Origin: an uncultured Candidatus Rokubacteria bacterium
Lineage (GTDB): Bacteria > Methylomirabilota > Methylomirabilia > Rokubacteriales > CSP1-6
Assembly (NCBI GenBank): GCA_963754315.1
Contig: CAVWFS010000020.1
Location: forward strand, 1-64,000
Length of the DNA stretch: 64,000 nt
Direction of reading: 5' to 3'
A program made the translations under genes and the position numbers. The notes beneath the pieces were generated by a model. It was given only the letters and a program-made list of their open reading frames with translations, had not been told where the DNA came from and did not search any database. This document shows positions 1 to 64,000 of the stretch, one piece after another; position 1 is the first letter of the stretch, and each line of letters starts with the position of its first letter.

Positions 1-148
1 GTGCGCTGGCGGGCTCGGGAAGCGGACAGCTCGGCTCGGGGGCGGCGCCCTCACAGGAAGCTGACGCGCTCGTCGGAGCCCCGAGACCGAGCGCAGTGGC
101 GCTCGCAGCCAGCGTGAGAAACCTGCGGCGAGTGACCCTCGGTGTCAT
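1..148 (-). CDS. 5' part of a Tat-signal exported protein (runs off the window edge)
   Basis: ATG at 148 after a GGGGGGAG Shine-Dalgarno (SD); reads MTPRVTRRRFLTLAASATALGLGAPTSASA (twin-arginine motif, hydrophobic stretch, AxA). Not in the ORF track. Confidence 0.7.
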   Translation of the reverse strand, partial: MTPRVTRRRFLTLAASATALGLGAPTSASASCEGAAPEPSCPLPEPASA

Positions 149-293
149 CGCTCCCCCCTCGGCGCGCCAGAGAGCATACGCGAAATCGCCGCTTCATGCT
201 GGAAGTATTGCGGTCAACCCTCGATGAGCGGCTGCCGGTTCCCAGCGCTGCCTATCCTTCCCGGTGGCCCTCAGCCGCGCGCGGCGGGTGCCG

Positions 294-1844
294 TCAGGTG
301 CCGCAGAAGGTGCGATAGACGCGCTGCTCGGGGCCGGGCGGCTCGGCGTAGGCGGCAAACGCCGGCTGGTCCTCGTAGGGCCTCGAGAGCACGAGGAGCA
401 GCTCCTCAAACGGTCCGTAGTCGTTGTGCTCGATGGCCGCGGCCAGCGCCGCCTCGACCCGGTGGTTGCGCGGGACGAAGGCGGGGTTGACCTGCCGCAT
501 CAAGGCCGCATGCTCCTGAGGCGTCTGCGGTTCGTCGGCGAGGCGCTCGTGCCAGCGCTGCGCCCATTCGTCCCATGCCTCGGGCGCGTCGAACAGCTCG
601 CGCACCTCCGCGCCGCCGTCGGCCGTCTCTGCCGCGGTGCACATGCGCCGGAAGGTCAGGGTGAAGTCGGCGTGGTTGGCAGCCATCGTGTCGAGCAGGG
701 CCTGACCCAGTGCGGCGTCGCGCTCCTGCTCGGTGAACAGGCCGAGCTTTCGCCGCAGGCCGGCGACGAACGCCCGGGAGAACGCGGCCGGGTACGTGCC
801 GATCACCTCGTTGGCAATGGCCACAGCGCGCTCGCCGTCGTCGGCCAGCAGCGGCAGGATCGCTTCCGCCAGCCGCGCGACATTCCAGGCCGCGATGGGC
901 GGCTGATTGGCATAGGCGTAGCGGCCGCGATGGTCGATGGAGCTGAACACCGTCGCCGGATCGTAGGTGTCCATGAAGGCGCAAGGCCCGTAGTCAATGG
1001 TCTCGCCGGAGATCGCGGTGTTGTCGGTGTTCATCACGCCGTGGATGAACCCCACCAGCAGCCATTGCGCCACCAGGCTGGCCTGGCGCGCGACCACTCC
1101 CTCGAGGAAGGCGCGATAGGGCTCGGCGCCGCTCGCCGCACCGGGGTCGTGACGTGCGATCGCGTGGTCGGCGAGCAGCCGCAGGGCCTCGAGATCGCCC
1201 CGCGCCGCGAAGAACTGGAACGTGCCGACACGGAGGTGGCTGGAGGCAATGCGGGTCAGGACCGCACCAGGCAGCGCCGTCTCGCGATACACCTTTTCGC
1301 CGGTCGTCACGACCGCGAGCGAGCGCGTGGTGGGAATCCCCAGGGCCGCCATCGCCTCGCTCACGATGTATTCCCGCAGCACCGGCCCGAGTGCGGCACG
1401 CCCATCGCCGTTGCGTGAGAACGGCGTGATGCCAGAGCCCTTGAGCTGGATGTCGCGGCGCCGGCCTGCGCGATCCACCACTTCGCCCAGCAGGATGGCG
1501 CGGCCATCGCCGAGTTGCGGGACGAAATGGCCGAACTGGTGGCCCGCGTAGGCAAGCGCGATCGGCTCGGAGCCCGGAGCGAAGCGGTTGCCGGCGAGGA
1601 TCTCCACACCCTCGGGCGAGGCGAGCGCGTCCGGGTCGAGTCCGAGTTCCGTGGCCAGCCCGCGGTTGATCTTCACCAGCCTCGGCTCGGCAACCGGCGT
1701 CGGGGCGAGGCGCGCGTAGAAGCGTTCGGGCAGGCGGGCATAGGAGTTGTCGAACGCGAAACGAGGTGCCGGAGAGTCTTGGGCCTCCGTCACCGTCGCC
1801 GCCGCGTTCTCGGGGGCCGGACTATCGAGGATTCGCGCCATCAC
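294..1844 (-). CDS. selO: Protein adenylyltransferase SelO/YdiU family
   Basis: [51 protein letters not shown]-terminal TFCGT. Confidence 0.95.
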
Positions 1845-1959
1845 GTGAGCCTCTCATCTCTGCGCATAGGGAACGGTACCACCATCTCGTCACCCACGTA
1901 CGGGTAGCCCTTGCCCGCGGCCGGGTGCTTCGATCAAGCGCGAGAACCGCAGGTCGCGG

Positions 1960-3018
1960 TTAGCCGCTGAGAGGTACCGCCAGCACCGCGGCGGGCCGCG
2001 GTCCGACCGTGTAGATTTCCAGCGGGGTCAACGCGCCGGTCTCGTCGTTGACCCGGTACGAGGCCAGGCGTCCGGACGCCGTCCCCGCTGCGAACAGGAA
2101 ACTCCCGGTCGGATCGAGGCCGAAGGCGGTGGGGACCGGCTCGGTCGGCGCGTGCCCGGCCCGTGTCAGGCGGCCGGTCGCCGAATCGACCGCGAACCCC
2201 GCGATGCTGTTGTGGCCTCGGTTGCCGACGTAGAGGAACCGCGCCGACGGCGTCAGGTAGATCTGCGAACAGGTATTGCGCACGGTGACTCCCTCGGGCA
2301 GCGAGGGGGTCGTTTCCACGACGGAGAGGGTTCCCGCGGTGCGGTCCAGGCGGTAGGCCGTGACGCTGCACCCTTGCTCATCGGAGAAATAGGCGATGTC
2401 GAGCCTGGGATGGAAGCAATAGTGCCGCGGCCCGATGCGCTCACTCGGCTCGAGCTTGAATGGCGCGTTGGGGCTCAGCCGGCCACTGGCCGGATCGAAC
2501 CGGAACTGCGCGATGAAATTGGGGCCGGGGATGTCTTTCGGCGGCTCCAGGACGTTGTCGTTCTGTCGAGCGATGTGCGGCACGAAGGCGAAGCGGTTCG
2601 ACGGGTCGGTCAGGATCGCGTGCGCTCCCGGCGCGGTGTCCTGCCGGTCGAGCGCCGGCCCGCGAACCGCACCATCTGTTCCGAGCGCGTGCACTGCCGC
2701 GTAGCCGCCCTGGTAGTAGGCCGAAAGGAGGAATCTGCCAGCGCGGTCGGTGGCGAGATACGTCGGCGGATGCTCGGTCGCGAGGCGCCCTAGCGATGTC
2801 AGCGCGCCGCTGGCCGAGTCGATGCGCCAGCTCTCGATCGCCGGGGTCCCGCGATACCCGACATACAGGATGTGCCGGTCCGGGCTCACCGCGAAGACCG
2901 ACGGCGCGCCGGCGGCCGGCGTGTCGGCCCTGGGCGCCAGCTTGCCGGTGCCGGCGTCGATTCCGAAGCTCAGGATCTTATCGGCGTCCTGCAGGCCAAC
3001 ATACAGCACGTCCGGCAT
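1960..3018 (-). CDS. Lactonase family beta-propeller (6-phosphogluconolactonase-like)
   Basis: GPRHYCFHP, FLYVGNRGHNSIAGF motifs; ATG at 3018 preceded by AGGAGG. Confidence 0.88.
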   Translation of the reverse strand: MPDVLYVGLQDADKILSFGIDAGTGKLAPRADTPAAGAPSVFAVSPDRHILYVGYRGTPAIESWRIDSASGALTSLGRLATEHPPTYLATDRAGRFLLSAYYQGGYAAVHALGTDGAVRGPALDRQDTAPGAHAILTDPSNRFAFVPHIARQNDNVLEPPKDIPGPNFIAQFRFDPASGRLSPNAPFKLEPSERIGPRHYCFHPRLDIAYFSDEQGCSVTAYRLDRTAGTLSVVETTPSLPEGVTVRNTCSQIYLTPSARFLYVGNRGHNSIAGFAVDSATGRLTRAGHAPTEPVPTAFGLDPTGSFLFAAGTASGRLASYRVNDETGALTPLEIYTVGPRPAAVLAVPLSG

Positions 3019-3280
3019 GTCCTTCCTCCTGGTTTGTCTTTCTGGCTCGAGCACCGCCCGCTGGAGCCCCAGGTAGGCTCAGCTCCTGGGGGCTAGTGTC
3101 TGAGTAATCATGTTACGCTGACGAGGGCCACGGCCGGGGCGCCGCCCCCGGGAGGATGGCTCAAGTTGCCTGTGTCCGAGAGGGCGAGGAGGGGGGTGAC
3201 TCGTCGCGCAGCGCCGTTGATCCGGAGCCGAGTGGAGTATGCATTCTGAAACCGGCAGACTGGAACCAAAGGGGGAGAAC

Positions 3281-3814
3281 ATGAAGCGAGGAACGATGCT
3301 GAGCGTGTTCGCGGTGGTCTGGGCTCTTGCCCTGCCCAGTTGGGCGCAGGTCAGAGAGCTCCCGACACAGACCGTCACCATTGCGGGCACCATAGAGACG
3401 ATCGATCAGAGCAAGCGCGCCATGAACATCAAGACGGCCGACGGCAAGATGGTCGGCGTCAACGTGCCCGAGAGCGTCAAGCGCTTCCCCGAGTTCAAGG
3501 TGGGAGACAAGATCAAGGCGACGTATAACAACCACGTCCTCGTGCGCCTGAAGCCGCCGGGTGAGGCGGCGGTCGATACCGCTAGCACGGCCACCATCAA
3601 GGGGGAGACCAGCGGCACGAAGGCGATGGTGCGGACGATGACGGCGGAGATCACCGAGATCGACAAGAAGGCATCGTCGATCACGTTTGTCGGGCCGAAC
3701 GGGTGGAAATACAGCCGACGGGTCGTCGATCCGACCGTGTTCGATCAGGTCAAGGTGGGCGACAAGGTTGACATCACCTGGAACACCGACCTCACGGTCT
3801 CGGTTAATAAGTAA
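3281..3814 (+). CDS. Secreted hypothetical protein with two tandem small beta-barrel (OB/CusF-like) repeats
   Basis: Signal peptide MKRGTMLSVFAVVWALALPSWA; two repeats ending FKVGDKIKATY and VKVGDKVDITW; GGGGAG SD. Confidence 0.75.
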   Translation: MKRGTMLSVFAVVWALALPSWAQVRELPTQTVTIAGTIETIDQSKRAMNIKTADGKMVGVNVPESVKRFPEFKVGDKIKATYNNHVLVRLKPPGEAAVDTASTATIKGETSGTKAMVRTMTAEITEIDKKASSITFVGPNGWKYSRRVVDPTVFDQVKVGDKVDITWNTDLTVSVNK

Positions 3815-3894
3815 GCCGGGGGGGACGAGCGCGCGGTGGGGGCGAGCCGCGTACGCCGCAACACGATAAGGACGACGAAGTACCCAACACAATA

Positions 3895-3955
3895 CGGAGA
3901 GCGGCGCGACGCTGGCAGATCAACTTCACGTTGATCGCCAGCGGCGCCTACTCCG
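3895..3955. terminator. Long imperfect hairpin between convergent genes
   Basis: cgctggc(a)gatcaac-ttcac-gttgatcgccagcg core at 3910-3943, extended by ggcgc/gcgcc and cggag/ctccg. Confidence 0.55.
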
Positions 3956-3965
3956 CTCCCGCGGC

Positions 3966-4913
3966 TCAGACCTTCGTCCAGGTGCTGTCCGGATTGAATT
4001 CCTTCATGGCCCGCGCGATGGCCGCGCCGTTCGGCCCGAGGTTCTTCTGGTACACGACGCCATCGTGATTGACGATGAATGTCATGATCCCCGACACGCC
4101 GTACTGCGCGGGATAGGCCACCAGCGCAAAGCCGCCGATCAGGCGACCGTGGGCGAGGTAGTCGTACGCTCCACCCGGAGCGTCCTTGCCCTGCGCGGTC
4201 AGGATCCGGTAGTAGTAGCCCCAGTACGCGACGGGATTCGGCGAGCGCTTGGAATAGCCCTCGCCCCTCGCCCTGGCGACGAGCAGACCGAGCGGACTCG
4301 GCGGCTCGCCCTGCTTCGTCGGCCAGTACAGCCCGTCCCGCTTCCCTGGGCTGCTTGCGAACGTCCGCGCGTACTGGAGGAGGCCGTTGGCGTCCGGGTC
4401 GCGCGCGTAGTATTCGCGCTGGGCATCCACGTAGGCACGGCTGACCTGGATTGTGTTGAGCTCGTTCTGGCCGATGCGCCGGTTGAGAATCTCCTCCTTG
4501 CCTTCGGCAGTGTCGAAACGCCAGCTCGGCCCGTCCGGTACGATGGGAATCGCGAACGGGAAGTTCTCGCGCCCCACGACCAGGACCAGCTTGCCTCCGC
4601 CTGCGTCGAGCCGATGCTGCTCGTCGTACGCGGCCACGAAGCGCTCACTGATCCGGCGGTCCGCCACCGGGTCGCCGGACTGGATGAGCGCCTTGCCCTC
4701 CTCGCCGAGAATCGCCAGCAGTGCCTTGCTGTCCCCGGTCCGGAGCGCCGCCACCAGCGCACTCGTCGCGTCTTCGGGCGACGCGAAGTGGCGCTGCGCC
4801 GTGGCGCCCGAGGCGGGCAGCCCCCATGCGGCGGCGAGGCTCACGGCCACGAAAGCGGAGGCAATCAGCCATCGCCCGATGCGTCGAATCCGGTCACTTC
4901 CGCGCAGGCTCAT
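3966..4913 (-). CDS. DUF2950 family protein
   Basis: FASPEDA, GKEEILNRRIGQNEL, YVDAQREY, SSPGKRDGLYW, YGVSGIMTFIVNHDGVVYQKNLG; lies downstream of DUF3300 as is typical. Confidence 0.9.
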   Translation of the reverse strand: MSLRGSDRIRRIGRWLIASAFVAVSLAAAWGLPASGATAQRHFASPEDATSALVAALRTGDSKALLAILGEEGKALIQSGDPVADRRISERFVAAYDEQHRLDAGGGKLVLVVGRENFPFAIPIVPDGPSWRFDTAEGKEEILNRRIGQNELNTIQVSRAYVDAQREYYARDPDANGLLQYARTFASSPGKRDGLYWPTKQGEPPSPLGLLVARARGEGYSKRSPNPVAYWGYYYRILTAQGKDAPGGAYDYLAHGRLIGGFALVAYPAQYGVSGIMTFIVNHDGVVYQKNLGPNGAAIARAMKEFNPDSTWTKV

Positions 4914-4938
4914 GATCGATTCCTCCTCGCGACCCGAT

Positions 4939-6425
4939 TCACCGGCGACCTCGGCCGCCGCCGCCACCACCTCGCCCCCCGCCGCCACCTCGCCCGCCGC
5001 CGCCACCGCTAACCCCGCCTCCTCCGCCGCCGCGCCCGCCGCCACTGATCCCAGACGCGCCAGCGGATCGGGCGCCACCTCCGCCACCACCGGCACCGAG
5101 GCTCTCGCGACTGCTCTGGCCCCGACCACTCGCGCCCCTCACGTCGCTCCCGGATCCCATTCCCTGAAACGCGCCGGCGTCGCGTCCTCCGGACGGCCCC
5201 TGACCCCCGCCGAGCCCGTCGCGTCCTCCGGACGGCCCCTGACCCCCGCCGAGCCCGTCGCGTCCTCCGGACGGCCCCTGACCCCCGCCGGCCCTCCTCC
5301 TCCGGACGGCCCCTGACCTCCCGCCGAGCCCGTCGCGCTGCCGGAGGAGCCGGCGCCCCCGCGCCCGATGTCTTGACGGCCTTGGTCGGCGCGCCCTCGA
5401 AACTCCTCGCGGGACTGCGTCGCCCGGGCGTCGGACGCGCGGTTGTAGCGCTGCTGCGTCGCCTGGTCGCGATACTGAACGCCGCGGCGATTCTCCGGGT
5501 TGTGTTGCCACTGCGACCGATTGCCGGACTGCCGTTGCTGTACCCGCGCGCTGCGCTCACTCGCGACTTCAGATCGGTTCACGTTCCTCGAGAAGTTCGT
5601 GTTCCGGTTGACATCGACGTCCACGTTGCCGCCGCCCCAGTTGCAATTGCCCCACACGGCAGCGCCGACCGCCATGCCCACGCCGAAGGACAACGCGGCG
5701 GCACCCCATGCGTAACCCGGCGGGTACGGGTAGTACGGCGGAGACGCCGGGTACGGCCATGCGCCGTAGACGACCGTGGGATTGTAGGAGGGCACGTACA
5801 CCACGGTTGGACTGGCCGGCTCGATCGTGATCACGCTGGTCGATTGCTGGACCACGGGCGGCTGCCCGGACTGTGCGGGTGCCGGCGGCGCTGCGGGCTG
5901 GACCGTCACCGTCTGCTCCTTCGTGGTCTTAAGATTTCCCTCGGCCTGGGCGCGGGCGCGCAAGCGCTGGATGGCGTCCAGCAACTCCTTCTCCTGGGCC
6001 AGGAACGCATCGCCGAGCTTCTGGGTCCACTCGAGCTTCTGGTCCATCAACTGGAGGGCTTGGGGAAAGGAGACGAGCGACTTGACGCTGTCGTCCCAGG
6101 TCTGCTCCTTGAGCTTCTCGTTGAGCTGATCGCCTTGGAGCTTGGGATTGTCCTTGACGAATCTCGCCGCCTGAACGACCTCGAGCGGGTACGTCGAGGC
6201 CATCAGGACCTGCGCCAGGAGCGGGTCTGGATAGAGCGCGATTGGCGCCGCCACCTGTTCGAGCTGTTCGGGGGTGAAGGCCGGGCCCGCAGTTCCGCTC
6301 GGTTGAGCGGTTGCTGGCGCGGCCGTCGCCGGCGGGGTGGTCGCCGACTGAGCCGTCGCCGGGAGCGGGCTCGCCAGCGCCAGCGCGAGCAGCCATGCGA
6401 GGAGCCTGGTTCGTCGCGTCATCAC
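4939..6425 (-). CDS. DUF3300 domain protein with Gly/Arg-rich tail; frameshift(s) near 5290-5345
   Basis: LEQVAAPIALYPDPLLAQVLMASTYPLEVVQA and WTQKLGDAFLAQ in the 5139-6425 frame; the Gly-rich tail ending GGGRGRR is in the frame ending at 4939. Confidence 0.85.
5178..5337. repeat. Coding 39-bp tandem repeat, about 4 copies, last two degenerate
   Basis: Unit cgtcgcgtcctccggacggcccctgacccccgccgagcc at 5178, 5217, 5256; encodes GLGGGQGPSGGRD. Confidence 0.9.
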
Positions 6426-6511
6426 GGGTTGATCCTCCCCTCGGTACTTACAGTCGCCCGACCATCAGTGCAACAGCCCACAACCCCCACCCGGTCAGCA
6501 GGATTTAGAGG

Positions 6512-6700
6512 AGCCGGCGGGTGGTCGGCTGGGCCATGGCGCGCACCTGCGGACGGAACCAAGGCTACCAGTACACCTCGATCGCCTACGGGCAACGCTG
6601 CCGCGACTTCGGCGTTCGCCCCCTCGATGGGGTCGGTCGGGGACGCGCGTACGACAATGCCCTGTGGGGCAGCTTCTTCGCGACCTTGGAGTGCGAGCTG
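6512..6700 (+). mobile_element. Degenerate IS3-family transposase (integrase core) remnant
   Basis: Reads SRRVVGWAMA...NQGYQYTSIAYGQRCRDFGVRP(SMGSVGDA)YDNALWGSFFATLECEL across frames; classic IS3 DDE-core segments with internal deletion and frameshifts. Confidence 0.8.
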
Positions 6701-6875
6701 CAGAGCGCGGCGGTGTCGGTTCCGGCCCCGGAGCACGGACGGCACACGGGCGACAGAACTCCATGCCAGAGGGTCACTTCCTTCCCGTACGAGCATTCTA
6801 CACCGGCCGTGGGTGGGAGGTGATCCGATGCGGTCGTCCTTCGCCAAAGCCTGGCAGGGGCGTACGTGGTCTATG

Positions 6876-7667
6876 TCATCCGATCCCCGCTGCTCGCGCG
6901 ATCAGAAACAGCCCTGCCCCGATCGCGACGCCCCCGGTGGCTCGCGCCACGCGCTCACCGGCCGGTGCAAGACGTTCGACGGTGATGGCTGCCGCCACCA
7001 CAGCCATCGCGCGAAGGTCCATGACCCCGATGACCATGAGGATCGCCATCGGACCCGCACAGCAGTAGCTGCAGTGAAGGCCGAGGCGCAGGCCGTATCG
7101 CCAGGCCGTGCCGGCGTCGGCCGGCAGCGTACGGCCGCGCCCGGGCGCCTCCCGGCAGCAGGCAAGATGACGCGCCTTCCACGGGGTGAGCTGCAGGGAG
7201 CCGCCGATCAAGACGGCCACACCGACCGCGATAGGGACGGCGAGCGCCAACTCCGGCTGCTGCATCGCGATCGCCGCCAGCGCGGCGCCCAGTGGAAAGG
7301 CGGCCATTCCGAATACAGTCCAGACGAGGAAGTATCCCAAGCCCACGAGCGCGGTCAGCCGACCGAGGTGCGTCTTGCCTGTCCGACCAACGGCCTGGCG
7401 GTAGCGCCACAGCATGGGGACCAGGGACGGCAGCATCATTGCCACCATCATCACGACCCACATGCAAAGGAACGACGCCGCCGCGCCGGGCCACGTCTGT
7501 TCGGGCATCCGCATCCACGCCATCGACATGGTCCAGCCGCCGGGCATCGGCATCTCGCCCATCGCCGACATGGACGCGCACCAGACGATCGTGACCGCCG
7601 CGCTGGCCGCGAAGAGCAGCACTGAGACGCCAAGAAACGCTTGCCGGGAAGCTTGCTCCGAAAGCAT
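6876..7667 (-). CDS. DUF2182 family predicted metal-binding integral membrane protein
   Basis: Met-rich N-terminus, FLCMWVVMMVAMMLPS, QLTPWKARHLACCR, GLHCSYCC, GVMDLRAM. Confidence 0.9.
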   Translation of the reverse strand: MLSEQASRQAFLGVSVLLFAASAAVTIVWCASMSAMGEMPMPGGWTMSMAWMRMPEQTWPGAAASFLCMWVVMMVAMMLPSLVPMLWRYRQAVGRTGKTHLGRLTALVGLGYFLVWTVFGMAAFPLGAALAAIAMQQPELALAVPIAVGVAVLIGGSLQLTPWKARHLACCREAPGRGRTLPADAGTAWRYGLRLGLHCSYCCAGPMAILMVIGVMDLRAMAVVAAAITVERLAPAGERVARATGGVAIGAGLFLIARAAGIG

Positions 7668-7678
7668 GACGCCTTCGC

Positions 7679-8458
7679 TCAGCCCTTGTTGTACTCGTCA
7701 CGGCGGCGCCACCAGACGCCGGCCTCGTTGCGGCCCTTGGGTGCCCGGTCGAGCCACTGATACATGCCCCATAGGCCGTCAAGTCCGCGCGCATACGTCG
7801 AATAGGTGTGGTAGACGACGCCGTCTTCGCGCGCGAACGCGCTCATGCCCGGCCTCTCACGCGTGTACGTGGCCACATCGGTTCCGGTCATGGCCGCGAT
7901 CTCGGCGACAGGCCCCTCGTCGCCGGCCTTCCGGACCAGTGCGTTCACCTGCCACGCCGCCTCGCGGCGGTAGTTGTACTCGATACCCCCCGCGCGCTGT
8001 TGCTCCTCGGTGAACCGGACGTTGAAGTCGAAGTTGAAGTCGCTGGTAAGAGAGGACGCCCAGGGAAACGACCACCCCATCCGCCGCTTGTACGCCTGCA
8101 GCTTCGCGAGCGGCGCCCGCGACACCGCGACCAGGGTGACGTCGTGGTTCGCCAGGTGGACGACGAAGCCGTTGAACCCGTCCGCGATCGCCGAGCAGGA
8201 CGGGCATCCCGCCGTGTAGTCGGGCCCGAACATGAAATGGTAGACGAGAAGCTGCGAGCGCCCTCGGAAGAGGTCGGCCAGCGAGGCGCTCCCCTCCTCG
8301 GTCTCGAATCGATACTCCTTGTCGATCCGTACCCACGGCAGCTCCTGCCGCCGCCGCGCCAGCTCGTCGCTGCGCCGCGTCAGCTCCTTCTCAGCCTCGA
8401 GCAGCTCGAGCCTCGCTGCGAGCCATTCGTTACGTGTCCCCGTCATGTGCTTCGTCAT
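7679..8458 (-). CDS. DUF899 family thioredoxin-like protein
   Basis: WLAARLELLEAEKELTR, LFRGRSQLLVYHFMFGP, GCPSCS, HTYSTYARGLD, LDRAPKGRNE. Confidence 0.92.
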   Translation of the reverse strand: MTKHMTGTRNEWLAARLELLEAEKELTRRSDELARRRQELPWVRIDKEYRFETEEGSASLADLFRGRSQLLVYHFMFGPDYTAGCPSCSAIADGFNGFVVHLANHDVTLVAVSRAPLAKLQAYKRRMGWSFPWASSLTSDFNFDFNVRFTEEQQRAGGIEYNYRREAAWQVNALVRKAGDEGPVAEIAAMTGTDVATYTRERPGMSAFAREDGVVYHTYSTYARGLDGLWGMYQWLDRAPKGRNEAGVWWRRRDEYNKG

Positions 8459-8646
8459 CGCTCTTCTCTCCTTCCTTCGGGTGTCCTTCATCGTTCGTTC
8501 CCGTCAGTCACACGTTCGCTCGACGTCGCGACCTCCTTCTGCCTCGCCACCGCGCTTCTCAATGCGGCTTGGCGGTGGTCGCTCATGAAGATAGATTTAG
8601 CGCTGAATATCGGAACGGTGGGAGTGACAAGTGTGACGGGATTCCG

Positions 8647-9867
8647 ATGGACTCGCTGATCACTGCCGCGGCGCGTGCCCTCGCGGCGGGCGATCCCCTC
8701 GGCGCATTAAAGCGGGTCGCCCTGCGCGACGACGCGCCGGCTCTCGCGCTTCGAGGCATCGCGATGGCGCAGCTTGGCGATCTCGTTCGAGCGAAGGCCC
8801 TCCTGCGTCGTGCTGCGCGTGCCTTCGGTCCGAAAGAGGCCGTAGCTCGCGCGAGGTGCGCCGTCGCCGAAGCCGAGGTCGCCCTGGTCTCGCGCGACCT
8901 GGGTTGGCCTGCGAAGACGCTCGACGCGGCGCGGGCGACGCTCGAAGAGCACGGCGACCGGGTCAACGTCGCGTACGCGCGGTATCTCGAGGTCCGTCGC
9001 CTCCTCCTGATCGGGCGCATCGACGAGGCCGAGCGCACGCTCGCCGAGCTCGACCCCGCGCCCTTCCCTCCCGCATTGAAGACTGCGCACGAGCTGGTCG
9101 TCGCGGGGATCGCGATGCGGCGACTCCGGGCGAAGGCGGCGCGCGCCGCGCTCGCTCGGGCTGAACGCGCCGCGCGCGCCGCACGTATCCCGGCCCTGAC
9201 GGCGGAGGTCGAAAGCGCCTTCCTCCTCCTGAACACGCCCGCTGCGCGGCTGATGACGAGAGGCGAGGAGCGACCTCTCTTGCTCGAGGAGGTCGAAGCG
9301 TTGCTGGCGTCGAACGCATTCGTCGTGGACGCTTGCCGTCATGTCGTACGTGACGAAAGCAAGGCGGTCTCGCTCGCCAGGCGTCCGGTGCTGTTCGCGC
9401 TCGCACGCGCGCTGGGCGAAGCGTGGCCGGGAGACGTACCGAGGGACACGCTCGTCGCGCGAGCCTTCGGGTCGAAGCGCGCCGATGAATCGCATCGCGC
9501 GCGCCTGCGAGTCGAAGTGGGCCGGCTTCGTGCGGTGCTTCGGAAGCTGGCCGACGTGAGCGCGACGAAGCGAGGGTTTACGTTGGCGCCGCGCCGCGCA
9601 CGTGAGGTCGTCGTGCTGGCGGGGCCCGTCGACGAGGAGCATGCGGCGGTGCTCGCCATCCTCGCCGACGGTGAATCGTGGTCGAGTTCGGGCCTCGCGC
9701 TTGCGCTTGGAACGAGCCAGCGCACCGTGCAGCGGGCGCTCGACTCGCTGGCCGCAGCAGGCAAGGTGCAGTCGTTCGGTCGTGGACGGGCTCGTCGTTG
9801 GATGACCCCGCCCGTAGCGGGATTCACGACGACCTTGTTACTCCCCGCTCCTCTGCCGATTGGCTAG
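8647..9867 (+). CDS. Helix-turn-helix domain protein (putative transcriptional regulator)
   Basis: MDSLITAAARALAAGDPLGAL start, helical repeat body, C-terminal HTH WSSSGLALALGTSQRTVQRAL. Confidence 0.8.
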   Translation: MDSLITAAARALAAGDPLGALKRVALRDDAPALALRGIAMAQLGDLVRAKALLRRAARAFGPKEAVARARCAVAEAEVALVSRDLGWPAKTLDAARATLEEHGDRVNVAYARYLEVRRLLLIGRIDEAERTLAELDPAPFPPALKTAHELVVAGIAMRRLRAKAARAALARAERAARAARIPALTAEVESAFLLLNTPAARLMTRGEERPLLLEEVEALLASNAFVVDACRHVVRDESKAVSLARRPVLFALARALGEAWPGDVPRDTLVARAFGSKRADESHRARLRVEVGRLRAVLRKLADVSATKRGFTLAPRRAREVVVLAGPVDEEHAAVLAILADGESWSSSGLALALGTSQRTVQRALDSLAAAGKVQSFGRGRARRWMTPPVAGFTTTLLLPAPLPIG

Positions 9868-9876
9868 GATGGAAGC

Positions 9877-10530
9877 ATGCGTCAATCAACCGCCGAGATC
9901 GTCCGTGAATATGGACCCTTTCCGGGTGTCGACACCGTGCATGGAGTCACGTATGACGGTCAGAACGTCTGGTTCGCTGCTGGCGACACGCTGAACGCCT
10001 TCGATCCTGCGAGCGGGAAGACGCTGCGCTCGATCGACGTCGCCGCGCATGCAGGAACGGCCTTCGACGGCCAGCACCTGTTTCAGCTCGCCGAGGATCG
10101 CATCCAGAAGATCGATCCGCAGACCGGCCGTGTGCTCGCCACGATCCCGGCACCCGGCGGCGGCGGCGACTCGGGGCTCACGTGGGCCGAAGGGACGCTC
10201 TGGGTGGGGCAGTATCGAGACCGGAAGATCCATCAAATTGATCCCCAAACAGGGGCGATTCTTCGCACGATCGAGTCCAACCGCTTCGTGACCGGGGTCA
10301 CCTGGATCGACGGAGAGCTCTGGCACGGCACCTGGGAAGGTGACGAGAGCGATGTGAGGCGGGTCGATCCTCGAACGGGAGAAATCCTGGAAATGCTCGA
10401 GATGCCGCCCGGAGTGGGCGTTTCGGGGCTGGAGTCCGACGGCGGCGATCGGTTCTTCTGCGGAGGAGGCCCGAGCGGGAAGGTGAGGACCGTCCGCCGG
10501 CCCAGGCGAGGCTCCGCACCGGGCACGTAG
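9877..10530 (+). CDS. Glutamine cyclotransferase-like beta-propeller protein
   Basis: Repeats GVTYDGQNVW / GTAFDGQHLF / GLTWAEGTLW / GVTWIDGELW with IDP.TG turns. Confidence 0.8.
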   Translation: MRQSTAEIVREYGPFPGVDTVHGVTYDGQNVWFAAGDTLNAFDPASGKTLRSIDVAAHAGTAFDGQHLFQLAEDRIQKIDPQTGRVLATIPAPGGGGDSGLTWAEGTLWVGQYRDRKIHQIDPQTGAILRTIESNRFVTGVTWIDGELWHGTWEGDESDVRRVDPRTGEILEMLEMPPGVGVSGLESDGGDRFFCGGGPSGKVRTVRRPRRGSAPGT

Positions 10531-10618
10531 CAACAGCAGCTGGCCGCGCAATGCTTGACAATTGTGGCTCCAGAATGAAGACTGGGCCGGCTCGTACCCC
10601 CGGAACGAGGAGGTTCAC

Positions 10619-11023
10619 ATGCCGGACTCGATCCCCACGGCAAGCGTCCATCACTTCCGTCTCACCGTCAGCGACGTCGATCGCTCAGTCGCGTTCTACA
10701 CAAGAGTCCTCAACTTCCGCAAGCTCATGGATCTGAACCCGGGTGCCTTTCTCAGCAACGGCGCAGTGGGGCTCGGCATCGGCCCCTTTCCCTTTCCCCC
10801 GCGCGCCATTAAGGGCGATCGCTTTGACGAGAATCGCATCGGGCTCGACCACATGAGCTTCGCGGTGCCATCGCGTAAGGCGCTCGATGACGCTGTCGGT
10901 GTGCTCGATGCGCATGGCGTCGCACACAGCGAAGTCAAGGACCTCGGCGAAGCGTTCGGGATCGCCATCCTCGTCTTCCGCGATCCTGACAACGTTCAGC
11001 TCGAGCTCACTGCCCCGCGCTGA
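10619..11023 (+). CDS. VOC/glyoxalase family protein
   Basis: HHFRLTVSDVDRSVAFY, GLDHMSF, FRDPDNVQLEL; GAGGAGG SD. Confidence 0.9.
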   Translation: MPDSIPTASVHHFRLTVSDVDRSVAFYTRVLNFRKLMDLNPGAFLSNGAVGLGIGPFPFPPRAIKGDRFDENRIGLDHMSFAVPSRKALDDAVGVLDAHGVAHSEVKDLGEAFGIAILVFRDPDNVQLELTAPR

Positions 11024-11079
11024 TGAGCGACCCGTCGGGCACCGCCCAACGACATCCCTCCTGCCGGTCAGTCAGGCCG

Positions 11080-13185
11080 CTACCTCTTGTAGAAGGCCGT
11101 CTCCGGCTTGGACTGCTTCGGGTGAAGGGTCGAGGAGCCGTTGAACATCCTCTGAGGTACGTTGCCCATGCTGTTCTTGACCACCCGGAGACCCATGATG
11201 CCCGGAGCAAGCCCGACGGTGCCGATCACATATTGCTCCTCGATGGCGATGCGCCAGAGCTTCTTGCCTAGCTCGTAGTGCTGTTTCTCCGGAGCACTGA
11301 ACCCCGCCCGGTAAAGCTCCAACAATTCCTTCAAGCGGCCTGGCGGCGTTTTGCCAGACTCGCCGCCGGTGGCGAACCACTTGCCGTACAGTGGCCCCAC
11401 GGCGCTCGTGGGATCGTAGGGGAACAAGTTGACGGGCGAATGGGCGTAGAGGTTCTCAGTGCCCCACATGATCTCCATGCTGATCTGAGTCTCGTTGGTC
11501 GCCCTTCGCCTGCCCAGAAGGCTCCGCTCCAGCTCCGCAACGTCGGCGTAGATGCCGATCTTTCCCCACTGCACCTTGATCATTTCCGCGATCTGGGTGA
11601 AGGGCATGAACCCGACGTAGGTCGTTATCTCGACGCGCAGCCGGCCCTTCCCATCGGTGCGCAGGCGGTACCCATCCCCGTCCTTCCCCTTCAGCCCGAG
11701 CTTGTCGAGCATTTGATTGGCGTTGTTCGGGTCGTAGGTGGACCAGAGCTTTCGGTACTCGCGGCCGGGGTTGTAGGGTGACTCTTCCGTGCACACGACA
11801 GAGCCAGGAGTGCCGAGACCGAGCCAGAACGTCTCATTGAGCTGGTCCCGGTCGATTCCCAGGGACAGGGCGCGGCGGAAGTCCACGTTGTTGAGCCACC
11901 TGGCGATCTCGGGATCGGCCTCATAGCTCTGGTTGCAGAGCAGAGCCGCATCGCTACCGATGCCGCCGGGGTCCAGGAATACCTTGTAGCTGCCCTTCTG
12001 CTGGTTCTGCAGGAAGACCGGCAGCTTCTGAAGATCCAGATGCCGTTCGCCCCAGTCATATTCCCCGGCGATGGCCCGCAGGTTGATGACCTCCAGGTTC
12101 TCCGCGAGGGTGAGCACCACCTTGTCGACGTAGGGGAGCTGATTACCCTCGGTGTCCACGCCGTAGAAGTACGGGTTCCGCTCCAGCACCCAGGTGGGAG
12201 TGTTTCTGCCCTGCGTCGTCTGCCACGGTGAGATCACCGGCAGTTCCGGGTTCAGTCCCCAGTCGGCCTTGAACTTGAGCAGATTGACCCAGTTATCGAA
12301 CTTGCCCTCCTTGACCTTCCGATCCAGCTCCTCCTTGGAGGCATACTTGGGGTGGAACTGCTTCAGGTAGTGCGCCGGCGCAAACCCTCCCAGGGCGCTG
12401 ACATGGCTATCGTGCGCCTGGCCACCGAAGCCTGTGGGACCGGTCAGGATCACAACAAACACCCAGTAGGGGTCCTTGAACCTCCACCTCACGGTGTAGG
12501 TGTCGACCTTCTCCAGCTCTGCCGGCCCGCTCTTGGTGGTCAAGTAGGGTGAGGGTGCCGGAACCATGTCCTTGTTCCTGTACAGGTCCTCGAACCAGAA
12601 CACGAAGTCGTCGGCGGTGAAGGGCTTCCCGTCGCTCCACTTCATTCCCCGGCGCAGGTTGATGGTGAGGGTCTTGTCGCCGTCGCTGAACTGCCAGCTC
12701 TTGGCCGCCAGGGGAGTAGGCTTGGTGCCGGTTACATCCCAGTGCACGAGGCTGTCGTTACCGCAGAAGCGGACTCCAGCAGACCAGTCGCCCGGTCCGA
12801 GGAAGCCCCGGCGTATGGTGCCACCGTACCGACCGATCTCATGCACCGGCTTGATGACCAGCGGGTCTTCTCCTATCCGCTCCTTGACCGACGGCAGCTT
12901 GCCGGCCTTTACGAGCTCCGCCAGCTGCGGCGCTTCCTTGAAGGCCTTGGGAAACTTGGCCTGATCCGTGACGGTGGTCGGTCCCTCCAGCTTCCCGATC
13001 AGTTGGGCCCCTATCTTTGGCGCCGACGGTGGGGCGGCCGGGGCTTGGGCTGTCGCGGTCGCTGGCTGCCAGGCCAAATCCAGGAGGGCGGAGAGGCTGA
13101 TACCTGCCACTCCGGCGTTGCGGAACAAGTCTCGCCGGGACAGCCCTTGCTGCAACAACTCCTCGAGATTGACCTCTCTGTCCAT
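11080..13185 (-). CDS. ABC transporter substrate-binding protein, family 5 (peptide/nickel), Tat-exported
   Basis: SRRDLFR signal; GKLPSVKERI, LRRGMKWSDGKPFTADD, ERNPYFYGVDTEGNQLPYVD, FRRALSLGIDR. Confidence 0.92.
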   Translation of the reverse strand: MDREVNLEELLQQGLSRRDLFRNAGVAGISLSALLDLAWQPATATAQAPAAPPSAPKIGAQLIGKLEGPTTVTDQAKFPKAFKEAPQLAELVKAGKLPSVKERIGEDPLVIKPVHEIGRYGGTIRRGFLGPGDWSAGVRFCGNDSLVHWDVTGTKPTPLAAKSWQFSDGDKTLTINLRRGMKWSDGKPFTADDFVFWFEDLYRNKDMVPAPSPYLTTKSGPAELEKVDTYTVRWRFKDPYWVFVVILTGPTGFGGQAHDSHVSALGGFAPAHYLKQFHPKYASKEELDRKVKEGKFDNWVNLLKFKADWGLNPELPVISPWQTTQGRNTPTWVLERNPYFYGVDTEGNQLPYVDKVVLTLAENLEVINLRAIAGEYDWGERHLDLQKLPVFLQNQQKGSYKVFLDPGGIGSDAALLCNQSYEADPEIARWLNNVDFRRALSLGIDRDQLNETFWLGLGTPGSVVCTEESPYNPGREYRKLWSTYDPNNANQMLDKLGLKGKDGDGYRLRTDGKGRLRVEITTYVGFMPFTQIAEMIKVQWGKIGIYADVAELERSLLGRRRATNETQISMEIMWGTENLYAHSPVNLFPYDPTSAVGPLYGKWFATGGESGKTPPGRLKELLELYRAGFSAPEKQHYELGKKLWRIAIEEQYVIGTVGLAPGIMGLRVVKNSMGNVPQRMFNGSSTLHPKQSKPETAFYKR

Positions 13186-13202
13186 GACAACCTCCGCTCC
13201 TC

Positions 13203-14306
13203 CTAGCTCGGCATCCCCTTCATATCAATGGGCGCGTAGTACCTGCGCTCCCCGAGCGCGTCAACGCGCGCCCAGAAGTCCGGCTGGGCGGCGAGCCCGA
13301 GCTCGGTCACGCCTGCGCGCTGGCGCCACATGCACCAAGAATCCGGATGCAGCTGGCTCGCTTCCCGGAGCCAGCGGTCACCCTCCTCTTCCTGCCCGCG
13401 TCGGATCAAGTGCTGCCCGAGCCTGAACGCGGCGTGAGCCCGCGCCACGTCCTCCGTCGGCAACGGCATGTGCGCCCGGGCGCGCTCCGCGTCGAACGCG
13501 TGCTCGCTCGCCGCCCCGCGCAGTACCCAGTCGCGGACAGCATTCACGTAGGTCGCTTTCGTCTCCGCGGTGATCCGGGCTGCCTCCGCCGGCATCTCGC
13601 GCGTCACGCGATCCATCCGACGGAAGCCCTCGTAGGCACCAGCGGGCTCTGCCGGCCGCACGATCGTGCCGCGCTCGTCGATCCACACCGCCTGCGGCAC
13701 ATTGACCATGTGGTAGAGATCGGCCAGGCGATGCTCGCGGTCGATCAGGCAGAGGTAGCTCGGCTTCGCTGCCTCGATCCACGGGAGCGGATCGCCCTCG
13801 CGGCTGTCCAGAGCAACGGCGATTACCATGAAGTTTCGGTCCTTCAGCTCCTCGTACAGCGCCTGCCACACGGGCAGGTCGCGGCGGCACCCTCACCACG
13901 AGGCCCAGGAGGCGAGCAGGACCTTCCGGCCGCGCTGCTCGGAGAGCGCATGCATGCGCCCGGAGGGATCGGGCAGTGTGAAGTCCGGCGCCTCGAGCGA
14001 TCGTAGCGCCGCTGCGCGCTCCCCGGCCGCTTCCCCGAGCACCCAGATGCGACCGTCCGCGCAGTGGACAACGGGCTTGCCCAGGTGCCGCCACACCGCC
14101 GCCACACCGATCTGGTGGTCGCGCCGGAAGTCACGCTCGCGTCCCGGTGGAATCGGAACGCAGACGCTCCCGCGGCACAGCCCTTCCGGTCTCGACGACC
14201 ACCCGGTGGCGGCCTCGAGCTGGGCTTCGGACAGCCAGAGTTGCTCGCCCTCGACGTTGGTGTCGGGTAGCTCTATCTCTGTCGTCTCGGTCAAGAGGGT
14301 CACCAT
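13203..14306 (-). CDS. Probable selenoprotein: TlpA/ResA-like redoxin with WASW-U-GC motif (UGA at 13893-13895)
   Basis: ORFs 13893-14306 and 13203-13871 are in one frame, joined by a single TGA: APDFTLPD...KVLLASWASW*GCRRDLPVWQALYEEL; the stop sits at the redox-active Cys position. Confidence 0.85.
13859..13882 (-). promoter_or_regulatory. Bacterial SECIS-like stem-loop
   Basis: After the UGA: GCG-A-CCUGCC-CGUGU-GGCAGG-CGC; G/U-containing apical loop begins 21 nt after the UGA. Confidence 0.65.
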
Positions 14307-14472
14307 GGCTGGACTTTATACCAATCGAGGTGAGCGCGCCGCCGGGGACGAACCTCCATGTGACTGCACGAGCCCACCCCAGGATCCTGGGGGAGCCGGC
14401 GGTGATGTGCCGCTCGCAGGAGGACATGGCTGACGCGTGCATTGAGGCAGATGGGTCGCGCGTTCCCGACTA

Positions 14473-15549
14473 TTACCCCGCAATCAGATGCTCGTCGCCC
14501 GGCCTCCAGCCGACGGCGACACGTGCGCCCTCCCGGAGCGCGTCAGGCGGCGCGCCCGCGACGCGCATCCGAAGCCCCTGCCCGCGGGCAGAGCCAATGA
14601 CGAGGACGCTATCGCCGTAGTTCACGATGACACCGATGTCCATCACGACCTGGTTCGGCAGCGCCGGATCCGCGCCCGGCCGGGCAAGCTGCACACGCTC
14701 GGGCCGCACCAGCACGTCGACGGCACCCTTGCCGATCCGCCGCCAGGCGTCCACGTCGACCCGCACCGGGCCGAGCGCATCGAGCGTGACGCGCCCCGGT
14801 TGGGAGGCGTCCACGGTACCCCCGAAGATATTGCTGTCGCCGATAAACTCGCCCACGAAGCGCGTGCGCGGCCGGTGGTAGACCTCGAGCGGTGGCGCCA
14901 CCTGTTCCAGTTTGCCGTGGCTGAAGACGGCGATGCGGTCGGACATCGTCATGGCTTCCGTCTGGTCGTGGGTGACGTAGACCATGGTGACGCCGACCTC
15001 GCGATGAATCCGCCTCAGCTCGACTTGCATCTGCTCGCGCAGGCTCTTGTCGAGGGCTCCCAGCGGCTCGTCCAGCAGCAGCACGTCGGGGTTGAACACA
15101 AGCCCGCGCGCGAGGGCCACCCGCTGCTGCTGGCCGCCCGACAGCTCGCGCGGATGCCTCTTGGCGAAGCGGCCGAGGCCGACGAGGTCCAGGATCTCGC
15201 GCACCCGGGCCGCTTGGCGGCTCCGCGGGAACTTCCGCATGCGCAGCGGGAACGCGACGTTGCGCTCGACCGTCATGTGGGGGAACAGCGCGTAGTTCTG
15301 GAACACGACCCCGATGTTGCGCTCGTACGGCTTGCGCCGCGTCAGGTCCTCGCCCTCGAGCTCGATGGCGCCGGCGGTCGGCTCCTCGAAGCCGGCGATC
15401 ATCATGAGCGTTGTGGTCTTACCCGAGCCGCTCGGCCCGAGGAAGGTCAGAAACTCCCCCTTGGCGATGTCGATCGACACGCCGTCGACCGCGTTGACGC
15501 GCCCGTCGTACGACTTGACGATGTTGCGGAGCGAGAGGTACGCCGTCAC
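14473..15549 (-). CDS. ABC transporter ATP-binding protein (PotA-like)
   Basis: GPSGSGKTT, LSGGQQQRVALAR, LLLDEP, YVTHDQTEA, C-terminal TOBE-like region. Confidence 0.95.
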   Translation of the reverse strand: MTAYLSLRNIVKSYDGRVNAVDGVSIDIAKGEFLTFLGPSGSGKTTTLMMIAGFEEPTAGAIELEGEDLTRRKPYERNIGVVFQNYALFPHMTVERNVAFPLRMRKFPRSRQAARVREILDLVGLGRFAKRHPRELSGGQQQRVALARGLVFNPDVLLLDEPLGALDKSLREQMQVELRRIHREVGVTMVYVTHDQTEAMTMSDRIAVFSHGKLEQVAPPLEVYHRPRTRFVGEFIGDSNIFGGTVDASQPGRVTLDALGPVRVDVDAWRRIGKGAVDVLVRPERVQLARPGADPALPNQVVMDIGVIVNYGDSVLVIGSARGQGLRMRVAGAPPDALREGARVAVGWRPGDEHLIAG

Positions 15550-15743
15550 TCCGCGAACTGGGCCGCCCGCCACTTGAGGGCGGCGCCGGGCCCGTCCTTT
15601 CGGGTGATCTCGTTGAACCGCTGGTCGACATCCGTGCGGGCGGCGTAGAGCGGGGCCGCGATGTCGAGCCCGGCGTTCGTGGCGTTGTGGAAGCCGCCCG
15701 CGCCCGTGCGCGTGCCAGCCGACCGCGTGGTGCCGCCATCCAT
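15546..15743 (-). pseudogene. Short ORF resembling the C-terminus of an enoyl-CoA hydratase family protein
   Basis: FNEITRKDGPGAALKWRAAQFAE resembles crotonase-family C-termini; overlaps both neighbours as an operon gene would but lacks the catalytic core. Confidence 0.45.
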
Positions 15744-17867
15744 CAGCGCTCAGTCTTTTCCCGGGCCGACGGAACCATCAAGGCGTCGACGACCACAGCG
15801 CCGTGTCCGGCAGGCAGCACCTTGATCGGGTTGAGGTCGATCTCGACGAGGTCCGTGCGGTTCGCCCACGCAAAGTCGCCGAGCGCGTAGAGACAGCGGA
15901 CGAGGGCTGGGACGTCCGCGGCCGGCTGTCCGCGCACGGCGCCGAGCAGTGCCGCGCCCCGGATCTCGCCGATCATCGCCTCCGCGTCGCCCTCGCGGAG
16001 CGGCAGCTGGCGCAGGGCGAAGTCGCGGAGCACCTCGATGGCGATTCCGCCGATGCCGAATGCGAGGAAGTGGCCGAAGGCGGGATCGCGTTTCACGCCG
16101 GCGAAGACCTCCACGCCGCCCGCGATCATGGACTGGACGACGAAGCCGTCGATCGAGGGCCGTGGTGTCGTCTCGCGCAGGCGGCGCTCTAGAGCCCCCC
16201 AGGCGGCCTCGAGCCCCGCCTCGTTCACGAGGCCGGCACGCACCAGCCCCAGATCCGAGCGATGCGGCAGGTCGTCGGCCACGACCTTCAGGACGACCGG
16301 ATAGCCGAGGTCTTGCGCCGCCTGCCGCGCCTCGCCCAGGGTCCGGATCAGACGCTCGCGAACGACGGTGAGGCCGTGCTGGGCGAGGAGCCGCTTGGCG
16401 TCGTGCTCGTGGATCGTCGGCCGCGGGCGCCCCCCGAGCAGGCTCGCCACGCCGACGCCGCCGGGCGCATCGCTCCGGCGCGACGGCGGCCGCGGCGCCG
16501 CCCAGCGCGCGAGGTGATCGATCGCCCCCAGGCCCTGGCGGGTACCGCCGATGGTGGCGATGCCGTGCCCGGCCAGGAAGCGCACCTGCTCGCGCCGCAT
16601 CACTCCCGGCCGCATGTTCATCTGGTAGTGCGGCTTGGCGCTCCGCTCGGCGGCGGCGACGAGGAGCCGGCTGTAGCCGAGCGCGCGGTCGGCGCGGCCC
16701 ATCGGCGCCTCGTCGAAGCTGTCGCTGCAGAAGGCGATGGCGTCGACGGCCGCCGCATCAAGCGTCGCCAGCGCGTGCGGCAAGTTCGTGTCGTAGTCGC
16801 CATTCCCCCAGGCGTCGAGCGGGTTGCCGTCACCGGTGACGGGGCCGATCACGCGCTCGATCTCCTTGCGGCCTTCGGGCGACAGCGGCGGCAGCTCGAG
16901 CCCGGCGCGCAGTGGCCACATCGAGGATCAGCTCGGCCTGGCCGCCGGAGGCCGTGATCACGGCGAGCCGGCGGCCCCCGGGCCAGCGCTGGCCCTGGCC
17001 CACGGCGAGCACTTCCGTGAGCTCGTCCAGATCGCTCACCTCGATGGCGCGGTGGGCGCGCAGCATCGCCGAGAAGACCGCGGACTCGCCGGCGAGTCCG
17101 CCCGTGTGGGTACCGATCGCCCGCCGCGTGCGCTCCTGGCGACCGACCTTCAGGACCACGACCGGCTTTCCGGCATCGGCGGCGCGGTCGAGCGCGGCCA
17201 CGTACCGCTCGGGATCGGCGATCCACTCCGTGAAGGTGGCGATGACCTTGGTGTCGGGATCGTCGATGAGCGCCTCGAGATACTGCGCCGTGCTCACGAC
17301 CGCTTCGTTGCCGGAGGAGATGACGTGGCTGAAGCCGAACCGCCGGATGTCGGCCAGCATGCCGATGCAGATCGACCCGCTTTGCGACACCAGCGCCACG
17401 TTGCCTGCCAGGCCGTCCGGATCGCGCACCTCCTGCATGTAGACGGAGCTCCGGTGGTGCGGATTGAGGATACCCATGCAGTTGGGTCCGCACAGCGCAA
17501 TCCCGGCATCCCGACACATCCCCACGAGCTCGGCCTGACGTCGACGGCCCGCGTCGCCGTGCTCGGCGAAGCCGCCGTCGTAGATCACGGCCCCGCCGGC
17601 GCCTCTGTCGGCGACGGTGCGGAAGCTCTCGACGATGCGCGTGTAGGAGACGCACAGCGCGACCACGTCGGGCTGCTCCGGCAGCTCGCGCATGTCCGGA
17701 TAGCAGCGCTGTCCGAGGATCTCCGTGTACTTCGGATTGATCGGGTACAGTCGACCGTCGTAGCCGAGGGTCGACGCCGACTCCATGAGGGCACGGCCGA
17801 TCGACGGGCGCTCGGAGGCGCCCAGGATGGCGATCGAGCGGGGACGGAGCAGGGCGTCAAGTCGCAT
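15743..17867 (-). CDS. Acetate--CoA ligase (ADP-forming acyl-CoA synthetase) family; frameshift near 16910
   Basis: PRSIAILGAS, GPNCMG, SQSG, SSGNEA, HTGGLAG, NPLD, GYPVVLK, HRSDLG, EIDLNP across two frames. Confidence 0.88.
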
Positions 17868-18624
17868 GGGCGGATCTCCGGCGCATGAACGTCGACACGA
17901 GGACGCCGAGCACCACCGCGCTGACGAGGAGCGTGGAGACGACGGCGATCACTGGATCGGACTCGAGGCGGATGCTCTCGTACATCTTCTTGGGGAGGGT
18001 CGCCGCCTCCCGGCCTCCGATGAAAATCACCACCACTGCCTCGTTGAACGAGGACAGGAACGCGAACAGCGCCCCCACCAGCATGCCTGGCCGCAGCACG
18101 GGCAGGGTGACGTGGAAGAACGTCCGGAGTGGACCCGCGCCCGCGCTCATGGCGGCGCGCTCGAGGTTCCGGTCGAAGCCCTTGAGCGTCGCCGTGATGA
18201 CGAGAAAGGCGACCGGCACCGCGAGGACGCCGTGGGCGACCATGACTCCGAGGTAGGTGCCGGTCAGCCGCGCGCGCCCGAGGAAGCCGTAGTAGGCGAG
18301 CGCGCTCACCACGTGCGGCACGATCAATGGCGCCATCATCAGCAGATTGACGAACGCCTTGCCGCGGAAGCGGTACCGCACGTAGCCGAAGGCGGCTGGC
18401 ACGACGAGGAGCATGGTCAGCGCCGTGGCACCGAGCGCGATGATGAGGCTGTTCAGCGTCGGCTCCAGCCACTCCTCGCTGGTGAAGTACTTCCCGTAGT
18501 AGCCGAGCGAGTAGCCTGGCGGCGGGAACTCGAACGAGATCGCGGTACTGAACGACATGGGTACCACGATCGCGATCGGCAGCAGCAGGAAGAGTGCGAC
18601 GAGGCCCGCGAGGGTCAGCCCCAT
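17857..18624 (-). CDS. ABC transporter permease (PotC-like)
   Basis: LERAAMSAGA EAA loop, TLPVLRPG, FLSSFNE, multiple TM helices. Confidence 0.92.
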   Translation of the reverse strand: MGLTLAGLVALFLLLPIAIVVPMSFSTAISFEFPPPGYSLGYYGKYFTSEEWLEPTLNSLIIALGATALTMLLVVPAAFGYVRYRFRGKAFVNLLMMAPLIVPHVVSALAYYGFLGRARLTGTYLGVMVAHGVLAVPVAFLVITATLKGFDRNLERAAMSAGAGPLRTFFHVTLPVLRPGMLVGALFAFLSSFNEAVVVIFIGGREAATLPKKMYESIRLESDPVIAVVSTLLVSAVVLGVLVSTFMRRRSAHAT

Positions 18625-19499
18625 AGGCGATCCAGTCCGGCGAACCGGTTGTAGGCGAGAAGGATGAGGCCGGTGGCGACGAGGAGGATCACCGCCACCG
18701 CGGAGGCGAAGCCCCACGCGAGTAGCTCCTCGATCTGCTGGTTGATGAGCTGCGAGATCATCATGTCGCGCGGCGTGCCGAGCAGGATCGGGGTCACGAA
18801 GAAGCCGAGGCAGCTGACGAAGACGAGCAGGCTGCCGTTCACGACACCCGGCAGGCTGAGCGGCAGGAACACCTCCGTGAACGCCGCCCGCGGCCGCGCG
18901 CCCAGGCTCGCCGCCGCCTTCAAGTGGTCGGGCTCGATCTTCTTCATGACGGCGAAGAGCGCGAGGATCATGTAGGGCAGCAGGATGTGCGTCATGCCCA
19001 AGGTCGAGGCGAAGCTCGTGAAGAGCAGCTTGGGCGCGGCGCCGCCGAGGCCGAGGGCGTGGTAGGCGGCGACCACGGGACCCTTGCTGCCGAGGATCAC
19101 CAGCCACGCGTACGTTCGGACGAGAAAGCCCGTCCAGAAGCTCATGGCCACGATGGTCAGCAGCAGCATCGACACCCAGTCGGTCCGTCGCGCCATGACG
19201 TAGGCGACCGGATAGCCGAGCACGAGGCAGAGCGCGGTGACGATCAGCGACGTCACGAACGTGTTGAGCATCACCTGCGTGTAGAGCGGCACCGTGAAGA
19301 TGCGCTGGTAGTGCGCGAGCGACAGGCGAGGGTCGGTGACGCTGGTGACGAGCATGAGCCCGATGGGCATCACGAAGAGCAGGGTCAGCACGAGGCTCGG
19401 TGGGCCGAGCAGCAGCCACGCCGCCAGGTTCCCGCGGCGCGCGGGGCGGCTGCCGACGGCCGTCCCCAGCGCCGCCGCCGGGCTCAGCCCGCCAGCCAC
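18615..19499 (-). CDS. ABC transporter permease (PotB-like); start approximate
   Basis: LGYPVAY, LVRTYAW, AAASLGA, FLPLSLPG, TPILLG. Confidence 0.9.
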   Translation of the reverse strand: MAGGLSPAAALGTAVGSRPARRGNLAAWLLLGPPSLVLTLLFVMPIGLMLVTSVTDPRLSLAHYQRIFTVPLYTQVMLNTFVTSLIVTALCLVLGYPVAYVMARRTDWVSMLLLTIVAMSFWTGFLVRTYAWLVILGSKGPVVAAYHALGLGGAAPKLLFTSFASTLGMTHILLPYMILALFAVMKKIEPDHLKAAASLGARPRAAFTEVFLPLSLPGVVNGSLLVFVSCLGFFVTPILLGTPRDMMISQLINQQIEELLAWGFASAVAVILLVATGLILLAYNRFAGLDRLWG

Positions 19500-20527
19500 T
19501 GCGTAAAGCGCTCCTGGATCCGTGCGGTGTGGTCCGCCTCCCACACGGTATCAGGGCGAATGGCGACCTTGACGTTTTCGCTGTAGGTCGGCAGCTGTCG
19601 CGCGACCTCGGGGGTCACGAACTTGAACGCTTCGGGGTTGGTCGGGCCGTAGTACAGCCGGTTCGCGAAGTCGGCCTGTGGCCGGGCCTGGACCGCGAAC
19701 TGCAGGAACTCCCAGGCCGCCTTCCGGTTCGGCGCGCCCTTCGCGATGCCCCACATCGTGGTGGTGATGGTCGCCCCATGCCACACCAGGTCGACGGGAT
19801 GACCCTGTTGCTGTAGCTCGCTGGCGCGCGCGTTCCACATCACCATCATGTCGACCTCGCCGTCGCGCAGCAGCTGCTGCGACTGGTTGCCCTGCGTCCA
19901 CCAGACCTTGATGTGCGGCTTGATCTGGTCGAGCTTCTTGAATGCGCGGTCGACGTCCATCGGGAAGACCTTGTCGGGTGGCACCCCGTCGGCCACCAGC
20001 GCGAACTGGGCCGCCCGCACGGAATTGTTGAGCATCGATCGGTTGCCCGGGAACTTTTTCACGTCCCAGAAGTCGGCCCACGTCTTCGGCCCACCCTGGG
20101 GGAACTTGTCCTTGCGGTAGGCGAGATTGGTCCCGAGCGCGCAGTAGGCGAGACCGTTCGCGTAGACGGCGTTCGGGAAGAGCTTCTCCTTTTGCACGAT
20201 CGTCCAATCGATCGGCTCCACCAGCCCTTCCCGCTCGGCGCGAAGAAGGTCAGCCTGGGTGATCGATGTGATGTCCCACTCGTACGTTCCGCTCTGCACC
20301 TGAGCCTTCAGCTTGGCGTAGGACACCGGAGCCACCGTGCGCACGCGGACGCCCGTCTGCTCGGTGAACGGCTTGAAAAAGGCGGCTTCCTCGGCGGCCG
20401 TCCAGCTCCCGCCCCACGTGTTGACGTAGATCGTGCGCGTTTGCGCGATCGTACGGTCCGTGACGATCAGCGGTCCGCCGACGGCCGCCGTGGCGGCGGC
20501 TCCCTTGAGGAACGTGCGACGTCGCAT
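19484..20527 (-). CDS. ABC substrate-binding protein (PotD/PotF-like), Tat-exported
   Basis: MRRRTFLKG signal; TWGGSW, TWADFWDVKKFPG, DVDRAFKKLD. Confidence 0.92.
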   Translation of the reverse strand: MRRRTFLKGAAATAAVGGPLIVTDRTIAQTRTIYVNTWGGSWTAAEEAAFFKPFTEQTGVRVRTVAPVSYAKLKAQVQSGTYEWDITSITQADLLRAEREGLVEPIDWTIVQKEKLFPNAVYANGLAYCALGTNLAYRKDKFPQGGPKTWADFWDVKKFPGNRSMLNNSVRAAQFALVADGVPPDKVFPMDVDRAFKKLDQIKPHIKVWWTQGNQSQQLLRDGEVDMMVMWNARASELQQQGHPVDLVWHGATITTTMWGIAKGAPNRKAAWEFLQFAVQARPQADFANRLYYGPTNPEAFKFVTPEVARQLPTYSENVKVAIRPDTVWEADHTARIQERFTQWLAG

Positions 20528-20672
20528 GGTGTCCTCCCTGGTCGTATTGCTCTCGGATCACCGAGCAGGTGCGTGATGGTGACGCGCGGCCGCCTCACCT
20601 CGCCGCCAAATCACCCCGAACGCCTCCGCCATCATACTCCTGACGGTACTGAAGACGTCAGGAGGCAGAACG

Positions 20673-20999
20673 TCACGTCCGCTGAACCACCTCGCGACCC
20701 AGCTGCGCGATCTGGCCGAGCGCATCCCCCTGGGGCATGCCGGGCCACTGGACGCGGAAGATGAAGTGATTCACTCCGAGCGTGCGGGCGTGCCGCTCGA
20801 TGTCGTCTCGGCACTCCTCCGCGTTCCCGACGATGAACCGGTCGTGGGCGAGATCCTCGATTGGCACGGAAAGACTCTCCTCCTTCGGCATCGGCTTGTC
20901 GAGGCCCCAGTCGTCAACGCCGTACATCGCGCCGCCGCGGGCCTTGGCGGCCGCGTCCGTTCGCACCACCGACTTACCGACGACGACCGTGTCCGCCAT
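20673..20999 (-). pseudogene. Chimeric remnant: XDH-family Mo-subunit N-terminus fused to an LLM oxidoreductase C-terminus
   Basis: VGKSVVRTDAAAKARGGAMYGVD followed by DRFIVGNAEECRDDIE...GVNHFIFRVQWPGM. Confidence 0.65.
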
Positions 21000-21029
21000 G
21001 CCCTCTCCTGTGAGCCGCGCGCGCTGGGA

Positions 21030-21482
21030 TCAGCGTCCCTGCAGCTCGGCCTGCAGCGCCTGGGCGAACTTCTCGGTGATTTCCTTCGACTTCGAGGCGA
21101 TGGCCTTGTGGCCGAGCGCGCCCAGCATCCCGCCGACGGCCATCTCCGAGGTGAGCGTCACGCGGGTGCCGCCCTCCGGCGTCGCCTCGAAGTCGACGCG
21201 GTCCTTCGAGCGGAGGTTGCCGATGGCGCCCTTCACGCTCTTGCCGACGGACGAGAGCGCCAGCGACTTGAGCGGATCCTTGCGCTCGATCTGCGTCGCC
21301 ATCTCGAAGGTGGCAGAGATGAAGCCCACCTTCTGGGTGGCGAGCACCTTGTAGCGGTCGGGTCCCAGCACGTCGACCGACTGCACGCCAGGGACACAGC
21401 GCGCCACCCGCTCGATGTCCTCGAAGAACTTCCACACCGTCGCCGGCGGCGCGTCGACGGTGAACGTCTCCTGGATCTGCAT
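21030..21482 (-). CDS. CoxG/SRPBCC family protein
   Basis: FTVDAPPATVWKFFEDIERVARCVPG, GGMLGALG; AAAGGA SD. Confidence 0.9.
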   Translation of the reverse strand: MQIQETFTVDAPPATVWKFFEDIERVARCVPGVQSVDVLGPDRYKVLATQKVGFISATFEMATQIERKDPLKSLALSSVGKSVKGAIGNLRSKDRVDFEATPEGGTRVTLTSEMAVGGMLGALGHKAIASKSKEITEKFAQALQAELQGR

Positions 21483-21632
21483 CTCCTATCCTTTCGCCTG
21501 CACGTCGACGAGCGCGCGCCAGATCGACTCGGCCGTGACGGCAGGCGGTCCAGCTCCACGCCGAACGGCGCCAGCGCGTCGCAGACGGCATTCGTGAGGG
21601 CGGCGGCGGCCGCGATGGTGCCTCCTTCGCCC
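21428..21632. repeat. Direct repeat copy A: coxG 5' end, intergenic, and Mo-subunit 3' end
   Basis: Near-identical to 23274-23541 (acttccacaccgtcgccggcggcgcgtcgac...cagctccacgccgaacggcgccagcgcgtcgcagacggcattcgtg). Confidence 0.9.
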
Positions 21633-21756
21633 CGGCCAGCTGCCGAGGGCGTGCCCCGGCGGTGCGGAAGGCGCGTCGCCGATATGCCTGATCAGGCAGT
21701 GGCGGGCGTGGGGCCTCGAGCCCGCCGCCCACCCGTTCGCGACGCCTTCAGCCGGG

Positions 21757-22373
21757 GTGGCATATGTGACGTTCCTCCGCCGGGATAGTGACGCGCTGCG
21801 GCACGCACGGGGGCTGATGACCCTGAGCCGTGAACAGCGCCTCGACTTCTGGGTTCCCTACGCGGGCGGCGTGCTCGGGCGGCTCCTGAGCGACATGGGC
21901 CGGGGTGTGGAGGGCCTCGCCGAAGCCGAGGGGGGCTCGCCATCAGCAGCGCCATGGGCACCGCGTTCTTCCGGACCTATGTCCTTGGGCTCACCGCCGA
22001 GATCCAGGCCGACCTGGGGCGCCTCCCCGAGGCCCTCGAGACGATCGACCGCGCCCTCGTGCTGGCTGACGATCACCACGAGAGGGCGTTCGAGCCCGAG
22101 CTGCACCGGATCCGTGGCGAGCTCCTCTTGCTGCGGCCGGATCCGGACCTCGCGGAGGCCGAGACGGTCTTCCGGCGGGCGATCGACATCGCCCGCTCCC
22201 AAGGCGCCCGCTCGTGGCAGTTGAGGGCGGCGATCAGCCTAGCGCGGCTGCTCGGGCGCCACGGGAGCAGCGAGGAGGCGCGTGGACTCCTGGGCGCAAT
22301 CTACGCTTCGTTCACCGAAGGCTTCGAGACAGGCGACCTCCGGGAGGCGAGGGAGCTGCTCGATCGACCGTGA
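21757..22373 (+). pseudogene. C-terminal TPR fragment of a cyclase/AAA-ATPase-type protein, frameshifted
   Basis: ELHRIRGELL, AETVFRRAIDIARSQGARSWQLRAAISLARL, YASFTEGFETGDLREARELL; no N-terminal domains present. Confidence 0.75.
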
Positions 22374-22517
22374 CGGGAACGCGACCGCGCACATTGCTGG
22401 TATCGTCCCCTCGGTCAGCGAGGCCGGCTTTGAGCACGCTGTCGAGATCATGTTCGAGAGACGCCGGGTTCTTGCCCTCGTCGAGCATTGCACGATATGG
22501 CCGGCAGCCGGTGCTTG

Positions 22518-23096
22518 CTACGGGAGCAGATTAGCGACGGCGATCTCCGCTCCCGGGGCCGCCAGCGGGGAGATGCGTTCGTCGGGGCCGAGGGTGACCG
22601 AGCGTCCGTAGCGCCAGCCGAAGGATGCCGCGCCATCCGGCACGGGCTCGCGGTAGATCTCGACGCGCCGATCCGGAAGATTGACAATCCAGTAGTCCGT
22701 GATACCCGCCCGGGCATAGAGACTGCCCTTGTGCTCGCGGTCGAAACCGAGGCGTGACAGCGACACCTCGACGATCAGTACCGGACGCTCGGGGTGCGCA
22801 TCGCGGTAATCGCGCGGATCGCCCCGCACAACGCAGACATCAGGCTCCGGCTCCGAATCCCCGGCGAGGGCAATGGGAAGCTGGGGCCGCACGCTCCAAC
22901 CCGGGCCGAATGCGCGGTCAAGAGTACGCTGGACGAGCTGGATCGCCGTCGCGTGAGGGCTGTACTGCGGCTCCTTGACGATCATCTGGCCGCCGAGCAG
23001 CTCGATCCGGTCCTCCGGCCCGAGAATCTCGGCCTTCACCAGTCGGTCGTATTCCAGCCGTGTCCACTTCCGCGTGCCGATCGCCGGTTCACCCAT
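22518..23096 (-). CDS. Uma2 family (PD-(D/E)xK) endonuclease
   Basis: RIELLGGQM, SEPEPDVCVV, LIVEVS, KGSLYARAGITDYWIVNL. Confidence 0.92.
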   Translation of the reverse strand: MGEPAIGTRKWTRLEYDRLVKAEILGPEDRIELLGGQMIVKEPQYSPHATAIQLVQRTLDRAFGPGWSVRPQLPIALAGDSEPEPDVCVVRGDPRDYRDAHPERPVLIVEVSLSRLGFDREHKGSLYARAGITDYWIVNLPDRRVEIYREPVPDGAASFGWRYGRSVTLGPDERISPLAAPGAEIAVANLLP

Positions 23097-23190
23097 GCTC
23101 CGCCATCTCCACTGTTCCTGAGGGTATCGGCGGCCTATGCCTGGGTCAATGCCTCCGTTCGGATACATTGCCGCCGCTTGCGCATGCGAG

Positions 23191-23238
23191 CTACTCGATG
23201 ACCTGGTCCGCGCGGAGGAAGAGCGACTGCGGGATAGT
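23191..23238 (-). pseudogene. Orphan C-terminal stub of an ABC_sub_bind family gene
   Basis: Reads TIPQSLFLRADQVIE*; compare the paralog end LTIPPKMLLAATKLIE at 54266. Confidence 0.6.
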
Positions 23239-23273
23239 GTTTCCACTTCTGAAGGGTGAACTGGGCATTCCCG

Positions 23274-23541
23274 ACTTCCACACCGTCGCCGGCGGCGCGT
23301 CGACAGTGAACGTCTCCTGGATCTGCATCGCCTATCCTTTCATCGGAGCGGGTGCTCGCCTCGAAGCGTGGGTGGCCTGTTCGAGGTGCGCGGGGCTCCG
23401 TTCGCGCGCGCCTCGACGAGCGCACGCCAGATTGACTCGGCCGTGACGGGCAGGCGGTCCAGCTCCACGCCGAACGGCGCCAGCGCGTCGCAGACGGCAT
23501 TCGTGATGGCGGCGGCGGCCGCGATGGTGCCGCCCTCCCCC
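23274..23541. repeat. Direct repeat copy B, with about 60 extra palindromic bases
   Basis: Matches 21428-21632; contains a truncated coxG start MQIQETFTVDAPPATVWK. Confidence 0.9.
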
Positions 23542-25739
23542 ACGCCCTTGATGCCAAACGGCGTCACCGGTGACGGCGTCTCCAGGTGGTCCAGCTCGAA
23601 GGCCGGCAGATCCGCCGCCGTCGGCATGAAGTAGTCGACCATCGTCCCGTTGACGAGCTGTCCCGTCGCCGGATCGTAGACCAGCTCCTCGAACAGCGCG
23701 GCGGCAATGCCCTGCGCCACCGCGCCCTGCACCTGGCCCTCGACGATCATCGGGTTGACCTGGGTACCGCAATCGTGGACGAGGATGTAGCGCTGCAGGG
23801 CGAACTCGCCGCTGCGCGCATTGACCTCGACCTGCGCGACCACCGTGCCGTAGCCGAACGCCGACGACGGCGGATCGAAGTACGCTGTCGCCTCCAGACC
23901 AGGATCTTCGGCCGGCGGCAGCGGATGGCCCAGGAAGGCCGCCTCGGATACGCGCTGGATCGAGACCTGCACGGAGGGATCGTCGCGGCGGCGGATCACG
24001 CCGGCGGTCGGCTCGAGCGCCGCGGCATTGACGTCGAGGATGTGGCCCGCGATGCGCAGCATCTTGTCTCGGATCTGGCCGGCCGCCTTCTCGATGGCAC
24101 CGGCGCCGGCGATCATCGTGCGGCTCGCGAAGCCGCCCACGCTGTACGGCGTGCCCTGTGAGTCGCCGCGGTGAATCGCGACGTCGGCGGGATCGAGACC
24201 GAGCAGCGAAGCGGCCAGCTGGGCGAAGGTCGTTTCCGTGCCCTGCCCGAACGTCGACACGCCGGTGGAGATGGCGGCGCGCCCGGCCCGGTCCATGCGC
24301 ACGGTCACGCTCTCGTAGGCGCCGAAGCGCGCGCCCGTGCGCCCGAGAAACGCGGAGGACGGATAGCCGGTGAACTCCACGTAGCACGACATGCCGACGC
24401 CGACGTGGCGCCCCTGCTGCCACCACGCCTTCTGGCGCGTGCGGAACGTCTCATAGCCCGCGCGCGAGAGCGCCAGCTCGAGGGCGCGCGCGTAGTCGCC
24501 GCTGTCGTACGTGGCGCCGCTGACGTTCTTGAACGGCAGCTCGTCGGGGCGCAGAAGGTGGCGGCGTCGGAAGTCGGCGGGATCCTGACCCAGCCGACGC
24601 GCCAGCCGGTCGACGAGGACCTCGCGGACGTAGTTCGACTCCGCCTGCCCGTAACCGCGGTAGGCGCCCATGGGCACCTTGTTGGTCAGCACCACGCGGC
24701 GGTGGATCTCGGCGTCGTGGAGCCGATAGGGCCCGCCGAGCATGATGCTGGTCAGCAGCGCCGGCCCGAGCGGCCCGTGGTAGGCGCCGAGATCGACGAG
24801 GTAGCGGTCACGCAGCACGAGCCGCGTCCCGTCACCGTCGGCCCCCAGGGTCAGCGCGTGCACGGCCTCGCGCGCGTGGAAGGCGCCGCGGAAGAATTCC
24901 GTGCGGTCCTCGATCCACTTCACCGGGCGCCGCGTATCGATGGCGACGAGGGCGGCGATGATGTCCTCGGGGTAGACGCCGATCTTGAGGCCGAAGGCGC
25001 CGCCCACGTCAGGGGCGATCACGCGCACGTCCGTCTCATCCATGCGCAGGCAGTGCGCGAGCTGAGCCCGCAGCAGGTGCGGCGTCTGCGTGGAGGCCCA
25101 CAGCTCCAAGGTGCTCGTATCCTCCGCGAAGCGCGCGATCACGCCGCGCGTCTCGATCGGCGCCCCGCTCACCCGGTTGATCCGGAACGTGCCCTCGACG
25201 GTCGCGGCCGCGTCGGCCAGCCGTTGGTCGGGTTCGCCGGCGCGCACGGTCGATTCGACGACGACGTTGCCCGGCACGGTGGCGTGGAGCTGCGGGGCTC
25301 CAGGCCGGAGCGCGTCCTCGACGGTGATGACGTGGGGCAGCGGCTCGTAGTCGATGTCGATCAGCTCGAGAGCGTCCTCGGCCACGTAGCGGTCGACGGC
25401 CGCCACCGCCACGACGGGCTCGCCCTCATAGCGCGCGACGCCGTGGGCCATCCCGTAGAAGACGGTCGGCGCCGAGCCGGGAAACGGGCGAAGGACCGTG
25501 ATCGGCTCCGTCCGCGCCATGACCTGCTCGCCGATGAGCACGGCCTCGACGCCGCTCTGCTCGAGCGCGCGCGTCGTATCGATGCTCCGGATGCGCGCGT
25601 GCGGGTACGGACAGCGGCCGATGGCCAGGTGGAGGGCGAATGTCTCCTCGACGTCGTCGAGGAAGCGGCCGTTGCCGCGGAGGAGGCGGTCGTCCTCCTT
25701 GCGTTTCACGCTGGCGCCGAGCCAGGGGAGCTTATCCAC
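23340..25739 (-). CDS. Xanthine dehydrogenase family molybdopterin-binding subunit (CoxL-like)
   Basis: RKEDDRLLRG, PDVGGAFGLK, AYRGYG, YDSGDY, DCGTQVNP, KGVGEGG. Confidence 0.93.
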   Translation of the reverse strand: MDKLPWLGASVKRKEDDRLLRGNGRFLDDVEETFALHLAIGRCPYPHARIRSIDTTRALEQSGVEAVLIGEQVMARTEPITVLRPFPGSAPTVFYGMAHGVARYEGEPVVAVAAVDRYVAEDALELIDIDYEPLPHVITVEDALRPGAPQLHATVPGNVVVESTVRAGEPDQRLADAAATVEGTFRINRVSGAPIETRGVIARFAEDTSTLELWASTQTPHLLRAQLAHCLRMDETDVRVIAPDVGGAFGLKIGVYPEDIIAALVAIDTRRPVKWIEDRTEFFRGAFHAREAVHALTLGADGDGTRLVLRDRYLVDLGAYHGPLGPALLTSIMLGGPYRLHDAEIHRRVVLTNKVPMGAYRGYGQAESNYVREVLVDRLARRLGQDPADFRRRHLLRPDELPFKNVSGATYDSGDYARALELALSRAGYETFRTRQKAWWQQGRHVGVGMSCYVEFTGYPSSAFLGRTGARFGAYESVTVRMDRAGRAAISTGVSTFGQGTETTFAQLAASLLGLDPADVAIHRGDSQGTPYSVGGFASRTMIAGAGAIEKAAGQIRDKMLRIAGHILDVNAAALEPTAGVIRRRDDPSVQVSIQRVSEAAFLGHPLPPAEDPGLEATAYFDPPSSAFGYGTVVAQVEVNARSGEFALQRYILVHDCGTQVNPMIVEGQVQGAVAQGIAAALFEELVYDPATGQLVNGTMVDYFMPTAADLPAFELDHLETPSPVTPFGIKGVGEGGTIAAAAAITNAVCDALAPFGVELDRLPVTAESIWRALVEARANGAPRTSNRPPTLRGEHPLR

Positions 25740-26223
25740 CGCGCCGCCCCTCGGCCGCCTGGCGCAGGTAGCGCTCGACGGCCTCGACGATGTTCTGGTA
25801 GCCGGTGCACCGGCAGAGATTGCCGGCCAGCTCCTCGCGCAGCGCAGCGCCCTCGAGCGCGACGCCGCGATTGGCCAGCGCGACGGCGCCGAGCAGGAAG
25901 CCCGGCGTGCAGTACCCGCACTGGAGCGCGTGCGCGTCCCGAAACGCCTGCTGCACGGGGTGCAGCTCCCCCCGCCCCGCGAGGCCTTCGACGGTCGTGA
26001 TCGATCGACCGTGCGCCTGGGGCGCCAGCATGAGGCACGACTTCACCGGATCGCCGTCGAGCAGCACGGTGCAGGCGCCGCAGACGCCCTGCTCGCAGCC
26101 GACGTGCGTGCCGTGGAGCTGGAGCTCGTGGCGCAGGAAGTCGACGAGCAGTCGGCGGCTCTCGACGACGCGCTCGTAGGCCCGGCCGTTCACCCGCAGG
26201 GTGACGGTCATCCGCGTGCTCAT
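25732..26223 (-). CDS. 2Fe-2S subunit (CoxS-like)
   Basis: GCEQGVCGACTV...SC, QCGYCTPG, NLCRCTGY. Confidence 0.95.
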   Translation of the reverse strand: MSTRMTVTLRVNGRAYERVVESRRLLVDFLRHELQLHGTHVGCEQGVCGACTVLLDGDPVKSCLMLAPQAHGRSITTVEGLAGRGELHPVQQAFRDAHALQCGYCTPGFLLGAVALANRGVALEGAALREELAGNLCRCTGYQNIVEAVERYLRQAAEGRRGG

Positions 26224-26230
26224 CTTCTTC

Positions 26231-26293
26231 CTGGGGGCCCCGAAATGGCCCCCAGACCCCCCACGCTCGGACACGCCCCGGCCCAGCCGGGGC
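26231..26293. repeat. REP-like double hairpin inside the operon
   Basis: ctgggggcc-ccgaaat-ggcccccag (26231-26255) and gccccggc-cca-gccggggc (26275-26293). Confidence 0.6.
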
Positions 26294-26321
26294 GCGCCTC
26301 GGCAGCTGACACACGAATGTC

Positions 26322-27185
26322 TCATCGACGCCGCCGCGCCAGCTCGTTGAGCGCACGCTCCACGAGGATCGGAACGAGGTGCCGCCGGTACTCGGCGGAG
26401 GCGCGGACGTCCGAGGCTGGCTCGGCCTCCTCCAGGCAGCGCGCCGCCGCCGCCTCGATGTCGGCCCGCTGCAGCCGCGTGCCGGCGAGCCCCTCGGAGG
26501 CGCGGCGCGCGTAGCGCGCGCGGTCGGCGACGGCGCCAAGCCCGATGCGGATCCAGCGCCAGCTCCCGTCGGGCGCGGGCAGGCCGGCGGCGGCCACGCT
26601 GACCACGGCGAAGTCGCCGTGGCGCCGCGCGTGCTCCACGACGACCGCCTCGGTGCCCGCGCCGTCCGGGAACACCACCGCCTCCAGCATCTCGGTCGGC
26701 TCGAGCGCCGTCGTGTACGGTCCCTGGAAGAACGCCTCGGCGTCGAGCTCGCGGCGACCCGCGGGGCCGACGATGCGCAGGCGCGCGCCGAGCGTCACCG
26801 CGCAGAGGGGCATCTCGCCGGCCGGATCGGCGTGGCAGAGCGCGCCGCCGAGCGTGCCGCGGTTACGGATCTGCCGGTCGCCGACGAACGGGACGGCCTT
26901 GGCGAGCAGCGGGACCCGCTCGCGGATCACCGCCGACGCCTCCAGCACAGAGTACCGGGCCAGCGCGCCGACGCGCACCACGCCGTCGCCCGCCTCGATG
27001 CGATCGAGCCCGGGAATCCCGTTGATGTCGATCACCGCCGTCGGCCGCAGCAGCCGCATGTTCAAGAGCGGCACCAGGCTCTGGCCGCCGGCGAGCAATC
27101 GCGCGTTGCCGTCGAAGCGCGCGAGGGCGGCCAGGGCCTCCTCGGCTGTCGCCGCCGCCAGGTACTCGAGCGGGGCCGGCTTCAT
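26322..27185 (-). CDS. FAD-binding subunit (CoxM-like)
   Basis: MKPAPLEY, LAGGQSLVPLLNMR, QIRNRGTLGG, DVRASAEYR. Confidence 0.93.
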   Translation of the reverse strand: MKPAPLEYLAAATAEEALAALARFDGNARLLAGGQSLVPLLNMRLLRPTAVIDINGIPGLDRIEAGDGVVRVGALARYSVLEASAVIRERVPLLAKAVPFVGDRQIRNRGTLGGALCHADPAGEMPLCAVTLGARLRIVGPAGRRELDAEAFFQGPYTTALEPTEMLEAVVFPDGAGTEAVVVEHARRHGDFAVVSVAAAGLPAPDGSWRWIRIGLGAVADRARYARRASEGLAGTRLQRADIEAAAARCLEEAEPASDVRASAEYRRHLVPILVERALNELARRRR

Positions 27186-27198
27186 CCGAGCCTTGCGC

Positions 27199-27476
27199 TC
27201 ATCGTCCGCCGTCGCTGACGCGCCAGCGGAACGGCGCCTTCTGCCCGCGCGTCAGTCGGAGCTGGTAGCGGTAGATGTCGCTCTCGGACAGCTTCGCCCG
27301 TACGTGGCGCGGCAGGTGGTTCGTCGACAGCGAGAAGACCCGATCGCGGAACGCGCGGATGTAGGCCCGTTCGTCGGCATCCGGCATCTCGCCGGTGATG
27401 GCGCGGCGTTGGCCGCACTCCGTGAGCGATGACTTCCCAGCCCCGCCGCCGGCATTCGGTCACCAGCTGCGGGAAG
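27199..27476 (-). pseudogene. Remnant resembling an internal polysaccharide deacetylase segment joined to an unidentified C-terminus
   Basis: FPQLVTECRRRGWEVIAHG...ITGEMPDADERAYIRA across a frameshift; no start region. Confidence 0.45.
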
Positions 27477-27633
27477 CCTGAGCGCGAGCAGTGATGGCGG
27501 CGCCATACCGTCCGCAACGATACAGTGCGCCGCCGTCGGTCGGCAACGGGCAAGCACGCTCCGTCCTCGCGATCCGCAGTACGCTGTGCAACACTACCAT
27601 CGGCTCGCCCCTTGCGAGCCCAGACAACGCGTC

Positions 27634-29541
27634 ATGGACGAAGAGCCCCCGATACAGCGTCGGCTCGCCGCGATTCTGGCGGCCGATATCGCCGGCTACA
27701 GCCGGCTCATGCACGCGGATGAGGCCGCCACCGTGCGCGACCTCAAGGCCCATCAGAGCGTGATCCTGCCGCTGATCGGCCGGCACGGTGGACGGATCAT
27801 CGACACCGCCGGCGACGGCATCCTGGCTGAGTTCCCCAGCGTCATCGGCGCCACCGAGTGCGCGGTCGAGATCCAGACCGTGATGGCCGAGCGCAACGCG
27901 GGGGTGCCTGAGAGTCGCCGCATGCTGTTTCGCATCGGCATCAATCTCGGAGATGTGATCCACGACGAAAACCGAATCTACGGTGACGGCATCAACATCG
28001 CGGCCCGGCTGGAAGCGCTGGCGGAGCCGGGTGGCGTGCTCGTTTCCAATACCGTCTACGATCAGGTCCGCGGCAAGCTGCCCTTCACCTTCGAGGATGT
28101 GGGCCAGCGGCAGGTCAAGAACATCGAGCAGCCCGTGTGGATGTATCGAGTCCACATTCCGGGAGCAGCCTCCAAGGCCGTCGCCACGCCCGTCAGGCGC
28201 CCGGCCCTCACGGACCGCCGGCGTCGGCGTGTGTGGGGCCTGGCCGCCTGTCTCGTTCTCCTCGGGGCGGCTGGAGCGTGGTGGATGGGCTCGCGCTTCC
28301 TTCCAAGTCAGCGACCAGACAGCCCAGAGGCGCCGCGTCTTTCAATCGTCGTGCTGCCCTTCAGGAACCTGAGTGGCGATCCGAGCCAGGACTACTTTGC
28401 CGATGGCATCACCGAAGACCTGACCAGTGATCTGTCGCGCATTGCTGGCAGCTTTGTCATTTCCCGGAACACGGCCTTTACATTCAAGGGCAAGGACGTG
28501 GATGTCCGGCAAATCGGCCGCGAGTTGGGTGTCCGCTATGTGCTGGAGGGCAGCGTACGCCGGATGGGCAGCACCGTCCGCGTCAATGCGCAGCTTATCG
28601 ACGCCGGCACCGGCGCCCATCTGTGGGCCGAGCAGATGGACGTCGATCAGGGGACGTTGACGACGTCCCAGGACAACTTCGGCATCGCGAGCCGCCTGGC
28701 GAGGACGCTCAGTGTCGAGCTCGTCAACGTCGAGGGTCGCCGCGCCCCACGCGCGAACCCGGACGCGGTTGACCTCACCATGCGGGGCTGGTCGATCTTG
28801 AATGCAGCGCCGCAGCAGGACGATGCGAAGAGATCCGTCACGGTGTTCGAAGACGCGCTGCGAATCGATCCGGACAACAGTCAGGCGAGGGTCGGGCTCG
28901 CGCACGCCCTCACGCTCATCCACCGCAATCGCTGGGATCCCGATCGTGCCCTGATCCTCGCCCGTGCCGACGAAGCCGTTACGCGGGCCATCGCTCTCTC
29001 GCCCAACTACGCCCACGCCCACTACGTGAAGGCCGAGGTTCTCGCACTGTCCCGGCGGTTCGACGCTGCGGTGGCGACGTACGACAGGGCCATCGCCCTC
29101 GATCCCAACCATGCGGCGGCGTACGTCGCCCGCGGCCGGAGCCTGATCGCCATGGGGCGCGCCGCGGAGACCGTGGCGCCGGTGGAGAAGGCGATCCGAC
29201 TCAGCCCGCGTGATCCCGATTTGTACATCTGGTACTACGTCCTGTGCCACGCGTATACCCACCTGGCGCGTGACGCGCGGGCCATCGAATGGTGCCTGAA
29301 GTCGACGGCGACCGGTAAGTCGTTCTGGGGCGCCTGGACCGATCTCGCCTCTGCGTATGCCTGGCGCGGGCAGAAAGCCGAGGCGGCGGCGGCGGTTGCG
29401 GAGCTCCTGAAGGTCCGACCAGGCTTCACGGTGGAGCAGCTGGCGCAGGACGGATCGGGGTATTCCGACAATCCGACGTTCCGCAAGGAGTTCGAGCGGA
29501 TTATCGAGGGAGCACGCAAGGCCGGGCTGCCCGAAAGCTAA
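27634..29541 (+). CDS. Class III adenylate/guanylate cyclase with TM, TolB-like and TPR domains
   Basis: RRLAAILAADIAGYSRLM, TAGDG, FRIGINLGDV, GDGINIAARLE, SIVVLPFRNLS, TPR repeats. Confidence 0.93.
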   Translation: MDEEPPIQRRLAAILAADIAGYSRLMHADEAATVRDLKAHQSVILPLIGRHGGRIIDTAGDGILAEFPSVIGATECAVEIQTVMAERNAGVPESRRMLFRIGINLGDVIHDENRIYGDGINIAARLEALAEPGGVLVSNTVYDQVRGKLPFTFEDVGQRQVKNIEQPVWMYRVHIPGAASKAVATPVRRPALTDRRRRRVWGLAACLVLLGAAGAWWMGSRFLPSQRPDSPEAPRLSIVVLPFRNLSGDPSQDYFADGITEDLTSDLSRIAGSFVISRNTAFTFKGKDVDVRQIGRELGVRYVLEGSVRRMGSTVRVNAQLIDAGTGAHLWAEQMDVDQGTLTTSQDNFGIASRLARTLSVELVNVEGRRAPRANPDAVDLTMRGWSILNAAPQQDDAKRSVTVFEDALRIDPDNSQARVGLAHALTLIHRNRWDPDRALILARADEAVTRAIALSPNYAHAHYVKAEVLALSRRFDAAVATYDRAIALDPNHAAAYVARGRSLIAMGRAAETVAPVEKAIRLSPRDPDLYIWYYVLCHAYTHLARDARAIEWCLKSTATGKSFWGAWTDLASAYAWRGQKAEAAAAVAELLKVRPGFTVEQLAQDGSGYSDNPTFRKEFERIIEGARKAGLPES

Positions 29542-29610
29542 CGCGATCTGAGGCGAGAACTGCTGGTCCGCGGCGCGGAGCACGCCGCGTTTGCGGAAGT
29601 TCCGCGGGCC

Positions 29611-31965
29611 CTAGCGGCGGCCGTTCAGCAGGGCGAAGAGGCGCGCGGGGGTGAGCGGGTAGAAGGTCACGGCGTCCCGCGGCACGCCCGCGCCGGCCAG
29701 GGCGTCGGCGACGGCGCTGGCGATGGTCGGCGGCGCGGCGATGGTGCCACCCTCCGCCATGCCCTTCATGCCGCCGGGGGTGTGGGGCGAGGGTGTCTCT
29801 AGATGTTCGACCACCAGCGGCGGCATCACCGCGGCCGTCGGCAGCGCGTACTCCATGAACGTGCGGCAGAGAGGCTGACCGGTCTCGTCGTACGCCAGGT
29901 GCTCGAGTAACGCACCGCCGAGCCCCTGCGCCACCCCGCCCGCTAGCTGGCCATCGACGAGCATCGGGTTGAGCAGGATGCCGCAGTCGTGGGCCACCCA
30001 GTAGCCCAGCACGGCGACGGCGCCCGTCTCGCGCGACACCTCCACGGCGGCGACGTGCACGCCGTACGGGTGCGTCCAGTTTTCCGGCTGGTACGTGACG
30101 CGGGCGTCGAGCGCGGCGGCCATGCCCGGAGGCAGATTCTGGCCGCGCTGGGCCTCGCGCGCCAGCTGGGTCAAGGTCAGCGAGCGCTCGGGCATCCCGC
30201 GTACCCGGCACTCGCCGTTCACGAGCTCCACGTCCTCCACGCTGGCCTCGAGCAGGTGCGCCGCCAGCCGCGTGATGCGCGTGCGCAGGAGGCGCGACGC
30301 CTGGAGCACCGCCGCCCCACCGACGACCGAACCGCGGCTGTCCGCCGTGCCGTAGCAGGAGTAGGGGCACAACTCCGTGTCGCCTAGCACGACGCGGACG
30401 CCGTCGTGCGGAAGCGTGAGGATCTCGGCCGCCACCTGCGCCAGCGACGAGCGGATCCCCTGCCCGATCTCGATGATGCCGGTGAAGACCGTCGCGCGGC
30501 CGGACGGGTCGAGGCGGACGACCGCCGTCTCGTACCCGCCTTGGCGGTTGCCCATCGCCGCCATGAGGCGCGAGGGCCCCATGCCCGTGACCTCCACATA
30601 GCCGGCCAGTCCGACCCCGATGAGCCGGCCGCACGCCCGCTCGCGCGCCTGCATCGCGCGCAGCCCCGCGTAGTCGGCGACCTCGAGCGCGCGGTCGAGC
30701 GTGCGCTGGTAGTCGCCGCTGTCGTAGACCATCCCCGCCGCGTTGCGGAATGGGAACGCGGCCGGCGGCGGATAGTTCCGGCGGCGGATCTCGGCGGGAT
30801 CGATCCTGAGCCGCTCGGCCGCGATGTCCATGAGCCGCTCGATCACGAACGCCGCCTGCTGCATGCCGAAGGCGCGGTAGGCGCCGAAGGGCACCTTGTT
30901 CGTCACGACGCCCTCCAGGCGGGCGCGGAAGTGGCGCACGGCGTACTGACCGGGCAGCACCACGCCGCCGAGGAATATGGGCCCGCCACCCTTTGTGTGC
31001 AGGTGCGCGCCGACGTCGCCGCGGACGTGGACGTCGAGCGCGAGCAGCGTGCCGCCAGTGTCGAAGGCCGCGCGGGCGCGCACTGTCTGCTCCCGCGCGT
31101 GGACGGTCGCCACGAAGTGCTCGCGGCGGTCCTCGATCCAGCGGACGGGGCGGCCGAGCCGCATGGCGGCCACGCACGCCAGCACGTCCTCGGGATAGTA
31201 GTGGAGCTTCACGCCGAAGCCGCCGCCGACATCCGGCACGATCACGCGGATGCGCTCCTCGTCGAGACCGAGGACGCCCGCCAGGACTGTACGAAACTGG
31301 TGGGGCGCCTGGCTGGACGCCCATACGGTGAGCGCGCCGGCCTCGGCGTCCCACGCGGCGCAGATCCCGCGCCCTTCGAGCGGGGCCGCCGTCTGCCGCG
31401 GCGTGGAGAAGGTGGCCTCGACGACCGTGTGCGCGGTCTCGAACACGCCGTCCGGGATGCCGGAGCCGATCTCGCGCCCGACGGCCACGTTGTCGGGCCA
31501 GGCCTCGTAGAGGCGCTGCGCGCCGGGGGCCGTCGCCTGGATGACGTCGGTGAGGGCCGGTAGGGGATCCCATTCCACGCGGACGGCGTCGAGCGCGTCC
31601 TCGGCGACGTAGCGGCTCTCGGCGACGACCGCCGCGACAGGCTGCCCAGCGTAGAGCGCGCGGCCGGCGGGCAGGACGGGGAAGTCGCTCTGGCGCTGGC
31701 CGGGCGGGTGCGCCAGCACCGGCAGCGCGCCGATCCCGTCCAGGTCCGCGGCAGTGAGTACGGTCACCACGCCGGGGACGCGGGCGGCAGCCCTTGTGTC
31801 GATGCCGAGGATGCGCGCGTGGGCGTGCGGACTACGCACGACGGCCAGGTGCAGGAGCCCAGGCGGCGCAACGTCAGCGATGTACTGCCCCTTGCCCCGG
31901 AGGAGGCGCGGGTCCTCTTGCCGCCGGAGCGATCGGCCGATGAGTCCCTCGGACCTCCTGATCAA
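29611..31965 (-). CDS. Second XDH-family molybdopterin-binding subunit
   Basis: RQEDPRLLRG, DVGGGFGVK, AYRAFG, YDSGDY, KGMAEGG. Confidence 0.92.
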   Translation of the reverse strand: MIRRSEGLIGRSLRRQEDPRLLRGKGQYIADVAPPGLLHLAVVRSPHAHARILGIDTRAAARVPGVVTVLTAADLDGIGALPVLAHPPGQRQSDFPVLPAGRALYAGQPVAAVVAESRYVAEDALDAVRVEWDPLPALTDVIQATAPGAQRLYEAWPDNVAVGREIGSGIPDGVFETAHTVVEATFSTPRQTAAPLEGRGICAAWDAEAGALTVWASSQAPHQFRTVLAGVLGLDEERIRVIVPDVGGGFGVKLHYYPEDVLACVAAMRLGRPVRWIEDRREHFVATVHAREQTVRARAAFDTGGTLLALDVHVRGDVGAHLHTKGGGPIFLGGVVLPGQYAVRHFRARLEGVVTNKVPFGAYRAFGMQQAAFVIERLMDIAAERLRIDPAEIRRRNYPPPAAFPFRNAAGMVYDSGDYQRTLDRALEVADYAGLRAMQARERACGRLIGVGLAGYVEVTGMGPSRLMAAMGNRQGGYETAVVRLDPSGRATVFTGIIEIGQGIRSSLAQVAAEILTLPHDGVRVVLGDTELCPYSCYGTADSRGSVVGGAAVLQASRLLRTRITRLAAHLLEASVEDVELVNGECRVRGMPERSLTLTQLAREAQRGQNLPPGMAAALDARVTYQPENWTHPYGVHVAAVEVSRETGAVAVLGYWVAHDCGILLNPMLVDGQLAGGVAQGLGGALLEHLAYDETGQPLCRTFMEYALPTAAVMPPLVVEHLETPSPHTPGGMKGMAEGGTIAAPPTIASAVADALAGAGVPRDAVTFYPLTPARLFALLNGRR

Positions 31966-32002
31966 CCCTCGGCCCGCCGGAGCCGATCAGTCGCTGGCCG
32001 TC

Positions 32003-32329
32003 TCAGGGATGCGGTCCCCACGGGGCCGCGGTCAGCAGCTTGACCTCCTGGGACGCGAGCAACGGACGGAATTTCACGGCAAAGCCCTCGACGAAATCCT
32101 TGTTGGCGAATACCGACGCCCAGTGCGCGCGACGATCGGCATCGTCGTTGAACTTCCACAGATGGACGAGCTGATTGATCATCCCCGTGTCGGCCTGGAA
32201 GTAGCCGATCAGCTTCTTGTCCTGGCCGCCCTTCTGGAGGGCCGGGTACCCGAACTCGGTATACAGCCTAACGGCTTCAGCCATCTTGCCGACATGAAGC
32301 GTGTACGTCCGCATCTCGTAGACCGTCAT
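32003..32329 (-). CDS. NIPSNAP family protein
   Basis: YEMRTYTL..GKM, GMINQLVHLW. Confidence 0.9.
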   Translation of the reverse strand: MTVYEMRTYTLHVGKMAEAVRLYTEFGYPALQKGGQDKKLIGYFQADTGMINQLVHLWKFNDDADRRAHWASVFANKDFVEGFAVKFRPLLASQEVKLLTAAPWGPHP

Positions 32330-32478
32330 GGCGATCCTCCACTGACACGTATCGAGAGCGTAGGATAGTTCACTAAGGGAGACACAGGCGAGCTGGGCAT
32401 GACCTACGGGTTGGATAAGCTCGCGAAGGGCGAACCGTTCGTCACCTCATGCATCAAGTCGACGTCGCGCATGCGGCC

Positions 32479-32766
32479 TTACACGCCTTCGACCAGGACC
32501 ACGCTGCCCCTCGCCGTCCGCAACCGGAGCGCCTTCAGCGGACGATATTCCTCCGAGTCGTACCAACGCCGGGCCTGCTCGATGCTTGGGAACTCGGTCA
32601 CGACGATGCGCTTGGGCTTCCAGTCACCCTCCAGCGTTTGCATCTGTCCGCCTCGCACGAGGAACTTGCCGCCGTACTTCTCGACGGTGCCCGGTACCTG
32701 CTTCCGGTACTCCTCGAACCCTGCTGGGTCGGTCACCTCGTTGTCGACGATGAAGTACGCTGGCAT
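32479..32766 (-). CDS. DUF1330 family protein
   Basis: YGGKFLVRGG, EFPSIEQARRWYDSEEY. Confidence 0.92.
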   Translation of the reverse strand: MPAYFIVDNEVTDPAGFEEYRKQVPGTVEKYGGKFLVRGGQMQTLEGDWKPKRIVVTEFPSIEQARRWYDSEEYRPLKALRLRTARGSVVLVEGV

Positions 32767-32994
32767 GCGCGGGCCTCCTGGGATCGTGTGGCCGATGTTA
32801 GGCGAGGTTGATCTTCGCGTGGGCCGTTAGGTCGGTCGCGCACGCGCCCTCCGGACCGCTCCACGAGGTTCTCCTGATCCACCCGCATGCGACGGGCCTC
32901 TCGTTCGGTCGTAGCGCTCCTCACGTTCCGCATCGTAAACTATCTTCCCGACCACTTTCTCGCGCGAAGACGTTGTGTGGAGGATTGTATAAGG

Positions 32995-33755
32995 ATGAGA
33001 CACCTCGCCGCGACTGTCGTGTCGCTTCTCTGCTCGCTTCGGCGTGCGCCCATGCGAGCCCGGGAGGACGCGTCTCTGGCTCCGACGCCTCCTCCGTCGC
33101 TTCGAGTACGCAAACGATCCGGGCGAGATCGGAGCCTGTTCCGCCAATACCACCGCTCAAGGATATCCGCATGGTCGCGCCGGCGCTCGAGAAGTACTCG
33201 CAAGACCGTCTTCTGGGCGAGGTATGGAAGCGGCCTGGTCTCACGCCCCGTGACCGCAGCATCGTGACGCTCGCGGCGCCTATTGCGCGCAGCCAGACGA
33301 TCGAGATGCCGTACTACCTGAACATCGCGCTCGACAACGGGCTCAAGCCGCGCGAGATCTCCGAGATCATCACCCATCTCGCCTTCTACTCCGGCTGGCC
33401 GAATGCCATGTCGGCGGTCGCGGCCGCGAAGGATCTCTTTGCCCAGCGCCAGATCGGCAGCGATGAGCTCCCACCGGCTTCGCCACAGCTGCTTCCCCTC
33501 GACGTGGCCGCCGAGGCGCAACGCGCCTCGCGTGTCGGAGAGCAGTTCGGCTCGGTGGCACCAGGAGTCGTGCAGTACACGACCGATGTGCAGGACATCC
33601 GGCCAGGCGACGTTGTATGGATCCCGCCGGGTCAGAAGCACTGGCATGGAGCGACGGCAACAATCGGCATGACGCATATCGCCATTCAGGAATATCTCAA
33701 CGGGGCGACCGTCGAGTGGATGGAAAAGGTCAGCGACGAGCAATACCGCAGGTAA
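32995..33755 (+). pseudogene. Carboxymuconolactone decarboxylase-family N-part fused in frame to a cupin C-terminus; 5' frameshift
   Basis: [16 protein letters not shown]...[13 protein letters not shown]...VVQYTTDV then [21 protein letters not shown]...MTHIAIQE...[12 protein letters not shown]. Confidence 0.7.
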
Positions 33756-34001
33756 TGATGCCTGCGGTAGCGACCCGCCACGGCCGAGTGAAGTCGGCCA
33801 GGCTCAGGGAGTACGGGGTGTCGTGGCTGAAGTCCTACCACGTGCTCTTCACCGGCGAAGGTCCGGCGAACGTGCAGAAGATCCTCATCGCCGGCGGAAA
33901 GCCTTAAAGCCCTAGGGCGATAGCCTCACGCCCATTTCACCACGGATCAATGACGCCTGAGCACTGAGCAGGTGGTACGTACCAAAAAGGAGGTCAGCGA
34001 G

Positions 34002-34781
34002 ATGTTACTCAAAGACAAAATCGCCATCGTCACTGGTGCCGGGGTTGGCATTGGGAAAGCCATCGCCCTGCGTTACGCCAAGGAGGGGGCACATGTGGTC
34101 GTGGCTGAGATCAATGCGACCACGGGACAGCAGACCGCGGCGGAAGTCGGCGCGCACGACCGACGTGGACTCTTTGTGAAGACAGATCTGAGCAACCTCA
34201 GCCATATCAACGCCATGGTCGCGAAAACTGTCGAGACGTTCGGCCGGATCGACATTCTGATGAACAATGCCGGCGTCAATAAGAAACTCGACTTCTTTGA
34301 AGTGATCGAGCGCGACTGGGATTGGATTCACTCGATTAATGCGAAGGGTCTCTTCTTCTGCATGCAGGCGGTGGCGCGGGAAATGGTCAAGAACAACTCT
34401 GGCAAGATCATCAACGCCGCCTCGATTGGCGGCAAAGGCTTTCGCGGCACCTCGAACATCGCGTATGCGGGCTCCAAGGGAGCAGTCATCGCCATGACTC
34501 GCATCGGCGCCTCTCAACTTGCCCCTTATAACGTCAATGTCAACGCTATCTGTCCTGGCGCTCCACGCTCGGAGATGTATGACACGATCGTGCGCCAGAT
34601 CGTCGAGCGCGACAAGATCACTGAAGCGGAGGCTATTTCTCGTCTGGATGCGTCAATTCCGTTGCGTCGCTCGAATACTGGGGCCGACGTCGCCAACATG
34701 GCGGCTTTTCTGGCCTCGGAAGAAGCACGGAATATCACCGGCCAATCGTTGAACGTCGATGGCGGATTGATGTGGGACTAA
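34002..34781 (+). CDS. Short-chain dehydrogenase/reductase
   Basis: TGAGVGIG, NNAG, YAGSK, NVNAICPG, ITGQSLNVDGG. Confidence 0.95.
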   Translation: MLLKDKIAIVTGAGVGIGKAIALRYAKEGAHVVVAEINATTGQQTAAEVGAHDRRGLFVKTDLSNLSHINAMVAKTVETFGRIDILMNNAGVNKKLDFFEVIERDWDWIHSINAKGLFFCMQAVAREMVKNNSGKIINAASIGGKGFRGTSNIAYAGSKGAVIAMTRIGASQLAPYNVNVNAICPGAPRSEMYDTIVRQIVERDKITEAEAISRLDASIPLRRSNTGADVANMAAFLASEEARNITGQSLNVDGGLMWD

Positions 34782-34878
34782 GGCCTGAAGCCGCATTGAA
34801 TCGTGAAAGCGACCACCCCTTAGGTTCGAGCGGGATAGTCGTGAAGCGGGCCGGGAGGGGTTAGTGGCGAGGACGCCG

Positions 34879-35319
34879 TCAGGTGGTACGAAGCCGGCCG
34901 TCCCTCTCGCCGGCCGTTCTGGACGCATCCGGGCCGCCGTCCCCGTCGCCGCATCCATCTGCCTCACCGACGGCGGTGCTGATGGCATCGAGCAAGACTC
35001 GCTCGTCGAACGGTTTGCGTAGATAGGCGGTGACTCCCGATCGTGTAATGCGCTCGCGGACTGACGCATCGTCATAGGCCGTGATGAAAATGACAGGGAT
35101 GGCAGCCTGGTCCGCCACCAGCTGCTCCTGCAGATCAAATCCGCTCATATCCCCCAGGTGGATATCGAGGACTAGGCACGCGGTCCGGCCCCTCGGCGAT
35201 GAGCTGAGAAACTCGCGAGCCGACGTGAACGTCTCAACGCTATATCCGGCTGACTGGATCAGGCGACGGAGCGCCCGGCAGACGGAGAGGTCGTCGTCCA
35301 CGACGGAAATCAGCGGCAT
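34879..35319 (-). CDS. Single-domain response regulator
   Basis: VVDDD, CLVLDIHL, IFITA, KPFD. Confidence 0.9.
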   Translation of the reverse strand: MPLISVVDDDLSVCRALRRLIQSAGYSVETFTSAREFLSSSPRGRTACLVLDIHLGDMSGFDLQEQLVADQAAIPVIFITAYDDASVRERITRSGVTAYLRKPFDERVLLDAISTAVGEADGCGDGDGGPDASRTAGERDGRLRTT

Positions 35320-35521
35320 GGGGGGGCACTCGCGCCATCACACTTAGGGACGATATCGGGATCGCCACGTCCGCGATAGTGGACCTTGGTCTAAGTGGCA
35401 TCCCAACGGACCGGCTGGTGCCGAGCGACACCACTTGTTGTACTAAGTGCATAGGTCGTTCGTCTAACTGTGCCCGGGGCGAATGCGGGGGTAGGATTGC
35501 CCAATTTCGAGGAGGTGTCTC

Positions 35522-35881
35522 ATGCAGATTCAAACATCGTGGGTCAAACCAGCGGCTTGGGGCGTCGTCTGCGGGGCCGTCGCAACGATGATCGTTGGCT
35601 TTTCATGGGGGGGATGGACCACCGGCAGCACCACTGAGCGGATCGCTAGAGAACGCTCGAGCTCGACCCTGGTCGTCGCGCTCACCCCTTCCTGCGTCGC
35701 GAGCTTTCTGAAGCAGCCAGGCGGAACCGCGAAGCTCGCGGAGTTCAAGAAGATCGACTCCTCTTGGGACCAGCGGCAGTTGATCGAAAAAAGTGGCTGG
35801 GCCACTCCCGACGGGGAAAAGGAGCCCAACGCCGCACTCGCGACTTCCTGCGCCGAAGCGCTTGCGAAGGTCAAAGTTTGA
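35522..35881 (+). CDS. Membrane-anchored hypothetical protein
   Basis: GAGGAGG SD; N-terminal TM, GFSWGGWTTG, two Cys. Confidence 0.8.
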   Translation: MQIQTSWVKPAAWGVVCGAVATMIVGFSWGGWTTGSTTERIARERSSSTLVVALTPSCVASFLKQPGGTAKLAEFKKIDSSWDQRQLIEKSGWATPDGEKEPNAALATSCAEALAKVKV

Positions 35882-35901
35882 CGCGGCAGTTGCCTTCGTG
35901 C

Positions 35902-35935
35902 GAATCGCTCACTACCTCACGGTGGTGAGCGATTC
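35902..35935 (+). terminator. Probable intrinsic terminator hairpin
   Basis: gaatcgctcac-tacc-tcac-ggtg-gtgagcgattc just after the stop; weak U tail. Confidence 0.6.
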
Positions 35936-36112
35936 TTGATGCGTTAACCAACGAGGATCACCCCGCCTCGCGCAGGCGAACGCGGCATAGCTACTCACGG
36001 TCGTCACGAATATCCGTCATTCAGTTCAGAATCGATCGAACTTGGGGCGCGGCAGCGCCCTGAACACTCGCCAAGTATCAGCAGGTGGAGTTTCTCTTCG
36101 GGCAACCGGCCC

Positions 36113-38069
36113 ATGGCGTATTCTGAACGAGTGGCAGACCTGCCGAAGGGACTATCCCGTAAAGCCTATCCATCTTTGACGAGGTGGACACGCTCCCAGT
36201 GGCGGGGCATCGGAGGAGGCATGTTGGCCATCGCCGGGGCCCTTCTCATCACGGGCTTCCTGCGGCAGCGGACGGGCCGGAAGCGCGCGGAGCTGTCGCT
36301 GGCCGAACGGGTACGTTTCGAGAGCTTGCTGTCTGAAATCTCCGCCCGCTTGATTCACGTTCCTCTGAGCGAGTGGGACGCCGAGATCGAGAGGGCCCTT
36401 CAGCGGGTCGCGGAGTTCCTCCGTATAGATCGGGCTAATCTCAACGACTTCATTGCCGGCGAGCCGCCGCTTTGCATCTCCTGGGCGGCGGCAGAGATCG
36501 AGGGACCGGCTGCACATCAGCGAGCGCGATCAGCTTCCCTGGACGGCCAGCCAGCTCGAGCGGGGACAGGTCGTCCGTTTCTCCCGGCTCGACGACCTCC
36601 CCGTGGAGGCGGCGGTCGATCGGCGGGGCTATCAGAGCATGGGCACGCGGTCATACCTGTCGCTCCCCCTGAGCGCCGGCGGGTCCATGCTGGGCGTACT
36701 GTCCTTCGACTCCGTTCGGCATGAACGAATCTGGCCCGAGGAGTTGGTACAGCGGCTCCAGCTCCTGAGCGAGATCTTCGCCCGCGCTCTGGAGCGGAAG
36801 CACGCCGAGCTGTCGCTCGCCGAGCGGCTTTGCTTCGAGACACTCCTCGCAGAGCAGTCGCTCGCGTTCAGCAGCTTGTCATCGGCCGACGTCGATCGCG
36901 AGATCGAGCGGGGGCTTCGCCAGATCGTCGACTTCCTCAAGGTTGATCGGGGCAGTCTCGCCGAGTTTTCCGCAGACAGCCGCACGGTCCACATCACACA
37001 CTCATGGGCGGTCGAGGGGGTGGAGCCGCTACCCTCCGCGATTCGACTCGGCCAGTTCCCGTGGGTCACGGCCCGGGTGCAGCGTGGGGAGGTGGTTCGC
37101 TTCTCGCAGAGCGAGGAGCTGCCGGAGCAGGAAGCGGCCGTGGACCGGCGAACGTATCTCACCTTGGGCATCACGTCGCACGTCGAAGTCCCCCTGATGG
37201 TCGAGGGGGCGGTGGTGGGGGCTCTAGCCTTTAGCACCTTGGGCGCCCAGCGCCCCTGGCGGGACGAGTTGGTGCAGCGGCTCCGCCTGCTGGGGGAGGT
37301 GTTCGCCAATATCCTGTCGCGCCGACGGTCGGAGCTGGAGGCGCAACGCCTCCGCCGGGATCTCGCCCACGTCAGTCGGGTGTCGACGCTAGGGGAGCTC
37401 ACCGCATCACTGGCGCATGAGCTCAACCAACCCCTGACGGCGATCCTCAGCAATGCCCAGGCCGCCCAGCGTATCCTCGAAGCCGACGCGGCGAACTTCG
37501 AGGAGGTGTCGGCAATCTTGAAGGACATCGTCGAGGACGACAAGCGAGCGGCCGCGGTGATCCACCGACTACGGGGTCTCCTCAAGAAGGGCGATCTCGA
37601 GCTCTCGATTCTCGACCTCAATGAATTGGTGAGCGAGGTGGCCCGCCTCGTGAGCAGCGATATGATTGTGCGCGACGTGTTGCTTCGCCTCGAGCTGACC
37701 CCAGGGCTTCCTCCAGTGTGGGGCGACCGGGTGCAACTCCAGCAGGTGATCCTGAACTTGATCCTCAACGGGTTGGACGCCCTGCAGGAATCGCGCATTG
37801 GTGATCGGGCCCTCGTCCTCCGGACGGACACGGATGGACCGGCGGCCCTCCGGGTAGCCGTCCGAGACTCGGGAGTCGGCATCGACGAGACTCACCTGGA
37901 GCAGATCTTTAACGCGTTCTACACGACTAAGGCGAACGGGCTGGGTATGGGTTTGGCCATTGCTCGCTCCATTGTCGAAGCGCACGGGGGGCGCCTGGGA
38001 GCCCGGAACAATGTGGATGGAGGAGCAACCTTCTCCTTCACGTTGCCCCTCAGCGACGAGGAACGATGA
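36113..38069 (+). CDS. GAF-GAF sensor histidine kinase (FixL-like kinase core); frameshift near 36505
   Basis: TM, two GAF-like repeats, GELTASLAHELNQPL H-box, QQVILNLILNG, DSGVG, GLGMGL. Confidence 0.85.
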
Positions 38070-38695
38070 CAGCCACGGTGGCACCGCTGGTGCTCATTGT
38101 GGACGATGACCCGGCCGTGCGGAAGAGTCTGGCCCGGCTGGCCAGGACCGCCGGGTACGAGGTCGAGGCATTCGCCTCGGCTCCCGAGTTCCTGGCCCGT
38201 CCTCAGCAGGACCGCCCTTGCTGCCTCGTGCTTGACGTGCGGATGCCGGGCCTGACCGGGCTGGAACTGCAGGCGGCGCTAGCGAACGCAGGCCGCCGCG
38301 TGTCCATTGTCTTCATCACAGGCTACGGCGACGTCCGCGCGAGCGTCAAAGCCATGCAGGGCGGGGCAACCGATTTCCTCACCAAGCCGGTTAATGACCA
38401 GGAGTTCCTGGGCGCTATCGAGCGGGCGGTGACCATGGCCCGCCAGGCCCAACGGGAGCAGGCGGTCGCCGCCGAAATCCAGGCCCGCATCACGGCATTG
38501 ACGCCGCGGGAGGTGGAAGTATTCGCGCTGGTCGTCTCCGGGATGCTGAACAAGCAGATTGCCGCCGAGCTCGGAATCGGCGAAGGCACGGTCAAAGTCC
38601 ATCGGGGCCGGGTCATGGAGAAAATGCGTGCGGCCTCGATAGCGGAGCTCGTCCGGCTCGCCGGCCAGGCCGGCGTGACCACGGCGAGATTCTGA
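38066..38695 (+). CDS. FixJ-family response regulator (REC-LuxR)
   Basis: LDVRMPG, KAMQGGATDFLTKP, LTPRE..V...GMLNKQIA..LGI...TVKVHR. Confidence 0.93.
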   Translation: MTATVAPLVLIVDDDPAVRKSLARLARTAGYEVEAFASAPEFLARPQQDRPCCLVLDVRMPGLTGLELQAALANAGRRVSIVFITGYGDVRASVKAMQGGATDFLTKPVNDQEFLGAIERAVTMARQAQREQAVAAEIQARITALTPREVEVFALVVSGMLNKQIAAELGIGEGTVKVHRGRVMEKMRAASIAELVRLAGQAGVTTARF

Positions 38696-38770
38696 TCGCT
38701 CCCCCGCAGGGAAGCGTCGCCACGTGTGGCGAGCGGCAGAGCTGTGCCTCGCCCGTACAGACGCGCCCCT

Positions 38771-39247
38771 CTACGGCTCGAACTCGAATCGGTTGTCGCC
38801 GCTCAGCGTGTACTGCAGGACAAGTAACCGTCCTGTCTCTTCGTCGAGCGGCTCGATGCGGATCGTGCCGGCCAGCCAGCCGGGGACCGGTGTGAGCTTG
38901 AAGAAGTGGTTGCGGCCAGCCTCGGCGGTGAACCGCAGCCTCGTCGGGACCGGGCCAGGCAGGTTGGCGCCAATGATGTGCTCGCCCGCGGGGATCGCGC
39001 CGTAGAGGTATGAGCGCTGCCCCACGAAGCCAAACTCACGGAAATCCAGGGTGACGGGCCACACGATTCCCCCCTCGAGCATGCTCCACATCCGCACCGC
39101 GTATACGTTAGCCTTCCCGGGTGGCGGCGCAAAGCTCCGGGCCTGCTCCGACAGCGCCGTGGATCCCGCCGGCACCGACGCGCAGCCCATCACGAACAGC
39201 GCGAGCAGGAGGACGGCCGCCATGCTCGACTGGAGCCGTTCTGTCAT
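38771..39247 (-). CDS. DUF2846-like lipoprotein
   Basis: Lipobox-like VMGC; PPPGKANVYAVR, FTAEAGRNHF. Confidence 0.75.
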   Translation of the reverse strand: MTERLQSSMAAVLLLALFVMGCASVPAGSTALSEQARSFAPPPGKANVYAVRMWSMLEGGIVWPVTLDFREFGFVGQRSYLYGAIPAGEHIIGANLPGPVPTRLRFTAEAGRNHFFKLTPVPGWLAGTIRIEPLDEETGRLLVLQYTLSGDNRFEFEP

Positions 39248-39714
39248 CGGCTTCCCGAGGCCCGCCCACCGCGGGTCGCCTCCGGTGCGTCCTCGAACCG
39301 ATTGTCGCCGCTCGGAGTGTATCGCTGGATCAGATCGCGTCCCGTCTTGTCTGCCAGCCGCTCTACGTGCAAGGTGAGCAAGTCCGCCCCCACTGTGAAG
39401 AAGTAGTTGCGCCCGGCCTCGGCTCGAAACCTGGTCCGCCCCTGAACCTGTCCGTCGTGGAGCACGGCTACTACATGCTCCCCGGGGCGAACCCAGCCGT
39501 ACAAGTATGATTCACTTCCCACTGTTCCAAATCCGCGGAAATCCAGGTCAACAGTCCAGAGCGGCTGATCGGCAAGCCGCCGGGCGTGCCGGATCACGTA
39601 GACGCCCGCGTATCCCGGCGGCGGGCTGAGGCTCCTGGCCTGCTCTACGAGCCGATCCGACGCCACCGGCATCGACCCCGGAGCGCACGCGGTGATCAGC
39701 ATCGCCGCCAGCAT
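39244..39714 (-). CDS. DUF2846-like lipoprotein (tandem paralog); start approximate
   Basis: LITAC; PPPGYAGVYVIR, FRAEAGRNYF; shares SGDNRFE with its neighbour. Confidence 0.72.
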   Translation of the reverse strand: MLAAMLITACAPGSMPVASDRLVEQARSLSPPPGYAGVYVIRHARRLADQPLWTVDLDFRGFGTVGSESYLYGWVRPGEHVVAVLHDGQVQGRTRFRAEAGRNYFFTVGADLLTLHVERLADKTGRDLIQRYTPSGDNRFEDAPEATRGGRASGSR

Positions 39715-39949
39715 CGCGAGGCTCGCGCCAGGGATCCAACCTAGTCTCCTTCCGCGAGGGAAACAGTAACAGCTCGCGCGCCCTAAGTCCGAGGGAGCGA
39801 TGGGCGCAAAGGACTGCAGGGCCGAGGAAGGGGCTGACGTCACACGATGCATGGTAGGCCACTTCGCCGCCTCGAGGCTAGTGCGAGGCTACCTCTCCCT
39901 GGACAAAACTCCGCCCAACTGTTGTGGCGAAGGACAGGGCGCGAGACGG

Positions 39950-42900
39950 CTATCGGTGCTGGCCGGCTCTCGGCAGATGGAGCCGGGTCCAGGCCGCGAG
40001 GAACTGGGCGACGTCGAGCGACACCACCGCGCCGGTGGCGTCGACCCGGCGGGCGGCGAGCAGTTGCGCTTGCAGCGCGAGCCGCGCGTCGGTCTCCGGC
40101 GAGGCGGGCCCCCCGAGGTCCCAGACGAGCAGCGCATCGCCGCCCGCCGTCACCAAGCGCCGGCCGTCGGGGCTGAAGACGCCGTGCCGCGCGCCGCCCG
40201 GGTGCGGAAGGAGGGGCGTCAGCGCCTGTCCGCTCTCCGCCTCCCAGACGCGCGCGCCGCCGTCGGAGGCGACGGTGACGACCCACCGGCCGTCACGGCT
40301 GAACCCCGCGTGAAACATCTGGGCGATGGCGTCGTGTGCCAGCGGCGGCGTCGCCGGAGCCCCTGTGCGGGCGTCGTAGAGGCGGGCGGATCCCTCGCTG
40401 AGGAGCAGTAGCGAGCGGCCGTCGGGCGCGAACGCGAGCTGCTTCGTCGCGTACTGATCGTTCCGGAGGCCGGAGACGATCGGCCGTCCGCTCGCCGCGT
40501 CGTGGATGGCGGCGCTGGCTCGTCCCGCGACGACGGCGAGCCGGGTCCCGTCGGGGCCGAAGACAGCGCGAGTGCGCTCGCTCTGGCGCAGCGACGGGAT
40601 CTCCCGCCGGGACTCCAGGTCCCACACGCGGACGACGCCCCCGAATTCCAGGGTGAGCAGGCGCTGCCCGTCGGGGCTGAATTCGGTGAACGTCACCGGC
40701 TCGCCGTGAGGGAGGGCGAACATCCGCTCGCCGTTGGCCAGGTTCCACAGCACGACGTCGTACTGACCGCCAGCCGCCCGGCCGGCGGTGGCGAGCCAGC
40801 GCCCGTCAGGACGGAAGCTCGCGTGGCTCAGCCGCCGCCCGTGGCCGAGCGAGAGCACCTCCGCGCCGGAGGCCGTGTCCCAGACCTTCGCCATCCCATC
40901 CATGGCGGTCGTGACGACGCGCCGGCCGTCGGGGCTGAAGGCCGCGTGAGAGATCTGGCCCGTTGTGCGGAGCGCGAGCGGCGCGCCGGTGGCGAGGTCC
41001 CACACCTGGACCAGGAAGTCGCTGACCGCCAGCAGCCGGCGGCCGTCGGGATGGAAGGCGGCGCGCGCCACGTCCTTGTGGGCGTAGCGGCCCGCCGCGG
41101 TCCCCAGCGTCCACACGCGTACCGTGCCGTTCGACGTCACCGTGGCCAGGCGCGCCTGGTCGGGCGCCAGCGAGAGGTTCGACACGGTGTCCTCGTGATA
41201 GAGCGGCGGCGTCAGCGGCGCGCCGGAGCTAGTGCTCCAGACGCGCGCCGTCCGGTCGGTGCTGGCCGTGGCGAAGCGCCGACCGTCGCGACTGAAGGCG
41301 GCGTGGAGCACGGCCCCGGCGTGCTTGACGGTGGTGACCTCGCGCGGCTCGTCGTCCAGGCTCCAGACGCTGGCCTCCCCGAAGTCGGTGGCCATGACCA
41401 GGCGCTTGCCGTCGGCGCTCAGCTCCACGTGGTTGACCCCGGGCCAGCTCTGCACCAAGTCGGGCTCGTCTCGCGTGACGTCCCATAGCCGCGCGGTGCG
41501 AACGCCGTCCAGCGTGAGCGCGCGCCGGCCATCGCCGGAGACGTCGACCGACTGCACCCCGTCTTTGTGGGCCAAGGTCACGCGGCGTCCGGCGCCGGGG
41601 CTCACCGGCCAGACGTGCGCGGAGCCGTCCTGGGTGAGAGTGAGCACTCGCTGGCGATCGCGCGTCGGCGCCGCGGCGACGACAGGGCTCTCGTGCGTGA
41701 AGGAGCCGAGCAGCTGGCCGGCTCGAGGATCCCACAACCGCGCGACGAGATCACCGCCGGCTGTGACCAGCGCGAGGCCGTCAGGGCTGAGCTCGGCTGC
41801 CGTGACCTCGTCGGGATGCGGCAGCCGTGCGTTCTCGCGGCCAAGTCGCCCATCCCACACGCGAACGACCCGATCGGGCCCGCAGGCAACGACGCGCACG
41901 CCCTCGGCGGTGGCGTCCACCGCGAGCAGGCGATGCTCCGGCGGAAGCTTGAGCGCGATCGGCGCTCCGGTCTCCGGATCCCAGACCTGCGAGGCGCTCG
42001 GCGCCGCGCCCAGGCCGTCCGGGCGCTCGAGCGCGTCGGTGACGGCGTAGCGGCCGTCGCGCCCGAACGTGACCCACCGCCTGAGCGCGCGCGGCCGCAC
42101 GGTCCACACCTGGGTCAACGCTGGGTGCTGGTCCAGTGTCGAGCGGAGGCGGAGGCGCTGGAGCTCCTGGCCGCGGGGACGCTCGGCCTCCAGGCGGAGC
42201 GCCTCGGCGAACCACAGCGCGGAGCCAGAGAGATCGCGCTCGTCGATCCGTCGCAGGCCGTTGGCCACCATCGCCTGGACCAGGCGCTGGCGGCTCGCCT
42301 CGCGCTGCTCCTCGGCCACGCGCTGCTGCCGCTCGGCTTCCTTGCGCTGCGTCTCTGCCGCTTCCCGCTGGCGATCGGCCTCCTCACGCTGACGCTCCGC
42401 CTCGACACGTTGCCGCTCGGCCTAGCCGCGCGCTGCCGCTCGGCAGCCGCGCGCTGCTCCTCGGCGACGCGGCTCTGCTGGCGCGCGATGTTGCGCTGCT
42501 GCACGGCCAGGCCGGCCGCCACCACCGCGCCGATCAGCAGCGCCGAGAGCGTCGCCACGGCCGCCCCGGCCAGGCGGCGGGTCCGCTGGTGCTGCCGGAT
42601 GTCCTCGCCGATCAGATCGTCGAGCGGCTGCCCGCGCAAGGTTGAGGACAGGCGCGCGACCGCGTCGAGGAACTCCGGACGCCGTGGCGAGAGATCCGTG
42701 CTGGAGCGCGCCCAGCGCAGGTCGAGATGGAGCGGCTCGGCCCGCAGGGCGCCGCGCAGCCGTGGTGGCAGGCAGGTGGTGCGGGCCCAGTCGAAGTCTC
42801 CCGTCGCACGGTCCCAGGACAGCGTGCCGTCCGTCCACACGATCAGGAGCCGGTCGGCGAACCCCATATCAAGCCACGCGTCCACTTCCTGCTCGACCCA

Positions 42901-43149
42901 CTGCGAGCGTGCGGCCTGCTCGGAAGCGAGCAGGACGAAGTACTCCGACGACGACAGCGCGGCGCGGATGGACTCCCACAGGTCGGGCGTGAGCCCAAGG
43001 CCGGTCGTGTCCCGGAACACGCGGATGGCCCGGCGCCGGTACCAGGGCTTGGCGAACGTCTGCAGACGGGCCTGGAGGATCTCGGCAAGCCGGCCGTCTG
43101 CGGCGTGGCTGTAGGACACGAACGCCGTGAACTGGAACCGGCTCGTCAC
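39950..43149 (-). CDS. TIR domain - TM - coiled coil - WD40 repeat protein; frameshift near 42423
   Basis: AFVSYSH, VFRD, FVLLAS...SQWVEQEV (TIR); TM AVATLSALLIGAVVAAGLAV; AERQR repeats; many FSPDG...T...DGTARVW blades. Confidence 0.85.
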
Positions 43150-43155
43150 TGGCGG

Positions 43156-43293
43156 CTACCCTCGCCGGCTCACGCGCCAGCCGCGCGAAGACCGGCTACG
43201 CCTCGCCGTCCTCGGACGACGGCTATCGAGCTCTGAGCTTGACGCTGTCGCTGACTGGGACCTGCGGTAGCTGATGTAGAGCTTCCCAGTCAT
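43156..43293 (-). pseudogene. Possible remnant of a second TIR-domain gene
   Basis: 45-aa ORF beginning MTGKLYISYRR (TIR beta-A motif), then loses similarity. Confidence 0.45.
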
Positions 43294-43524
43294 CGCCAAT
43301 CCTGGACCGTTGCCCTCATTCGTCCGTTGCCGACTGACAGGGTGTCGGAACGAAACTCAGCTTGCGCCGTATTGAACCTGAGCGTGTCGGCGGTCCAAAA
43401 CCCTGTCGCGCGTCGAGCCCGCCACCGTGCCTAGCAGGATCGCGTTCCCAGGCAACCAACGTCAAGGGGCCCCGATGACTCGTGGGCGGCTCGACGATGA
43501 CACGCTGGTGCTATTATCCGGCCG

Positions 43525-44230
43525 ATGCCGGCGGCGAAGGGCGGCGTGGAATTCCTGAGGTCGTCACCGCTCCTCGCGGCCCTCCCCGCCAAGGAGCTAG
43601 CCGCCCTTGCCACCCTCGCCCGCGACGAGAACTACCGCGCGCGGGACTACATCTTCATGGAAGGGGATCCGGCCCTCTGGTTCTGCCTGGTCAAGTCGGG
43701 CCGCGTGCGAATCTTCCGGCAGTCGCGCGGCGGCAAGGACGGTGGTGCTGGAGCTGCTGGGCCCGGGAGAGCCCTTCGGCGGTGTGGCGGTGATCGAGAA
43801 GCGCCCCTACCCTGCCTCGGCCCAGGCCACGGAGCCAAGCGTCATCACCAAGCTCCCGCAGGATGCCGTCGTGGCCCTGGCCGAGCGCGATCCCTCGATC
43901 ATCAAAGAGATGGCGCTGATGATCGGCCGTCGACTGCGCGCGGCCCACGACTCCGTGAAGTCCCTGGCCGCAGATCCCGTGGAGGCCCGCTTGGCCGCCA
44001 CCCTGCTCCGCCTCGCCGAGCGGGAAGGCACACGCGGCCCACAGGGGTTAACCTTGCCTTTTCACCTCACGCGGCAGGGCCTGGCCGACATGACGGGCAC
44101 CACCGTGGAGACGACGATCCGCATCGTGAGCCGCTGGCTCAAGGACCGGCTGGTGCGCGAGGAGGCGAACCGGCTCGTCCTCGCCGACGTCGCGGCCCTG
44201 CGCGAGCTCGCGGAGGGCGAGAGCGACTGA
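43525..44230 (+). CDS. Crp/Fnr family regulator (NnrR/DNR-like); frameshift near 43741
   Basis: IFMEGDP, SGRVRI, GPGEPFG, YPASAQA, HTH LTRQGLADMTGTTVETTIRIVS; no FNR Cys cluster. Confidence 0.9.
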
Positions 44231-44302
44231 CGTGTCGCTGGCCGTTGTGGGTGCCACGGCTCAATGCCGAGGCCCTCGACATCGGCGTGCCCTCACGACC
44301 CG

Positions 44303-44345
44303 TATGATATGGATCATAGTGGCCGCGTGCCACACCGCGTAGGCT
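44303..44345 (+). promoter_or_regulatory. Putative class II Crp/Fnr-dependent promoter
   Basis: Palindrome tATGAT-atgg-ATCATa (44303-44318), -10-like TAGGCT (44340-44345), GGAGGA SD before ATG 44367. Confidence 0.6.
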
Positions 44346-44366
44346 CGAAGCATGGAGGATCAGGCA

Positions 44367-44609
44367 ATGAGCCACGCATGCAGTTGCGCGACCCAGATCG
44401 AGCCCTCGGCGTCCACAACCCGCGCCACCGCCGAGCAGACGGTTGCCGAGGTGTCGAAACGTCCCGGCGCGCTGGAGGTCTTCCAGCAGCTGGGCGTGAA
44501 CCATTGCTGCGGAGCCCATCTCTCGCTTCGCGAGGCGGCCGCCGCCGCGGGAATCTCTCTCGACGAGTTAATGCGCGCTCTCGACGACCCTGTGGCCGCG
44601 GCGCCATGA
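44367..44609 (+). CDS. DUF542 (ScdA/RIC N-terminal) domain protein
   Basis: TVAEV....P...EVFQQLGVNHCCGAHLSLREAAAAAGISLDEL. Confidence 0.85.
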   Translation: MSHACSCATQIEPSASTTRATAEQTVAEVSKRPGALEVFQQLGVNHCCGAHLSLREAAAAAGISLDELMRALDDPVAAAP

Positions 44610-45397
44610 TCACGAGCACCACGACCGTCGCCCGGCTCCTCGAAGAGCACCCGCAGCTGGTGGATTTCCTGGCCGGCTACCACCCGCACTTCGAGAAGCT
44701 GCGCTTCGGGCTCCTGCGAAAGATCATGGCGCCGCGGGTGACGGTCGAGCAGGCAGCGCGTATGGCCGGGATCTCTGCCGATGATCTGCTGACGGCGATC
44801 CGCCGCCAGATCGGCGAGGTGGAGTCGCCGAGTGCGTCGGCGGAGAGCCCGCCCGATGCCGGCGCCCCGACAGCACGCCCGGCCCTGCTCGCGGCCCGCC
44901 GCCCCGTGCAGGTGGACGTGCGCGACGACATCCGGCGGGGCGCGGAGCCCTTCGCGCGCATCATGGCCGCCATCAAGGCGCTGAGCGACGAGGAAGTGCT
45001 CGTGCTCCGCGCGCCCTTCGAGCCCTTCCCGCTCTATGACGTCCTCGCCCGCCGGGGCCTCGCGCACTGGACGCAACGGCAGGCTGCCGACGACTGGTCG
45101 ATCTGGTTCTATCGAGAGCCGGCCGCCGAGGCCGCGGCATCGACCGCGAGCGCGCCGGGCACTGTCAGCGGCGCGTTCACCATGGACGTGCGGGGCCTCG
45201 AGCCACCGCTGCCCATGGTGCGCGTGCTCGAGCGTCTCGACACGCTCGCCGAGGGGGCGCAGCTGGAGGTGATCCACGACCGGCGACCGATGTTCCTCTA
45301 TCCCCTGCTCGACGAGCGCGGCTTCGGGCACGAGACCGACGCGGCCGAGCCAGGCATCGTCCGCATCCGCATCACGAAGCGTCCGCCGACCGAGTGA
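44606..45397 (+). CDS. DUF1858-like plus tandem DUF2249 domain protein
   Basis: VARLLEEHPQLVDFL; DVRDDIRRGAEPFARIM..APFEPFPLY; DVRGLEPPLPMVRVL..HDRRPMFLY. Confidence 0.85.
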   Translation: MITSTTTVARLLEEHPQLVDFLAGYHPHFEKLRFGLLRKIMAPRVTVEQAARMAGISADDLLTAIRRQIGEVESPSASAESPPDAGAPTARPALLAARRPVQVDVRDDIRRGAEPFARIMAAIKALSDEEVLVLRAPFEPFPLYDVLARRGLAHWTQRQAADDWSIWFYREPAAEAAASTASAPGTVSGAFTMDVRGLEPPLPMVRVLERLDTLAEGAQLEVIHDRRPMFLYPLLDERGFGHETDAAEPGIVRIRITKRPPTE

Positions 45398-46725
45398 TGA
45401 TCCCGGCGCCAGGGCGTGGTCCGTCCGTCCTTCTACCGCTGCGGTATCTCGTAGCCGCCGCCGGCGCCTTCCTCCTCGCGGCGGCGAGCCTGCCGTGGTT
45501 GGCCGGGAGCTGGCCGGACATTACTACCAGCCGCGAATTCTCGCCCTCACGCACACCGTGACCCTCGGCTGGATCACCCTCACCATCATGGGCGCGAGCT
45601 ACCAGATCCTCCCCATCGTCCTGGAGCGCCCGATCTGGAGCGAGCGCCTCGGCCGGTGGCAGTTCGCGTTGCTGGCTGTCGGGATCGTCGGCATGGTGGG
45701 CCACTTCTTCATCGGCGAGTGGTCGGGACTGCTGTGGGGCGCCGGGTTCGTCGCGCTCGGGACCGTCGCGCACCTGACGAACGCGGTGATGAGCGTTCGC
45801 GGTCTCCGGCAGTGGACGTTCACGGCTCGCCTGGTGGCCCTGGCGCTCGCAGGCTTTGCTCTCACGCTCGTCTTCGGCCTCGCCCTGGCCGTCAACCGCC
45901 TGTGGCCGTTCCTTCCACCGGCGACGTTCCCCTGGTCCACGCCCACTTCCATCTGGCCCTCCTCGGTTGGGTGTTGCCCATGGTCATCGGCGTGGCCGCC
46001 CGCGTGTACCCGATGTTCCTGCTTGCTCACGAGCCCGGAGGATGGCCGGGGCGGGTCCAGCTTGCAGGCATGGCCTTCGGCGTGCCTGCGGTCGTCATCG
46101 GAATTCTTGCCTCGCGCTGGGTCCTGGCGGCGGGCGCGCTCGCCGTGAGCGCTGCGGTACTTGGCCACGGGCTCTGGATTCTCGGCATGGTGCGGACGGC
46201 CAGGCGGCCCCGCCTCGATTGGGGTCTACGCCTGGTGCTCGTCGGGGCGCTGTTTCTGGCTCCGACCGTCGTCCTGGGTCTCGGCCTCGCGCTCGAGGTG
46301 GTGTCCGGGCCCCGCCTCGGCCTCGCCTACGCGGTGCTGGCCCTGGGAGGCTGGGCCTCCCTCACCATCGCCGGGATGATGCTGAAGATCGTTCCATTCC
46401 TGGTGTGGTACCGCGCCTACAGCCCACACGTGGGGCGCGCGTCCGTACCGACCCTGGCCCAGCTCTCGTGGCCGGCCGGCGAGGCCGTCGCGTTCGCGCT
46501 GCTCTCCACCGGAATGGCCGGCCTTGCGCTGGCCGTGATAGCCAGCGAAGTCTGGGCCATCCGTGCGGCGGGAGCCATCGTCGCAGTCGGCGCCCTGGCC
46601 TTCGCGGCGACCCTCGCGCGCGTGCTCGGGCATCTGCGGTCGACCCCTCCCGCGCCGTTGTTAACCGCCGGAGACGACCGCCATGGCGCGTCCCGCCCCG
46701 ACTCACCAGGACCGCCGCGCCATGA
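45397..46725 (+). CDS. Polytopic membrane protein with repeated His/LGW motifs (NnrS / haem-copper oxidase-like fold suspected); two or more frameshifts, end approximate
   Basis: LTHTVTLGWITLTIMGASYQILP; HAHFHLALLGWVLPMVIG; LGGWASLTIAGMMLKIVPFLVW. Confidence 0.7.
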
Positions 46726-47042
46726 CCGCGTTCGATGGCACCCCACCGGCGACGCCGGCCGTCACGCCAGCGCAGGTAACCCGGGCGCTGCGCGAGGTCT
46801 TCGATCCCGAACTCGGGATGTCCATCGTGGAGCTGGGCCTTGTCTACGGCATCGACGTTCGCGGCGGCGCCGTTACCGTGACGATGACCCTGACTGCGCC
46901 CGGCTGCCCCATCCACGACGTGATGTCGGCGTGGGTGAAGGAAACGATCATGGGAGTTCCGGGCGTGGAGCACGTCGACGTGACGATCACCTTCGATCCG
47001 CCCTGGACTCCTGATCGGATCGTACGCGCTTCGCCAGGGTGA
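46722..47042 (+). CDS. DUF59/SufT-like metal-sulfur cluster assembly factor
   Basis: VFDPELGMSIVELGLVY, MTLTAPGCP, FDPPWTPD. Confidence 0.92.
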   Translation: MTAFDGTPPATPAVTPAQVTRALREVFDPELGMSIVELGLVYGIDVRGGAVTVTMTLTAPGCPIHDVMSAWVKETIMGVPGVEHVDVTITFDPPWTPDRIVRASPG

Positions 47043-47067
47043 TCCTCGGCGGCGTGAGTCAGGTATC

Positions 47068-49089
47068 TCACGCCACGAGGAGTTTCCGGACGACCTCGAC
47101 GAGCACCCCCGGCAGAAGCTCCTGGCATCGCAGAAGCGCGTAGCCGCGCCCGAAGATTGACGGCATGTAAGCCGGCGCCTCGCGATCAACCGTCAGGCAG
47201 AACGGAACGAGCCCCTGCACCCGGGCTTCGGCGACGGCCTGGCGAGTGTCCTCGATGCCGTAGCGGCCGCTCGTACCGATCGACATCATTCGGCTTGCCG
47301 TCCGACAGGATGAGAAGAAGTCGATGGTGCGCGGACTGATCGGCCAGCCGAGCGCTGACGTGGCGAATCGCCGCGCCCGCCCGCGTGTAGCGATCGGGTT
47401 CCAGGGCGGCGACCCGGCGTCGGATCGCTACGCCGCCCGTCTCGCCGAAATCCTTGATCGTCAACACGCGCACGTGACCCGGTCCCTCGCCGGAGAACGC
47501 GAAGGCGGCATGCCGGTCGCCGAGGGCATCGAGCGCCTCGAGCAGGACGATGAGGGACTCCTTCTCAACGTCGATAATGCGCTGAGCGCCACCGACCCAG
47601 GCATCGGTTGAAGCGCTGACGTCGACCAGCAGCGCAATGGCGAGGTCGCGGCGCGCGGGTCGCGCCGCGGCGTAGAAGCGATCGTCGCTCGGATGGCCCG
47701 AGCGCCAGTCCGCGAAGGCCGAGACGTACGCGGAGAGATCGAGATCTGGCCCATCGGCCTGGCGGCCCACCCACGTGCGGCGGGAGCGCAGTCCGTCGAA
47801 GCGCCGTCTGACGTGGCGCACCAGCGCCCCATGACGGGTCATCACCTCCTCGACCCACGTCGTCGAGCCGAGGAAGGCGAGGCTCGGGCGGACGACCGCA
47901 CCCCGGGCGCGATAGGCACCGAGCCGGTAGTCCCACTCCGGGTACACGATCCCCGCGTCCATCGAGCCGCGGTCAGTATGATCAGGTGCCGTGACGGCAG
48001 CCGCAGTATCACTGTCGAGAACTTCCCGCGGTGTCCCCGGAGTCCGCACCATGCGGGCCTCGGGTAGCTCCGACACCGAATCGGCGAGATCCGCGACGTC
48101 GGCGTCCTCATCGCGGTCGGCGGGACGCTGCAGACCCATGGGATCCTCGGCGCCCTCCATCGGCTCGTCGGGGCGGATCATCCACGTTCCTGCTGTGTCG
48201 TCGTCCTCGTCGTCGGCTGCCTCCCGGACGCGAGGCCGGCGGCGGAGCGATGCGCTCCGGACCGGCCCTGCGGGCGGCGCCGCGTCCTGGCCTGCCGCGT
48301 TGGAAGTTTGCGCGCGGCAAGGCCGGAGACGTCATCACTTGTCCCCAGGTCTCGACGATCGCTGTACCGCGGTAGACGCCGGTCTTCGCGCCGCGAAGGC
48401 GCATGCCCGTCGCCCGCGCCCACCGCAGCGAGTGGTCGGGAGTCGGGCTGAGGGAATCGCCGCCGAGTGCCGCCGCGGGATCCGCAGCCAGAACCTCGCG
48501 GAACAGCTGTTCGACGGTCCGCTCGAGGGCGGTCAGCCGTTCGAGAGGAGGCCGCTCACGGAGCGCCGCTGCCCTCGCGGCGCGAAGACCGGCCACGAGG
48601 CCACTGAAGTCTCGAGCCAGCGCTCGATCCACCGCGACCGCCTCGACGAGCAGATAGAGGTCCCGCGCCAGTCGATCGGGGGGAACGCGGGTGGGCGTGC
48701 CACGGACCGCCCTCGCTGCCTGCTCGATCGCGAGGAGCCGATAGGTGGCAACGGTCGCCTCCTCCCTGCCTCGTCGGCGGCGGACTCCAGCACCCTCGGG
48801 AGCCAGATGGACGCCCCGTCAGTCGAGGCCGCAGCGGTGCGCCGGGACACATCGGGGGGACGCGCCTCATCGCGCGCGCGAGCCATGTCGCCGGCGGCGG
48901 CGGATCGGCGGGAAGGATCGGCCATGGATCGCCGTAGAGGGAGGCCACGACCAGTTCCAGACGCCGCTTCACGCGAACGAGCGGCAACTCGCGTCGGGCC
49001 TCAGGCGATCTCGTCCGCCACCACAGCTCGCGCGCGGCGACCGCGGCGCGCCGCGCGCCCTCGATGAGAAGGCCTTCGGGATCAGCCAC
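47068..49089 (-). CDS. norD: Nitric oxide reductase activation protein NorD (VWA); several frameshifts
   Basis: [52 protein letters not shown]; adjacent to norQ. Confidence 0.85.
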
Positions 49090-49097
49090 GCTCGGTG

Positions 49098-49930
49098 TTA
49101 CACCACGGCGGCGATCACGTCGTGGACGGCGGCGAGGAGATCGGGGTCGTCGGTGAGCGGCCCCGCGACGGCCGCGCGGCACGCCTCCCGCATGGGAAAC
49201 GCCGCTCGCAATCAAGCGAGCGGCCGCCACGAGCAGCCGCGTACTCGGCACCTCGGAGAGGCCGCGGTCGCGCAGGCGGCGCAGACGGCCGCCGAGAGCC
49301 ACCAGGTCGGCGGCCGTGTGGGCCTCGACCCCACCCTCGTGGGTGACGATCCGGCTCTCGAGATCGGGCGGCGGGAAGTCGAAATCGAGCGCGACGAAGC
49401 GCTGCCGAGTGCTCGGCTTCAGATCCTTGAGGATGTGTTGGTAGCCGGGGTTGTAGGAGACGACCATCTGGAATCCGGGCGCCGCTTCCACCAGCTCACC
49501 GGTCTTGTCGATCGGCAGGACGCGCCGGTCGTCGGTCAGCGGATGGATCACCACCACGACGTCCTGCCGCGCCTCCACAACCTCATCCAGGTAGCAGAGC
49601 GCCCCGGCCCTCACCGCCCGCGTCAGCGGTCCATCCTGCCAGACGGTTTCCGTGGCCCGGACGAGGTAGCGGCCGACGAGATCGCTGGCAGCGAGGTCTT
49701 CGTGACAGGCGACCGTCACGAGCGGCCGTCGCAGACGCCAGGCCATGTGCTCGACGAACCGCGTCTTTCCGCACCCAGTCGGTCCCTTGAGCATCACGGG
49801 GAGATTCCGCCGGTGGCACGCCTCGAAGATGGAGATCTCATCGCGGACTGGAAGGTAGAAGGGCTCCTGGACCGGCGGCAGTCGGACGCCGTCGTGGTCG
49901 GTGCCGGGACTGTCGACGCCCCGCGTCAGC
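49098..49930 (-). CDS. norQ: CbbQ/NirQ/NorQ AAA+ ATPase; frameshifts near 49800 and 49195, start approximate
   Basis: [51 protein letters not shown]. Confidence 0.9.
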
Positions 49931-49939
49931 GGTCGTGCC

Positions 49940-51313
49940 TCACACTGCCGGGGAGCGCGCCGGAGTCAGCTCTTCGCGCTCCGGCAGGGCGACCGGACGC
50001 CCAGCGAGGAAGAAGAAGTCCCAGAGGTACAGCGCGACACCGGCGGTGAAGAGCGCCCCGGTGGCGACGAGCATCAGAAAGTGCACCTGAAGCTTGAGCT
50101 GGGTCTCCAGATACCCGATGCTGAGGATCCGCTCCAGGTACGTCTGGGTGATCCCCGCGGCGGCGAAAGCCATCGTCATGCCGAACATACCAGCGAGTTG
50201 GAGCCAGAAGGCCCAGAACCCGGCCGTCGTCTCGCGTGAGTCCTCGCTCCGACCGGTGAGTCCAGGCATGGCATACGTGATCATGCCGAGCACGATCATC
50301 ACGTACGCCCCGAAGAAAGCCATGTGTCCGTGCATCGGCGTGATGAGCGTGCCATGGGTCCACTTGTTGACCGCCGGCCAGGTGTGCGCGAGGCCGAGGA
50401 GGCCAGCGCCGAGGGCCGAGAAGATCGCGCTCCCGATGGTCCAGTGCAGGGCCATGCCTGTTCGGATGGCTGAAACCCGAGCGGCGGATCGCGTAGTACG
50501 CGTACATCGCCATGCCCAGGAACACGAGCGGCTCCAGCGCGCTGAAGAAGCCGCCGATGGGCAGCCAGTAGCGCGGCACCCCGATCCAGTAGTAATGATG
50601 GGCCGTGCCGAGGATGCCGGAGATGAATGTGAGACCGACGATCACGTACAGCCACTTCTCGAGCACCTCGCGATCGACGCCCGAGAGCCGGATCAGCAGG
50701 TAGGCCAGCAGGGCGCCCTGGATCATCTCCCAGACGCCCTCCACCCAGAGGTGCACCGTCCACCACCGGTAGAACACGCTCACCGTGTAGTTGTCGAACT
50801 CGAAGAGCGCGGGGAGGTAGAGGAGCGCGGAGCAGGCGAGACCCGCGACAAGGACGCCCTCGGTGGTGGTCAGCCGCCCGCCGGCGCGGATGGTCATGCC
50901 GATGTTGTAGAGGAACATCAGCATCACCACCACGATGACGATCTTCAGCGGGAATGGCTGCTCGAGTAGCTTGTTGCCGGCGAGATCCAGCGGAAGACGT
51001 AGCCGACGACGGCGGTAACGCCCATCGCTGTCCAGATTCCGAGCTGGACGTAGGCGAGCCGGACGCTGTAGAGCTCGACGCGCGATTCCTCGGGCACGAG
51101 ATAGTAGGTCGCACCCATGAATCCCGTCAGGAGCCAGACCAAGAGCAAGTTCGTGTGGATGGCCTTGGTCACGTCGAAGGGAAGGACGTGGATCAGCGGG
51201 TCGGGGCCCAGGTACTTCACGGCGGCCGAGAGCCCAAAGACCATCTGGAGGCCGAAGAGGAGCAACGCGACCATGAAGTAGGGATAGGCGACGCGCTGGG
51301 ATCGATACCTCAT
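49940..51313 (-). CDS. norB: Nitric oxide reductase large subunit (cNOR); frameshifts near 50985 and 50458
   Basis: [51 protein letters not shown]. Confidence 0.92.
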
Positions 51314-51326
51314 GACGAAAATCCTT

Positions 51327-52146
51327 TCACCGGAGAGTCAAGAGGTAGGCGACGATGTGATCCACTTGTTCCGGCTTCAGCGTCTGCCCGTAGTCCGGCG
51401 GCATCGGCGACCGGCCGCCGGCGGCATAGGTCGGGCCCGTGAGCACGTGGGCGTTCGGGTCGAGGATCGACTCGCGGATGTATCCGGCCGCGTCCTTGGC
51501 GGCGCCGCGGTAGTCGCGGGCTCGCGATGCGGGCCGTCGCGACGGCGGGAATCCCCGCCATGGTGGGGCCGACGATGTTGACCCCGGGCGCGATCGAGTG
51601 GCACGCGGCGCACCCGGGCGGCGTCGCGCTGAACGCGGCCCGGCCGAGCTCCACCGGGTCTTGCGAGGCGGCCTGGGGCGGCGGAGCGCTCCAGCACCGC
51701 GCCCGGCACCGCGCTGCCCCTGACAAGGATCGGCCGGGGCGGCCGAGCCCTGGGTGTTGATGCGGCTCACCCACGACAGGAAGGCGATCAGATGGTCGAT
51801 CTCTGGGTCGCTCAGGTTCGAGGTTCGGCATCAGCCGGCCGTCCCGCTCCTCGGAGTAGAACTTCGATGGATCCTTCAAGAACTCCCGCAGATACGGCGC
51901 GCCCCGCTGCTTGGTGATCTGCGTGAGATCCGGGGCGTAGTACGCGCCCTCGCCCAACAAGGTATGGCAGTTGATGCAGTTGCGCCGGTGCCAGACATTC
52001 TTACCCGCCACGACACTCTCGTCGATGGCAGACGCGTTCGTCAGCTTGGGGAACTGGCGGTGGCTGTCGATCGTGAGCACCGTGAAGATCAGCGCGCTGA
52101 GCAGCGTGCTGATGAAGAAAAAGAGCCGCGCGCCGCGCTTGGTCAC
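51327..52146 (-). CDS. norC: Nitric oxide reductase cytochrome c subunit with a second c-haem domain; several frameshifts
   Basis: N-terminal TM, GKNVWHRRNCINCHTLLGEGAYYAPDLT, RLMPN; then GCAACHS..VGP, YIRESILDP, MP. Confidence 0.85.
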
Positions 52147-52352
52147 CGGCGGCGCGGGCCAGCCGGGAGTTGCCTCGCCCGCCGGACCGTGGACACCCCG
52201 GCCGTGGGAGGACGGCCAAGAGGCCGAAGATGGCAGCGCTGACCGCGAGGAGAATCGGCGGCGAGCGGAAACTGCAGGTGCGCCAGCAAGAGGGCGAGAC
52301 TCGCGCTGAGCGCCCCGAGGGAGAGGAGCACGAGGAGGGGTGCCGAGATCAC
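52143..52352 (-). CDS. Possible small 2-TM membrane protein overlapping the norC start (frameshifted)
   Basis: VISAPLLVLLSLGALSA and, in another frame, PPILLAVSAAIFGLLAVL; GTGA overlaps at both ends. Confidence 0.4.
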   Translation of the reverse strand: MISAPLLVLLSLGALSASLALLLAHLQFPLAADSPRGQRCHLRPLGRPPTAGVSTVRRARQLPAGPRRR

Positions 52353-52513
52353 ACGCCGATCCGGTTGAAGTTGACGATGGCGATCCACGCGGAGTAAAGG
52401 GTGGCGGACGCCATCAGCGCAAGGACGATCCACGCCAGCAGCCTGGTCAGCGCTGAAGAGCTCTCGCGCTCGCCCCTCACCGGCATCTCTTTGGCCCTCA
52501 CCGGCATCTGCAT
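52349..52513 (-). CDS. Small single-TM membrane protein at the head of the nor operon
   Basis: LTRLLAWIVLALMASATLYSAWIAIVNFNRIGV; start uncertain. Confidence 0.55.
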   Translation of the reverse strand: MQMPVRAKEMPVRGERESSSALTRLLAWIVLALMASATLYSAWIAIVNFNRIGV

Positions 52514-53285
52514 TTGGTGGTGCGGCCAACGATGGCACCCGGCGACCGGCCGTGCCGTCAATGCCCATGGCCGCGCGTAGTGTCGCGTCTCGCACCCGGC
52601 CCTGTCAATGTCCCCGGCGCCCCACGAGGGTAGCTACGCGTTGCAAGCGGCGTGACAGATTGCCTCGCGATCTGGTGTCCGCAAACCTTCGTGGCCGCCG
52701 CCAGTTGCTCGGCCGTCTGAGCCACCGGCCAGGGTTCTGTGGAGCAATCGCCCCAGACTGAGGCACCAACACCTCACCGCTCACGAGTCATTTAGGCGCA
52801 CGCTGGCGGGCAACCCCGGTGGCCGCGGCAGAATCTTCCCATGCCCGCGCGAGGCCGACTCGACGGCGAGATGCGCTCGCTGGGCGTCCGGTTTCTGCTC
52901 CGCGCCTTTCCTGGGATCGTGCTCGTCCATCCTGCGCGCCTGAGCGCTCGTCGCCAGGATCCCGGGACTCGTCAGATATGATGGAGATCCGGCATCCACC
53001 GGTGGATGCTGTCGAATCTGACGGGGTGGAGGCGAGAGAGAGGCGTTGCAGTGCAAATTCTAGTCCGGCGGTTTGACAGCCACGCAATCACGATCACGAG
53101 TACCAACTTGGCGGCGAGTTCCATTGACCCCGCCCTCGGGAGAGAAATCGCGATGCGTGACTGGGCAGTGGCGGATTACATGGCAAGTATTTCGAGCGAC
53201 CAGGATGCGGCAAGCACACGGCGGGCTCGCCGTGCTAGCGCTCAAATTGCTGAAGGTATCGACCTCAGCCGAAGAGCGATTGGCC

Positions 53286-54266
53286 ATGAGACGGCGCAAG
53301 TTCATTGCACTTCTAGGCAGCTCCGCCGTCGCCCGGCCGTGTCTGGCGCGCGCGCAACAGGCTCGGATGCCGGTGATCGGTATCCTCAACAGTCAGACCC
53401 GGGATACAGAGAGCGAACGACTCTCGGCCCTGCACCAGGGGTTGAGAGAAACCGGCCTCGCCGAGGGCCGAAACGTGGCGATCGAGTACCGCTTTGCCGA
53501 CGGTCATAACGACCGCCTGCCGGCGCTCGCGGCCGAGTTGGTCCGGCGTCAGGTCGCTGTCATCGTGGCGAATACAACTCCTCCGGCGCTCGCGGCGCAG
53601 GCTGCGACCGCGACCATCCCGATCGTCTTCGTCACCGGCGCCGACCCGGTCGCGGTGGGACTGGTCGCCAGCCTCAGTCGGCCGGGCGCCAACGTCACTG
53701 GCGTGACCTTCCTGGTACAACAATTGGTAGCGAAGCGGCTGGAGTTGTTGTGCGACCTGGTGCCGAGAACCGCGCCGATCGGCATGCTGGCGGATCAGCA
53801 CAACCCGAATGCGGAGAGCGACGTCAAAAACGCGCTGGCGGCGGCAGCCGCGCTCGGGCGGATCTTGCATGTCGTAAAGGTCGCGGCTCCGGGCGACATC
53901 GACTCCGCCTTCGCCACCCTGGTCCAACAGCGGGTCGCAGCGGTGTTCCTCGCACCACACGCGAATTTCCGCATTTGGCGCCAGCAGCTCCTCGGCCTGG
54001 CGGCGCGCCATGCCATGCCAACGAGCTTCTCGAGCAGCGATTTCGTTGCCGCAGGCGCTCTGATGAGCTACGGGCCCGATCAGCTGGACTCCTATCGCGA
54101 GGCCGGCATCTATACGGGGCGGATTCTCAACGGCGAAAAGCCGGCGGGGCTGCCGGTCATGCAGTCGACCAAGTTCGAATTCGTGATCAACCTCAAGACC
54201 GCAAAAGCACTTGGCCTCACGATCCCGCCGAAAATGCTCTTGGCCGCCACCAAGCTGATTGAATGA
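53286..54266 (+). CDS. ABC transporter substrate-binding protein (ABC_sub_bind family)
   Basis: MRRRKFIALLG, EGRNVAIEYRFA, DPVAVGLVASLSRPGANVTG, KFEFVINLKTAKALGLTIP. Confidence 0.92.
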   Translation: MRRRKFIALLGSSAVARPCLARAQQARMPVIGILNSQTRDTESERLSALHQGLRETGLAEGRNVAIEYRFADGHNDRLPALAAELVRRQVAVIVANTTPPALAAQAATATIPIVFVTGADPVAVGLVASLSRPGANVTGVTFLVQQLVAKRLELLCDLVPRTAPIGMLADQHNPNAESDVKNALAAAAALGRILHVVKVAAPGDIDSAFATLVQQRVAAVFLAPHANFRIWRQQLLGLAARHAMPTSFSSSDFVAAGALMSYGPDQLDSYREAGIYTGRILNGEKPAGLPVMQSTKFEFVINLKTAKALGLTIPPKMLLAATKLIE

Positions 54267-54297
54267 AGGGGATACATTCGGACTTGTTCCACCTGCG

Positions 54298-55271
54298 TCA
54301 CGTATGCACGCGAGCGCGCTGCGCGCGGTAGCTTGCGAAGCTCGCCTCGAGCCCGGCCTGCCAAGCGGCCAGCCGCGCCTCCGGTGCCGCGACCAGCGAC
54401 CCCGTCTCGAGACCACTCGACAGCGCGCCGACAAGCCCTCGCGAGGCGAGCGGATCGTAGCTCACCGCCGCGTCGCCGATCGCGATCCAGCCCGGGCCGA
54501 AGCAGCGCTCGAGGATCGTCGAATCCGCGGGGCGCACCACCGGCGCGCGCTCGACGCGGTACCCTTCGACGAGCCGGCCCAGGTGGCGGGTCGCGCGCAG
54601 CCGCGACTCCCAGGCGTGCACGTCGAGCCCGGACACGGTGACGAAGCCTGCGACGCGGCGCCGTTCCGGCAAGCGGCAGCCGTACCACCAGCCCAATGAC
54701 GTCGTCTCGACGGTCAGCGTCGCGTCGACGTCGTCCGCGCGATCGGTCACGAGCCAGCCGACGAGGGCGACCTGTCGGTCGAAGCGCAGGCGCTTGACGC
54801 CGAGGAGGCGCGCGACCGCGCCGCGCCGGCCGGTGGCGTCGACCAGCCAGTCGCAGGTCTCCTCGCCGTCGGAGAGCCGGAGGCGCCAGCCATGCGGCAC
54901 CGTACTCTCACGAGCGAGGCCGGTCAGCCGTGCCGGCACGCGCAAGAGCGCTCCGGCGGCGACGGCCGCCTGGCGCAACGTCTCCCCAAAGCGCGCGCGG
55001 TCGAGTAGCCAGCCGTGGCCGAACGGATGCGAGAGGAAGTCCTGATCCTGCAGCTCGACCGAGTGCCACGCCGCGCGTACGCCGACGCAGTCAAGTTGCC
55101 CCGGCAAGCGCTTCAGGCCGAGTCGCGAGAGAAGCGGGCGCGCCGCGGGGGGAGCTGCTCGCCGACGCCATCGAGCCCGTCGCCGACGAGGACGACATCC
55201 CGGCCGGCGCGACAGAGCGCGATCGCCGCCGCGCATCCGGCGGGCCCGGAGCCGACCACCGCGACACGCAT
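54298..55271 (-). CDS. LodB/GoxB-like flavoprotein; frameshift near 55150
   Basis: VVGSGPAG, GEQLPP, GWLLDRARF, VDATGR, GWWY, IGDAAVSYDPLASRG; coupled to the lodA-like gene. Confidence 0.85.
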
Positions 55272-57176
55272 CACGTGGGAAATTCGTTGTCCGTTTCGAC
55301 CTTGAAGAGCGGCGGGAAAGCCGGGTCGCCCGGTCCAGGCTGCTCGGTGACGACGCCGAGCCGGTACCAGTTGTCGACCATCTGCTGGAGGGTGTCCGTC
55401 GTATCCGGGCGGTCGATGTTGCGGAAGAACTGCGCCCGGCCGAAGAACGCCTCGCGCCGCTCTTCGAGCGAACGGGACGTGTCGAGCACGAGTTCGTAGC
55501 GCTGCTCGGGCATCACGTGGTTGGGCACGCGCGCCGCCCAGAAGGTCGGCAGATACGGATCCACGGGGGTGTCGCCGTACTGGTAGCCGGAGCGGCAACT
55601 CGCGGTGTCGGTCTGCCACGGCACCGCCATCCAGCGCGTGACGCCGCCGGGGACCGAGCCGGCGAGCGGCCCGTCGGCGGACAGCGCGATGGCCGGGGTC
55701 AAGACCTCGCCGTGGTTGGGCTCAGACCCCTGGCGGTGGAGGAGCCGGAACGGCGAGGCGTACATGGAGGCGACGCGCATCGGCCAGGTCGCCTCGCAGC
55801 CCGGATGGAAGGCGTCGCCGAGGCAGGCCTCGAGCGCGGCGCGATCGAGCGCCGCCGGCTGAATCTCGATCGGCAGATCCTCGACCTGCGACGAGATCGG
55901 TCCGGCCACGCCGGGAACGAAGTCGCCCGCCGCCCAGCTCTGGAGCGCCGCATACTGGAACGGCTGGACAGCGAGGTAGCTCCGCGGGCTGACCGGCGGG
56001 AGGGTGATCGCGTCGCCATAGAGCGGCGGCAACAGGTCGACCGCGCTCTCGAGCGTCGCGTAGTCGGGGTTGCGGAACCTGGCGAACAGCGCCTGGCGGA
56101 AGGCCGCGTTGGCCGGCGACGGATCGGCAAGCCGGAGCAGGTACTCCGGCGACAGGAACTGTTCGGGCGAATCCCAGCCGTAGCGGTTCAGGACACCTTG
56201 ATTGACCCACTGCAGATCGGCCAGGCGCTCGAAGAGCGGAAAAATGTCGGCGAGGAAGCTCACCTCGGCCGGCGGCGTGACCCAGCCGAGGTCGAGCATG
56301 GTCTGATAGATCACGGTGTAGAGCGTGCCGAAGTCGGTCGCGAGCGCCGGCGCGTAGTTCGGCGGCGCGACCACCACCCAGGCCGGATCGACCGGCAGCG
56401 AGACGCCGCCGAGACGGACGCGCGCGGTCACCGGGCCGTCGGACGTGTCGTCGGTCCAGCCGTCGTTGTTGGCGAAGGTCGTGAGCGACGAGCGTTGCGG
56501 GAGAGAACGAGCGGCCCCGGCCGCCGAGGACGAGCAGGCGCCCTTGCTCGTCGGTGCGGAGCTCGCCCAGGTACACGGACTCGCCCAGGAAGGCGCCGGT
56601 GTCGAAGGGCACGGCGCTGCGATGGCGTCCCGACACTCGCCGGGGCCCGGGGTCGATCATCAGCGCGTTGCGGTCCGCACCCTGGTAGGCGGCGTTCCGC
56701 CGCGAGGTGGGCTCGGCCTCGGGGATGTCGAGCGCGGTCTCGAACTCGTACCAGGCCGCCTTCTGGTTGGCGAGGTGCACGGTCCACTGAATGGTCGCGT
56801 CGTGCGCGGTGAGCTCGCGCACGACCCGCCCGTTAGTGTCGAGTCCGAAGATGCGGAAGCGCGCCGCTTGACGTTTCATCGCTCCGCTCGCGTCCTTGTA
56901 GCCGCCGGGCGCAATCGGCAGTCCGCCCGGAATCTCGGGTCCGAAGTAGTACTCGTCGGGACTGTTGCCCACACGCGCGATGCCGATCGCCGGATGGATC
57001 GCGGCGCGGACGATGCGGCCGCGGGAGCCGCGAGACGGGCGGCCTGCGCTCTCGCCCCAGGCCCGATCGGAGCTGAGCATCGCCAGCAGCGCCGAGCTCG
57101 CGCCCGCTTTCAGCAGATCGCGGCGCGACAGCAGCCGGTCGAGGGTCGAGGACCGCCGGTCAACTACGTCGCCCAT
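55271..57176 (-). CDS. LodA/GoxA family CTQ-dependent oxidase with Tat signal; frameshift near 56495
   Basis: SRRDLLK; IHPAIGIARVGNS, KRQAARFRIFG, WTVHLANQKAAW, NNDGWTDDTSDGPV, FHPGCE, MAVPWQTDTASC, TFWAARVP. Confidence 0.9.
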
Positions 57177-57441
57177 TACCCACCTCCGACCTGGATAGAT
57201 ATCCGGCATCGGCGCACAAACGAGCACGGCCCGGTGCCCCGCCCGCGGCCCATCCGCAGATACAACCTCCCGACGCCGCCGTCAAGTGCCATAGCCCGGC
57301 TAACAACAGTGCGATAGCCCGGCGTACGCATCGAGCGTCGTCTCACATTCCATCTGGTCACCGCTCGATGGACATCCGGCGAGGGAGAGAATCCCTGCGC
57401 CAGCAATAATGACGACGATGCTCGCAGAGCGGCGAGAGAAA

Positions 57442-58758
57442 TCAGTCAGTCGCGTCGACGCTTCCGAGCCGGGCTCGCGGTCCACCGAGCACGGATGGCC
57501 CAGCGATGGTGGCCGAACGCTGGCCATAGATCCCACGCAGGGTCGGGGCGCACAGCGTGAGAACGGTCACCGCGATGAACGCGAGACCCGGCAGCGCGAG
57601 CATCGGCCCGGCGCCAAACCCGTCGGCCAGACGTCCGGTGGCGAGGTTGCTGACGCCCATCACCCCGCTGCCGGACCCCCAGTACACACCCATTACCCGA
57701 CCGCGGAGGTGATCAGGGGTGGCCATCTGGAGCAACGTCGTCGCCAGCGCGATGAACATCGACTGCGTCAGACCGACGGCCGCCGCCGCCGCCAACACAC
57801 CGGGCCAGGAGCCGGCGTAGCCCATGGGCACCAGCGTCAGCCCGCTGAGGATGCTCGTCGCGAAGAACAGATACCCGCAGTGGACCCGTCGCGCGAAGCC
57901 GGCGAGCAGGAAGGCACCGATGAGCGAGCCGCCACCGATCGCCATCATGAGCAGGCTATAGGCCGTGCCGGACGCACCGAACACATCAGACGCACGTTGT
58001 GGCAGGGCCGCGTCGTACCCCATCGTGAAGGCGCAGTGAAGAAAGACGAGCGCGATCACCGGGAACACGACCGGGGCACGCAAAACGTAACGTACACCCT
58101 GTGCGAGCTGCGCGAGCGGGTTGTGGTCGGAGCCGCTGCGCTGGTGCGAGACCTCGCCGAGTCCCCAGATCTGCCAGAAGGCCATGGCGGAGAGCGCGGC
58201 CGCGACCAGGAAGGCGCCGGCGCCACCGCCGACGTGGAGCAACGGCGCGGCGAGCAGCGGCCCCAGCAGCCGTGCGCCGTTCTGGTTGGCCTGGAGAAGG
58301 GAGACGGCGTTGAGCACATCGCGTTCAGGGACGAGGTTCCCCAGCATCGCCTGCTCGATCGGCGTGCTGGACGAGCGAGACGCGCCGAGGATGAAGGAGA
58401 CGAGGACGAGCGGCCAGGCGTTCTGGCCTCCCCTCCATGCCAACCAGGCGAGCCCGAGGGCCGCGAGCAGACCGACCGCATTCATGGCCAGCAACATCGT
58501 CCGCCGATCGTAGCGGTCGGCGAACACACCGGCGAAGGGGGTGATGATGAGCGATGCCAGGAAGGCAGCGAACACGACGACGCCGACGGTGCTCGAGTGG
58601 TGGTGCAGCTCGAACGCCATCCAGCCGCACGCCGTGAGCGCGGTCATGTAGGCGACGCCCGACAGGATCGACGCCGTCCACAGCGGCCGAAAGCGCTTGT
58701 ACCGAACGGCTGAGAAAATGCCCGCCCGATCTCCGCCCTCAACGATGTTGGTCGGCAT
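57442..58758 (-). CDS. MFS transporter
   Basis: GVFADRYDRR motif A, about 12 TM helices, TPDHLRGRVMG. Confidence 0.92.
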   Translation of the reverse strand: MPTNIVEGGDRAGIFSAVRYKRFRPLWTASILSGVAYMTALTACGWMAFELHHHSSTVGVVVFAAFLASLIITPFAGVFADRYDRRTMLLAMNAVGLLAALGLAWLAWRGGQNAWPLVLVSFILGASRSSSTPIEQAMLGNLVPERDVLNAVSLLQANQNGARLLGPLLAAPLLHVGGGAGAFLVAAALSAMAFWQIWGLGEVSHQRSGSDHNPLAQLAQGVRYVLRAPVVFPVIALVFLHCAFTMGYDAALPQRASDVFGASGTAYSLLMMAIGGGSLIGAFLLAGFARRVHCGYLFFATSILSGLTLVPMGYAGSWPGVLAAAAAVGLTQSMFIALATTLLQMATPDHLRGRVMGVYWGSGSGVMGVSNLATGRLADGFGAGPMLALPGLAFIAVTVLTLCAPTLRGIYGQRSATIAGPSVLGGPRARLGSVDATD

Positions 58759-58934
58759 CCGCTCAAGGCTGCGCCCGCTTGCCCCAGGGCGTCAAGGTGC
58801 GCATCCAGTCGGGTGTCGATTGACAGCGGCCGGCTGGCCATCGTATACGACGGGCGTGCCCGACGGAGATCCCAGGACCGTGTGTAGCCCCCAACACCAT
58901 CCGCGCACCGATCGAGGTGCCCGAGGAGACTGCC

Positions 58935-59681
58935 GTGCCATTCCATGAAAAAGGCAACGTCCGCATTCGCTACGAGGAGGCTGGCTCCGGCTTTCCGCTG
59001 CTTGTCACCCCCGGCGGCGGCTTGAACTCCCGCGTGAGCAACTGGCCGACCGCGGTGTTCAACGCGATGGAGGCCTTCAAGAACGACTTCCGCTGCATCA
59101 CGATGGATCAGCGCAACGCGAATGGCGGCGAGTCGACGGGCCCCATTCCGGCCAGCGATCCGTGGGGCGCCTTCGCCGACGATCAGCTGGGGCTGATGGA
59201 CCACCTCGGCATCCAGAAGTTCTTCTACATGGGCTACTGCATCGGTGGGTGTTTTGGCCTCAAGCTCATCGAGCGGGCCCCCGATCGCGTCGTTGCCGCG
59301 GTGCTGTGCCAGCCGGTCGGGCACCGTCCGGAGAATCCCGACGTCATGTACAACTCCGGCCGCGACGTCTGGGCCCCCGAGCTACGCGGGCGGCGTCCTG
59401 AGATCACCATGGAGAGCATCGAGGCCTACCTGCACAACCTCTACCGAGTTCGGCCCGACTTCGTGTACAGCGTTTCGCGCGACTTCGTGCGCTCCTGCCA
59501 GACGCCGATGCTCGTGATGCCGGACGACACGCCGGCGCATCCGTATCAGACGTCCGTGGACATCGCCGAGCTCGCGCCGAAGGCCCAGTCGACGGTGTTT
59601 CCCTGGAGAGAGCCGAAGGACCTGCTCGAGAAGACGATCGACCAGGTGCGCGGCTTCCTTCGATCGCATCAGCCAAGATGA
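58935..59681 (+). CDS. Alpha/beta hydrolase with Cys at the nucleophile elbow
   Basis: YEEAGSGFPLL, MDQRNA, MGYCIGG; GAGGAG SD. Confidence 0.88.
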   Translation: MPFHEKGNVRIRYEEAGSGFPLLVTPGGGLNSRVSNWPTAVFNAMEAFKNDFRCITMDQRNANGGESTGPIPASDPWGAFADDQLGLMDHLGIQKFFYMGYCIGGCFGLKLIERAPDRVVAAVLCQPVGHRPENPDVMYNSGRDVWAPELRGRRPEITMESIEAYLHNLYRVRPDFVYSVSRDFVRSCQTPMLVMPDDTPAHPYQTSVDIAELAPKAQSTVFPWREPKDLLEKTIDQVRGFLRSHQPR

Positions 59682-59801
59682 TGGCCGGCCGCTGAGACGC
59701 CGCGCGCTTTCGCCCCTCGCGCGACCCCAATCGAGGGGCCTCGCGATCGCCGGGGGCCCACCCGCACCTCGGCCGCCGACGGCGCGAGGTTGGCCGGGGC
59801 G

Positions 59802-60965
59802 TTATTCGCGACCGCGGGGCCCGGCGTGCGTGGCGAGGAATGCCCGATCGCGGACGAACCGCCCGGGAGCGAAGGCCTCGAGTGCGACCCGCGTGTCACG
59901 ACCGAGGATGAGATCGGCGATCGAGCGTCCCATGGCGGGACCGTAGAGGATGCCCTTGCGGGCGCCGCCGGTCGCCACGTAGACGTGCTCGAGCCCGGGC
60001 ACCCGGCCGAGCACGAGCAGTCCGTCCGATGCCACGGGGCGCAAGCAGGCGGTCTGGTGCGCGATCTGGGCGTCGGCCATCGCGGGCAGCATCTTCACAA
60101 GCGCGGCCCCGATCTCGTCGCGGGCCGCGGCCGTCGAGTCCTCGTCGAAGCCCGCCTCCTCTTCGGTCGTCCCCGCCCAGAGGAGGCCGTCGGTCTTGGT
60201 CGTGGCGTAGTTATGGCCCCAGCCGACCGAGCAGTCGATCGGCGGACCGGGAGCCTGCAGGCGGAGGATCTGGCCCTTGAGAGGACGGACGTCGATCGGC
60301 ACGCCGATCCAGTCCGACACCTCGGCGCTCCACGGGCCAAGCGCGAGCACCACCGTGGAGCAGGCGACCACGTCCCGCTCGAGAACTACGCCGGTGACGC
60401 GCCCGCCGTCGCGCAGCAGGCTGATCGCTCGCCCGTGCCGGACCCTCACTCCCAGGCCTTCGGCGGCCCGGGTCAGGGCCAGCACCAGACGATAGGGCTC
60501 GACGCCGGCGGTGCCTTCGATCAGCGTCGCCCCCAGCGTCTCGTCCGAGACGCGCGGCTCCACGCGGCGAGCCTCCGAAGCGTCTAGCCAGCGCGCCGCG
60601 TAGCCCGGCTGCCGCTGCTGCCAGGGCAGCGCGGCCTGGAGTCGCTGGACGTCCGCCTCGCTGAAGGCCAGCGCGAGCGAGCAGCGGACGCGGAAGTCGA
60701 CGTCAATCCCGGTTTCCTCGACGACGCTCTCGCGCAGTTCGCGATGCAACCGCATCCCGTCCTGGGCGATCTCGGCCAGGGGCCCTGGGATGCCGAAACC
60801 ACTCAGCGGGCTGAGCCCCCCGTACGCGAAGCCGGAGGCGTGGCTGCCGATCGCGTCGCGCTCGACGACAACGCTCGGTACGCCAGCCTTCGCCAGGTAG
60901 TAGGCGGTGGTCAGGCCAGCAATGCCGCCGCCCACGATCACGACGTCGGATGAATTCTCGGTCAT
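59802..60965 (-). CDS. FAD-dependent oxidoreductase (glycine oxidase/DAO family)
   Basis: VIVGGGIAG, VRPLKGQ, CLRP..SDG, GILYGP. Confidence 0.9.
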   Translation of the reverse strand: MTENSSDVVIVGGGIAGLTTAYYLAKAGVPSVVVERDAIGSHASGFAYGGLSPLSGFGIPGPLAEIAQDGMRLHRELRESVVEETGIDVDFRVRCSLALAFSEADVQRLQAALPWQQRQPGYAARWLDASEARRVEPRVSDETLGATLIEGTAGVEPYRLVLALTRAAEGLGVRVRHGRAISLLRDGGRVTGVVLERDVVACSTVVLALGPWSAEVSDWIGVPIDVRPLKGQILRLQAPGPPIDCSVGWGHNYATTKTDGLLWAGTTEEEAGFDEDSTAAARDEIGAALVKMLPAMADAQIAHQTACLRPVASDGLLVLGRVPGLEHVYVATGGARKGILYGPAMGRSIADLILGRDTRVALEAFAPGRFVRDRAFLATHAGPRGRE

Positions 60966-61056
60966 CGTCCGCCGATCCTGTCAAAGAACGCGAGAACGGT
61001 CAAACCGCCCGGAGCAGCGCGCTATTCGCGACGCACACGAGCGCCCAGCGAGAGCA

Positions 61057-61869
61057 TCAGCCGCGGGAACGACGCCCCGTAAAGCGCGGCGGCCGCTTCT
61101 CGCGGAACGCGGCGACACCTTCCGCACGGTCCGGCGTGCGGCCGGCGATCGCCTGGTTCCGCGCCTCCATGCTGAGGACGTCCTCGAGCGACATGCCCAG
61201 TCCTTGGTAGAGCCCCGTCTTGGCCAGCCCGTACGCCACGGTCGGCCCTTGGGCCAGCCGCTCGGCGAGCTTCAGCGTCTCGTTCTCGAGCTGCTCCGCG
61301 GGGACCACGCTGTTCACGAGACCGATCCGCAACGCCTCGTGGGCGTCGATGATGTCGGCGAGCAGGATCATCTCCATGGCCTTGGCCGTGCCGATGAGGC
61401 GTGGGAGGAAGTACGTTCCCCCGCCGTCGGGCACGAGACCCACGCGCGCGAAGACCTCACCGAAACGGGCCGTGTCGGCCGCGATGCGCAGGTCGGTGGC
61501 CAGCGCGATGTTCAACCCGGCTCCCGCCGCCACGCCGTTGATGCTGCCGACGATCGGTTTCTCGAGGCGCTGCATGCGGAGGATACAGCGGTTCAAGCGC
61601 TCGATGAGGGCGCCCCCGAGATCGCCGTCGAAGAACGACGGCTGGACCTCGCCGGCGCGATCGCGCTTCTGATCGCCGCCCGATGAGAACGCGCGCCCGG
61701 CGCCCGTCAGGATCACCACTCGTACCGTGGCGTCGGCCTCGAGCTCGATGAGGATCCGCTCGAGCTCGCCCATCATGGGCTCGTGCATGGCGTTGAGCGT
61801 CTCGGGCCGGTTCAGGGTCAGGGTCACGATGCTGTCGTGACGGTCATACAGAACAGATCCGTTCGTCAT
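61057..61869 (-). CDS. Enoyl-CoA hydratase/isomerase family (PaaG-like)
   Basis: LNRPETLNA, GAGRAFSSGGD, NGVAAGAG, VGLVPDGG, FREKRPP. Confidence 0.92.
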   Translation of the reverse strand: MTNGSVLYDRHDSIVTLTLNRPETLNAMHEPMMGELERILIELEADATVRVVILTGAGRAFSSGGDQKRDRAGEVQPSFFDGDLGGALIERLNRCILRMQRLEKPIVGSINGVAAGAGLNIALATDLRIAADTARFGEVFARVGLVPDGGGTYFLPRLIGTAKAMEMILLADIIDAHEALRIGLVNSVVPAEQLENETLKLAERLAQGPTVAYGLAKTGLYQGLGMSLEDVLSMEARNQAIAGRTPDRAEGVAAFREKRPPRFTGRRSRG

Positions 61870-61908
61870 TCGTGCACTCCTTGTGACATCGAGCAGCTCC
61901 CTGCCAAC

Positions 61909-62751
61909 CTAGCCATTCTTCGGCGACCAGCCATAGGCCTTGGCGCAGGCACCGCCCATCAGCATCGCCCGTTCACTGTCGCTCAGACGGTCGGTCCGGC
62001 GGAAGGGTTCGACGGCCTGTTCGTAGTTGACGACCGCGAAGGCGCGGGTCCAGTCGGTGCCCCACAGGCAGCGGTCGAAACCCCAGGCGTCGAACACGCG
62101 GGCGAGCGGGTCCCAGATGTCCGGGAAGGGATACGGTTCCCGGGACAGCGTGCAGGCGCCGCTGACCTTGATCACCGCGTTCCGGCGCTTGGCGAGGTCC
62201 AGCACCTTCGGCAGGTCGGCCCAGGGCTGCGGCGGGGCGGGCGGCGTGCGGGGCTGCATGATGGCCAGATGGTCGATGATGAATCGCGTGTCGGGGTGGC
62301 GGTCGATCAGCGCCGTGCCCGCGTCCACGTTGCCCCAGCACAGCATGTTGACCGGAAAGTCGTGCCGAACGGCTTCGCGCAGGATCCGGTCGAGGCCCGG
62401 GTCGTTCGGCTCGCGCTTCGCCTCCTTCGTCATCATGATGCGGATGCCGACCGTGCCCGGCGTCTTCTTCCAGTCGGCGATGACATCGGCTACCGCCGGA
62501 TCATCCGGGTCGACCGGCTTGACGAGGGCGAACCGGCCGGGATGGGCCCGTTGCACTTCCACCGCATAGCTGGCGTCGTACCGGTACATGGAAAAGGCGG
62601 AGATGAAGATCGCGCCGTCGACGCCGACCCTGTCCATCGCCGCCACCATCTCGTCACCCGTGACGTGATCGGGCCAATTCGGCACAGTGTGCCAGGGCCG
62701 TTTCGGCGTGTTCGCCTCATAGACGTGGACCTGGGAATCGATGATCGCCAT
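61909..62751 (-). CDS. Amidohydrolase family 2 protein
   Basis: IIDSQVH, IIDHL, IKVSG, WGTDW. Confidence 0.9.
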   Translation of the reverse strand: MAIIDSQVHVYEANTPKRPWHTVPNWPDHVTGDEMVAAMDRVGVDGAIFISAFSMYRYDASYAVEVQRAHPGRFALVKPVDPDDPAVADVIADWKKTPGTVGIRIMMTKEAKREPNDPGLDRILREAVRHDFPVNMLCWGNVDAGTALIDRHPDTRFIIDHLAIMQPRTPPAPPQPWADLPKVLDLAKRRNAVIKVSGACTLSREPYPFPDIWDPLARVFDAWGFDRCLWGTDWTRAFAVVNYEQAVEPFRRTDRLSDSERAMLMGGACAKAYGWSPKNG

Positions 62752-62815
62752 CGGGGAAGCTCCTCTCTGTTAGAGCAGTTTCATGGAGGGGATCCGAGTT
62801 GCGCGTGGCAGGCCC

Positions 62816-63860
62816 TCATGAGCGCGCCGAGGGACTCCGTGCCGGTCCGAGCGGAGCTTCGCCGCCACCGAGGACGCTCGACTCGGTCATTGTCGCTGCC
62901 GCGATCTCGTACGAGCGCAGGCGCGCTGACTGATCGTAGATGTGCGATACCACCATCAGCTCGTCGGCCTGGGTGCGTTCCACGAAATCGCGCATCTGCG
63001 CTGACACGGTGCCCGGCGAGCCGACGAAAGACACGCGCGAGCGCCGAAGCGGATCGGCGGGATCGGACAGGTCGCGCTCCCACTCCTTCGACGGCGGCGG
63101 CAACTGGATCGGGTGGCCGGATCGCAGGCTGGCGAACGACTGGCGTCCAGACGACGCCAGGAATCGGGCCTCGTCGTCGGTGGCCGCGGCCACCACATTG
63201 ACCCCCAGCATCACGTACGGGGCAGGAAGCTGAGCTGATGGCGTGAAGCGCTCCCGATAGATGCCGATCGCGTCGAAGAGCATGGCGGGCGCGAAGTGCG
63301 AGGCGAACGCGAACGGCAGGCCCAGCGCCGCGGCCACCTGCGCGCCAAACGTGCTGGAGCCGAGAATCCAGATGGGCACCCGCAGGCCGGCGCCGGGCAC
63401 CGCCTGCACGGGCTGACCGGGTCGAGGGTCGGCCAGGAACTCCATCACCTCGAGCACGTCGTTGGGGAAAGTTGTCGGGATCGACGTTCAAGGTGCGCCG
63501 AAGGGCAATCGAGGCGGACCGGTCAGTGCCCGGGGCGCGACCCAGGCCGAGATCGATGCGGCCGGGGAACAGCGACTCCAGCGTGCCAAACTGCTCGGCC
63601 ACCTGCAGGGGCGCGTGGTTCGGCAGCATGATCCCCCCGGACCCAATCCGGATGCGAGATGTACCAGCCCCCACGTGACCAATCAGCACGGCCGTGGCCG
63701 CGCTGCCGATGCCGGGCATGTTGTGGTGCTCGGCCAGCCAGAACCGCGCGTAGCCCAGCCGCTCCGCGTGCTGCGCCAGCTCCAGCGTGCGGCGGAAGGC
63801 CAGTGCCGGCGTGCCGCCTTGGACGATGGGAGAGAGATCCAGGACCGAGAGCGGAATCAT
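62816..63860 (-). CDS. LLM class flavin-dependent oxidoreductase; frameshift near 63465
   Basis: [45 protein letters not shown]. Confidence 0.92.
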
Positions 63861-64000
63861 CTCCTCCAGGATACACGCTCGAGTGAGCGTTGGCGGGCGG
63901 GCTTTACCCCCTACCCCACACTTCTTGTTAGCGGCGCAGCCCCGATCGTGCCCCCGCGGTCGGTACGGCCGTTTGACTTGGGTTGCGCCGAAGCATACGC

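Follow-up and report, generated by a model that had tools for sequence, protein, structure and literature searches.

The window analysed in the present study is a stretch of 64,000 nucleotides from an uncultured Candidatus Rokubacteria bacterium. On its minus strand lies a reading frame interrupted by one TGA codon, and the following features were located there:

13203..14306, minus strand: NF041054-type selenoprotein gene, 367 aa with a predicted Sec138, ending in TAG (translation and profile match)
13893..13895, minus strand: in-frame TGA, predicted Sec138, in place of the first Cys in the thioredoxin CxxC (homolog column and alignment)
13862..13878, minus strand, extending to 13882-13858: putative bSECIS upper stem-loop CCUGCC-CGUGU-GGCAGG (bSECIS model and comparative test)

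Translation of the minus strand from 14306 to 13203 gave 137 aa, the TGA, 229 aa and a TAG. A sequence-only reading of this DNA, which named no strand, had described a single TGA dividing two ORFs of one frame and, with TGA taken as U, a 367-aa product with Sec at residue 138; both descriptions were confirmed by translation, and the product reads W134-A-S-W-U138-G-C140-R around the TGA. That reading had also expected standard callers to split the gene, and the ORF listing indeed yielded 13893-14306 (137 aa) and 13203-13871 (222 aa) as separate ORFs.

The neighbourhood of the gene in the window was as follows:

11080-13185, minus strand: 701-aa family-5 ABC solute-binding protein (peptide/nickel-type), starting 17 nt past the selenoprotein stop
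14473-20527, minus strand: PotA/PotC/PotD-like ABC transporter genes, upstream
15743-16921 and 16830-17867, minus strand: two-part ADP-forming acyl-CoA ligase interrupting the Pot-like genes
7679-8491, minus strand: DUF899 thioredoxin-like gene
6876-7667, minus strand: PpoB2 "copper chaperone" membrane protein, adjoining the DUF899 gene
3966-6425: DUF3300 and DUF2950 genes

The gene of the solute-binding protein is possibly co-transcribed with the selenoprotein gene. It was found beside the selenoprotein gene in no other locus within flanks of 1.5-3 kb in genomes and 0.8 kb in metagenomes, and PotA-like neighbours occurred in three other loci at merely 32-35% identity. Of 41 unique TGA loci, at most nine shared a neighbour cluster (an MFS-like ORF, judged by eye), and most clusters stemmed from one clade. 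A functional link to the neighbours was rejected, none of them being conserved in a way that would hint at a substrate.

The residue at column 138 was compared first among proteins. The best 120 matches in the protein database included 46 full-length homologs (51-61% identity), each of which has Cys at this column and G-C-R after it, so that G139, C140 and R141 are invariant. The remaining 74 of the best 120 are C-terminal halves of about 221 aa with 78-98% identity, the form in which gene callers leave Sec-bearing copies. In genome DNA, searched by protein with the codon ignored, column 138 was TGA in 80/80 loci (including the query gene, its two own paralogs and duplicates) and never TAA or TAG. 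These loci span 41-100% identity and belong to Rokubacteria, Alpha- and Gammaproteobacteria, SAR324, Myxococcota and a spirochaete; among the named ones, the nearest come from Ca. Methylomirabilota / Rokubacteria MAGs and reach 83% identity. Over 145 unique aligned loci the column held TGA in 72 and TGY in 73. Thus the homologs carry Cys or UGA here and never another residue, as the earlier proposal of a selenoprotein had demanded.

The hairpin downstream of the UGA has arms at 13878-13873 and 13867-13862 and the loop CGUGU at 13872-13868. The CCUGCC/GGCAGG stem noticed earlier is real; its start, given as 21 nt after the UGA, was misplaced, since 21 is the first loop base; 14 nt separate the UGA from the stem and 20 nt separate it from the loop. 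Six base pairs close a 5-nt loop with G at the second position followed by U, at -9.3 kcal/mol. The bSECIS model in the available text of PMC13188914 allows a loop of 3-9 nt, a stem of 4-16 bp, G in the first two loop positions, a distance of 16-37 nt from the UGA and a minimum free energy of at most -7.5 kcal/mol. Checked by hand, the hairpin satisfies these published constraints, which bears out its description as SECIS-like. Its folding energy did not go beyond that of shuffled sequences in this GC-rich DNA (z of -0.20, -0.14, 0.11 and -0.62 in four windows) and was dropped as evidence. The energy being unremarkable, the case for a SECIS rests on comparative conservation.

The stem overlies the conserved peptide D-L-P-V-W-Q, and for this reason the TGA loci were compared with Cys-encoding homologs. 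A TGY pattern scan matched 118 metagenome stretches, of which 80 were used; the resulting 160 loci gave 158 aligned over column 138 and 145 unique ones, 72 with TGA and 73 with Cys. With the Cys set drawn from these 80 of 118 stretches, the inner five pairs were intact in 72/72 TGA vs 24/73 Cys loci, all six pairs in 64/72 vs 18/73, and the loop GU was present in 70/72 vs 15/73. When the peptide was matched to DL[PS]xWQ, the inner stem was kept in every one of the 72 TGA loci and in 21 of the 36 Cys loci; matched to DL[PS]VWQ, the figures were 70/70 and 9/14. The Leu codon ended in G in 72/72 TGA loci vs 24/36 peptide-matched Cys loci. Furthermore, within the TGA loci Gln CAA occurred solely with Leu TTG (7/7, a double change from C-G to U-A) and Asp GAT always with A or G at the partner position (10/10), and the Cys loci violate these Leu, Gln and Asp pairing rules. 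The conserved peptide does supply much of the stem pairing, but the peptide-matched Cys loci led us to reject the idea that the hairpin is a mere by-product of the peptide as the whole explanation. The two sets came from different searches, the Cys loci lie further from the query, and relatedness among the loci inflates the Fisher p-values, which for these contrasts overstate the difference. A quick tree, built from 137 of 145 rows and 140 columns, required 13 Sec/Cys changes, at least five of them forced by well-supported branches, and the stem contrast is therefore not the trace of one event. Overall, the comparison of sequences gives good support to the view that the hairpin acts as a SECIS under selection.

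The genome that carries the window (G000, 95.6% complete) contains selA, selB, selD and tRNA-Sec (selC), all above cut-off, and ARAGORN also calls a tRNA-SeC(tca); the Sec machinery that had been named as a check is thus present. The relevant loci outside the window are:

contig C3, 114917-119175: cluster of selA, selB and tRNA-Sec (profile matches over cut-off)
G000 C19:736058-736981: own selD (L011), a Cys version with GGGCGCKL
G000 C15:52091-52894, minus strand: NF041054-type paralog L025, sharing the U-G-C TGA and the SECIS stem but lacking the N-terminal Cx4C
G000 C7:434379-435470, plus strand: NF041054-type paralog L026, likewise sharing the U-G-C TGA and the SECIS stem

In a survey of 41 genomes, the own one and 40 relatives, the gene was matched (E of 1e-30 or better) in 28, with one in-frame TGA each. 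All 28 have selA, and the gene match was absent from all four genomes in which selA was not matched (G009, G011, G013 and G028, 88-98% complete). Related genomes are not independent, so this co-occurrence is consistent with the need for Sec machinery but does not amount to a statistical test of it. The missing selA in these four genomes is most likely an assembly gap. They were also seen to carry a TGA-containing selD, and an in-frame TGA was observed in 36/37 selD matches of the relatives, the remaining one (G008) being without the first profile positions. The own SelD may be a replaced or Sec-to-Cys copy. The thioredoxin domain of paralog L026 contains about 25 inserted aa, and the genome seems rich in thioredoxin-fold selenoproteins. 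Further TGAs at redox positions were noted at C18:402584 (+), C18:301211 (+), C19:618508 (+) and C7:102598 (-), with the TlpA-like motifs FWATW-U-TY-C, FWTYG-U-IN-C and FWTTW-U-PD-C and the peroxiredoxin-like motif WTPG-U-ST-C.

The homolog column, the sel genes and the hairpin together support the predicted Sec insertion, and the mid-gene TGA is almost certainly read as selenocysteine. We are highly confident that the locus is best explained as a single gene whose 367-aa product is a selenoprotein in the known WAxxUGC, or UGC-containing Prx-like (TlpA-like), family.

An AlphaFold2 model of the read-through protein, built with 47 sequences, shows one confident fold across the TGA (pLDDT 93.7, pTM 0.91). 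Its parts are:

14010..14306, minus strand: N-terminal beta-rich domain, aa 1-99 (pLDDT 87-96 per 10-residue block)
14160..14177, minus strand: C44-x4-C49 on a beta-hairpin (invariant in 46/46 full-length homologs)
13512..14009, minus strand: TlpA/ResA-type thioredoxin-fold domain, aa ~100-265 (Pfam AhpC-TSA and VIA-align)
13887..13895, minus strand: U-G-C redox centre, one residue shorter than a CxxC (alignment to 3gl3 and homolog conservation)
13695..13697, minus strand: Pro204 in N-V-P-Q (invariant in alignment A1 and aligned to known prolines)
13317..13454, minus strand: C-terminal TPR-like helix pair, aa ~285-330 (model)

The N-terminal domain gave no Pfam match over aa 1-99, its single-sequence model was poor (pLDDT 51.6), and in fold searches with the whole model the matches were filled by the thioredoxin domain. 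The C-x4-C noticed in this domain at the outset is there as C44-x4-C49. A G-x-C-x4-C lies upstream in 61/71 TGA and 51/63 Cys loci with enough upstream DNA; since the motif was not found in 10 of the 71 TGA loci, the own paralog L025 included, C44/C49 is not needed family-wide. In the VIA-align comparison, 3gl3 matched with Z 14.9, rmsd 2.1 and 139 aligned residues, and ResA 2f9s with Z 14.4. In the alignment, U138 falls on the first cysteine of CxxC, the U-G-C corresponding to C-G-P-C of 3gl3 minus one residue, and Pro204 falls on the proline of G-M-P / G-V-P in 3gl3, TlpA and 3kcm, which we take to be the thioredoxin cis-proline position. The TPR-like helix pair proposed from the sequence agrees with predicted helices 285-302 and 306-319 of the model. 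The family profile matches designed TPR proteins at 286-330, with no single stretch passing alone, and the query has no Pfam TPR match at E 0.01. Precomputed matches to PF13428, PF07719 or PF13432, presumably TPR families, exist for 12/46 full-length homologs. By inspection, no signal-peptide-like hydrophobic stretch was present at the N-terminus, and the protein is probably cytoplasmic.

On the best reading, by analogy with thioredoxin-fold enzymes, the protein would be a cytoplasmic TlpA/ResA-like thiol-disulfide oxidoreductase that cycles a Sec138-Cys140 bond. SelB-GTP-Sec-tRNA would bind the stem-loop immediately downstream of the UGA, inserting Sec at 138. The Sec138 selenolate, at the start of helix 139-157, could then attack a substrate disulfide or peroxide, Cys140 would resolve the mixed bond into a strained Se-S ring, and a cellular reductant, possibly via the C44/C49 pair, would reduce the ring again, with the TPR-like helices probably selecting the protein partner. 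A CGC disulfide has been described as mimicking PDI, its potential being -167 mV (Woycechowsky and Raines 2003, as cited in the text of PMC4316792), and this makes isomerase or reductase chemistry plausible. A more specific proposal is a self-contained relay from C44-x4-C49 to a strained U-G-C selenenylsulfide, with client choice by the TPR-like helices, that is, a Sec-dependent cytoplasmic disulfide isomerase/reductase with three Sec paralogs. We offer it tentatively, as a possible but rather doubtful extension. If true, it would mean an uncharacterised kind of enzyme expanded to three Sec-bearing paralogs in a soil-type bacterium.

Alternatively, Sec might be inserted into an enzyme that is mainly a peroxidase (Prx/GPx-like), with C140 or C186 resolving. 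Here the best Pfam match is AhpC-TSA (E 1.4e-17 at aa 105-216, where Redoxin also matches), GSHPx matches weakly (E 0.001, below cut-off), and C186 is kept in 40/46 full-length homologs. However, the nearest sequences and folds are those of TlpA/ResA/DsbE, the peroxiredoxins scoring lower (Z 12.1 or less vs 14.9), and the site is W-A-S-W-U, not the P-x-x-x-T-x-x-C that forms the Prx motif. The names given to the family fall on both sides, Prx-like in the available part of PMC2398784 (2008) and TlpA-like in that of PMC13188914 (2026). We consider a mainly peroxidatic enzyme possible, though unlikely.

A much poorer account is that the TGA is a real stop, the locus being a pseudogene or a gene split into proteins of 137 aa and 222 aa. 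Gene callers do split it likewise, as the C-terminal halves among the best 120 matches illustrate, and a GTG start is available at 13871. But this GTG sits within the SECIS loop, the split would cut the modelled thioredoxin fold at its active site, and the TGA stands at the catalytic column in all 80 loci from several phyla, so that we regard a real stop as very improbable. It is hardly credible that the TGA arose during sequencing or assembly, or that a deviating genetic code reads it as Trp. An independent 330-nt contig (X4 record 29, covering 13788-14117) has two differences from the gene (13851 and 13993) and the same TGA, which with its retention in 80/80 loci speaks against error, and the Trp reading conflicts with Cys rather than Trp in homologs, with TGG as 14/14 Trp codons of the gene and with other genes of the genome, e.g. 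selD, that end in TGA. Public sequencing runs were compared at contig level; an RNA run (X20) gave short contig pieces only, neither for nor against expression.

Returning to the selenoprotein of the WAxxUGC family, the outcome is an annotation fix: the protein collection represents close relatives solely by C-terminal halves that lack an active site, and the comparative test adds good in-silico support for selection on the family's SECIS. A specialist would find no surprise in the gene itself, the family having been predicted since 2008, and the locus offers no special handle on activity or substrate. The literature searched, with subscription journals outside its coverage, yielded no biochemical study of the WAxxUGC family and nothing related on Rokubacteria and selenocysteine, and the family terms were not found in the main text of BSepDB.

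With Cys standing for Sec, the read-through protein matches NCBIfam NF041054 (WAxxUGC_long) at 300.3 bits against a cut-off of 300 (E 2.1e-89), a margin of 0.3 bit, and at 293.6 bits with the stop left in. NF041054 is an equivalog, "ResA-like WAxxUGC motif-containing protein". The alignment places residues 24-359 on profile positions 7-351 of 354, so that this is the long form with both terminal extensions covered, and each half alone also matches (positions 7-115 and 124-352). The W-A-x-x-(U/C)-G-C motif of the ResA-like domain is present as W134-A-S-W-U138-G-C140, and a Cys homolog (P0080, 54% identical) bears the same family name at NCBI. Thus the whole-length match and the motif are shared, with no difference of substance and a score at the threshold; Cys82 and Cys325 of the query are extras not conserved among homologs. 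PMC2398784 lists, in its available part, the family "Prx-like (UGC-containing)" under pfam00578, counting 46 selenoproteins and 855 Cys homologs, and its supplementary file 3 contains 5 WASWUGC and 10 SWUGCR occurrences. Compared by eye, sequences in the supplement share the downstream motifs DLPVWQ, NVP and HPDSW with the query; they are marine and other aquatic metagenome reads, whereas the query is a probable Rokubacterium copy. The family is also listed as UGC-containing Prx-like or TlpA-family in the available text of PMC9312934 (2022) and PMC13188914, the latter a review. Hence the novelty that the sequence-only reading saw in a "hidden" gene and an "unusual U-x-C" does not stand, since U-G-C defines NF041054 and the family was already listed in these papers; the gene belongs, as a typical member, to a selenoprotein family that has been on record since 2008 and is curated at NCBI.

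With ResA, TlpA and DsbE (2f9s, 1jfu and 3gl3) the protein has a common thioredoxin-fold core (Z 12.0-14.9, rmsd 2.1-2.8), and the nucleophile and proline positions align. It differs from them in having U-G-C in place of C-x-x-C, no evident membrane anchor, and additional domains at both ends, an N-terminal one with Cx4C and a C-terminal helical one. It also falls far below the ResA and TlpA family cut-offs (60.5 vs 170 bits for ResA, NF002854, and 53.2 vs 230 bits for TlpA, NF047696). We propose by analogy that it would work like ResA/TlpA/DsbE, yet it is not a member of that group.
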